DNA from: Chiloscyllium plagiosum
Taxonomy: Eukaryota
Length of the DNA: 64,000 nucleotides
Direction of reading: 5' to 3'
Assembly (NCBI RefSeq): GCF_004010195.1
Contig: NC_057751.1
Span: 15,182,597 to 15,246,596 of the forward strand
In this document: positions 1 to 64,000 of the stretch, one piece after another
Numbering within the stretch: position 1 is the first letter of the stretch
How the letters are laid out: each line of letters begins with the position of its first letter
Notes under the pieces: model-generated
The model's database searches: none
Told to the model about the DNA's origin: nothing
The model's input: the letters and a program-made list of their open reading frames with translations, nothing else
Made by a program: the position numbers and the translations under genes

Positions 1-2789
1 CTTTGGTGAAGAGTGGACAGGAAAGCTTTCTTTTTAGGCAAAAGAATGATCAGAAACAGTCAAGTGGGAACATTCCCACTTTTGGTTAAATGTTTAGCAA
101 GGTGTTAGTCAGGTTTGTCATTGACTCCAGACCTACATCATGCTTTTACTTCCCAATATGTAGAGAACCAATATTAAGACTAAGGGATTAATCCTAGTAT
201 TCTTGATACTTTTCAATAAACTGGTGAATAGTATCATGTGCCACCACATCATTACCCTCATCACCAAAAGGGGGATTACATCTTTGATGTTAAATCAATC
301 AGATTGAATTGTGGGTCATAAAGTGGCAGATGATTTACTTAACAGAGGAATTGTAAATGGATAGGACCGAAATCAACATTGTGTATTCACAGTAGTATGC
401 CAACATTACTCCACTTTTCATTTGTTAATTCTGAAGGCAAATCGCCAAGTTATCTTTCAACATGACTAACTCCCTGAAAATAGTTGCTAATTTTTTGGAT
501 GTCAAAAAGCTGCCATTAAATCAGAGTAGTCCAAACTGTTTGCTGACTGACAACCTGGTTCAAGCAACTGAACTTAAATCCTAAGTCCGAGGCTACTGGC
601 AACAAAGCTGTGAGGCAAATCGTTGACGTTCCTGTTCAGTGAGCTCAGGTACCGCTGTCAATCCGCTTTTGTCATCCTAGGCTTGGCTTGTTTCTTGAAC
701 ATATTTTGAGATCTTTTGAAAACATGTTTGAACAAAAGTTATGAGCAAACTAATGTACTTTTAGTTACATAGATCAGCTGTTGTTTCACAGCTTCTTAGA
801 TTCTCAATGTTTATTGATCCTTCTGGTTCAGAAGCTTGAAAATAAAAAGCTTGGCCATTTAAATAGCAAATATTAATCGAAAAGTGTCAGAACTCTAATG
901 CTCATTCATTGGGTGGTAATTATCTTGACTGAAATTTTATATTTCTGAGAAATAATCAATAAAATTCAATGTTTATTTATCTGTACCATGGCCAATATAG
1001 AAATTCTGATGAAACTAACCTGTAAAAATATTCGTTATTGGGAAAAGTTTTTGGGTGAACAATTGTGAACCAAGCAAAAGCTTATGCCCTACGTTGTAAG
1101 ATATTTGATAATTTCCCAGTGAATTAATTCTCTCCAAATCTGGTGAGGCAAAGAAATTAAATAGTGAGAGGACGCCCTCTCCCTCGCACTGCCCTTTGTC
1201 ACAAAAGCAGACTTCAATATTGTGATCATAGTTGGAACTGGAAAGTAAATATAACAAGTTGGTTCCTCTCCATAACTATGTATAGAGGGCCTGGCACATA
1301 GTTTGAGGATTATTCACACATGTTTCATCTAATTACCTTGTAGAGGGTAATGACTCCCCAGTGCAGTGATGGTTACATTAATAATATGTCTGATTTCAAG
1401 CCCTACAATTTAACACATGGCAAAACATTCAGAAAATTTACTGCACCCCAAAGCAAACTTTCCACATGTTTAATAAATTACGAACTCGTGGGATTAATTC
1501 ACAAGACTTATTTATAACCTTGTGGCTTGGGCTGGTTGCTCACCGCAAAATGCTGGAGAAGTCCTTTGCTTCTATATTAAATTTATTTGAGATGCAGTGG
1601 TGGGAGAGCAGCTATGCCATTTAATTTTTATCATGCAATTGTTCAACTAATTTCCAATCTTGAAACTCAGTGTTTATTTTAAGTTTCCCAAGTTCCTCTC
1701 TTGCAGGTGCTAACACCTGCGAGTGGACAATCCCACAGTCTCTGTACCCACTATTTTTCATCCAGGTGGTCATTCTTCATATGCGAAGTTTATGTTGACA
1801 GGCTATTCAACTGCATCACAGTTAAGACAATGCAGTTCACTGCTGGCATCCTCATCTGAAACATTTTGTTTTTCCTACCTCCTCACCAAGTCACTTAATC
1901 GATATTAATCTCCTTGCCTTATCGGAGGAATTCCTTTGTTGAGGAATAGAAGAGGAATCTACAATGAATTGCTATTTATTGCTGCCTTCTTACCAGAGAA
2001 ACAACTCTGCTCCATTTGTAAGGGATAAAAAACAGGATATCACTAGCTACACTAGCCTGTGTAGTTCTCTAGTACTTGATGATCCATTCCCAGAATAATC
2101 TGCATTACCTCCAGATCCGCACTTTTCCTTCCTCCTTATATTAGGAAGGAAGACATTTCCTCTGTTTCATTTAGTCTGGTAAAATGATAGATTTTATATT
2201 TTTATATTTTTATAATTTTGCTACATCTTAAAGAATGATCTGTCTCCTCAATGATAGCCACTATTCTAACATACCTACCTTTCCATTTTCTGATCTGAAG
2301 GATATATACTTCAGTTCCCCAAAGCAGCCATTTCTTGTTTGAAATTTGTACCCTGACCTAGAATACAAACTCTTTGAACTTCCCACTCTTATTCATGATA
2401 GCAGTTTTATCTTGCTCTTTAACAGACTTCTCTGGCAAGATCCACAGATACTTCACAGAATTTTTCATTGCAAGTAGCAATGATAACTGAGACCTCAAGC
2501 ATAGTACTTAAATCTGCTCGCCCTGTGAGCTATTAAGTTGGGATGTGTAAAACCCAATAAACCAATTATATTTCTTGGCACTGATAATTGCCACAGGATT
2601 GAAACCAAATGATGTCTTTTGCAATGAAGGAGCAGAAGAGTATTTGCTTTTCAGAGTTGTAAAAACAATTTGGTTGGGCTCTTATACAAGCCAGATGGTA
2701 AGTAATTAAAAACTCATTGCCATTAAGTACTATATTTGCAGAAAACCAGAGCGAGATCACTTAGTGCAAAGCTGCGGTACAATTCAGGT

Positions 2790-3225
2790 GTAAGTCTCAA
2801 TTTAGTGGTATCATCCTTGCCTGTGTCAAAACGTTGTGCATTCAAGCTCCACTCTTTAAAAACGTGAGCACATAATTTCAGCTGATAATTTAGAAATGCA
2901 CCAAATCTGTGTCACACTACGGGAGGTGATTTCTTTAGAAAGAGAAACGATGGCCCAGTTTGCCCTTAAAAGATAGAAACTCAGAATCCCATATGGCACT
3001 TTTTATAGGAAAGCAGGGGGCGCTGTCTTGGTGGCTGGGCAAAATTTACCCCACTACTGTCATTACTAAAGTAAATTTGCTGGTGTACTATCTTGTGGAT
3101 GTTGAGGCCTTGCTGCAAACAATTTTTTTCTTTTTGCTACTTTTCTCCACATGACACACAAAATGTATCTTGCACTTCATTATGTCTCCAAAAGTACTGT
3201 CAAGACTGTAAAGCATTTTGGAGTT
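2790..3225 (+). mobile_element. Degraded Deu-domain SINE (SacSINE1-like)
   Basis: tRNA-like head, a central block resembling the Deu domain (atcccatatggcact...agcagggg...gggcaaaatttaccc) and 3' ctgtaaagcattttgg. Confidence 0.6.
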
Positions 3226-4465
3226 ACTTCCTTGATTATATTTTTGTGTAATGTGTTTTGCAGGAACATTTTTCAAATTACTTGTTGAATTGTTCATTTC
3301 ATAAGCAAAACTACTGAGCGCAGAGAGGGGACACAAATATTCTATCAGAGTCAGAAATGAGATTTAACTGGACTTCCTGGAATCCCAGCTAAAAGTCTGT
3401 CTGTAAAAGTGCCTTTAAGATTACAAATAAACAGTTCATTGGTAGTCAGTGCAGGTCCTTCTGTGTGGAAACTCATCTAGTATATTAAAAATAGCATTTA
3501 ATCTTGCATGCAAAAATGCTACACTGATATATTCCCTGATCTTCAATTACAAATGTTAAATGTTTTAAAAACTTTTGTTTTGATGTCGCATTTGATCATG
3601 AGAATTTTGATGGAAAAATAACAATAATCACAGTTCATCAGTCAATAGTTGTAATCATATCATACTGAGCCTGAATACAACTTGATGATAAGTCCAACCA
3701 AATTTTTTCTGCTTTAAGCTCCAAAGAAGCTATCTGCAAACTTAAGGTAGCGAGAAGTAAAGCAAGCTATAAGTAATATTTCCTTGTATTCGTGGAACAG
3801 CATTTCTGTTCGTGGTTGAACTTGCTTCACATTGGCTTTAGGAAATCAACTCACCCTTCTCCTTTTCATTGATCTGAGCTCAGCGTTCTGGGAAGCTTTT
3901 TATCCTATAATTTCAAAAGGACTGAAACCAATCATCACTTTCATGACAAAAGGTCAAGTGGGAAAGATAACCAGCCTCACCAATTTGACCTTCATGTGTA
4001 GCAAATGTGGATGTATGAGAGTGCAACTTTTGGAAATGGAATGGATTTGGGTGTCAGATCAACTATGATTCAGTATACCATGGAAAAGGTTGAAGGGGCT
4101 AAATCCAGTCTGTTATGCAGTTAGGCTCTGAACATCGAAGTATTAAAGGGGTACAGTCAAGTATTTTTAATGCAGAACCAAAATTTCTTTTTAAATCCAA
4201 TATTTTCTCACAACATGACTCCAAGCAGTGAATGTTTATATCAAATCACTCATACTCCATTGGAGATAAACCTTGTTACCTTATGCAGGGTTAAAGCAGT
4301 CCCGGCTATGGCCACTGATTGTGTTCAGTTATTTGTTTGTGATGAGTTGCAGTGTAGTATGATTATTTGGCCTCCAGGTTTCTCAGGTGAAGTGCAATAA
4401 AACTCAGACAACACCGAAATGATTGAAATCAAAAGTCGGTAGCCTTAGCTGGTCACACCTATTAC

Positions 4466-4633
4466 CTTTCCTCATTTGTGGTTTGTCGAGCTTTTCTTTT
4501 TGATTCTTCCGTCGAGTCTCCTTTATTTTTTGAGTCTTGGATTTCTTTGCCTTTTTGCCACCCTTTGTTTTCTGAGATTGTGAAGCCTCAGATGGCTTTT
4601 CTGCAGTCTGCCCTTCCGTTCGTGTGCATACAT
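4466..4633 (-). CDS. DKK4: Dickkopf-4 coding exon 3 (end of CRD1 plus basic linker), (D)VCTRTEGQTAEKPSEASQSQKTKGGKKAKKSKTQKIKETRRKNQKEKLDKPQMRK(G)
   Basis: Pyrimidine-rich acceptor (ctctctcttttag), donor gtaata, 168 nt open in phase 1 to 1. Joins exon 2 to give LN-DVCT and ends in RK-G just before CRD2, as in DKK4. Confidence 0.9.
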
Positions 4634-5672
4634 CTAAAAGAGAGAGAACAAAAGCTATCTGTCAGAAATTGCTAACAACTGCCCTACCACTCAATCCCAC
4701 ACCTTCCCCAGGGATCAATCTTCCCAAACAATTTCAGTATTCCACCATGAATTGTGTTCACAAAATAGGAAGGCTATTAAAACAAACTTTATTGTGTGAC
4801 ATTTAACAGTGGTAGGTGTAGATTTACGCAGGATGCAGCTGTATAAAAGCAGTGCCTTAGGCTAGTCGAGGGTGAGGGGAAAGCAGTTAAGATTAAAGAT
4901 ACTTTTCAAAGGTGTACTTCTGAGCAGATTTCTGATGAAATGTGAGTTGAGTTAAAGATTCTTAACTTTATACAGAATTTGACTTCACAAGAGGAGACAG
5001 CTAATTTCCTGTTGGATGAAGAACCAGATTGGCCGCATGAATTGTACTCAATTATTGCAAGTGTTCACTCACAAAAATTTGTAGACAGATCCTCTATATA
5101 TTTAACTAGCAAAGAATATTTTTCACACAGCAGTGTTCATTTCCTTTTTTTCAACACACACTTTCCCAGTAAGAAGGCCTTCTTCGCAGTGTGCCTTCTA
5201 ACGTAGCAGATAGTTGCTATGATTATTATTTTCCTGAGTTTCCTTTTTAATTCTCTCGCACAACAAATAACTCATGCTATGCACTTTTTCCTCCTTCTAA
5301 ATCACTGCTTCCCAAATGTTTAAATTCCTCAGAGTTTCTTTCCTCCAAGTTTTCCAACTTAACAGAGATTCTAGATTTTGTCTCCCTCCTTCTGAGGAAG
5401 TTGTGCTTTGTACCTTGCCTGGCAGACAGATGCAATAATTCAATGTCTAATCCTGTGTACATTGACATACAGTATTTGCAAGTACTGTACATTCTTTATT
5501 CTCAAATTTGCTGCACTTAACAAAAGGAAAGGACCATTTGATTGCGCAATCGTACAGCTGGGAATATATCCACTTGGAGTTTCTAATTTCCAATTACATG
5601 ACATTCAGTTTGCATTTTTAGCTCAATGTAACATTCTGCACTAGTGTGTGTGTGCATATAGTTTAAAGTGTA

Positions 5673-6118
5673 GTGGTGGAAAAGCACAGCAGGTCAGGTA
5701 GCATCCGAGGAGCAGGAAAATCAACNNNNNNNNNNNNNNNNNNNNNNNNNNNNNNNNNNNNNNNNNNNNNNNNNNNNNNCTTAGGTCTCTTTTATATCTT
5801 TCCCCTCTCAACCTAAACCTATGCCCTCTCGTTCTGGACTCCCCGATCCCAGGGAAAAAACTTTGTCTATTTATCCTATCCATGCCCCTCATAATTTTGT
5901 AAACCTCTATAAGGTCACCCCTCAGCCTCCGACACTCCAGGGAAAACAGCCTCTCCCTATAGCTCAAATCCTTCAACCCTGGGAACACCCTTGTAAATCT
6001 TTTCTGAACCCGAAACTTCGATTTTCCTGCTCCTCGGATGCTGCCTGACTTGCTGTGCTTTTCCAGCAGCACTCAAATCTAGACTCTGGTTTATGGTATC
6101 TGCAATCCTTGTTTTTAC
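5673..6118. mobile_element. Inverted pair of Penelope-like termini enclosing an assembly gap and a CR1 fragment (5780-6010, minus)
   Basis: 5673-5725 is the reverse complement of part of 6010-6075. A 15-bp direct repeat ATAGTTTAAAGTGTA sits at 5658-5672 and 6119-6133. Confidence 0.75.
5726..5779. other. Assembly gap (54 N)
   Basis: Run of N. Confidence 1.
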
Positions 6119-6403
6119 ATAGTTTAAAGTGTACCTGATCCCCAGTCACAGGTGGAAATGAATACATTCTTTATTTGAGATTGGGACAGAATATACGATG
6201 GATTGCATCTGGTGAATGGATCGCTCAGACAACATGCAGAGCCAAACAATGTTCTGTGGTACCTAACCTCACTCAGACTTTCCAGAGGTGGTCTGCATTG
6301 GGAAAGAAGTGTAAACACAATGTGAAAAATTTGCATAAAGGTTAGGGTGAACCCAAGACTTTATAACATAGGTGATGTCAGATATATGATTTTTAAGTAT
6401 CTT

Positions 6404-8177
6404 GGGCAGAATTTTAGCAGCGTCTGAGCATTGTGAGTGAGATTTGTCTCAGAATCAGATGAGAGATATCTCAAGGGCTAGATCAATGTCGGGAGCTTCA
6501 TCTTTTATGATTTTTGAAGCAGTGTGGTGACTTCCTCACTGGGCAGTGGTGAGTTGCCAATTAAGGAGGATTTTAGCCTGTTAAATGCCTTAGTAATGGT
6601 CCAAATCACACCATTAATATTCAGCTTCCTATCTTAGCAAATGTACCAAATAACCTAGACAGAGAGATGTCACACCTCATCAAATCTTCAGCTCGCTGTT
6701 TGCTCCAAAGGACTGCCACATAAGATGCCATGCATGCTCCTTGGGCTTTAGCCCACATACTCCATTTCTACAGACATTGGCATCCAACATGTGCTGGCTT
6801 CTAAGAGCTCTCATGACACATCTGTGATCCACTTATAGGATGCCTCTACATTTCAGTACTGCACCTCGGGCTGCAACAGCAGCTATCACCGTAAACATTT
6901 CTGCAAAGATGCTTTGTGCTTCAGGACATGAAGCCAGTTCATGGACTGCACCAGGCTGCATCTCTGGGCTCTCCATTTGTTGTCACAGCAGTCAATTACT
7001 GAACCTACCTAGATGCTCACAGCATCCTGCCTTGCATTGCTTTTCCTTGCTTTTATGCACTTTGGACCCTCAGTCAAAGGTATCAGGCTCTTATAACTTC
7101 TGTCTTGCTTTGCTGTTTAGTGCAGACATGAAGCGAGGAAGCTCCTGGTGGTTGTCAGCAGATCTCTTTCAATTTGAGGGATAACATTTGCTCAGATGTT
7201 CCCAGCAAAGTAAGTCAAGATCAGACTCTGCTATCCGTAAAAGGGAATTGATAACTGCCAGATACTTGAGACAGTCAGAATCAGAATGCTGTCCACATGT
7301 GGACAATGAGCAATGTCAGACAACCCACTACCGTTCATGACCATTCTTTTGCCTCACTGGGGACATTTTTCCACCTGGAGTGAGGGAGAGACAGGTATTA
7401 AAGGAGATGATAATGGGCAGCATAACCGTTACGTCTGGTGCAGATGTGGTGATATCCCAAGTGCGTGAGTAGCCAGCACAGAGGGTGTGTACCATTGGTG
7501 ATTCAGGTTGGGGTGGGGGACAGCAAGTGAGGGAAGATGTTTCAGTCAGTCATGGGAGTGGTAGGGCTTGAACCTTGGCAGGAAGTGGACACAGAAGCAG
7601 AAATAGAGTGAGTGAAAGGCTTCAGAAAGATGATGGTGGCACTTATGCTGGCAGAATGGAGAAGAGCATTGACCCTCTTTCTGCAGTGCGGAGCATTCCT
7701 CGATATGGCTGAGGCTGCACTGATCCAGGTGGCAACCTTTGACCAGACTGACATGGTCTGGGGTTGTGGCCTCAGCTGCTGGTGTTGGGGGAGGAGGAAC
7801 TCCAGTGTCTGCACCATTCACTGGGTCCCTTCTGCAAAACAAGGTGTCAGTTTTCTCCTGGCCGCCATGTCCGGGGCAAACATCGGGAATCGTGCAGGGT
7901 AGCTCTGTATGATTATGCTTGTCCAGGGACACAACATGTTTTCGATGATGGTGAGGGTGCAAGGTCTGCCTGCTGATCTTTTTAGTGAATAACCAACAAA
8001 TGGCAAGTTGTTCAGAGAATAGAGTGTGGTTCAATTGGATGAGAGGCATCCCATACTATGTTAATGAGGCACATTTGGTAAGATATGGTGGGACATCCTG
8101 CTGCGCCCTCATAGTGAGAATCCCTCCATAAAATTTTATTCAACTCGCCCTAGCCAAAAAAAAATAAAATTCAGCCC
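6404..8177 (-). mobile_element. PIF/Harbinger DNA transposon, non-autonomous, with a Myb/SANT-like ORF remnant
   Basis: TIRs GGGCAGAATTTT (6404-6415) and AAAATTCAGCCC (8166-8177), 11/12 match; 3-bp TSD CTT on both sides. Minus-strand peptide WSKVATWISAASAISRNAPHCRKRVNALL at ~7660-7760. Confidence 0.85.
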
Positions 8178-8999
8178 CTTGTATCATTCTCATTCCTCAG
8201 TTTGCTCAGAGATTTCAAAATTTTACACAATCAATACATTGCATGATATATTTGCAAAACCTAACTTTGTCTACCATGGTTGAAGCATCCAGAGTTTCAC
8301 TTTTCAGTTATATCTAGTGCTTCAAGCTATAGCCATCTTTCAGTTCTGTTTTCTGGAAGAATATAGGTATCATGGTCACAAAATATGTCCTTACAAGTGA
8401 TTGTTCCTATGAGTGGGATCGTGTAAGAAGACAGTCGTCTGAGTTTAGCAAGCTAAGACACACATGTTTTAAAAGACAAATTAGCTCCTTGCTCTCTATT
8501 GGTATTTGACATTTTTAAATTATTATAGTCTGCGTCACTCCCTATGGCAGTCCCTACAGATGTAGATGCTACCATCCAACAGGTTTTAGTAACATACCTA
8601 ATTAACTTTCTCCCTACTGAAAGCTTTCACTCCTTGGAGACACAGTACAATAAGGGACAGGCTTTGTTCAAGTACTTTGTTCAAATGTCACAGGGCTGAT
8701 TGCTCCATTCCCTTGTTTGAAGAACTAGAGTCAGTGGTAGCATTTTCATTACACCCTGGCTGAGATGAACTAGTTCATTAGGGATCAAAGCTGGCACTTT
8801 CCCAGAATGTATATTAATCTCTGGTTGCATGACTGCTGGAATGTTCATTCTTGCCAGCACCCTATTGAAAAAGGATTCTTTGCTGTGCACTGAACATTAG
8901 ACATTTTTATTTTTAATCTCCCCTTAGGTTTTGTCAAGCTGAAAGCCTATCTCTGACCTGTCAGCACTCACTCTCACTCACTCAGTATTTAGAACAACA

Positions 9000-9175
9000 T
9001 CTCTATTCCTTCATTATTGTTTATTCAAAAGTCTGGAACTCACTTCCCAACAGCATTGTGAGTGTAGCCACACTACACAGACCACATTGGTTCAAGAAGA
9101 TGGCTCCATCACCACCTGCTCATAAGCAATTTAGAACAAGGAATAAATTTTGGACTTTGCCATGAGCGATTCTTT
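9000..9175 (+). mobile_element. 3' end of a CR1/L2-clade LINE (same family as 24395-27345)
   Basis: ctggaactc...aacagcattgtg...ggttcaagaagatggctc...accacc...aataaa matches the tail at 27190-27340. Confidence 0.65.
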
Positions 9176-10179
9176 TTAAGAAACTAAACAAGGGAGAGCA
9201 GCCAGTGAAATTTTTAAGGGTGGGAGCTGAATTTGTAAATTGCTTTTTTTTAAAACAAGGAAGCTGGGAAATAAATCCCAAAACTATTAAATGACAGTAC
9301 GTACCCATTCATTTTCCCCTTTACTGAGCCAGTGTAACTCCTGCATCCTTAGAGGGACAGTGCTGAGTGCCAGTAGGCTCCTTCACAATGAGAAAGGCCG
9401 TACTAAGGCAGGACAATACTACTGCAGGTGGGGATAGTATTGAGTATCAGCTCAGCAATACAAAGAGAACTGTGCAATGTCAGGGGGCAATACTGAGAGA
9501 ATACTGCAATGTTGGAAAGCTATTACTCATTGAGTAAGCTTGAGATACTTATTGGACTGTACAGGACATACTGTATATGGCATTGGTGATTGACCTAACT
9601 GCACACAAAGATTGACTTTGAATTCAACTTCCATCTCTTTTCTTTGAGCCCTTTGAAGAACTCATTAAAATCATTCTTCGCTTGCCTACTTCAAAGGTAC
9701 ACATCACAGCTAAGACCTCATGAAGTATCAATTCTTGAGTCCTTTGAAAACAGTCCATTCACATAAACAACTACTTACTTCAAAGACGTTTCTCTCAACC
9801 AAGACTTCCTTATTTGACTCTTCTTGAATCTTTTGAGATGTAGGTTTGTTAACCATTTATCTATCTATCTATCTCATAATTAATAGCTCCCCTCTGCCTC
9901 TGTACTGAAGATGTACTTCAACCAGTCATGGCCAACATTGTCACAGTCACTTATTTTCTTGCACGAGTTTCTTGTTGATAACTAAGATTTGAAGCAGAAC
10001 ATAAGGCAAGCTTCCTTCTTTGCATTTCATTGTTGACATTGAATAGCCATTGCTTAAAGGCTCAAAGAAATTCAGTTATTAATCCTTAATTTAGCAAGAT
10101 GCTTAATATTGGCCACTTGGATCTTCGCAGCCTGAAAAGCAGATTTTCTTGAGGGTGTGCTTCAGTGTCAAGGAGAATT

Positions 10180-10570
10180 ACATGTAGCAGTCCATGCAAC
10201 AGTAGGTTAAATGGGTTCACATTTACGTTGAATGTTTACATTTGCAGTCCTTCCTTAGTTTTTTGGAGGAGCTGCTCTTTAATTTTTGGTTGCACTTCAG
10301 CCTCATGTTCCAGGTCTGTGAGCACCATGTGTGGGATGGGCAGGTCAGAGGGTGCCCTGTGGGCCTGTTTCTGGGCTTGACCAAAATGGCCGTGAACAGG
10401 ATCAGTCAGCGGGCCGTGGAGAAGTTATTGTAACTAACTGCCTGCCCATCTTTCACAGTTATGTCCACGCTTGGGTCCATTTAGAACATGTGGTGTCCAT
10501 CAGCATGGTTGGAGTGCAACATCACCTCAAACAATGTTATTTTAATTTAGTAAGTTTCTGTTAACTGCTA
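10180..10570 (+). mobile_element. Tx1/L1-clade LINE ORF2 C-terminal remnant
   Basis: Broken peptide GLFLGLTKMAVNRISQRAVE...CLPIFHSYVHAWVHLE resembles, from memory, the C-terminus of fish/shark Tx1-type ORF2. Confidence 0.55.
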
Positions 10571-10944
10571 GTTTGTAGTTCTCTTACAGCGCCCCACCAG
10601 GGCTGTTTAATCTCGTTTTAAGTTTGATTTAAAAGTGTTGGAGGCAATGCTGAGGAAATGTTAAAGCAAAGAGCTTCATTTATTGTCATGATATCATGCT
10701 ACAAATTTTCAGGGACATTTCTGGTCTATCTCCCTTTCACCTTTGCAAGGAGCACATTTGCTTCTCTATATACCTTTAATTTCCATGCTCCTTTTGCATG
10801 TTACCTATTGTTGTCTGAGTCACCATGTTTTACTTGCCCATGAAGAATTCTGTTAAAAGGCAAGGTTATTCCATTGTCCATAGAGCAAGGGAAAGGTGAA
10901 AATAGATGTGTCATATATCAGTCCTATGCTCAGCAGGAATTGGA

Positions 10945-11810
10945 GTAGACTCATAGGTGTTTGCAGCACAGGAGGAGGCCATTTGGTCCATCGTCTGCAT
11001 TAACAACAATTTCATTTTCCAGCAGTTGGAGATGATGGGAATTCAAATGAATATCTAAATATGGATTAAATCTTTGGTGAGTTTCTGTCTCAATCACCAT
11101 TTCAGATAGTGAGTTCCAGATTCTCACCACCCTTTGAGTGACAAAATTCTCTTAATTTTCCATTTAGCCTTTTACCTCTTAGCTAAATCTGTACCCTTGG
11201 TTATTAATACTTCTACGAGAGGTAAAGAAAAATGTGTTCTGTTTATGCCCTTCTTATCCTGTACCTTCTTATTTTATAAAGGTCACCGTCTCAACCTTCA
11301 TTGCTACAAGGAAAACAACTGCAGTCTCTCCAGTCTTTCTTCATAGTCCGCACTGCAGCCCACACAGCATCCTAGTAAATCTCATTTGTACCCTTTCTAG
11401 TGTAATCATCTGCTTCCTATAATGTGGTGACCAGAATCACATGCAGTATTACAGTTGTTTGCATAATCAGCATTTTATATAGTCTTAAGCATAACCTCCT
11501 TGATTTCGTATTCTATGCCTCAGCTAATGAATCTCATATACCTTTTTAACCAACTTACACTGTTGCCTTCAGGGAGCTGTGGATATGCACACAGAGGTCC
11601 TCTTGATCTTCCATACTTCCCAGGGTCCTACCATTTATTATTTTTCATTTGCCTGTTAGTCTTCCCCAAGTGTATTTCCTGACACCATTTCTGGGTTGAA
11701 TCACGTTTGCCATTGATTTTCTCACCTGACCAGTCCATCCGAGCACAGTTTGCAGCTATCCTTCTCAGTATTCACCAGCCTACCAATGTTTGTGTCATTA
11801 ATGTGGGATT
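10945..11810 (-). mobile_element. Old degraded CR1-type LINE 3' part
   Basis: Degenerate matches to the CR1 3' region (cagcacaggaggaggccatt; gtggtgaccagaat...atgcagtatt). Confidence 0.65.
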
Positions 11811-12269
11811 TGTCCTAACCATTTCATTGACTGTTGGTGAATTTACCAGTCATCAGTTTGCTGGAATGACACTGATTCCTTCTCCTCAGTCTGTGCTGCA
11901 TCATTTCAAAAGAAGATCTTGAACACAACATTGCTTAAGGCCATAAATGCATACAATGAGAAGGTGACACCAGATAAAATTTGGGATGCATTAATGCTAA
12001 TGTGCAGATGCTAAATGACAATGGATTCCTCTAGCATCAAAATAATATCTCTCAGAAACTAGCTATTCAGTTATGCTGTGGGATCTGAAGAGTAAGGTTT
12101 GTGTTTTGCATTAACGTCATTTGGAATAACCCAGCTTCACCACGGACTGACGACCCAGGAACATGTGCAGCCAGTTTGATTTGGAGTGAGCTTACATGAA
12201 GTGAGCTTGCATCAACAATTTGTGAAAGCTGTTTGGTGGAATATCATGCTGCTACTGTTTGATCCTTAC

Positions 12270-12420
12270 CATTTAAACAGTGGCTCCCTGAGCAGCACAT
12301 TTCATCACGTTGGCAGCGTCTCCTCAGCCCCCTGCAAGCAGTGCAGATGGGTTGGTCATGGCGGGAAGTGAGGCAGAAACTCCCAGGGCCACAATCAGGA
12401 TCTGCCAAACACTGAGACAC
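12270..12420 (-). CDS. DKK4: Dickkopf-4 coding exon 2 (cysteine-rich domain 1), VSQCLADPDCGPGSFCLTSRHDQPICTACRGLRRRCQRDEMCCSGSHCLN
   Basis: Not in the ORF track; translated by hand. Acceptor ttccccag, donor gtaagg, 151 nt, phase 0 to 1. Has the Dkk N-terminal Cys spacing and the CRGLRRRCQRD motif shared with human DKK4. Confidence 0.96.
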
Positions 12421-13025
12421 CTGGGGAATCGATGAAAAATATCATTTTAGTGAAAAGTTAGACTAGATCAGAGATTAATGCTTGTGAGACATTAACAGTA
12501 CAAGAAAGGGAGTTGGGGAGCCAGCAGTCTAATGTTACAAGAGAGTTATCATCCATACATTTCCATACACTTAAATACACCCAATACAGTCATACAGCAC
12601 AGAAACAGACCCTTCAGTCCAACTTGTCCATGCTAACCAAGTTTCCCAAACTAAGTTAGTCCCCTATTTTTGTCAACCTTTCCTAAACATGTGTTTGTCC
12701 AAATTTTTTTAATGTTGTAACTGTATTAATTTAGTGTATAAGTCCAGTGCAACGATGATATCAATCATTTTTGTCATTAAGTGAACAATAGAATGCATTG
12801 AAAAGGTTTCTTTAAATTATAATATGAATGGATATTGAGAAATATTAACAATTGTTAAATCATTAATCAATTTTAAAAATAATTTGACATAGAGCAGCAT
12901 CCTTGAATGGAACCACATCGAACAGCTTCAATATTCAGTGCGTTCACCACCCTATCAACGCGTTAAGATGAAGAGCCAAGGTTTATTTCCCAAGGGCAGG
13001 GTGTGCAAAACTAGAGGGCATAGTT

Positions 13026-13789
13026 TGTTATGACACGGCGGTGAATCCTCCTGTTAAACCAGACACCCAGAAACGCTCACCTTACCTCGTAATCTGTTAA
13101 AATATGAGTGACAGAGAACTCCCAAATTCCACTATTTAAAGAAAATAGTAACAATTTATTCCTTAACTCTAAACGTGAACAATAAACAACAACTCTTCAC
13201 AACTATAAGCCCCCCTTTCCTTAAATGCTTATTGTCTGCATCCAACTGTATGACAATATGCTATTCCAATTAGACACTTATTAAAATTACATCAACTTTA
13301 TTTCAAAACCACACAGCCGCTGTTGCCTTCTTGACTTCACTTTTCCAGCTGCTGAATTCCCTGGGTCATCTTTTTTTCTTTTTACTGCAAATGTTTCAAA
13401 TGAAAAGATATCTTTGATATAGAGCATCTACTAATTTCTTGGGTCTCCCTCAATGGCAGTGGCTTTGTCTCTGCAATCTTCAAAATATCCACATTGTTAT
13501 ATCCCCAACATTGGATCGTCTCATTGGTTTGATGTTGGTAAACCCAGAAATTCCAAGTCAGTTGGGTTTAGTATCCTGGGACATAAATAAAACTGGTGAA
13601 ATTTGAATTGTTGTCAAACAGCAACCAACTCAGGTATCCATTTCATAGCCAAATGTTACATATTTTCAATTTTCCAGTTCACTCTGGGACTGCCATCTCG
13701 TCATATCACATCGGTGCTTGTCAGCTGTCAGGTCAGAACAGCACTCACTCTCTCTTAAAGGTACAGTACACACTTTCAAATTCATAACA
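13026..13789 (-). mobile_element. Solo LTR inserted into a CR1 fragment
   Basis: Inverted ends TGTTATGA...TCATAACA, minus-strand AATAAA near 13155, and similarity to 38060-38744. It interrupts CR1 sequence ctagagggcatag|...gagaggaaaga. Confidence 0.75.
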
Positions 13790-14229
13790 GGTAGATGGGA
13801 GAGGAAAGATTTGAAAGGGATTTACAGGGCAACGTTTTCAAGGAGAAGGTGGTGAGTGTATGGAATGAGCTGCACAGTGGAAACAATTTGGATCATCTAA
13901 AAGATGCAGTAACTCAAAAGCTCCTCCAGCAGCACCTTCTGAACCTGCTACTTCCATCACCTAGAAGCAAAAGGGCAGCAGATACATGGGAACACCATCC
14001 CGAGAAGTATCCTCTCCTTGTCACTCATCGTCCTGACTTGAAATGATATTGCTATCCCTGCATTTAACACCCACATTCCAAGAACAAGAAGAAACAAAAA
14101 CAGATTCCACTACATAATTTGTAATTATCTGTACTGGCTCCTTATTGCCTATTGTTGCAATCCAAATTGATCTGCTTGATAACATCTCTCTTTGCACTTG
14201 TCATTGACTTTAAGCCAAATGAATTAGCA

Positions 14230-14485
14230 TCCCTTACTCTATCAGGGTGTTCCAGTACTAGGATATTGATGAGGACAAAGGAAGCTTTACTCTGTTTCTA
14301 AGCCTGTACTGGAGTGCTTGATGGGGACAATGCAGAGGAAGTTTTCTGTCACTTTAAAAGTGTGAAACTTTTAGTTTAAAAGAGTAGAGGGAGCTTAACT
14401 GTATCTAATCATGTGGTCTCCCTGTCCTGAGAACGTTTGATGGGGACAGTGTGCAGAGTGCTTTGTTGCTAACCCATGCTTTGCC
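14230..14485. repeat. Degenerate ~65-bp tandem repeat (tttgatggggacagtg.agagggagctttactctgtatctaa)
   Basis: Three to four diverged units; related units at ~43020-43150 (reverse) and ~53800-53910. Confidence 0.65.
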
Positions 14486-14794
14486 ATTTCTGGCCCGGAG
14501 GAGGATGAAGTCACTAGACTGAAAGAAAATTAGCGAGCAGTCAAGATGTGCTTCAAGAATTGATGGTCTGGCAAATAAGCCAAGTTAAGGAATGGGCAGG
14601 GGATAGTACTGGGTTCATTACACTTGCTGTTCAAGTGGGGAAAACAAATGTGAATTTCATGCTTGGTGCTAGCAAAGCTAAAATAGATACTTGAGGACAG
14701 GAAAACATGAGAATTGCAAAGGACGTCATAACAGTTTCAAAGGGAAAGTACCAGACACTAAGTAATCACCCCAAAGTTTCTGTTGAGGTACCAG

Positions 14795-15710
14795 CTTTTC
14801 ATCATTTATATAAATGATTTGGATGTGAGTATGGGAGATATCGTTAGTACATTTGCAGATGTCACCAGAATGGTAGTGTAGTGGACAGTGAAGAAGGTTA
14901 TCTCAGAGCACAATGGGACCTCGATCAGATGGGCCAGGATGTGGCAGATGGTGTTTAATGTAAATAAATGTGAGGTGTTGCATTTGGTGGGCCAAGTCAG
15001 GGCAGGACTTCTATTTAAAGGTAGGGCCTTACAGAGTGCACTGAACCAAGAGACCGAGGGGTGCAGGTACATAGTTCCTTGGAGATGGAGTCGCAGGTAG
15101 ACAAAGTGGCAAAGAATGCATGTGGCACACTTGTCTTCATTGTTCAGTGCATTGAGTATATGAGTTGAGATGTCATTTGCAGGTCTTCAGGCCATTGGTG
15201 AGGCCTTTAGAATACTGCATTTGGTTCAGGTCTCCTTGCTATGGGAAAGATTTTGTTAAGACTTGAAAGAGTTCAGAAAAGATTTACAGGAATGTTAGCA
15301 TGATTGGAGGGTTTGAGCTGTAGCAAGAGGCTGAATAATCTAGAGCTGAGGGGTGACCTTACAGAGGTTTATGAAATCATGAGCAGCTGATAGGGTGAAT
15401 AGCCAAAGTCTTTTTTCCAGGGGAGGAGACTCCAAAACTAGAGGGCATAGGTTTTAGGTGGGAGAGGAAAGATTTAAAAGGGACTTGCAAGGCAACCTTT
15501 TCACTAGCGTGGTGCGTGTATGGAATGAGTTGCCAGAACGGGTACAGTTACAACATTTAAAAGGCATTTGGATGGATATGTCAATAGGAGGGGTTGAGAG
15601 GGATTTGGGCCAAATGCTGTCAAATGCAACTAGATCAGTTCAGGATACCTGTTCGGCATGGACGTGTTGAACCGACGGGTCTGTTTCCGTATTCTGTCAG
15701 CCTATGACTC
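14795..15710 (+). mobile_element. CR1/HER1 LINE 3' fragment (RT C-terminus to tail)
   Basis: Peptide remnants FINDLD, FADVT, WQMVFNVNKCEVLH and VWNELP; tail ctatgactc. Confidence 0.9.
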
Positions 15711-15907
15711 CACAACTTGGGAAACTGACATTTTCTCATGTGACCTATAATGTATCCAGGTTATTACTTGTTGTACTATCAGGCACTGTACCCATTAAAA
15801 TAATAGTTCACCCCGGGAATCCCGACTTCGTAAGTAACATTCAACTCAGGACGTGTCAGCCCCCTCAGCTGCTGGTAAAGATCCCAAAACAAATCTCTAT
15901 GACTCTA

Positions 15908-16071
15908 TCAACATTTAAACGGAATTTGGATGGGTATATCTGAATAGAAGGGTTTGGAGAGATATGGGCCGGGTACTGGCAGGTGGGACTAGATTAGGTT
16001 GGGATATCTGGTCGGCATGGACAGCTTGGACCGAAGGGTCTGTTTCCATGCTGTACATCTCTATGAGTCTA
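15908..16071 (+). mobile_element. Short 5'-truncated CR1 3' end
   Basis: gggatatctggtcggcatggac...gaagggtctgtttccatgctgtacatctctatga. Confidence 0.9.
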
Positions 16072-16927
16072 ATACGTTGCAAATTGTGTGGTAGCGTTTT
16101 TGTTGAGTGTTTAACAGTGTAGCCATTAGCTGGTGCTATTTCCGCTTGTGCAACTTCGCCAATTGGCTCCAGTGCAAAGTTGTAACCGCAACAATCAAAT
16201 TCATTCACCTGCTTAACTCTGTTCAGCGAAAGTTCCTGGTATTACAAGGACTTGTCAACTGTTACACCGATTGTGCTCCTAGGAATTGAACTACAGTGTG
16301 CATGAAAGAAAGTGACAACAAATGGTACGTTTTGTTAATAGTACATTTGAGATGCAGAATCTCATGTTGGGAAGATCAGTTCCACGTAAGTGTGGCCTGC
16401 ATTGACACCAAAGAGTATCTTTTACTTCTCGGTGCTCGGATCCCCCTCATCACAAGAGATTGGATTGGACTGGCAGTGCATATTATTCTTGAAACCCAGT
16501 AAGCCTGTTTTTCTTTACCCCAGCTACGTGCAATACCAGTTGATCCCCGACTCAAGTTAACTTGACACAATTTCGCAGAGGTATGCTCCATGCGGTAATG
16601 ATGTACTCTGACGATGGGGTGAAGTGAAGAAAGTAGAGAACAAATACCAGCATGGACCTGCAGGGCCAAATGGTTTTTGTGAACGATGCCCGGCGCAGCA
16701 GCAAACCGGAAAAGAAATCCGGGTAAACCTGGAGTGAATCTGGGTTGGCCGCAGGAGGGTGGTCAATTTGAGGAGAAGGTTGAGGAGATGGGCTGACTGT
16801 TCTTCATTTTTAGTGACCAGTTCAACTTGTCGACATGGAAAGGACTCAGGGGAGAGAATGGCTTGCTGCTCACTTATAAGACTTTCTGAAGAAGATGTTT
16901 CTTGGCATTCCCCGAGAAGGAAGGATC

Positions 16928-16957
16928 GGGGGGGGGGGAGGGGGGGGGAGGGGAGGG
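16928..16957 (+). repeat. G-run tract (G11-A-G9-A-G4-A-G3), potential G-quadruplex
   Basis: Read directly from the sequence. Confidence 0.8.
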
Positions 16958-19215
16958 AATCTTGTAGTGAGATTCATGTTGTGCTACTATGAATCTCCAC
17001 GCCACGTTTATGGAGAGAAACAGAATTGATGAAGGAAGGGATGAGCTGGTGGCATTTCCGTACCTGTGTTTCTGTATTTTATGTTTTCAAGGTAAAGTGG
17101 ATGTGAACTAATCTAGCCAAACTGCTTGGATGTTATCAAACGTGAAAAAGGAAATCAGCTGTCCAGCATCTGTCCAAATTGTATTATCCTTTCTACATGT
17201 CTCTTTCCAGATGATGGATTTGTCTCTTGTGGTTTGTTATTTATTTTGCTTCTTTCTTGATCCCCCTGTTTCTTGTTTCTGCTCTCTCTCTGTCTCTCTC
17301 ACCCACATGCACACTGCTCCCTTGTGTTTGGAACACCTTGCCTCCTGCTGATGTTGTTCTTCGCCTCTGTGTGTCTGCCTTTAGTTCGGGCTCAAATGCA
17401 GAGGAAGTTCACGAAGATGTTCCCACGGATGAGGGGCTTCACCTGAGGAGGGGCTGAACAAGTTTTGACTGTTCCCCTTGGAAGAAGAAAAGGCTTCGAG
17501 GAGACTGAATAACGATTTTTCAAAATTATGTGAGGCTTCGATTGAAAAGATAGAGAAAACTGATTCTCTCTAACAAGTAGGTCTACAACAAAAGGTCAAA
17601 GATTTTAAAATTATTGACAAAGGATCGAGAGGGGAGATTAGAGATGTTTTCAGTCAGCTGTCAGGATCTGGAATATTTTGTCTGAGAAGTTGGTGGTAGA
17701 TTGAATAAATAATGTTGTGATGTTGAAGGTACTTGAGGATGAGCAAATACAGATTGACGGACAAGAAACAAAATCAGGGATTTGAGACTAACCGTGACAT
17801 TTTGTTTTGAAAAGTCAGCACAGCCACTATAGGCTGTCTGGTTTGCTGTGGTGCTCGAGTTACAATTGTTCGAGCCAATGTGCTGCATCGCATCAATGAT
17901 CAGAATGACTTGGGAGTGACAGGAGATTGCGAACTTGGGAGAGAGCTGAGCCGCTCACACGGCATCGATCTGCTTTACTTAATTTTCTGCACTGGAATTT
18001 GGGGCTGGTTGCATCCGTCGTTTTAGTAGGAATTTTATCACTTGGGCAGTATTCCCATCTACTTTCTTGATGGGTTGTGTCAATCTCCCTCCCAGTGTAC
18101 TTCACTGCCAAGAAGCAGGGCTGGGTGACCAAGAATGGGAATGGAGTACTCCGATTTCAAAGTCAACGCTGACTTGTCCAATTCCAACCATATCTAGTTG
18201 GCACCAATACAATTCTGCCATTTCCTCAATTGTACTGTGTCTTAGCTCCAACAGGGGTTGGACTCAATTCTTTGTGAACAAGCATTTCCTTGACCATAGA
18301 GCAGCGTTTGTTGCACAGATAGGAGCGAACTGAAGAGAGACCTCGCGTAAGCTTCTCATTATTTCCCTGTACCTGTTCCATTTCCACTTGACTCAAATCT
18401 TTACCACCATCTTCAGGCCGAAATGTAGATGAATGCTTCTTTCCTTAGTCCTCCCCCACCCCCAATCCATCCAGCCCCTCTCCTTCCCATGCCGCGGTTT
18501 TCCAAATTGACATGGAGATCTTCCCAGAGCATCTCAACCACGTAGTTGAATGGAACACCTTATGATTAGCAAGCAGTGTATATTTTGACAGCTAATCCCA
18601 ATTCTCTTTTCATTTTCTTTCCCATTCTCATCTGTCGTTAGTATTAACACCAGAGAGTCAATATCTCACTGAGGCTTCCAGTTCACTGACAGGACAATTA
18701 ACACGGAGGCTAAAATTATGAGTAGTATAAATAATGCAGTTCCAAACAGCATCTTTCACGCCTGACACCACCTCGGAATCCAATCAAAACCTTATGCCCA
18801 TTTCTCATTTCCTGCTACATCAAAACTCTATATTCAACGACACCAATTTGAAACCTCTGCATAGTCAATGTCCTGATACTGATGTCCTGTCCACCATGAC
18901 AGTGGAGGCGGGAAAGTTCGTCTTGCTGAACTTTAATTGGAATTAACCTAAATATCCTTCGAAAGGTTGCTTCAGATCGGAGGGCTCAGTCTTTGTCATT
19001 GCCAGATGGAGAATTGGTAGGGGTATGATGTTTTGCCGGCTGGGAGTTGAACCATCGCAGAACTGGTCAACTTTGAACCAACGCGAGATCATTTTTTTAA
19101 AAAATCTCTCTTTTGGCGCAACGATTAGCTGATTTTCCCACCCGTCCGCCCCGTTTCCCCCTGCACTTGCCCAAGACAACCTGCTGTGTTCCCTCCGGAC
19201 CCCTGAGAAACTCAC

Positions 19216-19332
19216 CTGTTTTGTCGGATCCTGACCAACCTCGGTGGAGCTCCTGATGTTATTTGAGTCCAGCACCAATGCACTGAGGGGACAGAAGAGG
19301 CAGGACAGGAGCAGGACCACTGCACAGCCCAT
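19216..19332 (-). CDS. DKK4: Dickkopf-4 coding exon 1 (signal peptide), MGCAVVLLLSCLFCPLSALVLDSNNIRSSTEVGQDPTKQ
   Basis: ATG in strong Kozak context (GACACCATGG), hydrophobic signal peptide, and the ALVLDxNNIRSS motif typical of the DKK4 N-terminus. 117 nt, ending at a CAG|GTGAG donor (phase 0). Confidence 0.95.
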
Positions 19333-19455
19333 GGTGTCCAAAGCGGTTGCAGAGAAACCAGCGACAATTATAGCAGGTCGCAAGGAGGCACTTGGAGATC
19401 AGACTCTCTCGAAGTACCTGTCTCTTTTGCTCTGTCTCTCGGGGAGATAACCGTT

Positions 19456-19462
19456 TCTTATA
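19456..19462 (-). promoter_or_regulatory. DKK4: Putative TATA box of DKK4 (TATAAGA)
   Basis: TTATAAGAAA on the minus strand ~125 nt upstream of the ATG, in a CpG-containing, repeat-free proximal region. Confidence 0.55.
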
Positions 19463-19869
19463 ACCCTGCAGCCCACTCCCTCTCTGACGTGTGGAGGTGC
19501 TTCTTCCAGTCCCCGGACGCGAGGAGGGACAAGAAACTTAATTTCTCCTTGAAACAAAGCGTTTCCGAACAGAGGACGCTCCAGGCACTTTTCACCCACA
19601 GGCACATCGCATCAGGAGAATTGTTGGAAATCCACCCACCCCCTCTGCTCATTTCCCCTTGTTACTGTCTGAGTCAACATTTGGCTTGGCGCAAGTCAAA
19701 ACTCAACTTGAAACACTGGTGCAACAGTCACAACACCCTGTAATTAATTAGCGGGAAGGTGAGGGATATCCTTCCAAAAAAACACTGATGCGCAGCGGTG
19801 TTAAGAAGGAAGAATTGTGTGTGCGCCGAGGTGATTAAAGACAGTGCAGGGGAAAAGCTTAAAGAACAA

Positions 19870-20230
19870 GACACGTTTCATTGACTCGTTTCCTGCCCTC
19901 AAGACACCTCAAAGCGCTTTGTAGCCGATGATGTGTTTTTTTCTGGAAGTTACTAGTTGTCATTGTCGGAAAGGCAGCAGCAAATTTGCGCGCAGCAAGC
20001 TCCCACAAATATGATAAGGGCATCTTTGCGATGGGGTTGAGGGTTTGCGTCTTGGCCGGATCACTAATTTTCTCTGCTCTTAAAATATCAGCTTCATGTT
20101 CATCCCATTAACAGCCTCCAAAAAAAGGTACCCGTTTGTTTTCAACGCAAAATGTTTTCCACACATCGGCACCCTTGGCAAGGTATTGCTCACCCCAAAT
20201 TTCACTCTGGAAAGTGCCCTAAAGTGCTTC
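19870..20230 (-). mobile_element. Deu-domain SINE (SacSINE1-like) upstream of DKK4
   Basis: caaagcgctttgtagcc...gcaaatttgcgcgcagcaagctcccacaaa...ggttgaggg...ttggcc matches the reverse complement of the Deu-SINE body. Confidence 0.65.
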
Positions 20231-20537
20231 AGAACCAACTGCAGTCATGTGGTTGACAGGACTGAGTGGCTTCTCAGGCCATTTCAGAGCGCAATTTAAG
20301 AATCAACAATGTTGCTTTAGGTCTGGAGTCATATGTAGGCCAGACCAGGTGAGGGTGGCAAATTTCCTTTCCAAATGGGCATGAGTGAACCAGATAGAAT
20401 TTTAACAAAAATCGAATACTGTCAAAGTCATACAGCAATGCAAACAGACACCTCGGTCCACTAATCATGTTCCCAAAGTACACTCGTCCCACTTGCCTGC
20501 ATTTGGCCTATTGCCTTCCTAGCCTTTCCTATTCATG

Positions 20538-20638
20538 ATTTGGAGATGCCGGTGTTGGACTGGGATGTACAAAGTTAAAAATCACATAACACCAGGTTGG
20601 ACCTGTTGGACCATAACCTGGTGTTGTGTGATTTTTAA
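20538..20638. mobile_element. Fold-back mini insertion of Penelope-like terminus
   Basis: Inverted arms aagttaaaaatcacataacaccaggtt and aacctggtgttgtgtgatttttaactt; 14-bp TSD CTTTCCTATTCATG at 20524-20537 and 20639-20652. Confidence 0.8.
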
Positions 20639-20769
20639 CTTTCCTATTCATGTACTTATCAAAATGTGTTTTAAATGTTGTAACTTTACCCGGATCCACC
20701 ACTTCCTCTAGTAGTTCATTCCACATACAAACCATTCTTTGGGTGAAAAAAAGTTGTCCGCAGTGTCAA

Positions 20770-20892
20770 GATTAGATTAGATTAGATTAGATTACTTACA
20801 GTGTGGAAACAGACCCTTCGGCCCCGGGAATTGAACCCGGGTCTCTGGTGCTGTGAGGCAGCAGTGCTAACCACTGTGCCACCGTGCTGCCC
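20770..20892 (-). mobile_element. HE1-type tRNA-derived SINE, internally deleted
   Basis: A box (GTGGCACAGTGG) and B box (GGTTCAATTCC) joined directly to the CR1-like 3' end and (TAATC)n tail. Confidence 0.85.
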
Positions 20893-22320
20893 CCCTTTTT
20901 AAAACTTTGTCCTCTCACCTTAAAAATATGCCCCCTAGTTTTAAATTCCCCTACCCTAAGGAAAAGAGCCTTGTTATTCACCTTACCTACGCCATCTTGA
21001 TTTTATAAACCTCTATAAGGTCACCCCTGACCTTTCTCAGCTCCAAACTGTCCAGTCTCCTTTTATAACTCGGGCCCTCCATTCCCAGCAACATCCTGAT
21101 AAATCTTTTCTGAACCCTCACCATTTTAATAATATCCTTCCTATAACAGGGCAACCAGAACTGCACGCAGAGGTGACCTCACCAATGTCCTGTCTAACCT
21201 CAACATAACATCTCGTTCCTGTACTCAAAGTTCTGAGCAGTGAAGGCAAGTGTGCCCAACACCACCTTAATTACCCTGTCTACCTGTGATGCAAATTTCA
21301 AATAATTTCATGATCATCAAAGGGACTAGGATTTTATTGCACATTTATGAATCACATTTGAGTTTCCCTGCATTGTCTTCACTGACAAAACGGAGATGTT
21401 TAGTTCACTTAGTTTGCAGACGCATTTGGTTTTCAGTCAGAAACAGTGTGTGCTGGACGTGTCCAGTACATTTGTCAGCAACTGGAGGAGGAAGAGAGGT
21501 TAAGGTTACAGTGGAGGATTTTTATCCGACTTCTACCTCAAACTGCTCATATCTCTAACCTTCCAAAGTCACATTGCTGTTATTACAGCATTTATTGTAT
21601 TTATTTGAGGTCCTCAGAATTTGCTTTTTATCTCTTCTGGTCACTACAATAAATTGGAAGTTGTGACAGAATGGCGTGGATTTTAAAATCAGCATAGTCT
21701 GAGTCATTTTGGAATGAACTGTGAATTCAATCAATGTGAGCATTGTTTCATGCCACCCCACTGTGCTTCAGCCATGTCTTGTCACACACCCCTCATTTCT
21801 TGCCACCACAAATTTGTGTTTCTGACTCCATTTCAATTATGATGAAGATGGAAAAATGCATCGACTAAGCCACACACATTAGTAATTTCATGTCAGAGAG
21901 GAGAAAGCAAAACTCCACTCAGGCAGCCCTAAACATATTAATGTTTCAATATGCCACCTCCCTCTACATCCTTTTTTCAGAATCATGTCAGAATAGTTTG
22001 CAGAAGGTAGTGAAGAAGTACTGTCTTTACAATGGGAAATCCACTGAAAGAAACAAGTGAGGAATACTTGACTTTATAAATGGTGTTGGAATTCAAGACC
22101 AAGGAAGTGTTGATGAACCTTCATCGGTCATGTGTAAGACTTCAACCTTTGTGTCCAATTCTGAAGACCACATATTAAGATGGGATGTCGAGGCCTTGGT
22201 GAGAGTGGGGTTAGGTTTGGGTGTGTGATTTACTAGAATGTTATCAGAGATGAGAGATTTCAGTTATCGGAAATTGGAGAAGAGAGGGAGTAGTGTCACA
22301 ATGTGGGAGGCAGATGAAAT

Positions 22321-22641
22321 GAATCATAGAATCTGTACAATGTGGAAGCAGGTCATTTGGTCCCTCAAGTCCACACAGGTCCCACCCAGACTCTCCACCT
22401 TTTATCTTATTTGTGCATTTCCCATGGCTAATCCATCTAGCCAGGACACCATGGATGCAATTTAGCATGGCCAATCTACCTAACCTGCACATCTTCGGAA
22501 TGTGGGAGGAAACCAGAGCACCTGGAGAAAACACGCAAACATGGGAAGAATGTGCAAGCTCTGCACAGTCACCCGAGGGTGGAATCGAACCTGGCTCCCT
22601 AGCACTGTGAGGCTGTAATGCTAACCATTACTGTGCTGCCC
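22321..22641 (-). mobile_element. HE1-type V-SINE
   Basis: tRNA head with B box GGTTCGATTCC, central gagcttgcacattcttcc...gatgtgcaggttagg, CR1-like tail. Confidence 0.85.
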
Positions 22642-23679
22642 ATGAAAGGAAGTGAAGCATTCAGGAGCTTAATGTCGTGTGATAGATTTTGTTATAAGCA
22701 GCAACAGACAATAATTCCTAATATCAGATTTAGGATTGTTGACTTGGCTGGTGGAGAGTTGCACTGGCAATCCAACTAGTTTGTGTGGAGCTACACATAA
22801 CCCTTCAGCAGTTCCAATATACAATTGGAATGATGACCACTGTATATATCATTCCAGTGCATACCCTAAGTATGTACTTAAAGGGAAAATATGCAGAACT
22901 CTGGGGGACGAAAACAGGGGTGTGAGACTCATTGACCGGCTTTCAAGGAGCTGGCACAAGCATGTGGGTTGAATGGCCATCACCTGTGGTGTGTCATTCT
23001 CTGATTTCATTTTAGTTATCATTCCTTTTTGAAAATAACTCTCAAATTTCACCAGGAACTGAAAAAGACGGAAAGGGAAGGTTTAAACTTGATGTTGTTC
23101 GAAACCAGCCTTTGTGAGTCAATCAAGAGTAAACATGCCTGAGCAAAAAGTCCTCCAGTCACAGGTGGGAATGCACTGATTTTGGCCTTATCTGACAATG
23201 TCACATTGTTTTTGTGAGACATGAAAGTCAGGAAGCAAAGGAAAGATGCAATTAAATATTTTCATGGCATTTTCAGTGTGGGCAAAAATTTAATTAATCA
23301 CCCACCAGCCAAAGGAATCAATGGAGCTTTAATCTTTGATTGATAGTGACAGTTATTTCTCGAGATGAAAGTGAAATATACGTTGAGGATGTTCTTTGTT
23401 TCTCAGATGGACTTGCCAGTTTTTTGAGTCAAATCAGCTTCTATGATAGAGATCTTCACTCTGATAATCGTTGCTTACAATCTCAGTTCAATTAATTGTT
23501 CTTTCAAGCCAGAGGATTTTTTTTTGGTTGCCAAGTTTTCTTTGGTTTCAAGCCTCTCCTCTTCATTCCACATTTTGTTTGTTTTTCATCCATCATTCCA
23601 CACACTGATTAGGAGCAGTTTATTGAAAGTGCCTCTGGACTTCCTGGGAGTTACCTTGATCATAAATTGAACTGAACCC

Positions 23680-24270
23680 ACCATTTAAATACCATGATGA
23701 CATGGACAGGCCACAGGTTTGGGATTCTGCCTCGAATAACTCTCCACCTGACAATTCAAAGCCTGCCCACCTTCTGCAGGGCGCAAGTATATAGTCTACC
23801 CGAACACTCAGTACTGTATTCACCTGGATGATGGTAGCTCTAACAGCACACATTAAGCTCAACTCAATCTAACTGACTTGATCAATACACCACCCACCAC
23901 CTTAAACATTCACTACCTTCACCAGTATACAATGGTAGCAATATATAAAATGCACAAGATTCAGTGCAACAACTTGCCATAGTTCTTTGATATGGCAAAA
24001 TTCGTGACCTCGACTCCCAAGAAAGACAAACACAGCAGTCACTCGGGATCATCACCTCCTGCAAGTTCCCTCCATGTTCCATTTCAACTTGCAACTTGCC
24101 ATACCTTCACTTCTTGCTTGGTCAAACTTCTCAAACTTTCATTGTCACAGCTCTGTGGTAGTACCTACACCAGACAGATTGCAGTGGTTCAAAAAGGCAG
24201 CTCACCACCACCACCTTGACAGCAATTGGGGATGAGCAACAAATCCCGGTGCAGCTAGAACTTATTAATT
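23680..24270 (+). mobile_element. Degraded 3' part of the same LINE family as 24395-27345
   Basis: aaaatgcac...gcagtggttcaaaaaggcagctcaccaccacc...gggatgagcaacaaat. Confidence 0.6.
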
Positions 24271-24394
24271 CTGGAAGGAGAAAGGAAAAGGAGAAAACAG
24301 GAAAATTTGGAAACTGAAGTCTTCTTATGCTCCAATCCAGGGACCCAGTATTTAGGGTTAAACGCAGAGTTGCCAAAAAACATCAGACAAAAAC

Positions 24395-27345
24395 TATTGG
24401 TTTACTAATTAATGTCTGTCAGGGAATCTGCCAACCTCACTTTGTCTGGCCTACATGTTATTCCAGACTAACAGCAATGCGATTGACTCTTAACTGTCCT
24501 CTGAAGTGGCCAAGCAAGGCACTCAGTTGTATCACTTACCAAACATCTCAAGCAAGAAATGAAATTGGACAGAGCACCTGGCATCAACCTAGGCACTGGC
24601 AAAGAACAGCAGAAACAGCCCTGTTGAACCTGAAAAGTTCACCTCACTAAAATCAGAGGGCTAGTGCCAAAATTGGGAGAGCTGTCTCTGTGAAGCAACA
24701 GCCTGAACAGTGTCCTACTCACAGAACCATACCTGACAGAGAAGGTCCCAGCCACTACCATCACCATCCCTGGATACGTCCTGTCCCATCCTCAAGACAG
24801 ACCCAGCTGAGGTGGCAGCACAGTCTGGAGGGAGTTGCCCTGGGAGCCCTCGACAATGACTCCGGATCCAGTGAAGTCTCGTGGCTTCAGGTTAAACATG
24901 GTCAAGGTAACCTGTGCTGATTGCCACATGGCATTCTCCCTCGGCTGATAAAGCAGTACTCCTCCATGTTGAACAACACTTGGAGAAAGAACTGAGGGTT
25001 TCAAGGGCAAGTGAACTCTGGGTGTTCACTCTGTGAAGATTACAATGTCCACCCCTAAGATTGGCTCGACAACAACACTACTGATTGATCTGGTCGGGTC
25101 CTAAAGGATATAGCTGCTTGAATGGGTCTACTGCAAGTGGTGAGGGAATCAACAAAAGGGAAAAAACATACTTGACCTCATCTTCACCAATCTGCTGTCT
25201 GTAGATGTATATGTCCATAGCAGTATTGGTAATAGTGACCACCATACAGTCCTTGTGACGACAAAGTCCTGCCTTCAAACTGAGGATACGTCCATTGTGT
25301 TGTGTGGCACAATCACCATGCTAAATCGAACAGACTTCAAATAGATCTAGCAGCTTAGGACTGAGCATCCATAAAGTAGTGTGAGGCATCAACAGCAGCA
25401 GAATGGTATTCCAACAAACTTTTCAACCTCATGGCATATTCCCCACTCAACCATTACCATCAACCAGGGGATCAACCCTGCCTCAAGGGAGATTCAATGC
25501 ACCAGGCATATCTAAAAATGAGGTGTCAACCTGGTGAAGCAAACCAAACAGGACTACTCGTGTGCGAAACAGCATAAGCAGAAAGTGATAGACAGAGCTA
25601 ATGGCTCCCACAATCAATAGATCAGATCTAAGATCTGCAGTTGTGAATGGCAATGGACAATTAAACAACTCACTGGAAGAGGGATAGAGAGTCCACAAAT
25701 AATCCTTTCATCAATGACAGAAGAGTTGGGTTCAGTGCAAAAATAAGGCTGAAACATTCACAACAATCTTGACCTCCTCCAGTGGTCTCCAGCATCACAA
25801 TTGCCAGTCTTCAACCAATTTGATTTATGTCACGTGATAAAAAAAGGTCATACGCACCGGATATTGCAAAAGCATGAGCCCTGACAATATTCTGGCAGTA
25901 GTACTGAAAACTTGTGCTCCAGATGTCGATGAGCTCTTCCAATACCTTCACAACACAAATATGTACCTGACAATGCAGGAAGTTACCTGAATATGTCCTG
26001 TACAGACAGAGTGGGACAAATCCAATGCAGCCAATTCCTGCCCCATCAGTGAAATATTGGAAGGTGTCATCAATGGTGCTTTCAAGCAGCATCTGCTCAG
26101 CAGTAATTTGCTCAGTTTGGGTTCTGCCAGGATCACTCAACTCCTGACCTCAATACAGTATTAGTTCAAGCATGGATAAAAGAGCTGAATTCCACAGATG
26201 AAGTGAAAATGACAGCCCTTGATATCAAGGCAATGTTTGACTGAGTGTGGCATCAAGGAGTCCTATAAAAACTGGAATCAATGGCTATCAGATGAAAAAT
26301 TTCCAGCTGTTGGAGTCATACTTGGCACGTAGGTTCCGGTAATTGGAGATCAGTCATCTAAGCTTCAGGATGTCTCTGCAACAGTTCCTTCGGGTAGTGT
26401 CCTGGGTTCAACCATATTCAGCTGCTTCAGCAATGACCTTCCTTGCATCATAAGGTCTGAAGTGGAAATGTTGACTGATCATTTCACAATGTTCAGCACT
26501 ATGCACAACTCCTCAGATACTGAAGCAGTCCATGTTCAAATGCAACAAGTTCTGGACAATATCTTGGGTTGGGCTGACAAGTGGCAAGTAATATTTGTGC
26601 CACACAAATGTAAGACAATGGCCATCTCCAATGAGTGAATCTAACTACCTCCCCTTGACATTCAATGGTGTTATCATCACTGAATCCCCCAATATCAACA
26701 CCCTTGGGGTTACCATTGACCAGAAACTCAAATGGACTGACCACATTAACAAATTGCCTACAAGACCAGGTTAGATATCAGGAATACTGCAGCAAGGAAC
26801 TCCTGACTCCCCAAAGCCTGTCCACATTCTGTCAGGGACAAATCAGGAGAGTGATGGAATACTCCCTATTTGCACAGATGGGTGCAACTCCAACAACACT
26901 CAAAAAGCTTGATATCATTCAGGGCAAAAGCAATTTGCTGAGTGGCACCACATCCATAAGCATCCACCATCACTGATACTCAGTAGCGATAGTGTGTGCT
27001 ATCTACAAGATGCACTGCAGAAATTCACCAAAGATCCTTCGACAGCACCTTACAAATCCACTTCCCACTAAAAGGTCAAAGGCAGCAGATACATATGAAC
27101 ACCACCACCTGCAAATTCCCCTCCAAGCCACTCAACATCCTGACTTGGAAATATATCACTGTTCCTTCACTGTCATTGGGTTAAAATCTTGGAATTCCCT
27201 CCCTAAGAGCATTGTGGGTTAACGTATTGCACGTGGACTGCATCAGTTCAAGAAGTCAGTTCACCACCATCTTCACAAGGACAACGAGGGACTGACAATA
27301 AATTCTGGCCAGACAATGACACCATATCCCACACGTGAAAAGAAA
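24395..27345 (+). mobile_element. Near full-length degraded CR1/L2-clade LINE (APE endonuclease and RT remnants)
   Basis: Remnants GLVPKLGELS..KQQP, IPGYV, ALDIKAMFD.VWH, VP.GSVLG..IFS...NDL and WADKWQV.F, with many stops and frameshifts; A-rich tail. Confidence 0.85.
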
Positions 27346-27444
27346 TAAAATAAAACATACAAACATGCAATAAAATCTGTAAAAGTCAGAACATTGCATT
27401 GCAATAAAAGGCCACATTCTGCGTATCCTGGGAGTCAGGAATAG

Positions 27445-28305
27445 AACCAGAAAATATTGGAGATGCTCAGCAAGTCTGGCAGCATTGATTGCAAAAGAAA
27501 TAGAGTCATTATGTTTCAGTTTGATCACTTCTTTTAGAGCCTAAAACAATTGAAGCTTGTGAAGAGTCAGAGAAAGGGGATGAAAGAGCAAAAGGGGTAG
27601 GTCTATCAAAAGTTAGAAGGCAGGAGAAATTGAATCGCACAAGGGATGATGTTGCAAGACAACAAAGATGGTATTGGGACAAATAGAGAGACAAATGCAT
27701 TTAGAAGAGGTGTCAATGGGAATACAAGAACCTTATTCAACAGCTGCTATCTAAATGGAAAATGGGAAGATCTATTTCCTGAAATTATTGGACTCCATGT
27801 TGAGCCTGGAAAGATGTAAAATGCCTGTTTGAAACATGAGGTGATGTTCCTTGCACTGAGGTTTATTGAGTTAATATAGGAGACTAAAGATGAGGAGAAA
27901 TGAGGCCTGCAAGGAAGTGTTCTGTAAAGCAGTTAGTGAATCTATGTTAGGTCCCTTCAGTGTAGAAGAGATTGCATTGTGAGGAGTGACTGCAGTGTAC
28001 TAAAAAGAAAGAAGTCTATGTGAACCATTGTTTCACCAGAAAGGAAGGTTTGGACAATCACCTATGATTTCTGAACTAAATACAGGAAGTGCTGAAGAAA
28101 TTTAGCACGTCTGGTGCCATATGTGGAGAGAGAAACAGAGTTAATGTTTCAAATCTAGTATGAGTATTCTTTGTTTTTGAAGATTATTCACACTGGACTC
28201 AAAATGTCAATTCTAACTCTCTGTAGATACTACAAAACCTGGAGAATTTCTCCAGTACTTTCTGTTTATATTTCAGATTTTCAGTACCTCTGGTATTTTG
28301 CTTTC
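27445..28305. mobile_element. Old degraded Penelope-like element fragments in inverted arrangement
   Basis: Terminal motifs (accagaaaatattggagatgctcagca; caggaagtgctgaagaaatttagcacgtctgg) and reverse-orientation ttttcagtacctc...ttttgctt. Confidence 0.55.
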
Positions 28306-28771
28306 AGGGGGCATTGGTGGAAGAGCAGTAGACGGACAAGGAGAAATTTAATAACAAGATTTTGCGAATTAATTACCAAGAAGATAGTGAGAGTTGAGAT
28401 GGGCAAAACTTGAAGACTTGATGGTTTCAATTTCAGTGCAATAAATGAACTACCATTTGTGGGAAATTGGGGATGCATTGGTCATAATTTTTCCAAGTTT
28501 TTTTAAATTCAGGAGTTTTGTCTATGGATTGGAAAATTGCAAGTGTCAGATCATTGTTTAAGGAAGGAGAAACTACCTATCGAAGGAGCTACCAAATTAC
28601 TATAACTTCCTTACAACAGAGAAACTATTACCAAGTATAGTGTAACTGAAGACTGAGAAGTATGATTTGTGACAGGGTAGGTATAATCTTACTAATCTAG
28701 TTGACTTGTATATAAAACATCACTCATATGATGAAAGAGAGATTGTCATTGAATGTCATGGAAAACCAGGA

Positions 28772-29790
28772 CACCATAAGATGTGGCAGGCCATTCAGCC
28801 CATCAACTCTACTCCACTATTTAATAAGATTATGGCTGATCTGATAATCCTTAAATCCTTTTTCCTGCATTTTCTCCAGAGCTCTTGATTTCCTTACTGA
28901 TTAAAGTCTGTCTATCTTGGGCTTGAATAGACTTAAAGATCTAGTCTTGACACAAATTCACTACAAGAAGAAATTCCTCTTCAGAGGCAACCCTTTATTC
29001 TGAGATTACATCCTGTGGTCCTACATTGTCCCACAAGGGGAAACAACCTGGCCACACCAAAGAATCTTGTATGGTTCAATAAGGTTGTGTGTCATTGTTC
29101 TAAATTCCGATGAATACATACCCAACCTACTCAACCTCTCCTCATAAGAGACCCTCCATTACCAGTACTGGCCTAGTGAATAGTCTCTACATTGCCTGCA
29201 ATACCAACCTTTTTTTTCCTTAGATAAGGGGCCCAAAATTGTTCCCACTATTCCAGTTGTGGCCTGACTGATTGTTTAGTTTTAGCAAGACTTGCCTATT
29301 TTTATATGCGATTCCTTTGAAATAAAGACGAACATTCCATTTGCCTCCCCTTTTACCTGCTGATTTTATATGTGAGCTTTTTTTTGAGATTTATGCACAA
29401 GGACTTCCCTCTGTGTTGTAGCTATCAGCAGACTTTCTCCATTCAAATATTATTCAGATCATCTATTCCTCCCACCCAAGTCTACAATCTCACATTTTCC
29501 CACATCGTGTTCCATCTGCGAAGGTTTTACCCAATTTCTTAACCTGTCTGTATCCCTCTGTGAACTCTTTGTGTCATCTTCAACACTTGTCTCGCCATAT
29601 CTTTCCAATGCAAACTTGGATGTAATATTTCATCTTCCTTGCCCCGGTTGATAACATATTGTAAATAATTTTGGCCCTAACATTGATCCCTCTGGCACTG
29701 CACTCCACAAGTTAGAGGTTCCTAACTGTCTATCTTCTATTAGTTAGCCATTCCTGTATCTATACTAACAGAATGTTTCTAACACCATAG
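28772..29790 (-). mobile_element. Old CR1 LINE (ccataaga-tailed family)
   Basis: ccataaga...ggccattcagcccatc tail and reverse RT-region motifs. Confidence 0.7.
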
Positions 29791-31819
29791 CCTTGAGAGA
29801 AACAAATTGGATTTTTTTTTAAGTGATGAGATGCAAAGATTTATGTACATGCAGAGGGATTTGTTGTGTCCTGTCACTAAATGCCAGTGGAAAAGTCTTA
29901 CAAAAGAGGACATCTAAGTGACTGATTATATGTCGGTCTTTATTTCAAGAGGTTGGAATTAGATTGATGCTATTATCTTCAGGTGGCACGTCGATATTTC
30001 GGTAAAAAGAGTTTGGGGAAACTACTCCAGTTGATCATTGGGAATAGTCTCAATGTTAACATTTGGATCATAGGAAATAAAAGATGTTCATGTTGCCCCC
30101 ATTTGAGACACAAGGAGGGAATTAACAGCACTAAAACCCATTTGAAATTGCATCCATCAACAAGAAATATGCCTGCGGTCTATACAGGATTAAGAAACCA
30201 TCAAGAGAAAAAACAAAAACAAAGGACTATTCAAATTAATGGTATCCATTTCATTTTGGTCAAGTTTTGTAATGCAAACTTTTTCCATTGGCATTAATTA
30301 TGTACTGGAGCCACCAGCCAGCTGCCAAAAGTCACTCCCAGTTTGCTATGTTGTTCCTGTATTTCAAATCATCAGTTGTGTTCTCCCTATTATTGCAATG
30401 ATAATTAATATTAATAATACACAGATACCCCACTGGTTTCCCACCAAAGCAAGGAACCCTAATACTTGACTGTGCCTGAGGAAACGTCTGAGGAAACCCC
30501 GTAAAGCAGATGGGTAACCCAATGAGTGGGGAGTCAAAGAACAGATTTTAGAGAATATATATTGTGAGGCTTAATGGTGCAGGACAACAGCTCAGGAGGA
30601 GAGCAAGGTGGACACAGAGTATCAATAGCCTTGATTTGGCATAATCTGAATCTGATTCATAGACTGAAGATTGGAAAATGATCAATTCCAGTGTGCACTG
30701 ACCACCTCCATCCAAGTCATACCAGCACTTCACAGAACAGATAGAGTTACTGACATTTCTTTGTCAGATTTACATTTTCAAAATCTTTGTTGAATTCACT
30801 CAAAGAGAAAAGCAGATTATCTAATGTGAAATAACATTGATTTATCCTGAACTAATTGTTTTAAGAAAAATTGGGAGTTCACTGAGCGCCTGTCACATCA
30901 TCTGATGAAAACTAAGACCAACTTGTTTATCCCACAGGAAGACTGAAATGTGAATAACAGCACATAATGTCCACTCTTGCAGGATAATGATTCGGGTGGA
31001 GACCTGCGTTTGAATTGCTACAGAAAGATGGGAACCTCTTTACAGGACTGAGCAAACCAGAACCTGTGGAGAATAGTTATGATGTGTGAAATACTTTCAA
31101 AAAGAGTCCATCAATCAATTAAACATGTCCAAAATGGTGGGAACAGGTTTAAGTTTGTTCTGAACTTCCAATGCTTTTATCAGTTCCGTAAGAGGGGTTA
31201 TTAGGTCAAACGTTTACCATGTTTGATTGGCAAGATCCAACTGAAATGTTTCTCTGGTGTTTCTCACTTGCAGGTACTTCGAGACCCCTTTTGTGTATTC
31301 CCAACATTTTTATATTCCCTTTCTTTTTGTGAATAGTTGACAGTTGATGTTTTTCAAAGGATGTCTCCTTTTGTTTCAAAAGCAAAGAATAGATGAGATT
31401 TTGTGGATGTTGGTAAAGATGGAAGGATTAACCATGTGATTTTCTGTCCAGTTTTGTGCAATACATGGCTGTTCAACGCAGAATCTGTACGCTGAAATAT
31501 TTGCATTTTTTAAAGTCACAGGGGTACTAGAAAACACCTCTCCTTCTCCATTGTCTTTTGGTTGAGACTTGAGCTTGCAGATGTCAAATGGCATTTTTTC
31601 TTTTTCTCTTTTTCACATCCTTTTTTTTTGCCTTTCTCTCTCTGTCCCCTATTCTGCCTTCTTATTCCATTGTTTCTTCACTTTTTTTGCCGTCCCCCTT
31701 TTTGAACTCCCTATCTCTAGTGTTTTCTTCATATCTTTTCCATATTCTCTTTTTATGTCTTTGACGCTGTATAAGTATATCATTAAATCACTTTATTTCC
31801 CATTGAATCATAGGTCTCT

Positions 31820-33250
31820 AGTCATAGAGTCACCGTAGAGTTATACAGCATAGAAGCAGACCCTTCAGTCCAACTCGTCCGTGCTGACGAGATATTCTAA
31901 ACTAATCTAGTCCCATTTGCCAGCCTCTGTCCCATGTCCCTCTAAATCCTTCCTATTCATATATTCATTCGAATGGCTTTCAAATGTCATAATTGCCTTC
32001 ACCTCTTTCTTTGAAATCTCATTCCATACTTGCACCACCCTCCGTGTGAAAAGGTTGCCCTTTTGGTCCCTTTTATCTCTTTCCCATCTCACCTTAAACC
32101 CATTCCTTCTAATTTTGGACTCCCCTACCCTGGGGAAAAGACATTTGCTAGTCACCCTATCCATGCCCTCCTTATTTTATAAACCTTTATAAGGTCACCG
32201 CTCAACCTCTGATTCTTCAGGGAAAATAGCCTCAGCCTATTCAGGCTCTCCCTATAGTTCAAACCATCTAACCCTGGCAACTTCCTTGTAAATCTTCTCT
32301 GCTCTCTTTCATGTTTAACAACATATTTTCTATAGCAGGGAGACCAGAATTGAATGCAGTATTCCAAAGTGGCCTTACCAATATCCTGTACAGCCTCAAC
32401 ATGACATCTCAAATCCTATACTCAGTGCACTAACCAGGAAAGGCAAGTGTACCAAATGCCGTGTTCACCACCCTGTCCACCTGTGACTTCACCTTCAAGG
32501 AATTCTGAACCTGCAGCCCAAGGTCTCTTTGTTCAGTAATACTTCCCAGGATCCTACCATTAAGTGTATGAATCCTGCCCTGATTTGCATGACCAAAATG
32601 CAACACTTCACTTTCGAAGGTTATCTAAATTAAACTCCATCTGCCTATCAGCCCATCTGATCAAGGTCCCATTCTACTCTGAGATAACCTTTTTCACTGT
32701 CCCCGACACCGCCAATTCTGGTGTCGTCTGCAAACCTACCAACCATTCTTGCCAATATTAACATCCAAATCACTTATTCAAATGACAAAACAACAGTGGA
32801 CCCAACACTGATCCTTGTGGTACACAGCTGGTCATAGGCCTCTTGTACAAAAAAAATCCTCCATCATCACCCTCTGTCTCCCACCTCCAAGCCGATTTTT
32901 GATCCAAATGGCTAGCTATCTCTGGATTCTACGTGATCTACCATACTAACCAGCCTCCTCTGCGGAACCTTATTGGACACCTTGCTGAAGTCCATATAGA
33001 CTGTGTCCACCACTCTGCCATCATCAATCTTCTTTGTCAGTTCTTCAAAAAATCAAGTTAGTGAGACACGATTTTCCACACATAAAGCCATACTGAGTAT
33101 GCCAGATCAGTCCTTGCCTTTTCAACTACATGTAAATTCCGTGCCTCAGAATCCCCTCCAACAACTTTCCTACCACTGATGTCAGGCCCATTTGCCCACA
33201 GTTCTCTGGCATTTCTTTACCACCTTTCGTAAATAATTACACCACATTTG
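31820..33250 (-). mobile_element. CR1/HER1 LINE, ~1.4-kb 3' portion
   Basis: ORF-track peptides LEYCIQFWSPCYRK and RVVQVWNE; FADDT motif; tail catagagtc. Confidence 0.92.
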
Positions 33251-33637
33251 CACCTCACCATAGTCCTCGATTCTGCAGTTGTGGTGGTTTTATGAAAGTC
33301 TCACGTCAAGTTAAATTTATTTGTCAGCTTTGATTCTACAGGTGCATTGGCCCCCAAAGAAATTCTGCACCATTCTGTTTACAACTGACTTTTAACAAAG
33401 TCTGAAGTGCAATTTAAAAAAAAAAATTGATTTGATTGGATTTGGTACACTGTCATGTGTACCAAACTACAGTGAAAAGTGTTGTATTAAGTGCTTTACA
33501 AGCAGATTGTACTGTACACGTGCATCAGCGTAACAGAACAGAATGCAGGATGCATTGTTACTGCTGCTGAGACGGTGCAGAGAGAGATCAATGTTAAAAT
33601 GCAGATTTTATTTCACAGCATCAGTCAGACCTTAAGG

Positions 33638-35180
33638 CCATAAGACACAGGAGCAGAAAGTAGGCCATTCAGCCCATCGGGTCTGCTCCGCTATTCAATC
33701 ATGGCTGATAAGTTTCTCAAGGCCATTCTCCTGCTTCCTCCCCGTAACCCTTGATCCCCTCGATACTCAAGAACCTATCTATCTCTGTCTTAAATATATT
33801 TATGATCTGGCCTCCACAGCATTCTGTGGCAATGAATTTCATAGATTTACCACTCTCTGGCTGAAGAAGTTTCTCCTTATCTCTGTTCTAAAATGTCTTC
33901 CCTTTACTCTAAAGCTACGCCCTCAGGTCCTTGTCTCTCCTACCAATGGAAACATCTCAACATCTACTCTGTCCAGGCCATTCACTATTCCGTACATTTC
34001 AATTAGATACCCCTCATACTCCAGGACTCCAGAACTGGCTCAAAGGTAGAAGACAGAGGGTGGTGGTGGAGGGTTGTTTTTCAGACTGGAGGCCTGTGAC
34101 GAGTGGAGTGCCACAAGGATCGGGCTGGGTCCATTACTTTTCAACATTTATATGAATGATTTGGATGCGAGCATAAGAGATATAGTTAGTATGTTTGGAA
34201 ATGACACCAAAGTTGGAGGTGTCGTGATCCAACGGGATCTTGATTAGATAGGCCAACGGGCTGAGAAGTGGCAGATGGAGTTTAATTCAGATAAATGCGA
34301 GGTGCTGCATTTTGGGAAAGCAAATCTTAGTAGGACTTATACACTCATTGGTAAGGTCCCAGGGAGTGTTACTGAACAAAGAGAACTTGGAGTGCAGTTT
34401 CATAGCTCCTTGTAAGTAGAGTCGCAGGAAGATAGGATTGTGAAGAAGGCATTTGGCATGCTTTCCTTTATTGGTCAGAGTATTGAGTACAGAAGTTGGG
34501 AGATCATGTTGCGGCTGTACAGGACATTGGTTAGGCCACTGTTGGAATATTCATGCAGAGGGTGGTATGTATGTGGAATGAGCTGCCAGAGGGAGTGGTG
34601 GAGGCTGGTACAATTGCAACATTTAAAAGGCATCAGGATGGGTATATGAATAGGAAGGGTTTCGGAGGGATATGGGCCGGGTGCTGGCAGGTGGGACTAG
34701 ACTGGGTTGTGATATCTGGTTGGCATGGACGGGTTGGACCGAAGGGTCTGTTTCCGTGCTGTACATCTCTATGACTCTATGACTCTAAGTATAAACCCAG
34801 AGTCCTTAAACATTCCTCATGTGTTAAGCTTTTCATTCCTGGGACCATTCTCGTGAAGCTCCTCGGAACATGCTCCAGAGCCAGTACATCCTTCCTGAGA
34901 TATTGGGCCCAAAACTGTGCACAATACTCCAAATGTGGTTTGACCAGAGACTCAGAAGTATGCCTCTGCTTTAATATTCAAGTCCTCTCAAAATGAATGC
35001 CATCATTGCATTTGCCTTCCTAACTACTGACTCAACCTCCAAGTTGACCTGGAGAGAATCCTGGACTTGAACTCCCAAGTTTCTTTGCACTTTAGACTTC
35101 TGAATTTTCTCCCCATTTAGAAAATAGTTCATGCCTCTATTCTTCTTCGCAAAGTGCATGACCTCACACTTTCCCATGTT
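33638..35180 (-). mobile_element. CR1 LINE (ccataaga-tailed family) interrupted by a plus-strand CR1
   Basis: MGKCEVMHFAKKNRGMNYFLNGEKIQ peptide at 34971-35177; resumes after 34788. Confidence 0.85.
34028..34788 (+). mobile_element. CR1/HER1 LINE fragment with internal deletions
   Basis: QNWLKGRRQRVVVEGCFSDWRPVTSGVPQGS and LYRTLVRPLLEY; tail ctatgactctatgactcta. Confidence 0.92.
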
Positions 35181-35224
35181 TTACTCCCTCTGCCCTTCTG
35201 AGCCCACTGTCACAGCCTATCCCA

Positions 35225-36052
35225 GAATGCGGAGATTGTGGGGCTAGGAATAGCAGATGGAGTTTAATTGAGATAAATGTGCACTGTTCCATTTTGGTAA
35301 GCCAAGCCAGGGTAGGACTTGCACAGTTAAAGGGCAGGGCCATGGGGCTGAACAGAGAGACTGAGGGGAACAGGTACAAAGTTTCTTGAAAGAGGTGTCA
35401 CACTTAGAAAGAATGGTGAAGCATTTGGCACACTTCCCAGCGTCGATGATCGCATTGAGTACAGGAGTTCGGATGTCATGTTACAGCTGTTCAAGATATT
35501 GATAAGGCCACATCTGGAGTACTGTGTATAATTCTAGTCACTTTGCTCTAAGAGGGATGTGATTAAACTGGAAAGGCTCCTAAAAAGATTTACAAGGATG
35601 TAACTAAGACTGGAGGTTCGAGTTACAATGAGAGACTGGATAGGCTGGGACTTTTTCCCCTGGAGTGTAAAGACTAAAGGGTGACCTGAAAGAGGTTTAT
35701 AGAATTGTGAGCAACATAGATAAGTTGAATAGTCAAGGTCTTTCCCCCAGGGTAGGGAGTCCAAAACTACAGGGGATAGTTTTAAGGTGAGAAGGGAATG
35801 ATTTAAAAGGCACTTGAGTTGCAACATTTTTACACAGAGGGTGGTGTGCATATGGAACAAGCTTCCAGAGGAAGTAGTAGAGGCAGGTACAATTACACTA
35901 TTTAAAAGACACTTGGACAGGTACCTGGATAGGAAAGGTTTAGAGGAATATGGGCCAAATGCAGGCAATAAGGACCAGTTCAGTATCGGATACCTGTTTG
36001 GCATGGACAAGTTGGGCTGAAGGTTATATTTCCGTGCTGCCTGACTCTATGA
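35225..36052 (+). mobile_element. CR1/HER1 LINE 3' fragment
   Basis: FTQRVVCIWNKLPEEVVEAGTITLFKRHLD; tail tgactctatgac. Confidence 0.9.
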
Positions 36053-37064
36053 CTTGTGATTTTATTGGACAGAGAGAAATGAGGCCCAAGGAGGAGCACA
36101 GGAATGAATTGCCATGGCAGGGGGCAGCACTGGAACAAGGTGGCAAGTTGGCTCTCATGTAGGATGCAGAGTGCTACTGGTACGGGATTGGAAAGGACAG
36201 CATACAAGATGCAAAGGGATAGTGTTAGTACAGTTTGGTGAAGGGCATTACTACAGAATGATGAAGGCCAGCGTTAGTCTGCGGTGCAGAGGGATTCTCA
36301 CTGTACAGAATAACATGGAGGGAGCAGGGCCCTTGGCCACATTTTGAATCCAATGGATCAGTTTGCAGACTGAGTGAAAGCTGGCTGAAACCATGAGGAA
36401 AGAAACAGGAAATTGAGGAATAGAACCACTATGTGCTTGCCTTGAGCTCCCTCTTGTGCTCATATTAATGTCGATTTTTTCAGGACTCCTTTGCAGTCAG
36501 CATGGGAAATGATAACGAGAGTACCAAAATAATTGGGCTGTGAGGTTAGAAAGGGACAGATGAGGATTTAAGTCGCAGATGTTTGGAAGTGGGGCTGGAT
36601 GTAGCAAGCTATGGAGTTAGAAAACTTGTCATATGGACGAGGAATGTAAAGGTTTTAGTATAAATGCAGACTGATTCTTTGCCAACAGATGCCACAGGTG
36701 ACAAACAGGTTATGAATGATTGAGGTGGAAATGTCATCAGTATATTTGTGGAACTTGACATTTTTCTGAAGTTGTCATCGATGGGAATTCAATGATTTCT
36801 GCTGTGTGTGCTATCTAGAATAAATAATTCCTTGCATCTTTATAGAATAATATCTTCCCTATTTATGAAACCTCAAGGCTGTTGACCTTTTTTTGAATTT
36901 GACAATCTGGGGTTGCAATTTCAGGGAGTTGTTCAAGTTGAACAGTTGTTCTCTTGGACCGTAGGATGAGGAGGAGACTGATCACTCCCTCAAGCCTGTT
37001 CATCCCATCAATAAAATAATGACTTGTGACCTAATTGCATATTGCTGCAATTGTCCCCATAGAG

Positions 37065-37600
37065 ACAGAGAAAACTGTAGATGTGAGAATCCAAAGTCGA
37101 CAGGCAGGAGGCTGGAAGAACACAGCAAGCCAGGCAGCATCAGGAGGTAGAGAAGTCAAGGTTTCGGGTGTAACCCTTCTTTAGGACTGGGTGTGGATGT
37201 AGGGGGTGGTGGTAATAGGGTCGTGAAGTGGGGAAAGGTGAAAAACAGGTCGAGGGCATGACCTGGTTGGTCAATGAATCCGGTTGGTGGCAGGGAGGAG
37301 TGGATAGGAGGGGGAGGGGCTGGGAAGGGACTCAGGGATGGGAAGGGAGGTTATTTGAAATTGGAGAACTCAATTTTGAGTCCTCCAAGCCATAGGCTGC
37401 CCAGGTGGAAGATGAGGTGTTGTTCCTCCAATTTGTGGTTTAGTTCATTATGGCAGTGGAGGAGGCCAAGGATAGTCATGTCAGAAAGGGAGTGGGAAGG
37501 GGAATTAAAATGGGCAGTGACTGGGAGGTCCGGTCAGCCCTCATGGGCATGGCTGAGATGCTTGGTGAACCGTTCCCCAAGCTTACTTTGGTCTCCCTGC
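37065..37600 (-). mobile_element. Penelope-like element 3' fragment
   Basis: Reverse strand encodes HFNSPSHS...EEQHLIFHLGSL (GIY-YIG C-terminal region), followed by a degenerate hammerhead-bearing terminus. Confidence 0.8.
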
Positions 37601-38059
37601 TATAGAGAATTGTTCCGTTGGCAATAAATAAACTTACAACCTCAGATCTGAGAGTGACATAGGACTGAACATCAGTTGCCATTTGTAGGTGAATTTCAAA
37701 CTGGATTGGCTCTAATTTGTACACTGACTCCAACATTCCCCCCAAGTCCTCATCTCCCTACTGGGTTTACACCATGTAACCCAATGTTTCCCCTTTCATG
37801 CCCTCCGTACTCTGAGTCCAAATCCAGGTTTTTTTAAAAACTTTGTTTCTATCTCCTCGGAGGCTACCTGACCTGCTGGGTATTTTTAGCATTTTCTCTC
37901 AGTACACCACAAAATAAGTGATTCTTTATCAGCAAGCTTCAAAGGACAGGAATGTAGATTTTAGCTCAGTATAGATAAAAGTCTTCATCGCAACATTCTG
38001 TATCAAAATACTTATTGCAAATTATAATACCTTTGTCCTTAGTAATTTGTCATGCAACA

Positions 38060-38744
38060 TGTTACAACATGGGGTAACCCCCCTCTGTTAATACAGAAAA
38101 TATTTATCTGTGAAAAATCGAGAGGCCAAGAACGAGTCAAAGTAAAAAGTAACAACTTTATTTCTTAAATTACAACAGAAAATAATTAACTAACAACTAT
38201 TTACAACTCCTTCCTCTAACTATTTTTTATTTTCCTTTCTATGATACTAGTCCAATAAAACCCCCGATTAAGATTTACCAAAATTCAGATTTCAAAACCA
38301 GGCAGCTGTCGAATCTTCCCTTTGTATCTTCCTCTGTAGATTTTCTTCTTCTTCGGATTTCTCTTTCACCAGTCATTGATAGATAAATATACCTTGAAGA
38401 GAGCTAATTTTCCGGGCAGTCTGCAGATGTTGGTGGATTGGCAGTTCTCCTTCAACTGTTCATGTTTTCCTGGTCTTACCCCTCAAAGCATCAGATTATA
38501 TCATTGGTTTTTAATATTGTCAATATACTAAATTCAAACTTGATTGGAGTTTGGCATTTTTTTGGGGTATAATTTAAACTGATTCGCCTAATTCAAATTT
38601 ATTTTTGTCTCCAGGCAACCAGCTACTGTAGCGCTGGACCAAAAGGTTACATTGTATCTTGTTCAGAATATTTGGTGCTGTCAGGTAATTCTGCTAGCTT
38701 TTAACTTTCTTAAAGGTACAGTACACTTCTATACCTTCATAACA
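38060..38744 (-). mobile_element. Solo LTR related to 13026-13789
   Basis: TGTTA...TAACA ends; shares cttaaaggtacagtacac and aacaa.tttatt blocks with the 13-kb copy. Confidence 0.7.
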
Positions 38745-38899
38745 CATGATCTTGTTTTTGGACTTTCAATTGAAAATAACATTTTCTCTAAGGCAGAGTT
38801 CCAATACGTCAAGCATGACTTCAGTGAGATTAATAGTTATATGTGAATTAGTATTAGCATGCTGATGTAAAGCCCTGTCAAATATTGTCTGCTGCATTT

Positions 38900-40800
38900 G
38901 ATATTTTATATTCTTTGGAGTGATTTTCAGCCATAGAAACACAACAACTGTCACTGGAGAAAATTTGCTGTGGAAACTAATGGGGTTAAAGGTCAATACG
39001 TCCTCTGGGCCTGACAAAATGCATTTTTTGATATTAAAATAAATAGCTACAGGGATAGTGGATACACTGCTAGTAATCTTCCAAGAATTTTGATGTGGAA
39101 AATAGCCCAGTATGTCCTGTACATAAGAAGCAGGTATGGAATGAGCTGCAAGAGGAAGTGGTGGAGGCTGGTACAATTGCAACATTTAGAAGGCACCTGG
39201 GTGGGTATATGAATAGGAAGGGTTTGGAGGGATATGGGCCGGGTGCTGGCAGGTGGGACTAGATTGGGTTGGGATATCTGGTCGGCATGGACGAGTTGGA
39301 CCAAAGGGTCTGTTTCCGTGTTGTTCATCTCTATGACTCTAATTCTTAGATTCTGGAAAAGTCCCAGATGATTGGAAAACTGCCCATGTAACACCTTTTG
39401 TTATCTAAAAAAGGAAGGAAATAAAAACAGGTAACTACAGAAGAGCTCACTTAGGATCTGTTATTGGGAAAATGTCAGAATCTATGATTAAAAAGTGTAA
39501 TAGCAGATCATTTAGAAATGCATAAAACAATCAAACAGAGTTGGCATGAATTTATGGAGGTGAAATCATGCCTGTCAAAGTTATTAGGATCATTTGAGGA
39601 AGTTACAAGTAAGATAGATAAAAGGGTAGTAGTAGATTTAACATACTTGGATTTTCAGATGTGTTTGAAGTCCACACATTAAGTTATTGAATAAAATAAG
39701 AACTCATGGTGTTGGATGTCATATGTTAGCATGTGTGGCACATGGGTTAACAAATAGAAGACAGAGATTTTAGATGAGAATTTTTTAGACTGGGAACATG
39801 TAAATATTGGTGTGCTACAGAAATGTGTGCAAGGATCACTATTATTTACACTGTATGTCAGTGACTTGGGTCAGTAAAGTGAATGCACTTTTGCCAAGTT
39901 TGTGGATGACAAAAATATATGGGTATGCAAGTAGTGAGGATGGCACAAGGCATCTGTAGAAGGATATAGACAGGTTGCATGAGTGGGCAAAAACTTTGTG
40001 GATGGAATTTAGTGCGGGGCAATGTGAGCTTATGCATTTTTGGAGGAAGAATAGGGGAGCTGGCTATTACTTAAATGGAGAAAGACTGCAGAAAGCTATA
40101 TCACAGAGGGATTTGTGGTCCTTGTCAATGAATCATGAAAAGCTAGCATCCAAGTTCAGCAGGTAATAGGGGAGGCAAGTGGAATGTTGGCCTTTATCTC
40201 AAAGGAAATGGAATATAAAAGTAGGAAGGGTTTGCAAAAGCCAAACAAGGCACTGGTCAAACCCCAACTGAAATAACATGAACAGTTTTGGACCCCATAT
40301 CTAATGAAAGACATACTGGCATTGAAGACAGTCCAGGGAATATTCACAAGACTGAAACCAGAGGGACTGTTTTGATGATGTGTTGATAAGGCTGGGCCCA
40401 TACTCATTAGAATATAAAAGAATGAGAGTTACAGTTATTGAAACATACATGGTTATTAGAGGACGTGACAGGGTTTATGTGAAAAGGTTATTTCCCTTTG
40501 TGGGAGATTCTAAAACCAGAGGGCAAAATCTCAGAATCAGGGGTCACACATTTAAGATGAGGAGAAATGTCTCCTCAAAGGATTCTGAATCTGTGGAATT
40601 CTTTCCCACAGAGAGCTGTCGAGGCCGGGTCTTAAAGTAATTCAAGGCTAGGATAAACAGATTGTTAATCAGTAAGGGAATCAGTGGTTGTGGGAAAAGC
40701 TAGGAAGCTGGAGTTGATGATTACCAGATCAGCACAATTTCATTGAATGGCAGAGCAGAGTCAATGGGCTGAATGACCTACATCTGCTCATGTGTTATAG
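38900..40800 (+). mobile_element. Old CR1 LINE (RT region to tail) with a younger CR1 3' end nested at ~39135-39341
   Basis: KFVDD and WAKTLWMEFSAGQCELMHF remnants; nested tail ctctatgactcta. Confidence 0.8.
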
Positions 40801-42164
40801 TCACCAGTCACCATTCTAAATCACTCTGAACAGCGATCTGTTACAACAATGGGACATAATTTCCTCCATCCAGAATATGCAGTTTGTTACTTTAATAGCG
40901 TCACAGAATTTTAATTTTAGTATCAGTTCCTGCACCATTGAAAAGATCTTCATTTGCACCCATCCATAGATGTTAGTGACTGCCATCCAGTCACAGAGCA
41001 TGGAAACAGACCCTTCGGTCCAACCAAGTCTTAGCCATTATGGCATAGGAAGGGATCATTTCATTCCTCATACATCCTACTCCCCCAGTTGATCTTTGTT
41101 TGTGTCAGTATACTTCATCATCTTGGTTTCCATCACCTCCATAAGTAGAAATAACGAGGGCATAAAAAATGCTTCTCTTTCTCAAAATCTAGACATTTGT
41201 CCCCTTGTTCTTGTATAAGCAGCTAACAGAAACCACTTATCTTTTTTACATTCTTGAATCACTACCATGTAGTGCAGGTACATCCACCATGCTGTTAGGG
41301 AGGGAATTCCAGGATTTTGAGCCGGTGACAATGAATAAACAGTTGTGATGTGGCAGGGTTGTAGGTGGTTGTCACTGCCTCCAGGTGTTGATGTGAGGGT
41401 TGTGTCGCAGGCTGGAGCAGTATAATCAGGTTAACAAGGAAGTGGAGCAGGAGGTGTATAGAGTGTGAGCTGGAAATGATGAGCCAGTATCTTAATGACA
41501 ATTCATGTTTTCACTTAATCTGTTAACTCCATTACTGTGTAGAACAGCAAATATGACATTTCCTTCACTTTGAGGCCATTTCTTTCAATATTAGGAAACA
41601 GTAATATCCAAAGATGCGAAATTGCCCACAGTCGTCAAGGATTGAGTAGGCTGGGCCAATATGCCAGGAAGCATGCAAGGATAGAGGGATGGGATTGGTC
41701 TGGGTCAGTTGCTCCTTGGAAGTTTGGTGTGGACTCAGAGTCATTGAGCTCTACAGCATGGAAACAGACTCTTTGGCTTCATTTCGTCCAGGCTGACCAG
41801 ATATCATAAATTAATCTAGTTTTGTTTGCCAGCATTTGGCCCATATCCAACTAAATCTTTCCTGTGCATACACCAATCGAAATGCCTCTGAAATTTTGAA
41901 ACTGCAGCCACCTCTGATAGCTCTGACTCGACGGACCGAATGGCTCTGCTTGCATCCTATGGGGATTCTTTCCAGTTGCATCAGGTGAACAATAGGGTTT
42001 AGAGGTGGACGCAGTGCTATCTGGAATGATGAGCCAGTGCTCTGGGAAGCTGGTGGACTGTGTTCTGTCGGAAAACCTCCGGCCAGAGGGGGCAGTGTAA
42101 GCGGAGGGCGGTCCGGTCGGGACGCATGCGCCATGTGCAGCCTCAGCGGGCAGGCGCAGTGAGA

Positions 42165-42245
42165 CCCCAGCTCTCTCCTTCACGTTGCCCTCTCGGAGGC
42201 AGCGGCTCACTCGGCTTTGATCACCAGGAGGCATCGAGGCTGCAG
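42165..42245 (+). other. VDAC3: VDAC3 non-coding first exon (5' boundary approximate)
   Basis: Consensus donor CAG|GTAAGG at 42243-42251 inside the CpG island, downstream of the NRF1 motif. The TSS is not determinable from sequence. Confidence 0.7.
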
Positions 42246-42390
42246 GTAAGGAGAGCACAGCGCACTCCCTGCTCTCCCCGGGGGTTGGGCGGTGGCGAAG
42301 GCGAAGAAAGAGAGAGTCCCCGGCTGCCGTCCTGGAGCCCGCCCGCCAGCGAGCAGAGGCCTTACCCAAGGCCCCCTCCTCTCCCTGACC

Positions 42391-42429
42391 CTGGGGCTGG
42401 GGCTGGGGCTGGGGCTGGGGCTGGGGGGG
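42391..42429 (+). repeat. (CTGGGG)n tandem repeat, six G-runs, potential G-quadruplex
   Basis: Read directly; ~150 nt downstream of the exon-1 donor. Confidence 0.85.
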
Positions 42430-43588
42430 TCCCCGCGGGCCCGCTCCACACGGAGCCTCGGGGGAGGGAGGGTTTCACTTCCACGTGTGGAGGAGCCCGA
42501 CCTGCATCCTGCCCCTTCAAATACCTTCCGCCCATTAACACCCCGCCCCCAACACTGCTTCCCCCGCCCTCCGCCTACCCCTCTTGGTTATTCCAAGAAA
42601 AGTTTGATGGGCGAAAAGGTGACCTTGTCAAGGCAGAGGATTATATTATTAATGCTGGTTTCATTCTCTCGGGCGCGTTTTGCATTGTCCTTTGGACATT
42701 GATCCCAACGTGCTTTCTTCTCTGGCTGAAAGTTAATCATCAGTGGGGTGTGATGCCATTATTTGAGAATGCAAACTGGACACGTTCTAGATGTTTTCCA
42801 ACTCACCTTTTTCAGAGATGTCACCGTACACACCCCTGGAGCAGATGAGACTTGAAGCCACCTGGCTCAGAGGAGTGGGCTGTTTCTGCACAGGGTGGCC
42901 GATACTGGCACCTAATCAGGCTAATTGAAATCAGCTTTCATGCATCAAACATACGCAGCCCATCAACATCACTGGTTGCAGAATCCTGCCACTCTCGCAC
43001 CCTCCTATCGAAGAGTCCCAGGGCAAATACAGTGCACAGTTGGAAACAGAGTAATACTCCCTCCAGACAGACCCCATCAAACACGCCCAGGACGGGTTTA
43101 GGTACAGAATAATTCATCCTCTACACTGTCCACATCAAGCAGTCCCAGTTACATAATGTCACGTTCTTTGCTTCAGGGTGCTTCATAGACAAGTCCATTG
43201 AGGGTCCATCCTGTGGCATGTCGGGATAATATTTGCCGCTATTGTTGAATTTTTCTGTTGTTGTACTGTGACCAAACTACTGCCTAATTTCATTTAACCT
43301 TGAACTCAAAGGTAGCAGGCAGAGTTAAGTATCGTAGTCAGTTAGCATTGGAATTGAACTGGCCAAAACAGCAGTGTCTACTCAATCTGCCACAAGCTTA
43401 CCAACCTCAACTTGCAATCACGGGCTGAGTGACTGTAGTGTTGAATAGACCAGAATGCAGAAGAAACACTAGTCTGAACTGTTTCAGGTTGCTTCTCTTG
43501 ATTTGTTTAAATGAACTTTGTAGAGACTGAAGAGTACCTATCTCCCTGTTAAATCATACTGCTAGAATGCTGGATGTGGCTGAGTGAA

Positions 43589-44392
43589 CATAGAGTCATA
43601 GAGGTGTACAGCATAGAAACAGACCCTTCGGTCCAACCTGTCCATGTCGACCAGATAACCCAACCCAACCCAATCTCGTCCCACCTGCCAGCACCTGGCC
43701 CATATTCTTCCAAACCCTTCCTATTCATATACCCATCCAAATGCCTCTTAAATGTTGCAATTGTACCAGCCTCCACCACATCCTCTAGCAGCTCATTCCA
43801 TACACGTACCACCCTCTGCATGAAAAAGTTGCCCCTTAGGTCTCTTTTATATCTTTCCCCTCTCACCCTAAACCTGTGCCCTCTAGTTCTGGACTCCCCG
43901 ATCCCAGGGAAAAGACTTTGTCTATTTATCCTATCCATGCCTCTCATAATTTTATAAACCTCTATAAGGTTACCCCTCAGCCTCCGACGCTCCAGGGAAA
44001 ACAGCCCCAGCCTGTTCAGCCTCTCCCTATAGCTCAAATCCTCCAACCCTGGCAACATCCTTGTGAATCTTTTCTGAACCCTTTCAAGTTTCACAACATC
44101 TTTCCGATAGGAAGGAGACTAGAATTGCACGCAATGTCCTGTACAGCCGCAACATGACCTCCCAACTCCTGTATTCAATACTCTGACCAATAAAGGAAAG
44201 CATACCAAATGCCGCCTTCACTATCCTATCTACCTGCGACTCCACTTTCAAGGAGCTATGAACTTGCACTCCAAGGTCTCTTTGTTCAGCAACACTCCCT
44301 AGGACCTTGCCATTAAGTGTTTCAGTCCTGCCAAGATTTGCTTTCCCAAAATGCAACACCTCGCATTTATCTGAATTAAACTCCATCTGCCA
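43589..44392 (-). mobile_element. Relatively young CR1/HER1 LINE 3' fragment in VDAC3 intron 1
   Basis: Long open peptide KLERVQKRFTRMLPGLEDLSYRERLNRLGLFSLERRRLRG...; tail (CTATGACT)-like. Confidence 0.95.
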
Positions 44393-45470
44393 TGGTCAGC
44401 ATTACTCATACAGACTTTGCATTACAAGTCATGTGTGCTCTCTCTAATCTTGTTGAAACTTAACTTAACCATACCCTTAACAAAAGTAATCATCTGTCAA
44501 TTTGTCAATACTATGTTCTCGTGAGAAACATTGAGTGGCCCAAGATGCCTCTCAGAGGTTTCCTATCAAATTGAGAAGGTTAATGGGTGATCTGATCGAC
44601 ATCTTCAAGATATGAACAGGACCAGACAGGGTAGATCAAGGTCAATGATTTCCACTGGTTGGAGATTCGAGAACGAGAGGTAGCAGAGTCTGAGAATGAG
44701 GGTCCAGAGGTGGCAGAGAGCTGGATTGGTGAATTTTTTGGGGCAAGTTGTCTTGCCTGTATTTGACGGTTTACTTTGACTTGTCAGAATCTGAACATTT
44801 TTCAGTGTGTCGCTCAAGTTGGTTTCCTTTGAAATATTAGAAGTTGGTGCTTTACTGAGCAGGATGAGATGCTGAAGGATCTAATTGGACCTTTGAATTC
44901 TTAGGCCCATTGCTGTGTTATTATTCCAGCACTGGAGGTTGTACCTGTGTCAGATTACTCTTCTGCAAGGTGGCAATCTGTAAATGATACTTTTTCACCC
45001 TTGAGGCTACTAGTGGTGTGTAACATTAGTACAGATCAATCACTGGTGTTATGGTGGGAGAGGCAGCTTAATTGAGCAACAGAAGTGTATTACAGAACTG
45101 TATTCAATTTGATGAGTTCTTTTAATGCTGCAGGGAGAGGAATTTCAGTATTTGTAACTCAATGGCACAATTTGTAACAGTGCCAGTGTGTTGGATCTTA
45201 TAAAGATGCATTGGTGTCAGTCCACATTTACAACTCTGGTAGTAATATTGAGAAAGATGTGTGACATATGTCACTTGAAGCACTGAAGTTTGCAAGTCAT
45301 TGTGTAGCTGTCTGTTGATCTTTGAATTCTGAAGTTTCACTGTGACTAAAGATGACCAATAACTGTGGCTTCATGTTGTGCTTACTACATGAAGAATTGA
45401 AGTAAGAGATGTTCACATGTCAGTTACTTTGTGTTGGTGCCTAATGAATTGTCTCCTTTCCAAAGGCAGA

Positions 45471-45537
45471 ATGTCTGTGCCACCATCATATGCAGACTTG
45501 GGGAAATCCAGTCGGGATCTCTTCACGAAAGGATATG
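45471..45537 (+). CDS. VDAC3: VDAC3 first coding exon, [22 protein letters not shown](G)
   Basis: Classic VDAC N-terminal helix, 67 coding nt, donor gtgag. The acceptor is either AAG at 45463-45465 or CAG at 45467-45469. Confidence 0.97.
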
Positions 45538-47179
45538 GTGAGCAGCCTTTTCTTCCTTCCTCAATTCTTTAGAAACTCCTCTCAGACTCATGCGTGAGTT
45601 AGCTAAATGTCACAAATGTGTTTTTGTGAAATAATGGATGTAGTCTTTACATGAGGAGCTGATTTCATCAGAAAAAGAAATGTAATTTACATTCTTGTAG
45701 CACATGAACTTGTCTCTCATCTCTCCTACAATCAAGGATACTGTCATTAATAGGAATATGTGGCACCTGAACATGAATGAAGAGTGGGGTAAAAACGCTC
45801 TGTATCCTGTGAATCCTTCATGTAAAAGCTGAAGGAAATAAAATGGTGCATATGTTGCTTAGAAACCTTTCTATCTCAGAGCACCAGTGACAGTCACACG
45901 CCCAGCAGTGTAAGCAGAGAGCAATTGCAATCTGATATGGTCTGGAAATGATAGCAGTGGGAATATCAGTTGATTGCAATGACTCCTAAAACTGACTGGG
46001 TATGTGTTCTGCAGTGTTCACACTGCTGTTGGATGTTGTACTTCAAATCATTGTTGATGGCTCAGATTTCAGAATTTACAGATTAGCTGCTCATATTCTT
46101 CGGTTGAGACAGTGCCTCTGCCTCTGAAACCATGCAGAATAACATATCCTTTGGCCCCCTTCGTTGCTACCCAGGAAAAGCATTTGTTAATAAACTGCAG
46201 CGAGAGTTATTCAGAAGCTTCATGACAGGAGTTGGCTGTTCAACTCCATTGAATTTGCTGTACTGTTTCATTGGAACTGGTACATTGATCAGTCCCTAGC
46301 CATTACTCTAGTGTTGATTACGCACTTCCTTTCTCGGTAAATACATCGGCCCCTTTTGAAACCTGAAGTCAGCTTTGCGTCTGGGACAGTGCATAAATGC
46401 ACTCCTGGATTTGGTCTCAGTTCAGATCAAAAGTGAAGTTTTTAACTCCTTTTCTGGATTCCCGTTTGAGAGGGAAGAATTGTATCCCTGGTGTCCTGCT
46501 TATTTCCATTCTAATATTGTGTCTTAACTGGATTATTTACTAAGTCTCTCTAATATCTACTAACAATCCACTTGGATATCATGACTTCCCCTTACTGTGG
46601 GCACTGAGATAATTCATTTGTTAACTTTTGGCAAGTCTAATGCATTTAATTGAATGGCATTGCAGACTTTAGTATTACAGATGAGAACCAAATGGTAGTC
46701 GAATGACCTTGATGAATCATTCACCTTGTTGATCTTTTTAGTAACTAGCTTATGAACATCTTGAAGCCCAGCCCTCAATAGTCCTCTGTAAGCTATTCTC
46801 CCACCTGGTTTTTTGTATTTTGAAGTGTGCAGTATTGTACATCTCAAATTAGACTACATTGGCTGTACCTTTTGACAGCTTCGTAACTAGCCTATTTATC
46901 GTCATCTGAACTTGGTTTGGGTGAGAGGACAGTATGCGTGAATGGAAAATGGTAGGACTGTGTGCCAATCTCAGGGCGTGCCATGTGTTCTAGTTGCCAG
47001 AATATGAGAATATCTCTTTTGTATGTGTCGTTGAAAACCTCTCCTCAGCCTTGTTTGAGTACAGCCCCTCTCACAATGACTTCAGAATTCCTATCCAAAT
47101 CATGAATTAGCTGAATTGTTAGCTGGTATTGTGTTGTTCGTGCTTTTATCAAATGAGACCATTAGATCTATAATCCATC

Positions 47180-47780
47180 AACTGGGATTAGAGGGTTTCA
47201 GTTGTAAGGAGAGGCTGGATAGGCTGGGACTTTTTCACTGGGCGGTATAAAGTTGAGGGGTGACCTTTTTACATAGATGTAAAAGCATAGCTTAGGTGAA
47301 TGGCATCTGCCTTTACACTAAGGTGGGGGAGTTCAAACCGAGGGCATATTTTTAAGGTGAGAGGAGATAGATTTAAAAGGAATTTGAGGTGCGTCTTCGC
47401 ACAGAGGATGGTTCATGTGTAGAATGAACTGCCAGAAGTGGTAGATGCGGGTACAGTTACAACATTTAAGACACATCTGGGCAGGTACATGAATAGGACA
47501 GATCTCCAGAGGAACCTCAAATATCTGAGCAACACGACAGTGGAGTATTTTGTTCAGATAATTGAATGCTGGATAACACAGTTTAGCCAAGCATCAGAAC
47601 CTTGCAATCTTCAATGGATAATCTGAAATTCGGATAATTGACGTTCGGGTAATCGAAGTCCCGCTGTACAGAGGTATGGGCCAAATGCAGGCAAGTGGGA
47701 TGAATTGGGTTTGGAGAAACCTGATCGGCATGGACGAGTTGGATTGAAGGATCTGTTATGTGATGTGTGACGGTGACTCA
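47180..47780 (+). mobile_element. CR1 3' fragment interrupted by a MITE
   Basis: gagaggctggataggctgggac...VDAGTVTTFKTHL...gggccaaatgcaggcaagtggga. Confidence 0.8.
47507..47666. mobile_element. Tc1/mariner (pogo/Tigger-like) MITE
   Basis: Imperfect TIRs CAGAGGAACCTCAATATCTGAGC and GTTCGGGTAATCGAAGTCCCGCTG; TA on the right flank, left flank TC. Confidence 0.65.
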
Positions 47781-48649
47781 ATGATTCTATCTCGGTATTA
47801 GCTTTTACAGAGGCAAGGCTTATCAGCTTAGACACATGTGCTTACTCAAATTGCACGGTCCCTGATTCTGGGACATTTCCCAAGAGCTGCTGCAGATGCA
47901 ATGGGCTGAACGGCAGCAGTTTTGAGATTGACAATACTTCCAACTTGCAATGTTTTCAAACTCACTTTTGTCAGAGGCAGCATTATATTTGTAAAAAGTT
48001 CCATTTTATTTCACAGATAGCATGCCTGCTGTGTCTGCTTGGCTTTTGCCAGTTCATTTCTTGCCAGCCAGTTTTCACAGTCACCCATGCTCAGTATCTT
48101 GCTCCCCTCCCTTTTGAAATCGAAAGCCCTCATGGATAATGAAGGAACTCTGTTTCCTTCCTGCTTTTTGAAAGTAGCAGGTCGATGACTGTCTCTGCGT
48201 GGTTTCTGGTTCTGCCTCCTACTCAGTTTCTCTGTCGGCGCAGCTGTTGCATAAGCTGACTTGTGACTTTTGACTTGAATGTTCATGTTGAATAGGGGCA
48301 AGAGATTAATTTTGATAAACTAACTCAGCCTTTATATGATCAATAATAACAGGAGCACTCACCAAGTGCTTTGCGCTTGCAAATGAACATGTGGGACAGT
48401 TGCAATTCCGAATTCCTTCTTGCTAGTACTAGTAGTGCTGATGTAATCATTCTTGATATAGTAACTTAGTGCCTTGCAAAACAATTCCAAGAGTGACATT
48501 TGAATTTCCAGTCACTCTGAGCTACTGTGCAGTTTATTCGGATAAAGAAGTCTGTCGACTCCAGACTGTACTCTGAAATGATTCAGAATTGTCTAGGATT
48601 TAGAATTGAGTGGAACCCTGTAAATGCTTTCAACTGGTGATATAAAATC

Positions 48650-49110
48650 ATCAAGATGTATGGCATGGAAACAGACCCTTTGGTCCAACTTGTCCATGTT
48701 GACCAGATATCCTAAATTAATCTAGTCCTATTTGCTAGCACTTGGTCCATATCCCTCTACACCCTTCCTATTCACATGCCTATCCAGATGCCTTTTAAAT
48801 GCAGTAATTGTACTTGCCTCCACCACTTCCTCTGGCAGCTCATTCCATACATGCACCACCCTCTGGCCCATCTGATCAAGATCCTGTTGTAATCTGAAGT
48901 AACCTTCTTCGTTGTTCACTACAACTCCAATTTTAGTGTCATCTGCAAACTCGTTAACTCTACCTCCAATGTTCACATCCAAATCAGTTATATAAATGAC
49001 GAAATGAAGTGGACCCAGCACCGATCCTTATGTCACATGGCTGGTCACAGGTCTCCAGTCTGAAAATCAGCCCTCTACCAATGCCCTTTGTCTTCTACTT
49101 TGAAGCCATT
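48650..49110 (-). mobile_element. CR1 fragment with internal deletion
   Basis: ORF-track peptide fuses FADDTKIG...LQQDLDQMG directly to QRVVHVWNELPEEVV. Confidence 0.88.
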
Positions 49111-49731
49111 TCTTGGAGTTGACTGAGAGCAGACCTTCATGAATCCTGGTTTGGATTTGTACAGCAACTTTCTGTATAGTCCTGTAGCATAAGCTGTATG
49201 CAATGTGTCTTTCTCCCTGGGATTCAAATTGAGTGGATTTTTCATGTGGATTTTTCAAACTATGAAATGCTCTGCATGGTCCTGTTCTCAGCTGAGAAAG
49301 AGAATTAACAAGCTGGGTAACACTGGGTTAACTGGTGTTCAGGATGAGGTTGTCATTTGAAATGGGAACAGGTTCATGTGATGAATAAAAGACATCAGAA
49401 AACGAGCAGAGTTCAACATTATTCCAGTGATAACTTTGGCATTGGTACAAACACAACACAATGCAATGAATTGCCCCAGAGTCAAATCATTCTTTCCACT
49501 ACAAATCCCAGCCATTTTTGAGCACTCGGTGGCTGACTGTGTTGGGCAATAAAGAATTGGAATCATATTTTAGGTAATGTTGGACTTGCTGGGGAAGTGA
49601 AAGACTGTAGGTGAGTTTTAATCTCCAGAATTTGCTGTGGTTTACATTTTGTATTACTTCTGGTGTGTTAATTATGGTGTCTTGAGCTCAGTGCTGATTT
49701 GATCCAACACACTGTTATTTTCATTTCTTAG

Positions 49732-49781
49732 GGTTTGGTTTGGTGAAGCTGGAACTCAAGACCAAATCATCGAGTGGAGTG
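49732..49781 (+). CDS. VDAC3: VDAC3 coding exon, (G)FGLVKLELKTKSSSGV
   Basis: 50-nt exon with ttag acceptor and gtgag donor; frame continues from the previous exon. Confidence 0.97.
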
Positions 49782-50766
49782 GTGAGTTTTCAAAGTTTGT
49801 GGGAGGCAGATGTGGTGGACCAGGTTATTGAGAAAGCAGAAACACTCCAGATCAAAATGGGCAGCAATGTCTTAATCAGATAGTGAGAAACAAGACATAA
49901 AGTGTATGTCTTGGTTCATCAATTGCAGGTGAGAGACTTCTCCACAGGCTGGTAGAGTTGCTGTAGGTAATCATTTCTTCTGATGATCAGAGAAGAGTGT
50001 TGTGAAAGATTTGTGTGAGTGGCAAGCTGTGAAGATCATAACAAATAGGTACAGTAGTCAGCCTGATTTGGCCCTTTAGAGTCTGCTTTGCTGTCAGTAA
50101 GATGATGGCTGACTACATTGTGGCCTTAAATACACTTGCCCGATTGTCCCATATATATTTAAAAGCCAAGTCTCCACTGTTTTCTCTTATACTGGTACTA
50201 TTGTATGCCATTCTCCTTGCAATAAATGCCAGAATTCCATTTGCCATGCTCTGAGGACTGTATATATGCTGTAGGTGAGGCTGGGACAAGGTAACGTTAT
50301 GTTGTATCTCGGTATAGAAATGTCAAAGACAGTGCAGTTCCATCAGATAGCTTTAATATTTGTGCATTACTTTTGTTGGCCCAGTATGGATTAATTTTGT
50401 TTGATTATTGAAACAACATGTTCAGACTCGAACGTTCAGTCACTTCTGCAGATGTTTTTCCTAAAAATAACATTTATTCCTGCTCCTCGGTATCCTGCAT
50501 CAAATTTTTCCCTGTTGCGTTGGGCTTCAGATTGGTTCCACAGGTCGGTGCAACATCGAGGCCAAAGGGCCTGTACTGAGCTGTAGTGTTTTATGTTCTG
50601 TGTAGAAACATGACGGCTATACTATCATGAATAAATAGACTGGTAGAATGGAATCCACTGACCATGAGTGTGTTGAAGTTTGCAAAATCTTTTCTCTGCT
50701 TAAAAGTTGAGACTGCCCCCAGGGCTCTGATTTCTCATCTCATGTCTGTTAGACTGCATATTGTCT

Positions 50767-51368
50767 TGTTGTGGACGAGGCCAGACATTCTTAAGCAGGC
50801 AGGCCAGACTGTAACTTTGCAATTTGTTTCAGTAAGTGCACAGAGAAAATTACCCGGACTAAGTTCGCTTGATTGACGACCGGGTTTTAAAACAGACAAA
50901 AATTTATTCATAAAATTACAGAATGTAACACTATGAACAGAATATACACAGAACTCAGTCTATCCAAACTTGACTTGATTCTGCTCTTCTGAAAATATAT
51001 AACAGTCGCAATAAATAACCCCGTTAAACATATAGCAAAAATGAAACAAAGGCTTACAGGTTGAAGTTAGTAGGGCAGAAGGAGAAAGAGTTTGGCAGCC
51101 TGTTTCCACACAGCCCACTGCTGAACTGACTTAAACAAGACTTCAGCTTTCAGGACTGACCACTTCACTTTCATTATACAGGTCACTTCTAAAACATAAA
51201 GCTTTGACCTAAAGTTTCATCTGTTCATGTAAAAACAAAAATGCCTCTCAGTAAGCCCTTTCATCTCTCGACCAAACCAGTCGTTTCAGATCCCAGACTG
51301 TTTTATGACCCCTCTGAGAAAAATCAAGGATACAGTATCCTTTTAGAAAAAGGACCAGCTTTGTGACA
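50767..51368 (-). mobile_element. Solo LTR with 4-bp TSD
   Basis: TGT...ACA termini; GTCT duplicated at 50763-50766 and 51369-51372; minus-strand AATAAA near 50903. Confidence 0.7.
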
Positions 51369-51484
51369 GTCTGTTAGTACTCATGTACAGACCTGATCTT
51401 GCAAGCTGTAATCTAACCTACTTCCTTCCTGTTTGCTTTCTCTGTCCTGCTGCTTGACCACCTTGTGCTGGATTACTCCATCAG

Positions 51485-51487
51485 ATG
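51485..51487 (+). CDS. VDAC3: Putative alternatively spliced 3-nt microexon (ATG, Met) of VDAC3
   Basis: ccatcag|ATG|gtaaga. Branch point CTAAC at 51413-51417, a long pyrimidine tract, TGC motifs, and no AG between 51406 and 51482. Lies in the phase-0 intron after Val39, where mammalian VDAC3 has a known ATG mini-exon. Confidence 0.85.
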
Positions 51488-53100
51488 GTAAGATAATTTG
51501 ACTCAATCCACTTGCCGACTCTGATTCTCCTTCTCTGTCCCCCTGATTAAACCAGTGAAGTGTCTGTGTCAGAGCAGCATGCATTTGATTTCTTCTGTTG
51601 TGTTTGCAGTCCTTTTCTTTCCAGTATTTTGTCACGAGGAATTGGTAGGATATTCCTGAGTTGATGGGAAACAGGGCCAAATCTTCAGATTGTGATTTTT
51701 TTTCTCTTAGTCATCTAACTCGTGCACCATTTTAAACTCTCACTTTCCTTTGGGAGTGCAGTGTAAAAACTGAATTGGAAAGGACCATCAATGCAGTTGA
51801 TCTGTCCAGTGGAAGTGCATTTGGTCTCATTTTGGGATTGAAAGCTCTGTACCAGATTATAGCATGGTTAATTTCCCCTCGTTCACCTCTCTGTAATTTC
51901 TGACAGGACTGTTACGTATATAAGTATCTGTGAGAATTCTGTTTTCATGTTTCTTGTATGAGAGGCCACTGTGAGAGCTCTAGTTGTTCTGTACTGTATT
52001 TACTCACCGGAACACCACTGGCAATATTGCTAACATATACACTCTGCTACTATTGCATTGTTCTACAGTTTGGCTTTGTGCTGTTACTGCTGACCTTGAG
52101 TAACTTGGGTTATCTGCCAAAACTCTCAGCATAGTTCAGGACTTCAGTTTGTGTTAGAGTATCAGTCAACTTGTACTGCATAGCAGTAAAGCCCCAATTC
52201 CCTCTGCAACCTATGATTTCCATGGTAACCCAAGAGAATTAAACTTCATGTTCTGTGGTGTTTGGTAGTTGGTGCAGAATCTGTTACTTTTCAGTGAGTG
52301 GCAAAGCTTCATACCTGGAGCTGAGTGTCTCAGCTGCATGTATTCAAAGCTGCGATCTCATTGTGGAGGATCAATAGAGTAGAGTCACTGTGAACAGTGT
52401 TTCCGGGATAAGCAACCTCTCTACTTCCTTTAGATGAAATATGAAAAATTGAAAGAAAAGGTAACCTTAGGCTACCAAATCTCTTAATTGTCTTAAGCAT
52501 CTGAATGCGATCAGAATTATTCATGAAGAACAACATTTGGGACATCACTGAAGGGTGGTGTTGAACTTTGAGCTAAACCTGTTGCAGGGGTAGGAGGCTG
52601 CCATGGAGACATCCAGTGGTTTTGTTCTGTGGTTGCTCAGTATGTCAGTTTTATTTTTTGTTCATTCTTCTTTAGCATTTAATAAATAGAACTTTGCAGG
52701 CAGCCCTGGCTTGATTGCTGTTATATCTTTAGGCCACATTGATCTGTTAAGCACTCCATCGTGGAGGGAGGTGCTCCAGATCTGTGTCTTGATTTGCAGA
52801 GCAATCTGTCTGAATAGTAAAGTGAGCTAGAAAGTCCAGCAGCAGGAGAATGATTCATAAGCGTTGGTGGTAGAGGGAGAGTGGAAGGATGCGAAACAAC
52901 CCACACCACTATGATTTGCAAATTTGCATTACATCACTTCCAAAAAATATTTCACTTTGTACGAGTTTATTGACTCCTGCTTTATTGGTGAAATGGAGTT
53001 AACGTATTGAATTTTGGATTAGACCATATATAGTTGGATAACGTGTAACGTCACTGAACTGAAATACGGACGACTACGGACAGGCTGTTTTGATATTCAG

Positions 53101-53232
53101 GCAGAAGTGGGTACTGCAGATGCTGGAGATTAGAGTCAAGATTAGAGTGGTGCTGGAAAAGCACAGCAGATCAGGCAGCATTCGAGGAGCAGGAAAATTG
53201 GCATTTGAGGCAAAGGCCCTTCCTCAGGAATG
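53101..53232 (-). mobile_element. 132-bp Penelope-like terminal fragment
   Basis: Reverse complement of the same terminus seen at 56480-56600; 11-bp TSD TTGATATTCAG at 53090-53100 and 53233-53243. Confidence 0.85.
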
Positions 53233-53326
53233 TTGATATTCAGTATGTTTTATCTTGGTGTTGCTGCCAGTGGCAAAGGGAGGACCCCCTTTGATTATGC
53301 TTCTTCATATGCTTTTTTTTTTACAG

Positions 53327-53479
53327 GAGTTTACCACCTCTGGCTCTTCAAATACTGACACGGGCAAAGCCACAGGCAGTCTGGAAACCAAATACAAGCT
53401 AAAAGAGTACGGACTAACCTTCACTGAAAAATGGAATACTGATAATGTTTTATCCAGTGAAATAACCATCGAAGATCAG
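53327..53479 (+). CDS. VDAC3: VDAC3 coding exon, [51 protein letters not shown]
   Basis: 153 nt, T-rich acceptor ttacag, donor gtaggt; porin motif [12 protein letters not shown]. Confidence 0.98.
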
Positions 53480-54424
53480 GTAGGTGCTGCATGTTTTTAC
53501 TAAGTTCAAATTATACTGTATGCTGTGGTGGGATTTGAATCTGGGTCCCCAGAACATTCCTTGGGTGTCTGGATTAACACCTTAGAAGAGTACCGCTGTG
53601 CCATTGGGTGTTATCCCTAGGTGGCTAAGACTGTCCAAACCAAAACATACTTTATCTTTTGTGGCCTAAAATCTTGGTGGAAATTCCAAGTCGGAAAGAC
53701 ATATTGTGTGGCAAGTGGAAAAATTGGTACAGGTATGAGTCTCTTCTGCACACCGCTGAAACAGAAAAAGTGGGGTGGATGTTTACTATAACTCACTGAA
53801 GGCAGTGCTTAATTGGAACATAGTGTAGGGTGAGCGAGAGTCATCTGACTCATGAAAACGTTTGATGGGCTGTGAAGAAAAAGTTTAACTCTGCGCCTAA
53901 ACTGTGCTTTACTCCCGAAGAGCAGGATGATGTCCTCAGTGTTGCTGCAGAGTAGTGCCTCTCCTTCCGCAGTGTGGGTTCCACAGCTCAGTGGTTGGAA
54001 ATTTCTGCCAGGCTTGGCAAAAAAACTGCAGTGTTAGGACAGTCTGGAGCTATACCTGTGTTCATAATTTGATACTTATTAATGTTATGCTGTTGTAAAG
54101 CACCCCAGAAGAGCTGGGCATCCAGGTTTTGCACTGTTGCTGGTTTCATCAGGTCTGATGAGTATGTAGATCTGATTTTGCTGAGGATATTACAGTTGTT
54201 GGGAGGACATGACAACATTTGAACATTAAGTACCAGAGTCTTGGGGAATTCGTTAAGCAGCAAAGACCAAACTTCCAAGAATTGTTGGCAAGTTTTTCCA
54301 GCCAGTGAGTAATTATGGAGTCCAATCAAAGTTGCCAGAAATGTGATTTGTTGCACAGTAAGCGCCAACAAGATAAATCAGCATATTGCTTTTGAATATA
54401 TGGGTTGAAGGATGACACCCTCAG

Positions 54425-54625
54425 ACATATCCTGCTCGATTTGAAGTGCCACGGAATCGTCTGTGGCCATCTGTGGGCCTTGGTTTAATATCCCATCTGA
54501 AAGACAGCACTTGTGGAAGTGCAGCTTCCCTCAAAATGAAACTTGAATGTCAGTCTAGATAATTGAGGCTTGGCCCCACAATTTCAGACTGTGGTGAGTG
54601 TGCAACCTGTTGAGCAAGCACTGAT
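54425..54625 (-). mobile_element. Deu-domain SINE fragment
   Basis: gggccttggtttaatatcccatctgaaagacagcac...gtgcagc.tccctca; similar fragments at ~57860-58110 and ~62520-62710. Confidence 0.55.
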
Positions 54626-54785
54626 GAATGAATTGTAAAATTTCCATGAATAAAAGGCTCAGATGTTTGTAAACGTTATCGCAACACACATTTCACCTTC
54701 TTGTATCTATTTGAAAATGCTTTTGATAGTGTTAAGCATAACATACACCAAAAAACTAACTTCTCTTTGGTCTGTTTTCTCACAG

Positions 54786-54838
54786 CTTGCTAAAGGACTA
54801 AAGCTGACTTTTGACACGACATTTGTACCAAATACAGG
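54786..54838 (+). CDS. VDAC3: VDAC3 coding exon, LAKGLKLTFDTTFVPNT(G)
   Basis: 53 nt, cacag acceptor, gtaag donor. FVPNTG is the VDAC3-type form; VDAC1 and VDAC2 have FSPNTG. Confidence 0.97.
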
Positions 54839-55349
54839 GTAAGATTTTAATTTTTATGTTTGGTTCAGCCATGGTGGAGATAGGGTTTGCATAGTCACCC
54901 TAATGATTCCACTTGTAATGTGTGCAGTCCCACTTCAGTGAGTAATGTTGTATCATCGGCATGGGTCAGTGAGCTTGTGTAGGTTTTCTTAAGGTGTCAG
55001 AGGTGAGGCAGGGAAGGGAGGTGCGCTTGTGACTGACTGGAAAACAATAATGATGTTGGATGTGAGAGCCCAATTGAGTGTGGTTGCTAACGAGTTTTGG
55101 AGGAAGCCTTTAGTATTTATGCAGCACTTTTTAATAAAATGAAAGGCAATTGACACGAGCATTTTTAAAGCAAAGTTTGCCACTGAGCTACATGGGTTTA
55201 TTGGTAGGTTTAAAGGAGTACCTTCAAGGAAGAAAATGATGTACCCCGAGAAGGAATTCCATGGTCTGGGGCTCAGGCAATTGAAGGCATGTCGAACACT
55301 GGAGCAAGGAAAATCTTAAATGCCCAAAAGACTGCATTTTGTTAATGCA

Positions 55350-55623
55350 GAGATTAGATTAGGTTCCCTACAGTGTGGAAACAGGCCCTTCGGCCCAACC
55401 AGTCCACACCGACCCTCCGAAGAGTAACCCACCCAGACCCATTTCCCTCTGACTAATGCATCTAACACTATGGGCAATTTAGCATGGCTAATTTACCCTG
55501 ACCTGCACATCTTTGGACTGTGGGAGGAAACCTACGCAGACACTGGGAGAATGTGCAAACTGGCTGGAATCGAACCTGGGACCCTGGTGCTGTGAGGCTG
55601 CAGTGCTAACCACTGAGCCACCA
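55350..55623 (-). mobile_element. HE1-type V-SINE
   Basis: GGTGGCTCAGTGGTTAGCAC A box, GGTTCGATTCC B box, V-domain-like core and (TAATC)n tail. Confidence 0.9.
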
Positions 55624-55629
55624 TGAGAT

Positions 55630-56602
55630 TCTCCCAATTCCTTCGTCTCCGCCGCATCTGCTCCCAGGAGGACCAGTTCAAAATACGTACAACACAGATG
55701 GCCTCCTTCTTCAAGGACCGCAATTTCCCCCCCGACGTGGTCGACGGTGCCCTCCACCGCATCTCCTCCACTTCCCGCTCCTCCGCCCTTGAGCCCCGCC
55801 CCTCCAACCGCCACCAGGACTGAACCCCACTGGTCCTCACCTACCACCCCACCAATCTCCATGTACAGCGCATCATCCGCCGTCACTTCCGCCACCTCCA
55901 AACAGACCCCAGCACCAAGGATATATTTCCCTCCCCTCCCCTATCAGCTTTCCGTAGAGACCACTCCCTCCGCGACTCCCTTGTCAGATCCACACCCCCC
56001 ACCGACCCAACCACCACTCCCGGCACCTTCCCTTGCAACCGCAGGAGGTGCAACACTTGCGCCCACACCTCCCCCCTCACCTCCCTCCAAGGCCCCAAAG
56101 GAAACTTCCATATCCGCCACAGATTCACCTGCACCTCCACCCACATCATCTACTGCATCCGCTGCAGCCGGTCTGGCCTCCTCTATATTGGGGAGACAGG
56201 CCGCCTACTTGCGGAGCGATTCAGAGAGCACCCCTGGGCCACCCGGACGAACCAACCAACCAGTTTCTTCATCCCCCCTCCCCCCACCCTGTCTCAGCCG
56301 GATCCCTCCCGCCCGGCACCGCCTTCCTGCCCTGCAGTCTTCTTCTTGCCCTCTCCGCCTCCACCCTACTCCGACCTATCACCTTCACCTTTACCTCTTT
56401 CCACCTATCACATTTCCAACGCCCCTCCTCCATGTCCCTCCTCCCTACCTTTTATCTTCTCCTGCTGAACACTCTCTGCTCATTCCTGAAGAAGGGCCTG
56501 TGCCCGAAACGTCGAATCTCCTGTTCCGTGGATGCTGCCTGACCTGCTGTGCTGTTCCAGCAATAAAGTTTCAACTTTGATCTCCAGCATCTGCAGACCT
56601 CT
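55630..56602 (+). mobile_element. 5'-truncated Penelope-like retroelement with GIY-YIG endonuclease
   Basis: Frame FSQFLRLRRICS...HQD*TPLVLTYHP...PCNRRRCNTC...FTCTSTHIIYCIRCSRSGLLYIGETGRLLAERFREH with one stop at 55821; 12-bp TSD CCACCATGAGAT at 55618-55629 and 56603-56614. Confidence 0.93.
56482..56517 (+). ncRNA. Minimal type I hammerhead ribozyme motif in the Penelope terminus
   Basis: ATTC-CTGAAGA-A-GGGC-CTGT-GCCC-GAAAC-GTC-GAAT: stem I ATTC/GAAT, core CUGANGA and GAAA, stem II GGGC/GCCC, GUC triplet. Confidence 0.7.
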
Positions 56603-57583
56603 CCACCATGAGATGTTGGAGAGTTGTGCGACTGGGGGAGGTTTCAGACTTGTGGAGGGGTGAGGCCGTGTATAGATTTGTAGACAAGCATTAACATACC
56701 TAACTTAAGTCATTGCTTGACTGTGACTCTATGTCGGTCATCGAGTGTGGCGGATGATCAGAGAATGGAGCTCGCTGTGAGTTATGAGGGTTGCAGAAAT
56801 TTGGATGCGCTAAAGTTTATGGAGGGTAGAATATGAGATGCTGGTTGGATGTGCAATGGAATGGTTTGCTGTAGAAGTGAGGGTTTCTTCAATTGATTGT
56901 CAGGTGGTATCACAGAAGTGGAATTAAATGGTCTTAGAGTTGAACCAAAATTAACCACTGTTGCCACATTCACGACAGATGGAGATGTTTGATTTGTATT
57001 CACTGTTATACTCGTAGTGGACTAGGGTGTTGAATTGCAGGTTATCGATCCCAGTAGAGTTTTAATGCAGACCATGTAACATCTTAAACTGTAGCTTTCG
57101 GATCTGCCGCATGGTATCATGTTAGGTTTAAGTCGAAAGAAGGAAAAGATCTGTCATGTATTCCTGACTTTTGGAGGTGGAGGAGTAGCAAAGAGAACAT
57201 AATTCCAAGGTTTCTCATCATTGCTAGAAGCATCACTGACCTTGTGCCTGACGAAGCTGTCCATATGGAAGTGGAGCATGTGGCTGTATCTTAGGAGCTG
57301 TCCCAGTTGATGTGAAGTGTTAACAGGTGTCCAGTGATCCAGATGTTACATGCAAGAGCATTTTGTGGACTCGGGCTGGACTGTGATCTCTTTTCAGGTT
57401 AGAGAGCCAGCTGACACTGACTAGCCATGATGAATGGGCACCTTGGGACTGATAGGAGAAATCTCTGTGGCAATATACCAAAAGGAAGAAACTCATTAGA
57501 GGAGCTGGGGGACAATCCCAGCTCTACACTTCGACACATTTGTTGTCAGTAATGTTCTGGATGTGTCTTTTGTGTGCCGACAG

Positions 57584-57811
57584 TAAGAAGAGTGGAAAGC
57601 TGAAGACTGCCTACAAACGAGACTACGTGAACCTGGGCTGTGATATTGATTTTGACTTTGCTGGCCCCACCATCCACAGCATGGCTGTGTTGGGCTATGA
57701 GGGCTGGTTTATTGGGCACCAGATGGCCTTTGACACTGCCAAATCCAAGCTGGCACAGAACAACTTCTCTCTGGGCCATAAAGCAGGGGACTTCCAATTG
57801 CATACCCATGT
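57584..57811 (+). CDS. VDAC3: VDAC3 coding exon, KKSGKLKTAYKRDYVNLGCDIDFDFAGPTIHSMAVLGYEGWFIGHQMAFDTAKSKLAQNNFSLGHKAGDFQLHTH(V)
   Basis: 228 nt, gacag acceptor, gtaagt donor. FDTAKSKL.QNNF and DFQLHTHV are VDAC3-type. Confidence 0.98.
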
Positions 57812-58139
57812 GTAAGTACATTAGAGAAAAGAGATGGCTGTAATTTTTAAGAAAAAAACTTTCATTAATGTCACCATTTGTGACCACTGGTGACCCAAAG
57901 CATTTTACAGGTGTTGAAATTCATTGTTGAGTTTGGAAATGGGAGAGACAGTATGTTTGTAATAATCATCCAGCCAGAATCTGTTTTTGAAATGTGGCTG
58001 AGGGGTAAATATTAACTGGGGGACCAGAAATCGTTCAGTTTCTCCTCTTTGAATTACTGCCTTGGGATTTTGTTTTATATCCACCTAAACATTTGGGGCT
58101 TTAGTTTATCATTTATGAACTCATGTGAAGTAGATATTG

Positions 58140-58572
58140 TTCACTAGGCCAGCATTTATTGGCTATCCCTAATTGCTTTGAAAGACATCATGGTGTGCTG
58201 TGTTCTTGAGCCACTATAGTCTGTTGTTGAGGGAGGATGTCCCAGTTACTGTGAAGAAATGGTCATATATTTCCCAGTCATGGGGATGCATGGCTTGGAG
58301 AGGAATGTGCAAATGGTGTCCTTCTAAAGTGGTAGAGGTCCCAGGTTTGCAAGATATTGTCCCAAAGAGCCTGAGTGAGTACTTGCAGTGTGTCTTGTAT
58401 GTGGTGCAGCCAGTATGCATCAGTGTTGGATGTAGTGAACATTGAAGGTGTTAGATTGGGTGCTGATGAAATAGGCTGCTTTGTGTTGGATGGTGTTGAG
58501 CTTTTTCCAGTGTTGTTTGAGGGTTGTAGCCCACCAACCAAATAATCAGTCTTCTATCACACTCCTGACTTG
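58140..58572 (-). mobile_element. CR1/L2-clade LINE 3' part (continues at 61885-62470)
   Basis: ggccagcatttattggctatccctaattgc tail; reverse complement of the 26850-27340 family. Confidence 0.7.
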
Positions 58573-61500
58573 ATGCGGAGGTGCCAGTGTTGGACTGGGG
58601 TGGACAAAGTAAAAATCACATGACACCAGATTATAGTCCAACAGGTTTATTTGAAAGTACCAACTTTCTTCTTCTGCTGCTCCTTCGTCATGTAACTTGT
58701 GGGGCAGGATCATAAGAGAATTTAAAGCAAAAAAATCGTAGTGTCATGCAACTGGAACTATTGAACACACCTAGATTGTTGTAAAGTCTTCAATCTTTTA
58801 GAATAGGTTGATGGTGTCGATTCATTAATATCGTTAGTAGCCAAGTTCAGTACCCATGAGGGTGGCCTTAACTGGTTCCTTGGGTTCATGTCATATGACA
58901 GGTGACCCCATAACACTAGGCACTGTCACTCAACCACACACGCACGCACGCTCGCTCGCTCTCTTTCTCTCACATGCTCACAATCACACAGACCCTCTCT
59001 CAGACATTAGCTGTCTCTCAGGCACCCACACGTACACCGAGCACACTCTTGCCCTCGGACACACCTTCTCACAGGTTTACACTCTGCCACACTCATGCAT
59101 ACATGCACTCACACACGTTCACATACTCTCTCGCTTCTCTCCCTTTCTCTGTTTTGCACCCCCCAACCACATATTTGCATTTAGAGTCACAGAGATGTAC
59201 AGCACGAAAACAGACCCAACTCTTCCATGCCAACCAGATAGCCTAACCTAATCTAGTCCCATTTGCTTGCACTTGGCTCACATCCCTCTAAACCCTTCCT
59301 ATTCACGGATTCCTGTGCCAGCTCATTCCATACACGCACCATCCTCTGCGTGAAAAACTTGCTCCTTAGATCTCTTTTAAATTTTTCCCCTCTCACCCTT
59401 AACCTGTATCCTCTAATTCTGGACTATCCCACCCCAGGGAAAAGACCTTGTCTATTTATCCTATTCATGCCTCTGATGATGTTATAAACCTCTATAAGGT
59501 CACCTCTCAGCCTCCAACTGGAACAAAGAACAAAAAAAACTTCCAGAACATTTTGGCCCTCCAAGCCTGACCCGATCCAAATCCTCTGTCTGTAGCTCAA
59601 ACCCTCCAACCCTGGCAACATGCTTATGAATCGACTGAACTCTTTCAAGTTTCACAACATCCTTCCAATAGGAGGGGTCTAGAATTGCACAGGATATTCC
59701 AAAAGTGGCCTAAGCAAAGTTCTGTACTGCCACAAAATGACCTGCCAACTCCTTTACTCAATACTCTGACCAATAAAGGAAAGCATACCAAATACCTCCT
59801 CCACTATCCTATCGACCTGCGACTCCACTTTCAAGAACCTGCACTCCAAGGTCTCTTTGTTCAGCAACACTCCCCAGAACCTTACCATTAAGTGTATAAG
59901 TCCTGCTCTGATTTGATTTTTCCAAAATGCAGCACCTCACGTTTATCTAAATTAAACTCCATCTGCCACTCCTCAGCCAGTTGGCCCATCCGATCAAAAT
60001 CCTGTTGCACTCTGAGGTAACCTTCTTCACTGTCCACTACACCTCCAATTTTGATTTCATTTGCAAACTTACTAACTATACCTATTATGATGACATCCAA
60101 ATCAGCACCAATTCTTGTGGCACTCCATTGGTCACAGGCCTCCAGTCTGAAAAACAACCCTCCACCACCACCCTCTGTCTTCTACCTTTGAGCCAGTCCT
60201 GTATCCAAATGGCTAGTTCTCCCTGTATTCCGTGAGATCTAACCTTGTGAACAGTCTGCCATGAAGAACCTTGTTACTGAAGTCCATATATAGATCACGT
60301 CCATTGCTCTGCCTTCATCAATCCTGTTTGTTACTTGTTTGAAAAACTTAATCAAGTTTGTGAGACATGATTTCCCACACACAAAGCTAAGTTGACTACT
60401 CATAATCAGTCCTTGCCTTTCCAAATACATGTAAATTCTGTCCCTCAGGATTCCCTCCAACAATTGGTCCTCCGCTGATGTCAGGCTCACTGGTCTATAG
60501 TTTCCTGGCTTCTCTTGAGCACCTTTCTTAAATAGTGGCACAACGTTAGCCAACCTCCAGTCTTCTGGCAACTCATCTGTAACTGTGGATGATTCAAATA
60601 TCTCAGCAAGGAGCCCAGCAATCACTTCCCTAGCTTTCCACAGAGTTCTAGGAAACATATGATCAGGTCATGGGGATTTATCATCCACTTTTTTTTGTGT
60701 TTTGAGACATCCAGCACCACCACCTCGATAGTATGGATAGTTTTCAAGATGTCACCATCTATTTCCCCACATTGTATATCTTCCATGTCCTTCTCCACAG
60801 TAAACACTGATGCAAAATTCTTGTTTAGTATCTTCCCCCAACTACTGTGGTTCCATACAAAGGCTGCCTTGCTGATATTTGAGAGGCCCTTTTTCTCCCT
60901 ACCGTTTTGTCCTTAATGTATTTATAAAATCCCTTTGGATTCTCTTTAATCCTATTTGCCAAAGCTGTCTCATGTCCCCTTTTTGCCCTCCTGTTTCCCT
61001 CTCAAGAATGCTCCTACTGCCTTTTATACTCTTCTCAGGATTCACTCAATCTCTCCTCTCCCTGTCTGACATATATGCTTCTTTCTTTTTGTCAACCAAA
61101 ACCTCAATTTCTCCAGTCATTTAGCCTTCCCTCCATCTTCCAGCCTTGCCTGTTATCCTATCAAGGAACATACTGTTTCTGGACTTTCATTATCTCATTT
61201 TTGGAGGCTTCCCATTTTCTAGCAGTTCCTTTACCTGCCAACATCTGCACTCAATCAACCTTTGAAAGTTCTTGTCTAATACCGTCAAAATTCGCTTTCC
61301 TCCGATTTAGAACTTCAACTTTTAGAGCTGGTCTATCCCTTTTCATCACAATTTTACAACAAATAGAATTATGGTCGCTGGCCCCAAAGTGCTCCCCCAC
61401 TGACACCCCAATCACCTGCTTTGCCTTATTGCCCAAGAGCAGGTCAAGTTTTGCACCTTCTCTCATAGGGACACCCACATGCTGAACCAGAAAATTTTCT

Positions 61501-61884
61501 TGTATACACCTAAATTCTTCTCCATCTAAACCCTTAACGCTATGGCAGTCCCAGTCTATGTTTGAAAGAAGTTCTGTGATTTACATCTTAATGAACTGAA
61601 ACCTGCAACCCGTTCTAAAAGATGAAAGACTTAACAGCAATCTAGGTGTGGTCAGTATATCGTATCAGTTGCATGACACTTAAATATTTTGCTCAAAATT
61701 CTGTCTTATGACCTTGCGCCACTGGTTCCCTGATGAAGGAACAGTGCTGTGAAAGCTCGTACTTCCAAATAAACTTATTGGACTATAACCTGGTGTTGTT
61801 ATTTTCTAACCTAATTTATAGGCACAGAAATTAAATGATCAAACAAATGATGTGAGAGGAGTGTTGACAGGCTGAATACTACAT
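58573..61884. mobile_element. Penelope-like insertion with inverted termini, interrupted by CR1
   Basis: 58575-58810 and 61595-61810 are inverted copies; 11-bp TSD CTCCTGACTTG at 58562-58572 and 61885-61895. Confidence 0.75.
59183..61565 (-). mobile_element. CR1/HER1 LINE, ~2.4 kb (end of endonuclease domain, RT, tail)
   Basis: PMREGAKLDLLLGN...GEHFGASDHNSI, LPEDWRLANVVPLFKKG..EKPGNYRPVSLTS and GKSCLTNLIKFF. Confidence 0.93.
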
Positions 61885-63017
61885 CTCCTGACTTGTACCT
61901 TGTTGAGGGTGGACAGACTTTAGGGAGTCAGGAGGAGAGCTGCTATCTGCGGAGTTTCCAGATCCTGTTGTCCTCCAGTGCCTGCAGTTTTATGTTTCCG
62001 CCCAGATCAGTCTCTGACCTTGTGTTGGGGCAAAGATCATTCATTACACAATAAAGAATGGTTGCACCGAGGATATTACCCTGAGGAACTTCTGCAGAGA
62101 CACCCTGGGCCTGAAATTGTGAAACCTCAATGACCAGAACCATCTTCCGTTGTGCAAAGTATGAGTCCAACAAGTGGAGACTTCTCCCCCTGAATCCCAT
62201 TGTATTCAGTGTTGCAAGAGCTCCTTTAGGCTTCCTCTGTCAACCGCTGTCCTGATATCAAGGGCAGTGACCCTCACGCTGTGTCTTCAGTTCAGCTCTT
62301 TTGCCTGTGCTTGGACCTAGGCCGCTGTGAGATCAGGAGTGGAGTGGACCGTGAGGATTCCAGTCTGACTCTTATTGAGCAGGTTGTGTAGATAATGTTT
62401 ATAGCACTGTTGGCAAGACCTTTTAACACTTTGAGGATTGAAAGTTGACCAACAAGATGGTAATTGGCTGGCTTGAATTTGGCTTGTTTGTTGTTAACAG
62501 TGTAGTGACCTGCATTGGCAACACTGGCACCTCCCTCTCAGTGTCATGGAAAAGGTGTCCCTCCTGAAAGTCAGCTGTTCTGACAGTGCAGCACTCCTTC
62601 AGTCCTGCACTGGAAGTTGATCACGGAGTTTTGTGTTCAAAGCTGAAGTGGGCAGTAAACCTGAAAGCTTTTGACTAAAATAGGCTGCTATGTGTTGAAC
62701 TACACCTTACATGTTTGAAGGATGCCTCATTTCTTAACCTCCCTACCAGTGAGAATACAGTAGTTGCCCCTGATGATCCAATTCTATCAAGGTCTTCTGT
62801 ATCCTTTTAAATATTTGAGTGCTTGAGTTCTGGTTGCATACTGGCTTGAGCTGGTTGATTGGACGTAAAAGTCTTTGTTATTTAATACTGGCAGCCTGTT
62901 TCATTATGGAATCTGTCAAAAGCCCTTTTTAGTCTTTATTAGAACTGAAAGCAATTAATATGGTCATAATAATGATAACAAACACTGCTCAATTAAACTT
63001 TCTCGCTTCCCTCTCAG

Positions 63018-63168
63018 TAATGATGGTGCTGAGTTTGGTGGCTCAATTTACCAGAAATTGAATGACAAAGTGGAAACTGCTGTGAACCTCGCTTGGACTG
63101 CTGGTAGTAACAATACTCGTTTTGGGATTGCTGCCAAGTACCAAATTGACAGTGACACCTTTGTATCA
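63018..63168 (+). CDS. VDAC3: VDAC3 coding exon, [50 protein letters not shown]; the gene continues beyond the window
   Basis: 151 nt, ctctcag acceptor, gtgagt donor. [17 protein letters not shown] is VDAC3-type. Confidence 0.97.
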
Positions 63169-63420
63169 GTGAGTAACATTCCCACTGTGTATCCCACTTT
63201 CATCACCTGAAAAAGAACAAGTCTAATTCAAACTGACAAGTGCTGGGACATGAGACAAATTGACTTGGAAGATACTTAGCAGAGTTACAGGCCAAGAATA
63301 GACAAAATGGAACTAAATTAACCGTTTGCTGAAGCTGATAGTGATGTGAAATTTTGAGCTTGAATGATTCCGATTTGGAACAATTAGCAAAAGGGAAGCA
63401 CAAAGTATGAAAGTTTGCTT

Positions 63421-63600
63421 AAAAAAAAATTCACAGGATGAGGGCATTGCTGGTAAGGCCAGCATTGATTGTCGATCCCAGAGGGGCAGGTAGGAATCAA
63501 CCAGATTGCTGTGGGTCTGGAGTCACATGTAGGCCAGACCAAGTAAGGATGGCAGTTTCCTTCACCAAAATGACATTGGTGAACTGGATGAGTTGGTCTG
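63421..63600 (-). mobile_element. Short bipartite non-autonomous element (LINE 5' region fused to LINE 3' tail)
   Basis: The ggccagcatt.att tail joins directly to agaggggcag...gtctggagtcacatgtaggccagacc, which is the reverse complement of 24420-24510; related piece at ~20260-20410. Confidence 0.6.
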
Positions 63601-64000
63601 AGAATTGAGAATGGTCGTTATGAGAGTCTCCAGAATGTGTAAAATGAGAGGTCGAAATGTAAACACAAGAAGTTCAATTGCAAAAAATAAAATCAAGTCA
63701 GCACATTGGAAAACAGGTTCAGAAAATCTGGAGCTCAGGCCCAAACTACATGATGGACAAAAGGGGCTGGTAATATGGAGACACACGTGAGACACACGTT
63801 GCACTTTCTGACTTGTGTGCAACACACATTGAAATACAGTGACTCTTTGTTACTCAGGCAAGCTTGCCAACTGTCTTGTGAACACAGTCTCACTGGTATT
63901 GTGCATATTGACAAAGCAATAGCATCTTGTAGAGTGGCTACTCAGCATGGTTGTGGTATGCCAACATCCAGTGGTCGGTGGAGCTCAAACCACAGTTTCT

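Follow-up and report, generated by a model that had tools for sequence, protein, structure and literature searches.

The VDAC3 locus

The window analyzed here is a 64,000-nucleotide stretch of Chiloscyllium plagiosum contig NC_057751.1 (positions 15,182,597 to 15,246,596), and all coordinates are counted from its first base. Its plus strand carries a gene for the mitochondrial channel VDAC3. A GC-rich segment at 42000-42245, followed by a donor at 42246, is likely the non-coding exon 1. The coding part of exon 2 (45471-45537, codons 1-23) and exon 5 (54786-54838) were placed using the sequence and the loose ends of RNA contigs, exon 3 (49732-49781, ending with codon Val39) and exon 4 (53327-53479) using the sequence and splice joints in RNA, and exons 6 (57584-57811) and 7 (63018-63168) from the sequence, as were exons 8 and 9, which lie beyond the window (L012:980-1037 and 1566-1657). 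Joined together, the six coding exons of the window and the two beyond it form an open frame of 283 codons that matches protein P0121 at 283 of 283 residues. When an ATG located in the intron between exons 3 and 4 is included, the frame reaches 284 codons and matches P0134 (XP_043537521.1, RefSeq “VDAC3 isoform X2”) at 284 of 284.

The product is a eukaryotic porin (Pfam Porin_3, 4e-91) with 19 strands in predicted models, and in a tree of 31 chosen proteins it falls inside the VDAC3 branch with a support of 99/98, apart from VDAC1 and VDAC2. Approximately 30 kb upstream, on the opposite strand, lies an exon of a DKK4-like gene (12271-12420, minus strand; Pfam Dickkopf_N, 1e-15), for which six matches out of six are DKK4 or DKK4-like in sharks. 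In human, too, DKK4 is a neighbor of VDAC3. The tree and the DKK4-like neighbor identify the gene as the VDAC3 orthologue. Exon 4 has at least three matches in the genome, of which the other two are VDAC2-like and VDAC1-like and are located on other contigs.

A few additional features of the gene were noted. Two possible acceptors, AAG and CAG, stand 4 nt apart immediately before the start codon in exon 2 (45463-45469). RefSeq also lists a 260-aa isoform (P0123; window 45490-45537, then 53327 onward) that lacks exon 3. Its translation begins out of frame, at an ATG within exon 2, and is back in frame by exon 4, since the last three bases of exon 2 are also ATG; this isoform is probably a non-functional by-product. 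Several introns are enlarged by repeat-derived stretches, SINE- or LINE-like by appearance (43600-44400, 55340-56600 and 59180-61520).

Architecture of a three-nucleotide exon

The intron between exons 3 and 4 (49782-53326, 3545 nt) is in phase 0 and directly follows Val39. A sequence-only reading of this DNA had proposed that it harbors a microexon consisting of a single ATG codon, cag|ATG|gtaaga at 51482-51493, and the sequence is exactly as described: a 3′ splice site CAG at 51482-51484, where the relative sampled in run X13 has no listed difference, a cassette exon ATG at 51485-51487 coding for Met40 of the 284-aa isoform, and a 5′ splice site GTAAGA at 51488-51493. The same reading had pointed to a long pyrimidine tract, TGC motifs between the tract and the 3′ splice site, and an AG-free zone of about 77 nt, all of which are present. 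The zone measures exactly 77 nt (51406-51482), longer than the 32-64 nt found at the gene's six other acceptors within the window. The tract (51418-51449) contains 27 pyrimidines in 32 positions, with TCTCT at 51439-43. Four TGC motifs (51434, 51448, 51451 and 51466, spanning 51434-51468), where 1.3 are expected per 80 nt, form a candidate SRRM3/4 enhancer; they stand at −51, −37, −34 and −19 relative to the acceptor, the −19 copy being the closest to the AG. The proposed distant branch point CTAAC does occur at 51413-51417, with its A at −69 and the tract directly 3′ of it, but it is one of two predicted candidates, the other being TTGAC at 51454-51458 (A at −28).

To place these features against background, we used as a control set the 659 YAG-NNN-GT sites found on both strands of 385,600 bases, made up of the window, its 3′ flank and the regions of the two paralogues. 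A GTRAG donor is found at 21 of these sites, an AG-free zone of at least 77 nt at 8, and an equally pyrimidine-rich upstream region at 3. The microexon site alone combines a GTRAG donor with an AG-free zone of at least 40 nt, and no other AG-ATG-GY occurs in the host intron. A TGC between −22 and −4 is not rare, being present at 160 of the 659 sites. An RNA hairpin switch was also sought over 51405-51500, where folding stability is no greater than that of shuffled sequences (z −0.66), which speaks against such a switch. The 11-mer CAGATGGTAAG of the microexon site recurs once in the window, at 2692, with an AG-free stretch of 2 nt; this second copy was set aside as a microexon for want of an acceptor context. 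Separately, positions 2654-2702 are preceded by a weak acceptor and followed by a strong donor (CAGATGGTAAGT), perhaps by chance or because another gene has an exon there.

Inclusion and skipping in RNA

Twenty-four public runs were listed, 8 were compared with the region and 7 of these gave cover, the single-cell run X24 having no reads there. The runs assembled as contigs were presumed to be RNA, and their tissues are coded. Inclusion was found in one of the seven covered runs (X8) and skipping in the other six. The X8 contig, at a depth of 290.7, joins 49781 to 53326 with AT between them, which together with the G at 53326 reads GTG ATG GAG; this is the exon 3-ATG-exon 4 junction that the sequence-only reading had suggested looking for in shark RNA, so that its refuting outcome, a lack of inclusion, did not occur. 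At its ends this contig continues to exon 2 on one side and exon 5 on the other; contigs that skip the microexon are absent from the X8 listing. The organism sampled in X8 is a close relative, differing from the window at 2 of 154 exon-4 bases. Intronic contigs of the same run have a depth of about 3, and since one of them spans 51340-51486, the X8 organism has the acceptor within its intron.

The skipping joint was observed in contigs of X1, X4, X6, X9 and X13, and in 7 raw reads of X23, which represent about 2% of that run; as the listing starts at 3 reads per joint, X23 may include the exon at a low level. More generally, the skip-only runs do not prove zero inclusion, because contigs drop minor variants. 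Both splice forms are thus present in shark RNA, with the frame kept in each.

These observations bear on the possibility that the site resembles splice signals by chance, or that it reflects an allele or an error of assembly. Such an explanation could draw on the second, contextless copy of CAGATGGTAAG and on the prevalence of skipping among the covered runs. However, it is refuted by the spliced X8 contig unless that contig is mis-assembled, and it is at odds with the annotation of both isoforms in each of several shark species and in a skate, as well as with the uniqueness of the site context in the control set. Furthermore, shifting the donor would insert Val and shifting the acceptor Gln, so neither can account for the Met. 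We regard chance or artefact as scarcely credible.

Conservation and age of the exon

The sequence surrounding the microexon appears conserved in the one relative for which this was compared. Over 51340-52299, the X13 contig differs from the window at 42 of 954 bases, and none of the 34 listed differences falls within 51404-51515. For the preset interval 51410-51500 compared with the rest, Fisher's test gives p = 0.012, rising to 0.076 should a single one of the 8 unlisted differences fall inside. The adjoining stretch 51201-51339 (139 bases) is skipped by contigs of several runs, either because this genome has an insertion there or through the influence of a repeat.

Proteins provide a broader view. 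At the exon 3-exon 4 junction, 222 fetched proteins comprise 146 with no insertion, 12 with Met, 19 with Leu, 1 with Gln and 44 outside the search pattern, the latter being fragments or carrying other residues; inspection of 20 such or doubtful rows added 3 more Leu. All these counts reflect database protein annotations. The 12 Met proteins belong to a chimaera, a skate, three sharks, bichir, paddlefish, trout, lungfish, two frogs and one unnamed source. Because Met isoforms occur in cartilaginous fish (chimaera, skate and sharks) as well as in bony vertebrates, the exon is dated to before the split of the two groups, as had been proposed from the shark sequence. Leu is inserted in 22 bird or lizard records (one lizard species), the three added by inspection having it before Asp-Phe; P0008, P0009, P0024, P0146, P0159 and P0170 are among the Leu-bearing proteins. 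The Leu codon is known from protein alone. As Leu cannot arise from tandem donors or acceptors, these residues most likely come from the same microexon with an altered codon. A single goose record has Gln, likely through an alternative acceptor. The insertion is kept in every major jawed-vertebrate lineage met in the protein searches, as Met or Leu only apart from that Gln. No lamprey, hagfish or mammalian VDAC3 was among the proteins returned by these searches.

Among chondrichthyans, XP_043537521.1 is identical to the inclusion product of the window, and XP_041066116.1, XP_038641128.1, XP_032869573.1 and UniRef100_V9L211 carry the same Met, annotated carriers including white shark, catshark, skate and chimaera. 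Annotation is patchy: among the 15 of 28 cluster members listed, a number of further sharks and rays show the 283-type junction only. The expectation that annotations would miss an exon this small was therefore not borne out: the Met isoform is already the RefSeq protein P0134 and is found in other chondrichthyans as well.

The insertion also follows the gene phylogeny. In the tree, all nine insertion-bearing rows are on the VDAC3 branch, including paddlefish and trout proteins labeled VDAC2, and none is among the VDAC1 and VDAC2 rows. The introns of the paralogues in the same genome contain 2 (VDAC2) and 6 (VDAC1) YAG-NNN-GTR sites, all with an AG-free zone of at most 22 nt and none in a good context. 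The exon is limited to the VDAC3 clade; the sequence-only reading had counted it as independent support for VDAC3 orthology. Ray-finned proteins P0073, P0113, P0175 and P0083, labeled VDAC2 or VDAC2-like, carry Met or group with VDAC3.

The microexon as such was known before. A single-ATG exon of mammalian VDAC3 was reported by Sampson et al. 1998 and Decker and Craigen 2000, and the Met that it adds at position 39 has been detected as protein, its relevance being described as not established (PMC7831034, PMC3424414, PMC3106191). The mammalian and shark exons agree in gene, in size and in adding one Met at mature position 39 (40 when the first Met is counted), the mammalian side of this comparison being taken from papers alone. 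In zebrafish, DreEX0084235 (VastDB; PMC12626424) is likewise a 3-nt exon of vdac3, and the ray-finned proteins P0113, P0073 and P0175 have Met at the same junction. Its flanking introns measure 2.6 and 1.9 kb, versus 1.7 and 1.8 kb in the shark. The exon is thus known in mammals and zebrafish, the isoform was already annotated in sharks, and its age is confirmed here. Literature searches listed no paper describing the exon in sharks or its Leu counterpart; subscription papers and preprint supplements, which include a table of microexons from 47 jawed vertebrates that may list the exon, were outside the scope of that search. The word “vdac” is absent from passages of bioRxiv 2026.09.05.749416 and PMC11719525.

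Regulation of inclusion

The shark site displays the architecture of the SRRM3/4 class, namely a predicted distal branch point, a pyrimidine tract, a long AG-free zone, a UGC near the AG and a good 5′ site, matching the signature described for these microexons (bioRxiv 2024.09.17.613571; bioRxiv 2026.01.16.699960). UGC is considered helpful but not necessary for them (bioRxiv 2024.09.17.613571). As in SRRM3/4-dependent neural microexons, which are 3-27 nt long and frame-preserving, it has a distal tract, TCTCT and TGC between tract and AG, and possibly conserved flanks. Unlike the typical hosts of this class, which are signaling or trafficking proteins, VDAC3 is a mitochondrial beta-barrel channel, and SRRM3/4 dependence of its exon seems to differ between zebrafish and human.

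The zebrafish exon is included at 88.9 in neural tissue, 26 in heart, 9.5 in muscle and 0 in liver, and its inclusion changes by −41 upon loss of srrm3/4 (PMC12626424). The human event with which it is paired in that study, HsaEX0070291, a pairing that we took as given, has a neural difference of +1.6 and a regulator response of +5.6 and is classed as not regulated (PMC12626424). Since the human pair shows neither neural enrichment nor regulator response, regulation is not uniform across vertebrates. The sequence-only reading had asserted both an SRRM3/4 signature and a tissue-regulated exon in mammals. The former stands as far as the shark architecture is concerned, but does not extend to the human exon, which lacks the response even though the zebrafish exon depends on srrm3/4; of the latter, a mammalian exon at the same position is described, whereas its human representative is classed as not neurally regulated. 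The tissue pattern, the srrm3/4 dependence and the deletion line discussed below are zebrafish data, the shark exon being known from sequence and from RNA of coded tissues. Another neural exon of zebrafish vdac3, DreEX6047922, is 73 nt long and has no human counterpart (PMC12626424).

We favor the interpretation that VDAC3 contains a 3-nt cassette exon, ancestral to jawed vertebrates, that is likely included mainly in neurons through SRRM3/4, and give it a probability of about three in four. According to this model, the location of the branch point and tract far upstream would leave the 3′ site weak by default, so that the exon would be skipped in most cells. In neurons, the early spliceosome would be brought in by SRRM3/4 sitting on the TGCs close to the AG, with help from the good 5′ site, a step suggested by the architecture together with the zebrafish results.

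An unlikely alternative is that the exon is real but that its control in the shark is mammal-like, depending on muscle or heart factors or on a broad excitable-tissue programme rather than mainly on SRRM3/4, neural control then being a teleost feature. The 1998 work of Sampson is said to describe inclusion of the mouse exon in brain, heart and skeletal muscle, which would agree with such control. So would the classification of the paired human exon, the 26% inclusion in zebrafish heart and the fact that srrm3/4 loss removes 41 of about 89 points in zebrafish (PMC12626424). Against it, the long AG-free zone, the distal tract and the four TGC motifs fit the SRRM3/4 class, and other microexons are reported to keep their response to SRRM4 all the way from shark to mammals (bioRxiv 2024.09.17.613571). 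A downstream GCATG, which the sequence-only reading had highlighted and which would be suggestive of RBFOX, is indeed present at 51577-51581 (plus strand). However, the motif reads AGCATG rather than a conserved (U)GCAUG, occurs in the intron at chance frequency (3 versus 3.0 expected) and is changed to GCATT in X13 by a G>T difference at 51581; it is probably not functional.

Predicted effect on the protein

AlphaFold models of the two isoforms are of moderate confidence (pLDDT 78, pTM 0.61), with a poorly placed N-terminal helix. Both are 19-strand barrels whose best fold match is zebrafish VDAC2 (4bum, TM 0.88); no solved VDAC3 structure is among the 13 PDB matches. Strand 1 covers residues 26-34 in both models, and strand 2 covers 39-48 without Met and 40-49 with it. 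Met is predicted to replace Val39 as the first position of strand 2, leaving the barrel register unchanged, and the strand 1-2 turn, on the intermembrane-space side, is predicted to lengthen from 4 to 5 residues. A need for a hydrophobic residue at the inserted position would fit the use of either Met or Leu. The longer turn would fine-tune contacts at that place and not alter the pore. In the same turn, position 36 points into the intermembrane space, and mammalian VDAC3 has an oxidizable cysteine there (PMC5179545); residue 36 is also Cys in chimaera, whereas this shark has Ser.

The ATG could instead have been an internal start codon giving a shortened VDAC3 devoid of the N-terminal helix and strand 1. 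In the spliced message it has G at both −3 and +4, a good initiation context. However, the Leu inserted in birds and a lizard argues against a start-codon role, the title of Decker and Craigen 2000 states that a truncated isoform is not made, and the full-length Met isoform has been detected as human protein (PMC7831034, PMC3424414, PMC3106191). In addition, loss of strand 1 would keep the barrel from closing as modeled. This explanation is largely refuted and we hold it to be very improbable; the microexon ATG would not act as a start codon.

A different question is whether the extra residue does anything. Splicing could be regulated while the residue has almost no effect, the exon being a harmless passenger of the microexon programme, an explanation that overlaps with the one we favor as far as splicing is concerned. 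The zebrafish line in which the microexon is deleted has no gross defect, and vdac3 is unnamed among the main-text lines with phenotypes (PMC12626424). The reservation expressed in the review literature about its relevance, the restriction of the difference between our two models to turn length, and the change from Met to Leu in birds and lizards all point the same way. On the other hand, the retention of the insertion in every major jawed-vertebrate lineage met in our searches, as Met or Leu only save for the goose Gln, counts against a passenger, as does the apparent conservation of the flanking intron in X13, within the limits of the Fisher values given above. We consider a passenger role possible, at clearly less than even odds.

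Returning to neuronal inclusion through SRRM3/4, a more ambitious extension can be put forward as speculation that is more probably wrong than right. The exon may be a 450-million-year-old neuronal switch in which a longer intermembrane-space turn beside the redox-sensitive position 36 changes the oligomers or partners of VDAC3. Selection would then act on the hydrophobic residue and not on the ATG, and an ancestral SRRM3/4 control would have been kept in sharks and teleosts and lost toward humans.

Significance

Dating of this microexon places one of the smallest possible exons at the base of the jawed vertebrates and provides a mark of VDAC3 among the three paralogues. As a marker, it corrects the “VDAC2-like” labels borne by paddlefish and trout proteins. 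The role of the extra residue has been a question since 1998, and the Leu version, together with the contrast between zebrafish and human, sharpens it. Because regulation differs between zebrafish and human, the shark is an outgroup able to tell which state is ancestral.
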